The position numbers were made by a program, and so were the translations under genes. From a virus (taxonomy: Duplodnaviria > Heunggongvirae > Uroviricota > Caudoviricetes), in IMG/VR virus record IMGVR_UViG_3300014846_000028, positions 1-5,925 of that record: 5,925 nt of DNA; one strand, given 5' to 3'. Positions within the stretch are counted from its first letter, which is position 1. The number at the start of each line of letters is the position of its first letter. The notes under the pieces are model-generated. The model did not search any database. It was not told the origin of the DNA and saw only the letters and a program-made list of their open reading frames with translations. Positions 1 to 5,925 of this stretch are shown piece after piece.

Positions 1-537
1 CTGGCTGCTAAAAAAGTCAGATCGGGCCTGTCGGCTGCCGTTCTGGCACTGATTGCCGTCGGTGCGCCCGCGCCTGATATTCTCGACCAGTTTCTGGATG
101 AAAAAGAGGGTAACCACACTACGGCATACCGCGATGGTTCCGGCATCTGGACCATCTGTCGGGGGGCCACGATGGTGGATGGAAAACCCGTTTTTCCCGG
201 TATGAAACTGTCGAAGGAAAAATGCGACCAGGTCAACGCCATTGAGCGTGATAAGGCGCTGGCATGGGTGGAGAAAAACATCAAAGTGCCATTGAGCGAA
301 CCCCAGAAAGCGGGGATCGCGTCATTCTGTCCGTACAACATTGGTCCCGGTAAGTGTTTCCCGTCGACGTTTTATAAACGAATTAATGCAGGTGATCGCA
401 GGGGAGCGTGTGAGGCGATTCGCTGGTGGATTAAGGACGGTGGCAGAGACTGCCGTATTCGTTCAAACAACTGCTACGGTCAGGTATCCCGTCGTGACCA
501 GGAGAGTGCGCTGGCGTGCTGGGGTATCGACAGATAA
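1..537 (+). CDS. Phage endolysin (T4-lysozyme-like muramidase with N-terminal SAR-type segment), 5'-partial
   Basis: Frame 1 is open from position 1 to TAA at 535-537. The translation from position 1 reads LAAKKVRSGLSAAVLALIAVGAPAPDILDQFLDEKEGNHTTAYRDGSGIWTICRGAT..., a weakly hydrophobic Gly/Ala-rich segment followed by the E-x8-D-x5-T catalytic spacing (EG...RDGSGIWT) of T4-lysozyme-like and phage 21 R-type SAR endolysins. The C-terminal part matches the RrrD/R21 family as recalled. The start codon lies upstream of the window. Confidence 0.9.
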   Translation: MAAKKVRSGLSAAVLALIAVGAPAPDILDQFLDEKEGNHTTAYRDGSGIWTICRGATMVDGKPVFPGMKLSKEKCDQVNAIERDKALAWVEKNIKVPLSEPQKAGIASFCPYNIGPGKCFPSTFYKRINAGDRRGACEAIRWWIKDGGRDCRIRSNNCYGQVSRRDQESALACWGIDR

Positions 538-626
538 GCAGAATATTTTGCTGAAAAATAAGGCATGGCCACGCGGGCGGATAACACGAAATCCTGCGAA
601 CTGGCGAAACGTAAGTGAATAAAAGT

Positions 627-666
627 AAAAACCCCGTTTGTTGGCAGCAAGCGGGGTTTTGTTTTT
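627..666 (+). terminator. Rho-independent terminator (9-bp GC-rich stem AAAACCCCG/CGGGGTTTT followed by TTTTGTTTTT)
   Basis: Perfect inverted repeat AAAACCCCG (627-636) and CGGGGTTTT (652-660) with a T-rich run to 666. It lies about 90 nt after the endolysin stop. An A-run upstream (621-630) would allow function on the minus strand too. Confidence 0.6.
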
Positions 667-731
667 ATGGCAGTAAGCTATGGGAGGCTGCCTTGATTGA
701 TTTTAGCAAACTGATTAGGGAGTTGCGACTC

Positions 732-827
732 ATGATTAGTCAATTACCAAACTGGAAATTTTTGCTGGTCTGGAGCATCCCTTTTTTATGGGTAGTATCC
801 CAGTTAATTGTGGCAATTAAGGGGTAG
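732..827 (+). CDS. Hypothetical small hydrophobic peptide A (31 aa from ATG 732; 44 aa if the in-frame TTG at 693 is used)
   Basis: ATG 732 is preceded by AGGGAG (717-722); the in-frame TTG 693 is preceded by GGGAGG (682-687). Translation is MISQLPNWKFLLVWSIPFLWVVSQLIVAIKG, a single predicted transmembrane segment. Its C-terminus (LIVAIKG) resembles that of peptide C (LVIALKS). Stop TAG 825-827 lies 2 nt before the next start. Confidence 0.25.
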   Translation: MISQLPNWKFLLVWSIPFLWVVSQLIVAIKG

Positions 828-829
828 CT

Positions 830-961
830 ATGTCAGACAAACTCATAACGCCGGCAAAGGTCCTGTGTGTGATTGTCGGTATTTCATTTTCACTAATGCT
901 GGTTGCTCTTTTTCTGTCCCTCGCCTGGGTGATGTTGTCTTCGTCGGGGCTGCTGGGGTGA
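830..961 (+). CDS. Hypothetical small membrane peptide B (43 aa, single predicted TM helix)
   Basis: ATG 830 is preceded by AAGGGG (820-824) at good spacing. Translation is MSDKLITPAKVLCVIVGISFSLMLVALFLSLAWVMLSSSGLLG: a Lys-containing N-terminus followed by a roughly 25-residue hydrophobic core. Stop TGA 959-961 overlaps the GTG start of peptide C. Confidence 0.35.
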   Translation: MSDKLITPAKVLCVIVGISFSLMLVALFLSLAWVMLSSSGLLG

Positions 962-1080
962 CAGTGACTGATGACATCAGCAGAGCGCTGGCTTTTGCTA
1001 TTAAGTGGGTGGCTGTTGGTATTGCTGTGTCTCCGATGCTATATGGGCTGGCAAAACTGGTCATTGCGCTGAAATCGTGA
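958..1080 (+). CDS. Hypothetical small hydrophobic peptide C (about 38-40 aa; GTG start at 958 or 964)
   Basis: Frame-1 ORF ending at TGA 1078-1080, translation (V)TVTDDISRALAFAIKWVAVGIAVSPMLYGLAKLVIALKS. GGGG at 955-958 lies upstream of GTG 964. The core RALAFAIKWVAVGIAV matches peptide D (RAMAFAIRIVAIAVLV), with many differences at third codon positions, which suggests coding constraint in this frame. Confidence 0.3.
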   Translation: MTVTDDISRALAFAIKWVAVGIAVSPMLYGLAKLVIALKS

Positions 1081-1091
1081 ACTTTAAAAAG

Positions 1092-1178
1092 ATGAGTGCT
1101 GAACTTATTCGGGCAATGGCATTTGCCATTCGTATTGTGGCCATTGCTGTTCTGGTCTGGGCAATTCGTTGGTGGTGA
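1092..1178 (+). CDS. Hypothetical small hydrophobic peptide D (28 aa), paralogous to peptide C
   Basis: ATG 1092 to TGA 1176-1178, translation MSAELIRAMAFAIRIVAIAVLVWAIRWW. The stop is 1 nt before the Rz ATG at 1180. There is no strong Shine-Dalgarno, so any translation may depend on coupling to peptide C, which ends 11 nt upstream. Confidence 0.3.
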   Translation: MSAELIRAMAFAIRIVAIAVLVWAIRWW

Positions 1179-1179
1179 T

Positions 1180-1638
1180 ATGAACCGTGTTCTGTGTGTG
1201 GTGATTATTGTCATGCTGGTGGCCTGTGGTGCGCTTAGTCTGGGGCTGAATCATTACCGTGATAACGCCATAACCTACAAAGAGCAGCGCGATAAAAAAG
1301 TCAGTGAGCTGGAGCAGGCAAATGCAACCATTACTGATATGCAGCAGCGCCAGCGTGATGTTGCTGCACTTGATGCCAGATACTCGAGGGAATTAGCCGA
1401 TGCGAGAGCTGAAAATGAAACTCTGCGCGCTGACGTTGCCGCTGGTCGTAAGCGCCTGCGTATCAACGCCACCTGTCCAGGTCCCGTGCGTGAAGCCACC
1501 GGCACCGCCCGCGTGGATAATGCAACCGGCCCCCGACTGGCAGACACCGCCGCATTATTTCACCCTCAGAGAGCGGTTGATGACAATGCAGAAGCAGCTG
1601 GAAGGGGCGCAGGAATATATCCGCACTCAGTGCACTAA
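1180..1638 (+). CDS. Rz: i-spanin Rz (lambda Rz-like), with C-terminal region out of frame after about codon 125
   Basis: Translation [99 protein letters not shown]...RLADTA aligns closely with lambda Rz as recalled ([39 protein letters not shown]...RLADTAERDYFTLRERL...). After RLADTA this frame reads unrelated sequence ([28 protein letters not shown]) to TGA 1636-1638, while the conserved Rz C-terminus (YFTLRERLMTMQKQLEGAQEYIRTQC) appears in the +1 frame. Confidence 0.8.
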   Translation: [152 protein letters not shown]

Positions 1639-1669
1639 GCTGGCTTTTTATTATCCGGAGAATGCATGA
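1400..1669 (+). CDS. Rz1: o-spanin Rz1 lipoprotein embedded in Rz (+1 frame); here the frame runs on into the Rz C-terminal domain (89-aa fusion ORF)
   Basis: Translation MRELKMKLCALTLPLVVSACVSTPPVQVPCVKPPAPPAWIMQPAPDWQTPP... has a signal peptide, a lipobox (LVVSAC) and a Pro-rich mature region matching lambda Rz1 as recalled (MLKLKMMLCVMMLPLVVVGCTSKQSVSQCVKPPPPPAWIMQPPPDWQTPLNGIISPSERG). Instead of stopping after DWQTP it continues as HYFTLRERLMTMQKQLEGAQEYIRTQCTKLAFYYPENA to TGA 1667-1669. Confidence 0.55.
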   Translation: MRELKMKLCALTLPLVVSACVSTPPVQVPCVKPPAPPAWIMQPAPDWQTPPHYFTLRERLMTMQKQLEGAQEYIRTQCTKLAFYYPENA

Positions 1670-1890
1670 AGAAATTACTGGTAACCGTAAAGCCTTTTCA
1701 GGGAACAATTCCGTTCCGTATTTTGCAGCGTGGTCGTGTTCTTGTTGAAGGTTCGTTCAGTGGTAAATGTACGCAATTACATTCCCGGACCTTTCAGGTG
1801 AATGCCACGAATGAAGAGCTAACCGTTGAGTGTACGATGAATGCCGCTAAATGCCGCATGGTATCCGCTGCATTACAGCCAGTGTGTTGA
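1666..1890 (+). CDS. Hypothetical protein (74 aa, Cys-containing), start overlapping the spanin-frame stop (ATGA)
   Basis: ATG 1666 is preceded by GGAG (1655-1658). Translation is MKKLLVTVKPFQGTIPFRILQRGRVLVEGSFSGKCTQLHSRTFQVNATNEELTVECTMNAAKCRMVSAALQPVC. I do not recognise a family; the call rests on ORF, RBS and coupling only. Confidence 0.4.
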   Translation: MKKLLVTVKPFQGTIPFRILQRGRVLVEGSFSGKCTQLHSRTFQVNATNEELTVECTMNAAKCRMVSAALQPVC

Positions 1891-2171
1891 GTGACCTTAT
1901 TATCCATGCGCGGTATTGTCGCCGTATTCCTGCATTAACAGAGACCGCAGCCCGACAGGGAGACTCCTCTGCGAGAGTGTGCGGGGATAATCAAAAACGA
2001 TACACACCGGGGTTTACCGCGTTAACGGAGCGCGGCGTTGTCCCCTCATGGTCGCTGGTCCGGTGCGATGGTGGAAGAAACCGGACGATGTGTTACCTCG
2101 CAAGCTCTGTTATGTCATGTGTCTGATTTGTGATTTAAGTCGGATAATTGTCGTTGCCATTAAACAGAGGA

Positions 2172-2213
2172 TTGATGACCGACAGGGTGGCATTGTTAGA
2201 ATAAGACTTATTC
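2172..2213 (+). promoter_or_regulatory. Candidate sigma70-type promoter (-35 ATGACC/TTGATG, -10 TAGAAT) with an overlapping 15-bp palindrome GAATAAGACTTATTC (2199-2213), upstream of the lipoprotein gene
   Basis: TAGAAT at 2197-2202 lies 16 nt downstream of ATGACC (2175-2180). The perfect 7-bp-arm palindrome overlaps the -10 and predicted start region, where an operator would sit. It follows a roughly 330-nt non-coding stretch. Confidence 0.3.
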
Positions 2214-2234
2214 TTATCTGTGCCGGGAATGAAA

Positions 2235-2561
2235 ATGAAAAGAAATCTTCCGTTAATTATTTTGTTGTCTTCTCTGGTTATGGGCTGTACGCAACATAAA
2301 ACAGATATGCCCCGACAGTTGGTTAAGGCATTACCACAATATCCGGCCTATGCAGCGGCAAATTATATAAAGGGACGGGTTGATGTGAAGTTTGATATTG
2401 GTGCTGATGGTACTGTCACCCGAATTGAGTTTATCCGTTCAGAGCCGCACCATTTGTTTGATGAGCAGGTTGTAAAGGCGATGGCAAAATGGCGATTTGA
2501 GAAGGACAGGCCGTGTAAAGGCGTGAAGAAAACGTTTATCTTTAGTCCTTCTGCACCCTGA
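2235..2561 (+). CDS. Lipoprotein consisting of a signal peptide, lipobox and a TonB C-terminal-like domain (TonB_C family)
   Basis: ATG 2235 (GGGAA upstream; alternative in-frame starts GTG 2220 and ATG 2229). N-terminus MKRNLPLIILLSSLVMGC is a signal peptide with lipobox LVMG/C and Thr at +2. The mature region PQYPAYAAANYIKGRVDVKFDIGADGTVTRIEFIRSEPHHLFDEQVVKAMAKWRFE aligns with the E. coli TonB C-terminal domain as recalled ([56 protein letters not shown]). Stop TGA 2559-2561. Confidence 0.8.
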   Translation: MKRNLPLIILLSSLVMGCTQHKTDMPRQLVKALPQYPAYAAANYIKGRVDVKFDIGADGTVTRIEFIRSEPHHLFDEQVVKAMAKWRFEKDRPCKGVKKTFIFSPSAP

Positions 2562-2692
2562 TTATTTCATCAGAAATTAATTATCACTCTGTTGTTATTC
2601 TGTACATCCCGGCAGGGTAAGTCTTGTTCCGTCGGATATGAAGATGAAATATTGTTGGAGGACAGTGGGTACCTGCTCCTGTAACCGAACGT

Positions 2693-2893
2693 TCATTTCT
2701 CGTTATTTTTCATGCTGGCCGGGCGCAGATGCGTTGCATCTGTTGCCAGCCTTCTCCTGCAGGCTTCAATAACCCACGCTGAAAAGTTACCGGACCCTTT
2801 ATGCTCAAGGGCGATGCTGATCTGTTCAATCATGTGATTGGGGAAACGGATATTGCGGGTTGTGGTTCTGCGGGTCCGGTTTTTCGATGACAT
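2693..2893 (-). CDS. Small ribbon-helix-helix-like protein (66 aa), resembling the prophage YlcI/DUF3950 family as recalled
   Basis: Minus-strand ATG at 2893 with AAGGAA 6 nt upstream. Translation MSSKNRTRRTTTRNIRFPNHMIEQISIALEHKGSGNFSAWVIEACRRRLATDATHLRPASMKNNEK has a basic N-terminus, a short strand-like RNIRFP and two predicted helices, typical of Arc/MetJ/CopG-type folds. Divergent from the HNH gene. Confidence 0.75.
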   Translation of the reverse strand: MSSKNRTRRTTTRNIRFPNHMIEQISIALEHKGSGNFSAWVIEACRRRLATDATHLRPASMKNNEK

Positions 2894-2934
2894 ATTTATT
2901 TCCTTTACTGATTGTCATATGACGGGGATTTTAC

Positions 2935-3300
2935 ATGGCTGAGCTTCGTACACTCCAGAGCAGAATCAAAACACTGAATACCCGACGGGTGAATATTCTG
3001 AAGGGGGAACAGCGTCGTGTCAGTGGCAGTGCACGTGTTTCCCTCAAGCGTCATATCTGGCTCAGGGACGCCGGGCAGTGCTGTATCTGTGGTCGTGTGG
3101 TTGACCTCTGTGACAGTGAACTTGATCACCGAATTGCACTTCAGTTCGGTGGTGGTAATGAGGAGACGAATCTCTGGACGCTCTGTACCGAATGCCATCG
3201 ACAAAAGTCTGCTCGTGAAGCGGCGGGTGGTATGCCGGACCCGACGCTGCCGGAGGTGTCCGGAGGTAGTGGCAGAGCGGACGACATCATCGGACTGTAA
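2935..3300 (+). CDS. HNH endonuclease (phage terminase-associated type)
   Basis: Translation contains CCICGRVVDLCDSELDHRIALQFGGGNEETNLWTLCTECHRQK, the canonical HNH motif (CxxC...DH...N...CxxCH). GGGG RBS upstream of ATG 2935. Position immediately upstream of the cos region and TerS matches HK97-like packaging modules. Confidence 0.9.
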   Translation: MAELRTLQSRIKTLNTRRVNILKGEQRRVSGSARVSLKRHIWLRDAGQCCICGRVVDLCDSELDHRIALQFGGGNEETNLWTLCTECHRQKSAREAAGGMPDPTLPEVSGGSGRADDIIGL

Positions 3301-3393
3301 CCCGACCCGGGGGGGGGGATCATCCGGCGTAAAAAACGATCGCTTTGGACACCGCGCCCCCTCTCACGCAGAGAAAAAATTCCCGTTTCAGGG

Positions 3394-3519
3394 CAGTTAA
3401 CATGTTAACTGGCTTCCCGGGCATTTTTGCGGTTTTTATCTTTATTATTCAGTTTGTTGTGCGGAAAAAATGTTAACTGGCTTTTTCAGCAAATGTTAAC
3501 CAGGCAGCAGTTAACATTT
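3394..3519. repeat. Cluster of five GTTAAC-core sites (CAGTTAACAT / ATGTTAACTG in both orientations), including an 18-bp perfect palindrome and a 10-bp inverted repeat; probable terminase-binding (cosB-like) elements
   Basis: Perfect palindrome CAGTTAACATGTTAACTG at 3394-3411; ATGTTAACTGGCTT at 3402-3415 and again at 3470-3483; inverted repeat AAATGTTAAC (3491-3500) and GTTAACATTT (3510-3519) separated by 9 nt. I found only one other GTTAAC in the window (about 2021). The cluster sits between HNH and TerS, with an AT-rich stretch at 3421-3460 between copies. Confidence 0.5.
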
Positions 3520-3591
3520 GCGGCATGAGACGCCGGGAAAAATGGGCTGAACCATACCCGGCTGAGTGCGTTCTGGACCCGGGAGGAGGCT

Positions 3592-4155
3592 GTGCTGACA
3601 ACGCAAAAACGAAAATTTGCGCTGGCGCTCATGTCCGGGAAAAACAAAACAGCGTCAGCCATTGCCGCCGGTTATTCGGCGAAGACCGCCAGGGTTAAAG
3701 GCTCGCAGCTGGCAAAAGATCCGGAGGTGCTTGCGTTTATAGCCCGTAAACAATGCGAGACGGTGGAGGTGGATGAGGTTCCTGTTTACCGGCAGAAAAA
3801 ATCAGAGCAGGAGGATAAACCCCGTCGTCGTGAGGCGGCTGCAATACCACAGCCGGACGAAAACAATCCGGAGATGCCACCGTCCGTGGTGATATCTCCT
3901 GGTATTGAGTATATGGAGGACGGTCTTCCCGATCCGGTGAAAGCGATGGGGCGTCTTCTGGTGGAGAACATTAATACCGACCCCAGGCTGGCGCTGGATG
4001 CGGCTTATAAGCTGGCGCAGTTCACGCACCACAAAAAAGGGGATGCCGGTAAAAAATCGGCAAAAGGTGACGCGGCGAAAAAAGCGGCTAACCGTTTTGC
4101 GGTGCCACCACCACCCCGCCTGGTGGTGAATAATGATAACGAGGGGAACGGATGA
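3592..4155 (+). CDS. terS: Terminase small subunit (Terminase_2-like family)
   Basis: GTG 3592 is preceded by GGGAGGAGG (3581-3589). The N-terminal region KRKFALALMSGKNKTASAIAAGYSAKTARVKGSQLAKDPEV matches the conserved AGYSxKTA...GSxL signature of phage small terminase subunits. An acidic, Pro-rich C-terminal tail follows. Stop TGA 4153-4155 overlaps the TerL ATG (ATGA). Confidence 0.85.
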   Translation: MLTTQKRKFALALMSGKNKTASAIAAGYSAKTARVKGSQLAKDPEVLAFIARKQCETVEVDEVPVYRQKKSEQEDKPRRREAAAIPQPDENNPEMPPSVVISPGIEYMEDGLPDPVKAMGRLLVENINTDPRLALDAAYKLAQFTHHKKGDAGKKSAKGDAAKKAANRFAVPPPPRLVVNNDNEGNG

Positions 4156-5813
4156 TACCTGTATGGAGCACGGCCTGCCCGGACTGGGCAGTACGCCTGA
4201 AAAAGGGGCTGTCGATTATTCCGGCTCCGATTTATCCGGACCAGGCCGCACATGCCCTGGCGATTTTTAAACAACTACGGATTGTGGATGCACCGGGCAG
4301 CCCGACATTCGGGGAGTCCTGTGCACAGTGGGTGTTTGACCTGGTGGCGGCCCTGTTTGGCTCCTACGATGCGCAGACCGGTGTGCGCCATATCAAGGAA
4401 GTGTTCATTCTGATACCTAAAAAAAACAGCAAGTCCACGCTGGCCGCCGGGATCATGATGACGGCGCTGTTACTGAACTGGCGGCAGGCCGCGGGTTACA
4501 CGATTCTGGCCCCGACTGTGGAGGTGGCAGCCAACGCCTTCAACCCTGCCCGGGATATGGTACGACGCGACGATGATCTGGATGACCTCTGCCAGGTGCA
4601 GACGCATATCCGGACCATCACCCACCGGGTGACGGACACCACCCTTAAGGTGGTGGCAGCCGATCCGAATACGGTGTCCGGTATCAAGTCCGTGGGTACG
4701 CTGATTGATGAGTTATGGCTGTTTGGCAAACAGTACAAGGCGGAGGACATGTTACGTGAAGCCATAGGCGGCCTTGCCTCCCGCCCGGAAGGGTTTGTGG
4801 TGTATACGACCACCCAGTCGAATGAGCCGCCTGCCGGGGTGTTCAGGCAGAAACTGCAGTACGCCCGGGATGTGCGTGACGGCAAAATTCATGATCCGCA
4901 CTTTCTGCCGGTGATTTTTGAGCATCCGACGGAGATGGTGGAGAGCGGTGAGCACCTGCTGATGGAAAACCTCGCCATGGTCAATCCGAATCTCGGTTAT
5001 TCGGTGGATGAGGCCTTTCTGTACCGGGAGTACCGTAAAGCCCGGGAAGCCGGTGAAGAGACTTTTCGCGGTTTCATGTCAAAACACGCCAATGTGGAAA
5101 TTGGTCTTGCCCTGCGTTCTGACCGCTGGGCGGGGGCGGATTTCTGGGAGCAGCAGGGCAGGCGCATCAGTCTGGACGATATTCTGCAGCGTGCTGATGT
5201 GGTGACGGTGGGGATAGACGGCGGAGGGCTGGATGATCTGCTGGGGATGTACGTGATTGGGCGTGACCGGGAAACCCGGGAATGGCTGGGCTGGGGCCAT
5301 GCCTGGGCACATGAAACCGCGGTGGCCAGACGAAAAAGTGAGGCAGCCCGTTTTCAGGATTTTGTTGCCTGTGGGGATATGACCATTGTCCGTCGGGTCG
5401 GGGATGACACGGCGGAAGTGGCGGAGTATGTGCGTCGCATTCATGAGGCTGAGTTACTGGACCATATCGGTATTGACCCGTCAGGCGTGGGGCAGATTCT
5501 GGATTCACTGGCGGAAGCCGGGATCCCCGATGAGAGTGTGGTGGGGATAAGCCAGGGCTGGAAGCTGGGCGGTGCCATTAAAACCACCGAGCGAAAACTG
5601 GCTGAAGGGGTACTGGTGCATGGTGGCCAGCCCCTGATGGCCTGGTGCGTTGGTAATGCCCGTGTGGAGCCCAGAGGTAATGCCATTCTTATCACGAAAC
5701 AGGCCAGCGGACGGGGAAAAATTGACCCGCTGATGGCGCTCTTCAATGCGGTCTCCCTGATGTCCCTGAATCCGGAGCCAAAAAAGAAAGAATATGCGGT
5801 TTTTTTCATATAA
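4152..5813 (+). CDS. terL: Terminase large subunit (HK97/Terminase_1-like ATPase-nuclease)
   Basis: 553-aa ORF with GAGGGG RBS. Contains a Walker A-like P-loop (ILIPKKNSKSTLAAG) and Walker B-like TLIDELW, followed by a nuclease-type C-terminal half. Start is coupled to the terS stop. Several long minus-strand ORFs inside it are antisense shadows. Confidence 0.95.
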   Translation: MIPVWSTACPDWAVRLKKGLSIIPAPIYPDQAAHALAIFKQLRIVDAPGSPTFGESCAQWVFDLVAALFGSYDAQTGVRHIKEVFILIPKKNSKSTLAAGIMMTALLLNWRQAAGYTILAPTVEVAANAFNPARDMVRRDDDLDDLCQVQTHIRTITHRVTDTTLKVVAADPNTVSGIKSVGTLIDELWLFGKQYKAEDMLREAIGGLASRPEGFVVYTTTQSNEPPAGVFRQKLQYARDVRDGKIHDPHFLPVIFEHPTEMVESGEHLLMENLAMVNPNLGYSVDEAFLYREYRKAREAGEETFRGFMSKHANVEIGLALRSDRWAGADFWEQQGRRISLDDILQRADVVTVGIDGGGLDDLLGMYVIGRDRETREWLGWGHAWAHETAVARRKSEAARFQDFVACGDMTIVRRVGDDTAEVAEYVRRIHEAELLDHIGIDPSGVGQILDSLAEAGIPDESVVGISQGWKLGGAIKTTERKLAEGVLVHGGQPLMAWCVGNARVEPRGNAILITKQASGRGKIDPLMALFNAVSLMSLNPEPKKKEYAVFFI

Positions 5814-5838
5814 CCCTGTTCACCCTGTAACCATCATG

Positions 5839-5864
5839 AACCGCTGCGGCGGTTTTTTTATTTT
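5839..5864 (+). terminator. Candidate rho-independent terminator or attenuator (AACCGC-tgcg-GCGGTT stem followed by T7-A-T4)
   Basis: A 6-bp stem with tetraloop directly followed by TTTTTTTATTTT, about 25 nt after the TerL stop and just before the next RBS (AGGAGG 5865-5870). The stem is short, so it may act as a partial terminator. Confidence 0.4.
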
Positions 5865-5876
5865 CAGGAGGCTGAT

Positions 5877-5925
5877 GTGACTCTTAAACGGGCCTGTTCC
5901 CTGCTGACGGTGAAATCCTTCAGTG
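5877..5925 (+). CDS. Start of next late gene (position suggests portal protein), 3'-truncated by window end
   Basis: AGGAGG (5865-5870) followed 6 nt later by GTG 5877; the open frame reads (M)TLKRACSLLTVKSFS to the window end. Function is inferred only from the usual HK97-like gene order of TerS, TerL, portal. Confidence 0.3.
   Translation, partial: MTLKRACSLLTVKSFS

What the first reader, a model, noticed from the sequence alone, without database searches (positions are those of the whole stretch)
693..1178. Tight cluster of four tiny hydrophobic ORFs inserted between the endolysin and spanin genes
Canonical lambdoid lysis cassettes run holin, endolysin, Rz/Rz1 with no intervening genes. 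Here about 640 nt separate the endolysin stop (537) from the Rz start (1180). That gap holds four back-to-back small ORFs of 28 to 44 codons, each predicted to be a single transmembrane peptide. Their spacing looks like translational coupling: A stops 2 nt before the B start, the B stop overlaps the C start, C ends 11 nt before D, and D stops 1 nt before the Rz ATG. Peptides C and D share a clearly similar core (RALAFAIKWVAVGIAV against RAMAFAIRIVAIAVLV) with many synonymous third-position differences. Peptides A and C share a similar C-terminus (LIVAIKG against LVIALKS). Those patterns suggest diverged paralogues under coding constraint, not random open frames. Their size and composition resemble small membrane-active peptides such as type I toxins or holin/antiholin-like lysis-timing modulators. 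None would be called by a standard gene finder with a 60-aa cut-off.
Basis: partly seen in the sequence, partly recalled or inferred. Interest (0 to 1): 0.68.

Follow-up and report, generated by a model that had tools for sequence, protein, structure and literature searches.

The report
Small membrane-peptide genes in lysis cassette
Four tiny genes for membrane-spanning peptides sit between the wall-digesting enzyme and the outer-membrane-breaking protein of an E. coli prophage; they are real, conserved and widespread (one is in most Shiga-toxin phages), are already catalogued as hypothetical proteins, and their job is still unknown.

Summary
Four same-strand ORFs (A 693-827, B 830-961, C 958/964-1080, D 1092-1178) fill the gap between a SAR endolysin and Rz, with the stated 2-nt, overlapping, 11-nt and 1-nt junctions. 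All four are genuine protein-coding genes. Each matches a PHROG family of unknown function. Diverged relatives give dN/dS of 0.04-0.6, and the proposed frame is the lowest-scoring of the six and free of stop codons. None of 74-84 related loci has a broken frame. C and D belong to one superfamily; the A/C C-terminal likeness is not homology. They are not new to databases: RefSeq annotates them as hypothetical proteins, and part of the interval occurs in 2039 of 5426 complete E. coli genomes. B lies just upstream of Rz in 276 phage records, including 933W, and has weak ribosome footprints in O157 Sakai. The genes travel as promoterless cassettes behind a conserved hairpin and leader. These cassettes follow at least four endolysin types, and also occur between baseplate genes and after tail genes. 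Best guess, unproven: late-expressed inner-membrane peptides that modulate lysis. No homology to holins, releasin, spanins, type I toxins or defence proteins was found.

The parts
1..537 (+). 3' part of a SAR-type phage lysozyme (endolysin R). Context only; the gene is cut by the window start.
   Evidence: Pfam PF00959, E=2e-24. The N-terminal stretch KKVRSGLSAAVLALIAVGAPAP is rich in Gly, Ala and Ser. RefSeq annotates it as 'lysozyme' downstream of a class II holin.
628..660 (.). GC-rich hairpin followed by a T-run, with an A-run before it (an intrinsic-terminator-like hairpin). Together with the leader at 661-692 it forms the conserved 5' end of the small-ORF cassette.
   Evidence: Terminator scan. 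The same hairpin precedes A-, C- or D-type ORFs in 16 loci from several genera and in three kinds of context. Six stem pairs keep pairing through changes on both sides.
693..827 (+). ORF A: 44 aa, TTG start, Shine-Dalgarno GGGAGG at 680-685. Conserved N-terminal segment IDFSKLIRELRLM..QLPNWKF followed by one TM helix.
   Evidence: phrog_6632, E=1.3e-12. Relatives of 45 aa with GTG or TTG starts occur in phages or genomes of Salmonella, Citrobacter, Providencia, Yersinia, Brenneria, Symbiopectobacterium and Dryocola. dN/dS is 0.17-0.6, and the proposed frame has the lowest ratio of the six and no stops. Intact in 74 of 74 loci. Kyte-Doolittle 2.19.
830..961 (+). ORF B: 43 aa, ATG start, short polar N-terminus then a long hydrophobic stretch.
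   Evidence: phrog_4906, E=4.5e-21. Full-length tblastn matches in 276 phage records, mostly Stx phages. It lies directly upstream of Rz in 933W and P27. dN/dS is 0.17-0.5 for pairs that differ at more than 10% of bases, and the proposed frame is best. The Sakai homologue XECs191 has RIBOseq signal (PMC5597208 S2 Table). EDL933_1392 is predicted to be inner membrane with 1 TM (PMC4765031 supplement).
958..1080 (+). ORF C: 40 aa from GTG 958 (overlapping the B stop as GTGA), or 38 aa from GTG 964. A shortened member of the C/D superfamily.
   Evidence: phrog_1115, E=1e-24. 69 protein clusters in E. coli and Salmonella. dN/dS is 0.04-0.2 against Salmonella relatives, with 5/1/20 differences by codon position. 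Full-length relatives are 48-60 aa and begin MKNGLELKAP. RefSeq's 51-aa version starts at a CTG at window 925 inside B.
1092..1178 (+). ORF D: 28 aa, ATG start, C-terminus IRWW. Its stop lies 1 nt before the Rz ATG.
   Evidence: phrog_4493, E=3.8e-6, and phrog_3246, E=9e-5. Relatives occur in GER2 and phiSTEC1575-Stx2k. GER2 against phiSTEC1575 gives pN/pS 0.08 with 4/0/20 differences by codon position. Intact in 81 of 81 loci, one with an in-frame 3-nt insertion. A 28-aa-like form, MSADFIRAVAFAIRLVAVAVLIWAVRWW, occurs in P0082.
1180..1638 (+). Rz (i-spanin), the downstream partner of the cassette. In this window it is frameshifted near 1550.
   Evidence: Pfam PF03245 and phrog_13. The window has a 5-nt deletion absent from all 79 related loci aligned there.
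1400..1669 (+). Rz1 (o-spanin) frame. The same 5-nt deletion fuses it to the Rz C-terminal coding part.
   Evidence: Pfam PF06085 on residues 20-50 and PF03245 on residues 52-78 of the same ORF.

Best explanation
The interval holds four real genes for single-pass inner-membrane micro-proteins from three families: A, B, and the C/D superfamily.

They belong to a promoterless, modular cassette type. The cassette is a terminator-like hairpin, a conserved leader of about 30 nt with a Shine-Dalgarno sequence, and then one or more tiny TM ORFs. Temperate phages of Enterobacterales shuffle it between late-operon sites. Here four modules are stacked between the SAR endolysin and Rz, and the last is coupled to Rz.

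Inferred mechanism:
- No promoter of their own was found and a hairpin lies in front. They should therefore be made only when Q-antiterminated late transcription reads through, together with the lysis proteins.
- They would insert in the inner membrane.
- Their conserved N-terminal juxtamembrane segments would then let them act as non-essential modulators of envelope disruption, affecting lysis timing or efficiency through the holin, SAR-endolysin or spanin step.

Shown: the genes are real and under purifying selection, they are hydrophobic, they are modular, they have a conserved leader, and they are closely linked to Rz.
Inferred: late-only expression, membrane location, and any role in lysis.
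For: Coding:
- All four hit PHROG families.
- dN/dS is 0.04-0.6, and the proposed frame is the best of six.
- No frame is broken in 74-84 loci.
- The B homologue has RIBOseq signal.

Membrane: Kyte-Doolittle windows of 1.9-2.9. PredictProtein places B homologues in the inner membrane.

Linkage to lysis:
- B sits 7 nt or less before Rz in 933W, P27 and PhiR12_3.
- A-, C- or D-type genes end 1-10 nt before Rz in SPN3UB, Salmonella prophages, GER2, Citrobacter and Escherichia sp..
- The cassettes follow endolysins of at least four types: PF00959, GH108, M15 and CHAP, plus one unclassified.

Late-only expression:
- No + strand sigma-70-like site lies between 400 and 2100.
- No + strand promoter-like site lies between the hairpin and the ORFs in relatives.
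- A conserved hairpin lies immediately upstream.

Sequence-specific action: in A the N-terminal 27 residues are conserved while the TM part varies. In C/D the motif AP.T.E[IL]..A.AFAI[KR] is conserved while the TM part and C-terminus vary.
Against: - There is no homology to any characterised lysis protein, and no Pfam or NCBIfam hit.
- Presence and combination vary between otherwise similar phages, so none of the genes is essential. Observed orders include R-A-B-Rz, R-C-B-Rz, R-ant-B-Rz, R-A-Rz and R-C-Rz, and K-12 Qin has none.
- A-type genes also lie between baseplate genes V and W in SEN34, Rac-SA53, Yersinia and Dryocola, and after an LPD38 protein. C-type genes also lie after a tail-fibre gene at a prophage end. 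Lysis linkage may therefore only reflect a favoured insertion site.
- The cassettes occur with both SAR and cytoplasmic endolysins, so they are not specific to one lysis route.
- No expression data after prophage induction were found.
Confidence: 0.4

Rival explanations
1. The peptides are accessory cargo unrelated to lysis. They are late-expressed tail-anchored peptides that bind a host membrane or membrane-proximal protein. Possible roles are blocking superinfection or DNA entry late in infection, or altering a transporter, protease or division protein. The R-Rz junction would simply be one tolerated insertion site.
For: - The same cassette, with the same hairpin and leader, sits between baseplate genes, after an LPD38 protein and after a tail-fibre gene.
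- Presence or absence and order vary freely.
- The R-Rz site also receives ant genes.
- The N-terminal segments are conserved while the TM parts vary, which suggests a specific partner.
Against: - B was seen only directly upstream of Rz or of a small lipoprotein, across 276 phage records and the fetched loci.
- Most contexts found are lysis cassettes.
- No promoter was found that would allow expression in the lysogen.
- No PADLOC hit.
Confidence: 0.3
2. The peptides are type I toxin-like. Each would be a toxic membrane peptide whose translation is held down by a small antisense RNA. That RNA would start at a - strand promoter over the ORF start and end at the two-way hairpin.
For: - The peptides have the size and hydrophobicity of Hok, TisB or ZorO-type toxins.
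- Full-length C/D relatives carry a conserved - strand promoter-like element over their start codon, TAGTCA or TGGACA, then N17-18, then TATACT. It points at the hairpin about 65 nt away.
- That block is conserved at nucleotide level while the rest of the gene has pS near 0.6.
- A small stem may cover the Shine-Dalgarno sequence.
Against: - The window's own C and D lack that block.
- The only - strand promoter-like site in the window (836-807) is at chance level: 2 sites found against 2.3 expected. By my reading of the 933W peptide start (ISDKL rather than MSDKL), the site should not be kept in 933W B homologues. This was not checked at DNA level.
- No toxin promoter was found.
- Four co-directional ORFs coupled to Rz inside a late operon are unlike known type I loci.
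- No Rfam antitoxin or sRNA match at threshold.
Confidence: 0.08
3. The interval matters mainly as nucleic acid. It would act as a terminator or insulator and as a conserved linker that promotes recombination between lysis modules. The ORFs would be tolerated by-products or recombination scars.
For: - The hairpin and leader are the most widely conserved nucleotides.
- The window's C and D are N-terminally shortened, recombined forms.
- D combines a C-family N-terminal motif with an RWW end like that of A-type genes.
- The RWW codons double as an SD-like GGTGG for the next gene.
Against: - Purifying selection on the peptide sequences is strong, with pN/pS down to 0.04-0.08 and third-position bias.
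- Every recombinant form keeps an open frame, and an indel in D is in frame.
- Independent full-length relatives of similar small size exist. Only small proteins of 20-87 aa were found in 1.84 billion representatives.
Confidence: 0.07
4. The four ORFs are remnants of one larger disrupted gene, or shadows of the 123-aa ORF on the opposite strand (843-1214).
For: The - strand ORF is open across B, C and D. Its frame has the second-lowest pN/pS.
Against: - The + frame always has the lower pN/pS.
- The antisense product is not hydrophobic.
- No relative of A-D longer than 87 aa exists.
- Each module occurs alone in other phages.
Confidence: 0.02

Closest known systems
Accessory small membrane proteins of phage lysis cassettes (antiholins such as lambda S107 and phage 21 S71, P2 LysA, P1 LydB). 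Named from my own knowledge.
   Same: Small inner-membrane proteins encoded inside the lysis gene cluster. Non-essential, and co-expressed with holin, endolysin and spanin.
   Different: No sequence homology. A-D lie downstream of the endolysin rather than with the holin. They have one TM helix and 28-44 residues, and they also occur outside lysis cassettes. No timing phenotype is known.
Mu gp25 releasin (DUF2730), PMC9239132
   Same: A membrane-anchored protein encoded within a few genes downstream of a SAR endolysin, acting through a cytoplasmic segment.
   Different: Releasin is 99 aa, with an N-terminal TM helix and a 73-aa anionic cytoplasmic domain. A-D are 28-44 aa with the TM helix at the C-terminal side. 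They have no DUF2730 hit and also accompany cytoplasmic (non-SAR) endolysins.
Type I toxins (Hok, TisB, Ldr, ZorO). Named from my own knowledge.
   Same: Peptides of 30-50 aa with one hydrophobic helix, often carried on prophages.
   Different: No antisense RNA gene, own promoter or Rfam match in the window. The ORFs are arranged as a co-directional, translationally coupled string inside a late operon.
Morons of lambdoid phages (lambda bor and lom; the HK97/HK022 morons of Hendrix and colleagues). Named from my own knowledge.
   Same: Extra genes present or absent between conserved neighbours of the late operon, exchanged between phages as small modules.
   Different: Classical morons carry their own promoter and a downstream terminator and are expressed in the lysogen. 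These cassettes have no detectable promoter, and the hairpin lies upstream.
PHROG families 6632, 4906, 1115, 4493 and 3246, and RefSeq hypothetical proteins WP_001043230, WP_001280935, WP_042004856 and WP_032140280
   Same: These are the same genes. HMM hits are at E=1e-6 to 1e-24, and the annotated CDSs are identical or nearly so.
   Different: None of these entries has a known function. RefSeq's A (70 aa, starting upstream through the hairpin) and C (51 aa, CTG start inside B) probably have wrong starts.

Membership tests
phrog_6632 (A family) | Profile match over a peptide of about 45 aa: conserved N-terminal segment, then a TM helix, with a non-ATG start | tested here: met
   E=1.3e-12 over profile positions 2-43 of 45. 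The SEN34 relative matches 1-45 at E=1.9e-24. All relatives start with GTG or TTG.
phrog_4906 (B family) | Profile match over the whole 43-49 aa peptide | tested here: met
   E=4.5e-21, protein residues 1-43 against profile positions 7-49.
phrog_1115 / 4493 / 3246 (C/D superfamily) | Profile match including the juxtamembrane motif A.AFAI[KR] | tested here: met
   C: E=1e-24, 8e-22 and 9e-17. D: E=0.053, 3.8e-6 and 9e-5. The alignment has A30 and A39 invariant and A32, F33, A34 and I35 nearly invariant.
Holin / antiholin | Homology to a known holin family | tested here: not met
   No Pfam, NCBIfam or function-annotated PHROG hit for A-D at E<=1.
Holin / antiholin | Small membrane protein with at least one TM helix encoded in the lysis cassette | tested here: met
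   Kyte-Doolittle 1.9-2.9. Position between R and Rz.
Holin / antiholin | Controls lysis timing or forms membrane holes | not testable with these tools
   Needs deletion and expression experiments.
Releasin (Mu gp25, DUF2730) | DUF2730 domain: an N-terminal TM helix plus a cytoplasmic domain of about 70 aa | tested here: not met
   No Pfam hit. The peptides are 28-44 aa. Releasin features are taken from PMC9239132.
Spanin (Rz/Rz1 or u-spanin) | A periplasmic coiled-coil domain (i-spanin) or a lipobox (o- or u-spanin) | tested here: not met
   A-D have no lipobox and at most about 8 residues beyond the TM helix. The real Rz and Rz1 follow at 1180 and 1400.
Type I toxin-antitoxin | Small hydrophobic toxin peptide | tested here: met
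Type I toxin-antitoxin | Antisense or divergent sRNA gene with its own promoter and terminator | tested here: inconclusive
   Window: one - strand promoter-like site at chance level and no Rfam hit. Full-length C/D relatives: a conserved - strand promoter-like block facing the hairpin. No expression data.
Type I toxin-antitoxin | Own promoter for the toxin mRNA | tested here: not met
   No + strand sigma-70-like site between 400 and 2100, or between hairpin and ORF in relatives.
Moron (lambdoid late-operon insertion) | Present or absent between conserved neighbours in related phages | tested here: met
Moron (lambdoid late-operon insertion) | Own promoter upstream and terminator downstream | tested here: not met
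   No promoter was found. The hairpin is upstream and no terminator follows D.
Known anti-phage defence proteins (PADLOC) | HMM match | tested here: not met
   No hits at E<=0.1.

The most novel reading that the evidence does not exclude
The hairpin-led micro-cassettes encode a previously unrecognised class of lysis-cassette components. These would be tail-anchored peptides of 28-60 aa, with B present in most Stx phages. They would tune the holin, endolysin or spanin step, or the membrane state, at the moment of lysis. They would therefore influence the timing of Shiga-toxin and virion release.
Probability: 0.2. Interest if true: 0.75.

Novelty: new member of a known kind. Interest (0 to 1): 0.45.

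Why it matters
Lysis cassettes of lambdoid and Stx phages are usually described as holin, endolysin and Rz/Rz1. This analysis shows that a large share of E. coli prophages carry one to four extra conserved membrane-peptide genes at the R-Rz junction. One of them (B) is left unannotated in the 933W reference record.

If any of them affects lysis timing, it would bear on phage and Shiga-toxin release. If not, they are a clean example of promoterless micro-gene cassettes that move between late-operon sites, and a set of well-supported micro-proteins for functional study.

The practical output is corrected gene starts, family definitions and a short list of experiments.

Tried and rejected
A concatenated B+C query worked.
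- A scan of GTDB species genomes with the C/D alignment found nothing. The A alignment gave 7 loci.
- An IMG/VR scan with the A alignment returned only near-identical copies.
- Pfam, NCBIfam and PADLOC gave no hits for A-D.
- Rfam gave nothing at threshold. The only signals were sub-threshold 'rimP leader' hits on the - strand over the hairpin in three relatives, which I treat as terminator-like noise.
- Literature searches by RefSeq accession and by peptide string found nothing in main texts. One locus-tag search returned only irrelevant hits. A UPEC small-proteome preprint was not held.
- K-12 Qin has no insert between rrrQ and rzpQ, so the K-12 small proteins YnfQ, YnfR and YnfS are unrelated.
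- Rejected: a remnant of a larger gene.
- Rejected: the antisense 123-aa ORF.
- Rejected: the alternative frame ORF at 971-1072. It appears only as frameshift variants such as P0056 and P0067.
- Rejected: A/C C-terminal homology.
- Rejected: a releasin-like role tied to SAR endolysins, because the cassettes also follow cytoplasmic GH108 and M15 endolysins.
- Structure prediction was not run. A single helix would not discriminate between the hypotheses.
Full report
**What the window is.** It is part of the late region of a lambdoid E. coli prophage. In order it holds:
- the 3' part of a SAR-type lysozyme, ending at 537 (PF00959);
- the interval in question;
- Rz at 1180-1638, with the Rz1 frame at 1400-1669;
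- a 74-aa ORF;
- a gene for a lipoprotein with a TonB C-terminal domain;
- an HNH endonuclease, then the small and large terminase subunits.

The closest records are E. coli chromosomes such as strain 55989, at 99.8% identity.

**The observation.**
- A runs 693-827. It has a TTG start, and a GGGAGG lies 7 nt upstream.
- B runs 830-961.
- C runs from GTG 958 (overlapping the B stop as GTGA) or GTG 964 to 1080.
- D runs 1092-1178.
- The Rz ATG is at 1180.

Each peptide has one strongly hydrophobic 19-residue window, with Kyte-Doolittle values of 1.9-2.9. Shuffled versions of the interval never reach full ORF coverage.

**Are they genes?** Yes, on four lines of evidence.

1. All four match PHROG families of unknown function.
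   - A matches phrog_6632.
   - B matches phrog_4906.
   - C matches phrog_1115, 3246 and 4493.
   - D matches phrog_4493 and 3246.
2. Diverged relatives show purifying selection.
   - A against relatives in Salmonella phages and Rac-SA53 gives dN/dS of 0.17-0.6.
   - B against Stx-phage and GH108-cassette relatives gives 0.17-0.5 for pairs that differ at more than 10% of bases.
   - C against Salmonella relatives gives 0.04-0.2.
   - The two D-type relatives GER2 and phiSTEC1575-Stx2k give 0.08.
   - Differences pile up at third codon positions: 5/1/20 and 5/4/25 for C, and 4/0/20 for D.
   - In all 11 comparisons the proposed frame has the lowest pN/pS of the six frames and no stop codon.
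   - The open 123-aa antisense ORF (843-1214) is the usual shadow frame, and it scores worse.
3. Across 74-84 related IMG/VR and GenBank loci, no copy of A, B, C or D is broken. The only length change is an in-frame 3-nt insertion in D.
4. There is experimental support for B. Its homologue in O157:H7 Sakai is XECs191, one of the intergenic ORFs reported as translated. In LB its RIBOseq RPKM was 12.6, its ribosomal coverage value 0.43 and its coverage 0.55 (PMC5597208 S2 Table). The signal is weak. The culture was not induced, and by my own inference reads may map to several prophages. The EDL933 homologue EDL933_1392 is predicted to be an inner-membrane protein with one TM helix (PMC4765031 supplement).

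**Family relationships.** C and D are members of one superfamily, shown by the alignment and by cross-hits to the same PHROGs.
- Full-length relatives are 37-60 aa. They share the pattern MK(N)G.E..AP.T.E[IL]..A.AFAI[KR], then a variable TM helix, then one of three endings: KS, RWW or ALK.
- The window's C and D are shortened, recombined forms. C has lost the MKNGLELKAP head and its own ATG. D carries a third head variant, MSAELIRA, which is also found joined to a C-type helix (P0048) and to a D-type helix (P0082).
- A profile search of 1.84 billion representative proteins found only 21 clusters. All are 20-87 aa and none is fused to a larger domain. The interval is therefore not a remnant of a bigger gene.
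- The A family keeps its first 27 residues almost unchanged from Escherichia to Yersinia, Brenneria and Providencia, while its TM helix varies.

**How common and how modular.**
- Part of the interval occurs in 2039 of 5426 complete E. coli genomes, and the whole of it in 587.
- RefSeq already annotates B, C and D, and sometimes A, as hypothetical proteins.
- B gives full-length matches in 276 phage records, nearly all Stx phages. These include 933W, VT2-Sakai, P27 and phi24B. B lies between ant and Rz in 933W, P27 and P13374 and is unannotated in the 933W record.

The modules combine freely:

| Order | Where seen |
|---|---|
| R-A-B-Rz | L006 |
| R-C-B-Rz | PhiR12_3 |
| R-C-B-C-D-Rz | L012 |
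| R-ant-A'-B-C-D-Rz | PhiR5_1 |
| R-A-Rz | SPN3UB, Citrobacter, Escherichia sp. |
| R-C-Rz | Salmonella prophages |
| R-D-Rz | GER2 |
| no insert | K-12 Qin |

The same genes follow unrelated endolysins.
- After a GH108 endolysin, C and B are followed by a 60-aa lipoprotein instead of Rz.
- After an M15 peptidase comes a D-type gene and the same lipoprotein.
- After a CHAP-domain protein comes an A-type gene.

They also occur outside lysis cassettes.
- A-type genes lie between baseplate genes V and W in SEN34, Rac-SA53 and Yersinia. In Dryocola a C-like ORF, a 34-aa TM ORF and an A-like ORF sit there together.
- A-type genes also follow an LPD38 large polyvalent protein.
- A C-type gene follows a tail-fibre gene at a prophage end.

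**A conserved cassette leader.** In all these contexts the first small ORF is preceded by the same unit:
- a GC-rich hairpin with a T-run (628-660 in the window);
- a leader close to TTTCTGCACCTTGAATAAGGCAAGGGAGAAC;
- a GTG or ATG start.

Six stem pairs of the hairpin keep pairing through changes on both sides. A second short stem over the Shine-Dalgarno sequence is predicted but hardly varies, so it stays unproven.

No + strand sigma-70-like promoter was found between the endolysin and Rz here, or between the hairpin and the ORFs in relatives.

The C-terminal RWW codons of A- and D-type genes (cgttggtggtga) place a GGTGG a few bases before the next gene's ATG. This may explain why that ending recurs in two families.

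**Mechanism.**

What is shown:
- The genes are real and are selected as peptides.
- The peptides are hydrophobic.
- They have sequence-specific N-terminal segments.
- They have no detectable promoter and follow a terminator-like hairpin.
- The last gene in the string always ends 1-10 nt before Rz or its replacement.

What I infer:
- They are transcribed only by Q-antiterminated late transcription.
- They are translated with the lysis proteins.
- They insert in the inner membrane.
- They act as dispensable modulators of envelope disruption.

I hold the functional part at roughly one in three. The main rival is that they are late-expressed accessory peptides with a host target unrelated to lysis. 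It is almost as likely, because A- and C-type cassettes also sit in tail and baseplate modules.

A type I toxin reading has limited support. Full-length C/D relatives carry a conserved - strand promoter-like block over their start codon that faces the two-way hairpin. However, the window's copies lack this block, no toxin promoter exists, and no RNA family matches.

**Comparison with known systems.**
- There is no homology to holins, antiholins or spanins.
- They are not releasins. Mu gp25 is 99 aa with the DUF2730 domain, and these cassettes also accompany non-SAR endolysins.
- They have no PADLOC match.
- They resemble morons in being optional inserts between conserved late genes. They lack the defining promoter, and the hairpin lies upstream rather than downstream.
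- The comparative study of Stx-phage lysis cassettes that I read describes only S, R and Rz/Rz1 (PMC8136144).

**Verdict.** This is a correct observation of real, conserved micro-protein genes. They are already in RefSeq and PHROGs as proteins of unknown function, so the sequences are not new. Their function, their hairpin-led modular organisation and the near-universal presence of B in Stx phages have not been described in the literature I could search. Interest is moderate.

Noticed in passing
window 1545-1555 (Rz 1180-1638; Rz1 frame 1400-1669): The window has a 5-nt deletion (CACCG[CTGAA]CGGGATT becomes CACCGCCGCATT) that is absent from all 79 related loci aligned there. It frameshifts Rz and fuses the Rz1 frame to the Rz C-terminal coding part. 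The spanin of this prophage copy is therefore probably defective, unless the deletion is a sequencing error.
   Followed up: yes
window 621-692; also L089 1863-1943, L099 2908-2988, L091 2429-2509, L193 2923-3003 and others: A terminator-like hairpin plus a leader of about 30 nt (CACCTTGAATAAGGCAAGGGAGAAC) is conserved in front of A-, C- or D-type micro-ORFs. It occurs in phages of at least seven genera and in lysis, baseplate and tail contexts. The stem shows compensatory changes.
   Followed up: yes
L089 1971-1942, L099 3037-3008, L104 3001-2972 (- strand); equivalent block in L108 and L109: A conserved - strand promoter-like element (TAGTCA or TGGACA, N17-18, TATACT or TATAAT) overlies the start of full-length C/D genes. 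It points at the hairpin about 65 nt away, so it could give an antisense RNA of about 100 nt. The block is absent from the window's C and D.
   Followed up: partly
window 2229-2561, promoter-like site 2175-2202: A 110-aa lipoprotein with a TonB C-terminal domain (PF03544) has its own promoter-like site with an extended -10. It looks like a classical moron. PHROGs labels its family (phrog_1267) 'Rz-like spanin', which is probably a mislabel.
   Followed up: partly
window 1666-1890: A 74-aa ORF starts inside the end of the Rz1-frame ORF. It is annotated as hypothetical in RefSeq, matches only positions 100-172 of the 291-position phrog_2571, and has a relative in a Salmonella prophage (L098 4098-4313).
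   Followed up: no
window 3304-3317 and 3394-3521: A run of nine G lies just after the HNH gene. Five copies of (A)ATGTTAAC(TG), in both orientations, lie upstream of the small terminase gene. These are likely terminase or cos recognition sites.
   Followed up: partly
L094 3264-3461, L104 3289-3486, L109 2086-2268: In cassettes with GH108 or M15 endolysins, the B- or D-type gene is followed by a 60-aa lipoprotein (phrog_7528, lipobox LVGC) that starts with the same ATGAACCG as Rz. No i-spanin gene is evident, so how these phages breach the outer membrane is unclear.
   Followed up: partly
L090 2229-2345, L101 2708-2812: Another tiny hydrophobic ORF (34-38 aa, motif DG(W/R)..GWGW) overlaps the 3' end of the endolysin gene in Salmonella phages. 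It gives a weak hit to phrog_14810.
   Followed up: no
window 925-1080 and 615-827: RefSeq's starts look wrong for two of the genes. The 51-aa C begins at a CTG inside B. The 70-aa A begins upstream and reads through the hairpin. Conservation in relatives begins at VTDD (964) for C and at the TTG (693) for A.
   Followed up: yes
window 1167-1182; L090 2627-2642; L108 and L109 2073-2088: The RWW-stop codons ending A- and D-type genes (cgttggtggtga) place an SD-like GGTGG 4-5 nt before the ATG of the next gene (Rz, gpW-like or lipoprotein). This suggests the peptide C-terminus is partly dictated by the downstream ribosome-binding site.
   Followed up: partly

Follow-up and report, generated by a model that had tools for sequence, protein, structure and literature searches.

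The spanin locus in this stretch of viral DNA (5,925 nucleotides, analyzed in full and called the window below) belongs to the embedded lambda Rz/Rz1 family but is disrupted, by an ordinary inactivating lesion or a sequence error, and encodes no new kind of lysis protein. We consider it fairly likely that the Rz/Rz1 pair has suffered a real loss-of-function mutation, in the form of a private, recent and complex frameshift, and one such lesion damages both genes because Rz and Rz1 share DNA in different frames. The window covers a junction of late genes in a prophage of the lambdoid, E. coli type; over its whole length, the best complete E. coli genome (SW070917) is 97.3% identical and the best phage record 94.7% identical. 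Outside the spanin genes, its features are, in order:

1 to 537, plus strand: endolysin (phage lysozyme), an ORF 5'-truncated at the window edge and the upstream member of the lysis cassette
830 to 961: small, very hydrophobic ORF of 43 aa, in a group of three or four small hydrophobic ORFs between the endolysin and Rz/Rz1
925 to 1080: small, very hydrophobic ORF of 51 aa, in the same interval
1092 to 1178: small, very hydrophobic ORF of 28 aa, in the same interval
1666 to 1890, plus strand: 74-aa ORF (phrog_2571, function unknown), whose ATG overlaps the TGA at 1667-1669
2226 to 2561: moron encoding a TonB_C-domain lipoprotein (Pfam TonB C-terminal domain; lipobox LVMGC), a complete ORF
Minus strand, between the TonB_C lipoprotein and the HNH endonuclease: DUF3950 gene
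Next: HNH endonuclease of 121 aa, a complete ORF of the same length as in relatives
Between the HNH endonuclease and TerS: repeat-rich, likely cos region
Next: TerS of 187 aa, a complete ORF of the same length as in relatives
Next: TerL of 553 aa, a complete ORF of the same length as in relatives

The endolysin, whose start codon lies upstream of the window edge, has homologues in relatives that are annotated as lysozyme or carry PF00959. In those relatives the order is holin, endolysin, small ORFs and Rz, and the window pair occupies the same position in the lysis cassette, downstream of an endolysin that ends at 537. The spanin features themselves are these:

1180 to 1638, plus strand: truncated i-spanin (Rz) ORF of 152 aa, with ATG at 1180 and TAA at 1636-1638
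1400 to 1669, plus strand: Rz1-frame ORF of 89 aa, in frame +1 to Rz, with ATG at 1400 and TGA at 1667-1669
1551 to 1553, plus strand: the lesion, CGC in place of TGAACGGG, a net change of -5 nt, which moves each of the three frames by one position

In the Rz ORF, native residues 1-124 (1180-1551) give way to 28 out-of-frame residues (1552-1635). The ORF keeps the transmembrane helix (residues 4-23), coiled-coil 1 (CC1) and a linker with Cys99; hydropathy peaks at a mean of 2.85 over residues 4-22, as befits an N-terminal membrane anchor, and cysteines stand at 6, 16 and 99. A complete i-spanin periplasmic domain (i.e., CC1, linker, coiled-coil 2 [CC2] and Rz1-binding end) is absent from this ORF. 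The Rz1-frame ORF begins with native Rz1 residues 1-50 (1400-1549), passes through a new Pro51 and His52 (1550-1555) and ends with Rz residues 128-164 (1556-1666), which are the last 37 of that protein, comprise the distal coiled-coil and the C-terminal Cys, and are identical to those of the relative. An o-spanin lipoprotein signal is present as a signal peptide and a lipobox, LVVSAC, with the Cys20 codon at 1457-1459 and no Asp after the Cys; the lipobox was called by direct reading of the sequence. The native o-spanin segment that follows the short proline-rich domain is absent from the Rz1-frame ORF. In the closest E. coli relative (strain G1/2), Rz1 is an intact protein of 61 aa with the tail LNGIISPSESG, which is the tail replaced in the window ORF, and the original IISPSESG and its stop now lie in the third frame.

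Pfam profiles divide along the same line. The 152-aa ORF matches Phage_lysis (PF03245) over profile positions 1-98 of 126, and the 89-aa ORF matches Rz1 (PF06085) over positions 1-30 of 41 and then Phage_lysis over positions 99-125 of 126 (E 5.8e-8); in an intact relative, Phage_lysis positions 1-125 lie within one ORF. The clean split of the profile across two ORFs means that the presence of the Rz C terminus in the Rz1 frame is not due to chance. Thus, the original prediction was right that Rz loses its distal coiled-coil and C terminus and that Rz1 becomes fused to a C-terminal segment of Rz.

The natural reference for these changes is the embedded lambda-type pair of 164-aa Rz and 61-aa Rz1 (WP_032270924.1; strains G1/2 and SW070917) found in E. 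coli lambdoid and Stx-type prophages. The window shares with that allele the position after the endolysin and small ORFs, the transmembrane helix, CC1, linker, lipobox and proline-rich region, and the ATGA-overlapped 74-aa ORF. It differs in that its Rz is 12 residues shorter and carries 28 wrong residues, in that its Rz1 is 28 residues longer and carries Rz 128-164, and in that its o-spanin ORF overruns the i-spanin ORF and so is no longer embedded: Rz ends at 1638 and the Rz1-frame ORF at 1669, whereas the G1/2 locus keeps the embedded architecture. The TGA at 1667-1669, which ends Rz in intact relatives through the ATGA overlap, ends the Rz1-frame fusion in the window; in G1/2 the equivalent of the 74-aa ORF is the CDS at 6072-6296, overlapping Rz at 5581-6075. 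Separately, Rz length is polymorphic among relatives, at 155 or 164 aa (window 1626-1669; about 160-175 in a metagenome relative, L009): some alleles stop at a TAG where others have CTG, and the latter continue for 9 more residues to the TGA that is overlapped by the ATG of the following ORF.

The lesion was defined by nucleotide alignment of the window with the G1/2 locus and with phage vB_EcoS-569R3. Relatives read ...GACACCGC TGAACGGG ATTATTTC..., and the window reads ...GACACCGC CGC ATTATTTC...; the smallest set of changes that accounts for this is a T>C substitution at 1551, the loss of GAACG and a G>C substitution at 1553. The junction form in the window is CGCCGCATT, and the intact form of the same stretch is CGCTGAACGGGATT. 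Given that two substitutions accompany the 5-nt loss, this is a complex lesion and not a plain deletion. The net 5-nt difference had been proposed from the DNA expected on the model of lambda, and both aligned loci bear it out; comparison with related Rz/Rz1 at the nucleotide level, which had been recommended at that time, shows the relatives to be intact and the lesion to be a replacement of 8 nt by 3 nt. The site is otherwise strongly conserved: among 17 relatives sampled, with identities as low as about 77%, 16 preserve ACACCGCTGAACGGGATTATTTC, and in the exception, L009, the lesion site differs by three substitutions, all of them in frame. In L009 these form a cluster at 72-80, corresponding to window positions of about 1549-1553, that changes GCTGAACGG to GTTACACGG in frame, with AE becoming VT in Rz and N becoming H in Rz1. 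Based on this cluster, the lesion site may be locally mutable. The lesion also lengthens a direct repeat, CACCGCC (1503 and 1545), and an inverted repeat, ATAATGC/GCATTAT (1517 and 1552). A templated-mutation origin was considered and set aside as too weak to claim, the gain in repeat length being only about 3 nt and the folding energy unremarkable (z 0.12).

How rare is the junction? A 53-nt probe spanning it was compared with 9,213 homologous places in 3,968 of the 5,426 complete E. coli genomes, and the junction was absent from all of them; the best place in every record was at most 87.9% identical, and the matches listed span 58 bases for the 53 query bases. The same probe did not find the junction in 401 phage records. 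No exact match to the 28-nt and 21-nt junction patterns turned up in GTDB species representatives, in IMG/VR or in JGI metagenome contigs, and exact look-ups of the 152-aa, 180-aa and 89-aa products in an index of 153 billion genes returned no record. Many contigs carry exactly the TerL and TerS of the window, and none of them carries its lysis region; the best of these, L009, is 99.55% identical from 1476 onward but is in frame. Over 1100-1700, the 13 closest E. coli records match the window at 98.7% identity and span 606 bases to its 601, and the two of them that were read, G1/2 and SW070917, encode an intact 164-aa Rz. Alignment to SW070917, the nearest complete genome, shows no internal indel other than the lesion in 5.9 kb; 1401-1600 contains just two substitutions, both flanking it, and 601-3800 otherwise holds 12 differing positions. 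Judged from these sequence comparisons, the lesion is private and evolutionarily young.

The functional consequences can be read against lambda genetics, in an argument that transfers loss of function from lambda Rz and Rz1 to the window allele. By alignment to the lambda sequences, the Rz frame of the window is lost after the equivalent of lambda A123 (with the break at lambda residue 124), and the change in the Rz1 frame falls at the equivalent of lambda L50, where the first new residue is Pro. The domain split given by this alignment is independently supported by Pfam. A break at that point removes practically the whole of CC2, together with the C-terminal Cys. Lambda Rz consists of a transmembrane helix (residues 1-24), CC1 (27-87) and CC2 (121-150); nonsense alleles recovered across its periplasmic domain are lysis-defective, as are stops engineered at positions 151 and 152, whereas R153 alone can be spared, and chain length is strictly constrained (Cahill et al. 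2017, PMC5295617). Neither Q151X nor C152X of lambda Rz accumulates. In lambda Rz1, L50P, L50R and I54N are lysis-defective, and truncation is tolerated only back to position 55 (PMC5295617). Both spanin products of the window are therefore predicted to be inactive, since lambda Rz truncations and Rz1 L50P are lysis-defective, and lambda genetics predicts that the window allele would give no support to disruption of the outer membrane.

We posit the following mechanism. The i-spanin would keep its membrane anchor, proximal coiled-coil and linker and would lose CC2, the C-terminal cysteine and the Rz1-binding end. The o-spanin lipoprotein would keep its lipid-attachment signal and proline-rich region, would bear the Leu-to-Pro change at the L50 equivalent, and would have exchanged its last 11 residues for an orphaned CC2 segment of Rz. 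No periplasm-spanning complex would then be expected, because the Rz1-binding end of Rz would itself be tethered to the outer membrane. The predicted phenotype is that of a spanin null, in which holin and endolysin would kill the cell and degrade the wall and the outer membrane would be left undisrupted; where that membrane is stabilized (by millimolar Mg2+ or a lack of shear), cells would round up into spheres and would not burst. Because holin triggering already kills the cell, the lesion has no obvious benefit for the host and is costly to the phage, and we infer that this balance fits a lesion that is private and recent.

The window ORF is not the only one of its general kind. A search with the 89-aa ORF found other proteins that match both PF06085 and PF03245, and in the fusion ORFs and decayed spanin genes of other E. 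coli prophages (P0121-P0128, P0166, P0178, P0198 and P0205) both the junction positions and the kinds of lesion differ; the DWQTP-PH-YFTLRERL junction of the window is in none of these other fusions. One example of such a fusion in the prophage family of the window is in GCA_045581165.1. P0121 likewise comes from that family, and its locus (L014) carries a 1-nt loss in a C5 run and a 2-nt AG duplication about 20 nt upstream. P0166 adjoins a TrkH-family gene, in a region that we take to resemble the Rac prophage of E. coli K-12. Many of the fusion ORFs come from ENA contigs of about 3.5 kb; the two that were read (P0126 and P0129) are lambda-like with differing junctions, and we infer that these contigs are error-rich long-read copies of lambda DNA. 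The window and the sporadic fusions belong to one class of accident, in which a frame change in the overlap joins the Rz1 N terminus to the Rz C terminus, and they differ in that each has its own junction position and kind of lesion. Since the junctions are all different, the fusions are independent, sporadic accidents and not a lineage.

Two explanations offered in the original prediction, prophage decay and sequencing error, are those that the evidence favors. In the second of these, Rz and Rz1 would truly be intact, and the change would stem from sequencing, consensus polishing, assembly across paralogous prophages, or cloning. We hold this to be possible, though on the unlikely side. The junction is found in no other sequence searched; related Rz copies, with a median of 2 and up to 12 per E. 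coli genome, invite consensus problems; the lesion falls precisely on the three-substitution cluster that separates two close alleles, as seen in L009; and the other database fusions look error-derived, as judged from the lesions at L014 and the short ENA contigs. Set against an artifact are the lack of any other indel in 5.9 kb relative to the nearest genome and the state of a G10 homopolymer at 3309-3318, just after the stop of the HNH gene, whose length is that of the nearest complete genome; together these indicate that the assembly is not generally indel-prone. In addition, a 5-nt loss with two flanking substitutions in nonrepetitive sequence is not a typical base-calling error or homopolymer slip, and de Bruijn assembly, we reason, cannot invent k-mers that are missing from the reads. 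The lesion is thus probably biological and not technical. A real mutation has points against it as well: a lesion of this complexity is less common than a simple slip, and the window contains no other decay and no independent sign of degeneration, the other window genes checked being complete ORFs. In the prophages of G1/2 and SW070917, TerL, capsid or portal genes are frameshifted and a YdfR-family gene is truncated, so this prophage lineage is commonly in a decaying state.

Could the arrangement instead be functional? The original prediction had also raised a natural, covalently linked functional variant, and this suggestion is not supported, since the sharing of exactly this arrangement by close relatives, which was to argue for it, was seen in none of those searched. 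In one version, we considered a re-partitioned spanin with CC1 on the inner-membrane protein and CC2 on the outer-membrane lipoprotein, which we regard as very improbable, and just as improbable is the accompanying proposal that the membranes would be joined by heterotypic, SNARE-like zippering of CC1 and CC2 in place of end-to-end Rz-Rz1 binding. Both ORFs remain uninterrupted and retain the signals that target them to their membranes, the segment that has moved is Rz 128-164 in unaltered form, and the published spanin model has CC1 and CC2 collapse together during fusion (PMC5295617). Yet the arrangement is a singleton that no relative shares, the truncated Rz trails a 28-aa out-of-frame tail that is no tidy adaptation, the junction creates a Leu-to-Pro change in Rz1 known to be lysis-defective, lambda Rz has a strict chain-length requirement (PMC5295617), and the junctions of the other fusions are scattered. 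Alternatively, the lesion might be suppressed in translation, with some ribosomes in the Rz frame slipping +1 at UUU C (1558-1561) into the Rz1 frame, an event to which we attach next to no likelihood; the supposed product, a near-full-length Rz with AALF for AERDYF, merits equally little credence. Direct reading of the sequence shows that tRNA-Phe could re-pair from UUU to UUC and that the product would regain CC2 and the C-terminal Cys, but the sequence offers neither a visible stimulatory element nor an upstream Shine-Dalgarno-like motif, and the next codon, CAC, is neither a stop nor rare. Moreover, the product would have 2 residues fewer, although Rz is reported to be sensitive to its length, Rz1 would stay damaged regardless, and the recoding site is not conserved, as relatives are in frame. 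A programmed +1 frameshift site was accordingly rejected, on sequence reading only: UUU C is present, but with neither a stimulator nor conservation.

Two further candidates were rejected. The 89-aa ORF resembles a u-spanin (phage T1 gp11) in combining an outer-membrane lipoprotein signal and a periplasmic segment in a single polypeptide. A u-spanin requires a C-terminal transmembrane anchor (PMC5295617, PMC6139136), and the 89-aa ORF differs in having none; the maximum 19-residue hydropathy in its C-terminal half is -0.37. The TonB_C lipoprotein at 2226-2561 was considered as a back-up spanin in view of its PHROGs label, "Rz-like spanin" (phrog_1267, E 6e-43), and was classed as a moron instead. 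It has a TonB C-terminal fold by Pfam and no partner gene, and it is present in relatives with intact Rz/Rz1 and absent from other intact ones; the label is probably misleading. The block of about 600 bp that contains it (2088-2682) is missing from near-identical relatives (L003-L005) and so behaves as a moron cassette. There is also a formal likeness to the overlapped type of spanin (phage P2 LysB/LysC), in that the o-spanin-frame ORF of the window begins within the i-spanin-frame ORF and runs past its end, but the layout in the window is a frameshift by-product in an embedded-type family. Kongari et al. (2018, PMC6139136) found no spanin family in which embedded and overlapped members occur together.

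If the frameshift is a real mutation, as we favor, its biological importance is small. Spanin lesions of this kind belong to the usual course of prophage decay, and a prophage whose spanin is broken would be expected to release progeny poorly where the outer membrane is stabilized. The locus is more valuable as a cautionary example. When one gene is embedded in another, a single indel harms both proteins and leaves two tidy-looking ORFs, and software that calls spanins automatically would report this locus as "overlapped architecture" or a novel fusion, with one ORF matching both the Rz1 and Rz Pfam families. Were the split coiled-coil reading true, the window would be a natural experiment in which the Rz hairpin is assembled in trans, and a functional arrangement would have direct consequences for the hairpin-collapse mechanism proposed for spanin membrane fusion.

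Several observations concern the rest of the window. The endolysin allele is more diverged than its surroundings, with 70 substitutions in the first 600 nt against SW070917 and 12 in the next 3,200 nt, and its N terminus differs as well; this divergence suggests a recombination boundary near position 600. The lack of an ATG at window position 4 had been considered as a second lesion, at the endolysin start, and was attributed to the diverged allele and its start upstream of the window edge. Directly 3' of the endolysin stop, at 628-670, is a strong intrinsic-terminator-like hairpin (a 15-pair stem followed by a T-run), which lies inside the expected late operon and is presumably read through under Q antitermination. 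The small hydrophobic ORFs at 830-961, 925-1080 and 1092-1178 are conserved in relatives, where they are annotated as hypothetical; the latter two share their PHROG hits (4493 and 3246, function unknown) and have the look of tandem paralogues. Finally, between the HNH endonuclease gene and terS, positions 3393-3521 hold clustered direct and inverted copies of (A)ATGTTAAC(TG), which are plausibly terminase or cos recognition sites.

What the first reader, a model, noticed from the sequence alone, without database searches (positions are those of the whole stretch)
3301..3591. Probable cos packaging site: G10 tract plus clustered GTTAAC palindromes between HNH and TerS
In HK97-like phages the HNH endonuclease gene abuts the right genome end and terS/terL the left end, so cos is expected exactly in this 290-nt non-coding gap. 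The gap starts with CCCGACCC followed by a 10-G homopolymer (3309-3318), GC-rich as cosN-type sites often are. It then carries five copies of a GTTAAC-core motif in both orientations within about 125 bp, including an 18-bp perfect palindrome (3394-3411) and a 10-bp inverted repeat pair (3491-3519), separated by an AT-rich, potentially bent segment (3421-3460). This fits an array of terminase small-subunit binding sites flanking a nicking site. If so, the prophage carries an intact-looking packaging origin.
Basis: partly seen in the sequence, partly recalled or inferred. Interest (0 to 1): 0.55.

Follow-up and report, generated by a model that had tools for sequence, protein, structure and literature searches.

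The report
Prophage cos DNA-packaging site, remapped
The gap between the HNH and small-terminase genes is the phage's cos packaging site, but related phages with mapped ends put the cut in a C-rich 10-mer at 3353-3362 and not in the G10 run, which instead appears to be a conserved upstream part of the site, while the GTTAAC repeats are probably small-terminase binding sites.

Summary
G10 lies at 3309-3318. Five ATGTTAAC copies lie within 3396-3517 (0.13 expected by chance; 0 of 200 shuffles reach 5). The 18-bp palindrome and the 72.5% AT spacer are also there.

Two related phages have mapped virion ends: Lys8385Vzw, whose cos region is near-identical, and Acinetobacter phage fEg-Aba01. Both have 10-nt 3' cohesive ends homologous to window 3353-3362 (CGCGCCCCCT), so the left end starts at 3363.

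The G10 run is not the nick site. It is still a conserved part of the site. A G run of 5 or more sits at a fixed distance upstream in 57 of 60 related loci. HK97, phiE125 and phiKO2 have one in the same position, and HK97 and phiE125 share the window's 29-nt spacing to GAC.

GTTAA(C) motifs are 37-fold enriched between the nick and terS in 61 loci from many genera. In 70 short-type loci the motif overlaps the terS start and fixes the rare TTA codon (70 of 70). One lineage keeps the same layout with a TGTACA motif and an altered TerS helix-turn-helix.

This is an ordinary HK97-class cos site. Its termini are already mapped in a sibling phage, but its subsites have not been described in the papers I could search.

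The parts
2935..3300 (+). HNH endonuclease gene. By analogy with HK97 gp74, it is the accessory nuclease for cos cleavage.
   Evidence: Pfam PF01844 HNH, E 4.8e-07. It sits directly upstream of cos, terS and terL, as in HK97, D3, phiE125 and fEg-Aba01. Sequence similarity to HK97 gp74 itself is not significant.
3309..3318 (+). G10 run. A conserved upstream subsite on the last-packaged (right-end) side of cos. It is not the nick site.
   Evidence: The G run is followed by 29 nt and then GAC in the window, HK97 and phiE125. Runs lie at similar distances from the right end in phiKO2, fEg-Aba01, Lys8385Vzw, Bunnybear and Constance. A G run of 5 or more lies at a fixed distance in 57 of 60 genome loci, against a background of 0.008 per 35 nt. 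Its length varies from 5 to 11 among 57 E. coli copies.
3319..3352 (+). Spacer between the G run and the overhang, ending in the conserved GGACAC (3347-3352).
   Evidence: GGACACCGC is conserved across the family consensus. The D3 right end reads GGACACCGCGCCCCCA.
3353..3362 (+). Predicted 10-nt 3' cohesive end, CGCGCCCCCT. This is the equivalent of cosN.
   Evidence: It is homologous to the mapped ends CGCCCCCCCT of Lys8385Vzw and CGCCCCCCAT of fEg-Aba01. The window's variant is the commonest, in 39 of 57 copies. Coordinates were verified.
3363..3393 (+). Left-end core, CTCACGCAGAGAAAAAATTCCCGTTTCAGGG. It contains an A6 tract at 3374-3379 (+12 to +17).
   Evidence: It matches the first bases of the Lys8385Vzw and fEg-Aba01 genomes. 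It is conserved in Enterobacterales, Acinetobacter, Pseudomonas, Burkholderiales and a Geobacillus phage. HK97 TerS binds an A-tract site at +15 to +29 (PMC11331095).
3394..3411 (.). Perfect palindrome CAGTTAACATGTTAACTG, made of two ATGTTAAC sites. It is the ancestral, family-wide GTTAAC element at +32 to +49.
   Evidence: The same position holds GT(A/T)AACATGTTAAC in about 70 short-type loci, where it contains the terS ATG. In those loci Leu2 is TTA in 70 of 70 genes, against 3 of 466 other Leu codons. L160 has CTATGTACATGTACATAG at the same position.
3412..3469 (.). AT-rich spacer (3421-3460 is 72.5% AT) with T-tracts at 3424, 3433, 3441 and 3453. It is possibly bendable DNA between site groups.
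   Evidence: No IHF consensus within one mismatch. The analogous AT-rich spacer is present in L160. The whole of 3412-3591 is absent from short-type relatives such as FSL SP-016.
3470..3477 (+). ATGTTAAC site 3. It lies within a 17-nt direct repeat of 3399-3415.
   Evidence: Invariant in 57 of 57 distinct copies.
3493..3500 (+). ATGTTAAC site 4. It is the left arm of the 12-nt inverted repeat 3489-3500 / 3510-3521.
3510..3517 (-). ATGTTAAC site 5, in inverted orientation.
3592..4155 (+). terS. The small terminase has an N-terminal Terminase_2-type helix-turn-helix and is the proposed reader of the GTTAAC sites.
   Evidence: Pfam PF03592, residues 2-57. There is a weak match to the solved DNA-binding domain of the SF6 small terminase (4zc3, 2cmp). 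The GTG start is supported by the GGAGGAGG Shine-Dalgarno sequence at 3581-3588 and by the MLT... N-termini of homologues.
4152..5813 (+). terL. The large terminase is of the HK97 class, with ATPase and nuclease domains.
   Evidence: Pfam PF03354 and PF20441. These are the same two domains as HK97 gp2. Identity to HK97 gp2 is 23%, E 7e-13.

Best explanation
Window 3301-3591 is the cos site of an HK97-class, HNH-assisted packaging system. The prophage belongs to the E. coli lambdoid group that includes the Stx phages of genus Pankowvirus and BP-4795.

**Cutting.** Terminase, helped by the HNH protein, cuts the concatemer to leave a 10-nt 3' overhang, CGCGCCCCCT (3353-3362). The packaged genome therefore starts at 3363 and ends at 3362.

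**Two modules.** The site has two parts.
- The right-end half is the G run at 3309-3318, then 29 nt, then GAC(AC), then the C-rich overhang. Phages with unrelated TerS proteins share this half, so it is most likely read by the conserved TerL/HNH nuclease machinery when nicking or when ending a packaging run. In position it resembles lambda cosQ.
- The left-end half is the CTCACGCAGAGAAAAAATTCCC box followed by GTTAAC sites. It occurs only with this TerS family and is most likely the TerS binding region, comparable in function to lambda cosB or SPP1 pacL/pacR.

**This lineage.** The single ancestral GTTAAC near-palindrome once overlapped the terS start codon. Here it has become a non-coding perfect palindrome, and about 180 bp of extra DNA carries three more sites and an AT-rich spacer. 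This would give an oligomeric TerS ring several helix-turn-helix contacts on bendable DNA.

**Shown versus inferred.** Shown: the position of the ends by homology to mapped phages, conservation of each subsite, and DNA-level selection on the motif. Inferred: which protein binds which subsite.
For: **Gene context**
- HNH (PF01844), TerS (PF03592) and TerL (PF03354 + PF20441) flank the gap.

**Mapped ends in relatives**
- Lys8385Vzw virion DNA analysed with PhageTerm gave cos packaging with 3' cohesive ends CGCCCCCCCT at the genome end (PMC7946995).
- Its record ends ...GGACACCGCCCCCCCT and starts CTCACGCAGAGAAAAAATTCCCG. This aligns base for base to window 3347-3385.
- fEg-Aba01 has the 10-nt 3' end CGCCCCCCAT, found with PhageTerm and confirmed by heat/cool restriction digests (PMC7354433). 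It has the same flanks, GGACACCG... | CGCACGCACAAAAAAAATTCCC, followed by three AAGTTAAAG repeats.

**Breadth of the core**
- An nhmmer profile of the core finds it directly upstream of terS in 61 of 67 genome loci that encode a TerS homologue. These span Enterobacterales, Pseudomonas, Acinetobacter and Burkholderiales.

**G run**
- 57 of 60 loci have a G run of 5 or more at a fixed distance, against a background of 0.008 per 35 nt.
- HK97, phiE125 and the window all have the G run, then 29 nt, then GAC, then the overhang. phiKO2, fEg-Aba01, Lys8385Vzw, Bunnybear and Constance have a run at a similar distance from the right end.
- D3 has an unrelated TerS, yet its right end GGACACCGCGCCCCCA nearly matches the window.

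**GTTAAC**
- The 8-mer occurs 5 times against 0.13 expected.
- GTTAA/TTAAC density between +20 and the terS start is 5.39 per 100 nt, against 0.147 per 100 nt in the flanks, across 61 loci. Arrays reach 9 copies in Acinetobacter.
- In 70 distinct short-type terS genes, codon 2 is TTA in 70 of 70. TTA is 3 of 466 other Leu codons in the same genes. The window and L160, whose terS start lies away from the motif, use CTG.
- L160 repeats the window's layout with a different motif: a palindrome at +32, an AT-rich spacer and two more half-sites, all based on ATGTACAT. Its TerS helix-turn-helix is changed (ARNKG against ARVKG or ARSKG, and AAKRAGYS).
- All five sites are intact in 57 of 57 distinct E. 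coli copies.
Against: - No virion-end data exist for this particular prophage. The cut position is transferred from relatives.
- No binding experiment links TerS to GTTAAC.
- In HK97, the only system with a solved TerS-DNA complex, TerS binds one 15-bp A-tract site at +15 to +29. By that analogy the conserved A6/TTCCC box at +9 to +21 could be the TerS site, leaving GTTAAC to something else.
- Within the E. coli copies the whole of 3363-3700 is nearly invariant. Conservation of the three extra sites therefore cannot be separated from recent common descent.
- The motif swap with a TerS change is seen in a single lineage only. L160 had no second example.
- The assignment of the G run to TerL/HNH rests only on its presence across TerS families. 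Paenibacillus HB10c2 and Staphylococcus 42E lack it, and D3, ST64B and TG1 have only interrupted G-rich blocks.
Confidence: 0.8

Rival explanations
1. The G10 tract with CCCGACCC is the cosN-like nicking site, and the GTTAAC repeats flank it as TerS sites.
For: The G run is GC-rich and sits at the start of the gap. It is conserved across many related cos regions.
Against: The mapped ends of Lys8385Vzw and fEg-Aba01 lie 35 nt downstream of the G run, in the C-rich 10-mer. The G-run length varies from 5 to 11 among copies, which is hard to reconcile with precise staggered nicks inside it. All the repeats lie on one side of the cut.
Confidence: 0.03
2. The region is cos, but TerS recognises the A-tract box at +9 to +21, as in HK97. 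On this view the extra GTTAAC copies in 3412-3591 are leftovers from duplications of the old terS 5' end and have little or no function. The ancestral palindrome would be conserved for another reason, such as terS translation start context or binding by HNH, TerL or a host protein.
For: - HK97 TerS needs only a 15-bp A-tract site close to the cut.
- The A6/TTCCC box is as widely conserved as GTTAA.
- Short-type relatives such as FSL SP-016 and about 70 loci function with one near-palindrome and no extra segment.
- The 17-nt direct repeat 3399-3415 / 3467-3483 looks like a duplication scar.
- In E. coli copies the extra sites cannot be separated from the surrounding invariant DNA.
Against: - HK97 gp1 is not homologous to this TerS (15% identity, no Pfam hit). 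Its binding mode therefore need not carry over.
- GTTAA arrays expanded independently in Acinetobacter (3-9 copies), Cupriavidus and E. coli.
- L160 rebuilt the same multi-site layout with another motif.
- The fixed TTA codon shows selection on the DNA motif itself.
Confidence: 0.15
3. The gap is not a packaging site. The repeats would then be operators or a promoter for late or terminase gene regulation, or the gap would encode a small RNA or a peptide, for example the 24-codon ORF at 3402-3476.
For: Palindromic repeats are typical operators. A weak promoter-like match lies on the minus strand at 3499-3470. An ATG inside the palindrome opens a hydrophobic 24-codon ORF.
Against: Promoter-like matches are no more frequent than in shuffles, and there is no terminator or Rfam hit. 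The ORF is not conserved in L160 and has a poor Shine-Dalgarno sequence. The region is homologous to physically mapped genome ends.
Confidence: 0.02

Closest known systems
cos of Escherichia phage Lys8385Vzw (MT225100; Stx1 phage related to 1717 and BP-4795)
   Same: The left half is the same sequence, 99% identical from 3363 onward. The HNH-cos-terS-terL order is the same. PhageTerm mapped a 10-nt 3' cohesive end at the homologous 10-mer.
   Different: The overhang differs at one base (CGCCCCCCCT against CGCGCCCCCT). The G run is G7 rather than G10, and the HNH 3' end is about 91% identical. The paper reports only the overhang, not the subsites.
HK97 cos (gp74 HNH, gp1 TerS, gp2 TerL)
   Same: The HNH gene lies at the right end and terS/terL at the left. 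The overhang is 3' and 10 nt long. The right end has the layout G9, 29 nt, GAC, overhang. The TerL has the same two Pfam domains. An A/T-tract lies within 30 bp inside the left end.
   Different: The TerS is unrelated. HK97 has a single 15-bp TerS site at +15 to +29 and no GTTAAC array. There is no nucleotide similarity in the left half.
cos of Acinetobacter phage fEg-Aba01, and the right end of Pseudomonas phage D3
   Same: fEg-Aba01 has a homologous TerS N-terminus (51% identity over residues 2-50). It also shares the G6 run, GGACACCG, the overhang, the CGCACGCA..AAAAAATTCCC box and GTTAA repeats starting at +33. The D3 right end GGACACCGCGCCCCCA nearly matches the window.
   Different: fEg-Aba01 has three direct AAGTTAAAG repeats rather than palindromic ATGTTAAC sites, and its terS starts at +73. 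D3 has an unrelated TerS, an unrelated left end and an interrupted G-rich block.
Lambda cos (cosQ-cosN-cosB)
   Same: It has a comparable three-part logic: an upstream element on the last-packaged side, a nick site, and several small-terminase sites with intervening bendable DNA on the terS side. This is textbook knowledge and is summarised in PMC13595911.
   Different: Lambda has a 12-nt 5' overhang, gpA/gpNu1 terminase families, no HNH protein and an IHF site. None of these features is found here.
SPP1/SF6 pac (G1P small terminase)
   Same: The TerS N-terminal helix-turn-helix belongs to the same Pfam family, Terminase_2. There is a weak match to the solved DNA-binding domain of the SF6 small terminase. 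From my own knowledge, G1P binds repeated boxes on bent DNA on either side of the cut.
   Different: Those phages package by the headful mechanism with permuted ends and a different TerL class. This system has defined cohesive ends.

Membership tests
HK97-class, HNH-assisted 3'-cos packaging site | The site lies between an HNH endonuclease gene and terS-terL. | tested here: met
   HNH at 2935-3300, gap, TerS at 3592-4155, TerL at 4152-5813.
HK97-class, HNH-assisted 3'-cos packaging site | The large terminase is of the HK97 class. | tested here: met
   PF03354 and PF20441, as in HK97 gp2. BLASTP against gp2 gives E 7e-13 at 23% identity.
HK97-class, HNH-assisted 3'-cos packaging site | Virion DNA has defined 3' protruding cohesive ends of about 10 nt. 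| not testable with these tools
   No virion data exist for this prophage. The homologous 10-mer was mapped as a 3' end in Lys8385Vzw (near-identical cos) and in fEg-Aba01.
HK97-class, HNH-assisted 3'-cos packaging site | The right end has the layout G run, about 29 nt, GAC, overhang. This feature was derived here and is not a published criterion. | tested here: met
   In the window: G10 at 3309-3318, 29 nt, GAC at 3348-3350. The same 29-nt spacing occurs in HK97 and phiE125, and a G run at a similar distance from the right end occurs in phiKO2.
HK97-class, HNH-assisted 3'-cos packaging site | The small terminase is of the HK97 gp1 type and binds one A-tract site at +15 to +29. | tested here: not met
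   The TerS is a Terminase_2-type helix-turn-helix protein, 15% identical to gp1. An A6 tract is present at +12 to +17, but binding was not tested.
Lambda-type cos | 12-nt 5' overhang, gpA/gpNu1 terminase, and an IHF site within cosB. | tested here: not met
   The homologues have 3' 10-nt ends. TerL hits the HK97-class Pfam domains only. There is no IHF consensus within one mismatch in 3301-3591.
SPP1/SF6-type pac site | Terminase_2 small terminase combined with headful packaging and permuted ends. | tested here: not met
   The TerS N-terminal domain matches Terminase_2. However, TerL is of the HK97 class and relatives have fixed cohesive ends.

The most novel reading that the evidence does not exclude
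HK97-class cos sites may be built from two separable modules.

- The right-end module is the G run, then about 29 bp, then GAC and a C-rich 10-nt 3' overhang. In full or in part it appears with unrelated TerS families, in proteobacterial phages (HK97, phiE125, phiKO2, D3) and as a G run near the right end of two actinobacterial phages. It would be the undescribed recognition or termination element for the TerL-HNH nuclease pair, comparable to lambda cosQ.
- The left-end module depends on the TerS family. Here it is an expandable array of GTTAA(C) sites whose specificity co-evolves with the TerS helix-turn-helix, as the TGTACA variant in L160 suggests.

None of the HK97 packaging papers I could read mentions the G run.
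Probability: 0.3. Interest if true: 0.55.

Novelty: new member of a known kind. Interest (0 to 1): 0.35.

Why it matters
**Practical value**
- The result fixes the physical genome ends of a very common prophage family. The gap sequence occurs in 1277 of 5426 complete E. coli genomes, with up to 7 copies per genome. The family includes many Stx1, Stx2a and Stx2c phages.
- This helps with orienting phage genomes and with judging whether a prophage can still be packaged. It also helps predict cross-packaging between co-resident prophages that share cos. Four overhang variants exist.

**Mechanistic value**
- The comparison gives HK97-class packaging a testable subsite map. HK97 is a structural model system in which it is still unsettled how TerL and the HNH protein make the staggered 3' cut.
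- The map has three candidates for mutagenesis and footprinting: a conserved G run three helical turns upstream of the cut, a conserved left-end box, and a TerS-family-specific repeat array.

Tried and rejected
- **Genome-contig scan with the single TerS protein:** it returned no confirmed relatives. Repeating it with a four-sequence alignment worked.
- **Conservation among 67 distinct close copies from IMG/VR:** this could not separate the motifs from their surroundings, because 3363-3700 is nearly invariant throughout. More distant relatives were needed.
- **Second example of the L160 TGTACA variant:** an exact-pattern scan found only the L160 contig. A protein-based scan found only short-type relatives. 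The co-variation argument therefore rests on one lineage.
- **IHF consensus in the AT-rich spacer:** none within one mismatch.
- **Promoter, terminator and Rfam scans of the gap:** nothing above background.
- **Small ORF at 3402-3476:** considered and rejected, because it is not conserved in L160 and has a weak Shine-Dalgarno sequence.
- **phiE125 as a TerS relative with mapped ends:** its TerS and left end are unrelated. It proved useful only for comparing right ends.
- **phi330 (PV189401):** its record starts at terL, not at cos, so it gives no end information.
- **Literature searches:** searches for the G run in HK97 cos and for GTTAAC with terminase found nothing relevant. Kala 2014 and the D3 genome paper are not held.
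- **Fur-box-like AT-rich motif upstream of the G run:** seen in HK97, D3 and some loci, but present in only 11 of 61 loci and absent from the window. It is not part of the core.

Full report
**1. Observation**

The window is the late region of an E. coli lambdoid prophage. Its genes, in order, are:
- lysozyme (1-537)
- Rz (1180-1638)
- a TonB_C lipoprotein (2220-2561)
- a DUF3950 gene on the minus strand (2693-2893)
- HNH (2935-3300)
- a 291-nt gap
- TerS (3592-4155)
- TerL (4152-5813)

- G10 lies at 3309-3318.
- GTTAAC occurs at 3396, 3404, 3472, 3495 and 3510. There is one other copy in the window, and about 1.3 are expected.
- The true repeat unit is ATGTTAAC. It occurs 5 times, all within 3396-3517, against 0.13 expected. 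None of 200 shuffles reached 5.
- CAGTTAACATGTTAACTG at 3394-3411 is a perfect palindrome.
- An inverted pair has 12-nt arms at 3489-3500 and 3510-3521.
- The segment 3421-3460 is 72.5% AT.

**2. What phage this is**

The region is 95-97% identical to many Stx1a, Stx2a and Stx2c converting phages, to BP-4795, and to 1717, 2851 and YYZ-2008 of genus Pankowvirus. The gap alone occurs in 1277 of 5426 complete E. coli genomes, with up to 7 copies per genome.

**3. Where the DNA is cut**

Two relatives have experimentally mapped ends.

Lys8385Vzw was induced, sequenced from virions and analysed with PhageTerm. The result was cos packaging with 3' cohesive ends, CGCCCCCCCT, at the genome end (PMC7946995). 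Its record ends ...GGACACCGCCCCCCCT and begins CTCACGCAGAGAAAAAATTCCCG.... This aligns without gaps to window 3347-3385.

Acinetobacter phage fEg-Aba01 has a 10-nt 3' end, CGCCCCCCAT. It was found with PhageTerm and confirmed by heat/cool restriction digests (PMC7354433), and it is annotated in the record. Its flanks are ...GGGGGG-35 nt-CGCCCCCCAT | CGCACGCACAAAAAAAATTCCCTCTCAG..., which is plainly homologous to the window.

From these two phages I infer the following for the window.
- The overhang is 3353-3362, CGCGCCCCCT.
- The left end starts at 3363 (coordinates checked).
- The G10 run ends 35 nt upstream of the overhang, so it is not the nick site.

One IMG/VR contig begins at window-equivalent 3362. 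This is a minor independent hint.

**4. The site is a deeply conserved element**

I built a 12-sequence nhmmer profile running from the G run to +50. It finds the element directly upstream of terS in 61 of 67 loci that encode a TerS homologue. These loci come from one genome per species across Enterobacterales, Pseudomonas, Acinetobacter, Burkholderiales and others. A Geobacillus phage carries it too.

The consensus reads: G run, about 29 nt, GGACACCGC, C-rich 10-mer, CTCACGCrCAGAAAAwwTCCC, TTTGGAG, TGTwAAcATG(gct)TTAACAG.

**5. The G run**

A G run of 5 or more lies at an almost fixed distance in 57 of 60 loci. The background rate is 0.008 per 35 nt.

The same layout occurs in phages whose TerS is unrelated.
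- HK97: G9, 29 nt, GAC, CGCCGCCAAA.
- phiE125: G6, 29 nt, GAC, CGCCCGCTTC.
- phiKO2, Gordonia Bunnybear and Arthrobacter Constance have G6 runs 38-46 nt from the right end.
- D3 ends GGACACCGCGCCCCCA behind an interrupted G block. Its TerS shows no similarity to the window's, and its TerL is only 21% identical.
- Paenibacillus HB10c2 and Staphylococcus 42E lack the run.

Among 57 distinct E. coli copies the run length varies from 5 to 11, and the overhang has four variants.

The right half of cos therefore tracks the TerL/HNH machinery and not TerS. I infer that it serves nicking or termination, as lambda cosQ does by position. None of the HK97 packaging papers held mentions it.

**6. The GTTAAC sites**

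The 61 genome loci give the first three lines of evidence, and the IMG/VR relatives give the last two.
- GTTAA/TTAAC occurs at 5.39 per 100 nt between +20 and the terS start, against 0.147 per 100 nt in the flanks. That is a 37-fold enrichment.
- Independent arrays exist, with up to 9 copies in an Acinetobacter genome locus, three direct AAGTTAAAG repeats in phage fEg-Aba01, and 4 in Cupriavidus.
- In the common short type (FSL SP-016 and about 70 distinct IMG/VR loci), terS starts at +40 inside GT(A/T)AACATGTTAAC.
- In those 70 genes Leu2 is TTA in 70 of 70, although TTA is only 3 of 466 other Leu codons in the same genes. The window and L160, whose terS start lies away from the motif, use CTG. 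This shows selection on the DNA motif itself.
- L160 reproduces the window's long layout with a different motif. It has CTATGTACATGTACATAG at +32, an AT-rich spacer, two more ATGTACATA copies and terS at +162. Its TerS helix-turn-helix differs as well.

The window's TerS N-terminus is a Terminase_2 helix-turn-helix with weak similarity to the solved DNA-binding domain of the SF6 small terminase.

I conclude that GTTAAC is most likely the TerS recognition unit. The palindrome at 3394-3411 is the ancestral site. The segment 3412-3591 is a lineage-specific extension that adds three sites on AT-rich DNA. No IHF consensus is present.

**7. Caveats**

- The cut position is transferred by homology, not measured for this prophage.
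- Nothing has been shown about which protein binds which subsite.
- HK97 TerS binds a single A-tract site at +15 to +29. The conserved A6/TTCCC box at +9 to +21 is therefore a serious alternative, or additional, TerS site. HK97 gp1 is not homologous to this TerS, however.
- The extra sites cannot be separated from the surrounding invariant DNA within E. coli.
- The motif and helix-turn-helix co-variation rests on one lineage.

**8. Verdict**

The finding is real, and its main interpretation (cos) is correct. It needs three corrections.
- The nick site is the C-rich 10-mer at 3353-3362.
- The G10 run is a conserved upstream subsite.
- The repeats all lie on the terS side of the cut.

This is an ordinary member of a known kind. 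Its termini are effectively already published for a sibling phage. The subsite map derived here, and especially the G run shared with HK97, is a modestly interesting and testable addition.

Noticed in passing
L004 1546-3004 (PPompW_132418); junction corresponds to window ~3314: An IS110-family element, ISEc20, ends inside the G run (...GTAAC|GGGGGATCATCC). The lysis genes and HNH are missing upstream of it: the order is Q, tRNAs, IS, then the rest of cos and terS. This prophage keeps the nick site and terminase genes but has lost its HNH gene.
   Followed up: partly
L046 position 1 (IMGVR_UViG_2681813226_000009) = window 3362: An assembled contig begins at TCTCACGCAG, 1 nt from the mapped left end. 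This could reflect reads from linear phage DNA in the culture, or it could be coincidence.
   Followed up: no
window 3402-3476 (+): The ATG inside the palindrome opens a 24-codon hydrophobic ORF, MLTGFPGIFAVFIFIIQFVVRKKC. Its first three codons match the ancestral terS start (MLT). It has a weak Shine-Dalgarno sequence and is not conserved in L160, so it is probably a relic.
   Followed up: partly
window 3200-3700, compared across 67 distinct copies (L005-L084): Conservation changes sharply at cos. The HNH 3' end and 3303-3346 vary, while 3363-3700 is almost invariant. This suggests a mosaic recombination joint at or near the cohesive end.
   Followed up: partly
window 3353-3362 and 3309-3318 in 57 distinct long-type copies: There are four cohesive-end variants: CGCGCCCCCT (39), CGCCCCCCCT (9), CGCCCCCCGT (8) and CGCGCCCCGT (1). 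The G-run length ranges from 5 to 11. Genomes carry up to 7 copies of the gap, so co-resident prophages may or may not have compatible ends.
   Followed up: partly
L092 640-680 (HK97), L325 (D3), L159-L170: AT-rich blocks resembling a Fur box (AATGATAnnnATTnTCAT) lie just upstream of the G run in HK97, D3 and some short-type loci (11 of 61 genome loci). They are absent from the window, where the HNH stop codon is only 8 nt from the G run.
   Followed up: partly
L329 (Geobacillus phage vB_GthS_NIIg9.7, last 110 nt of record): A Firmicutes phage carries the same core: GGGGG, 29 nt, GAC, CGGCGGGGGC, then ..CGCGCGAACAAAATTCCC...GGTTAAAGG. The element therefore extends beyond Proteobacteria.
   Followed up: no
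window 2220-2561 (+) and 2693-2893 (-): A small lipoprotein with a TonB C-terminal domain and an oppositely oriented DUF3950 gene lie between the lysis cassette and HNH. They look like cargo (moron-type) genes.
   Followed up: no
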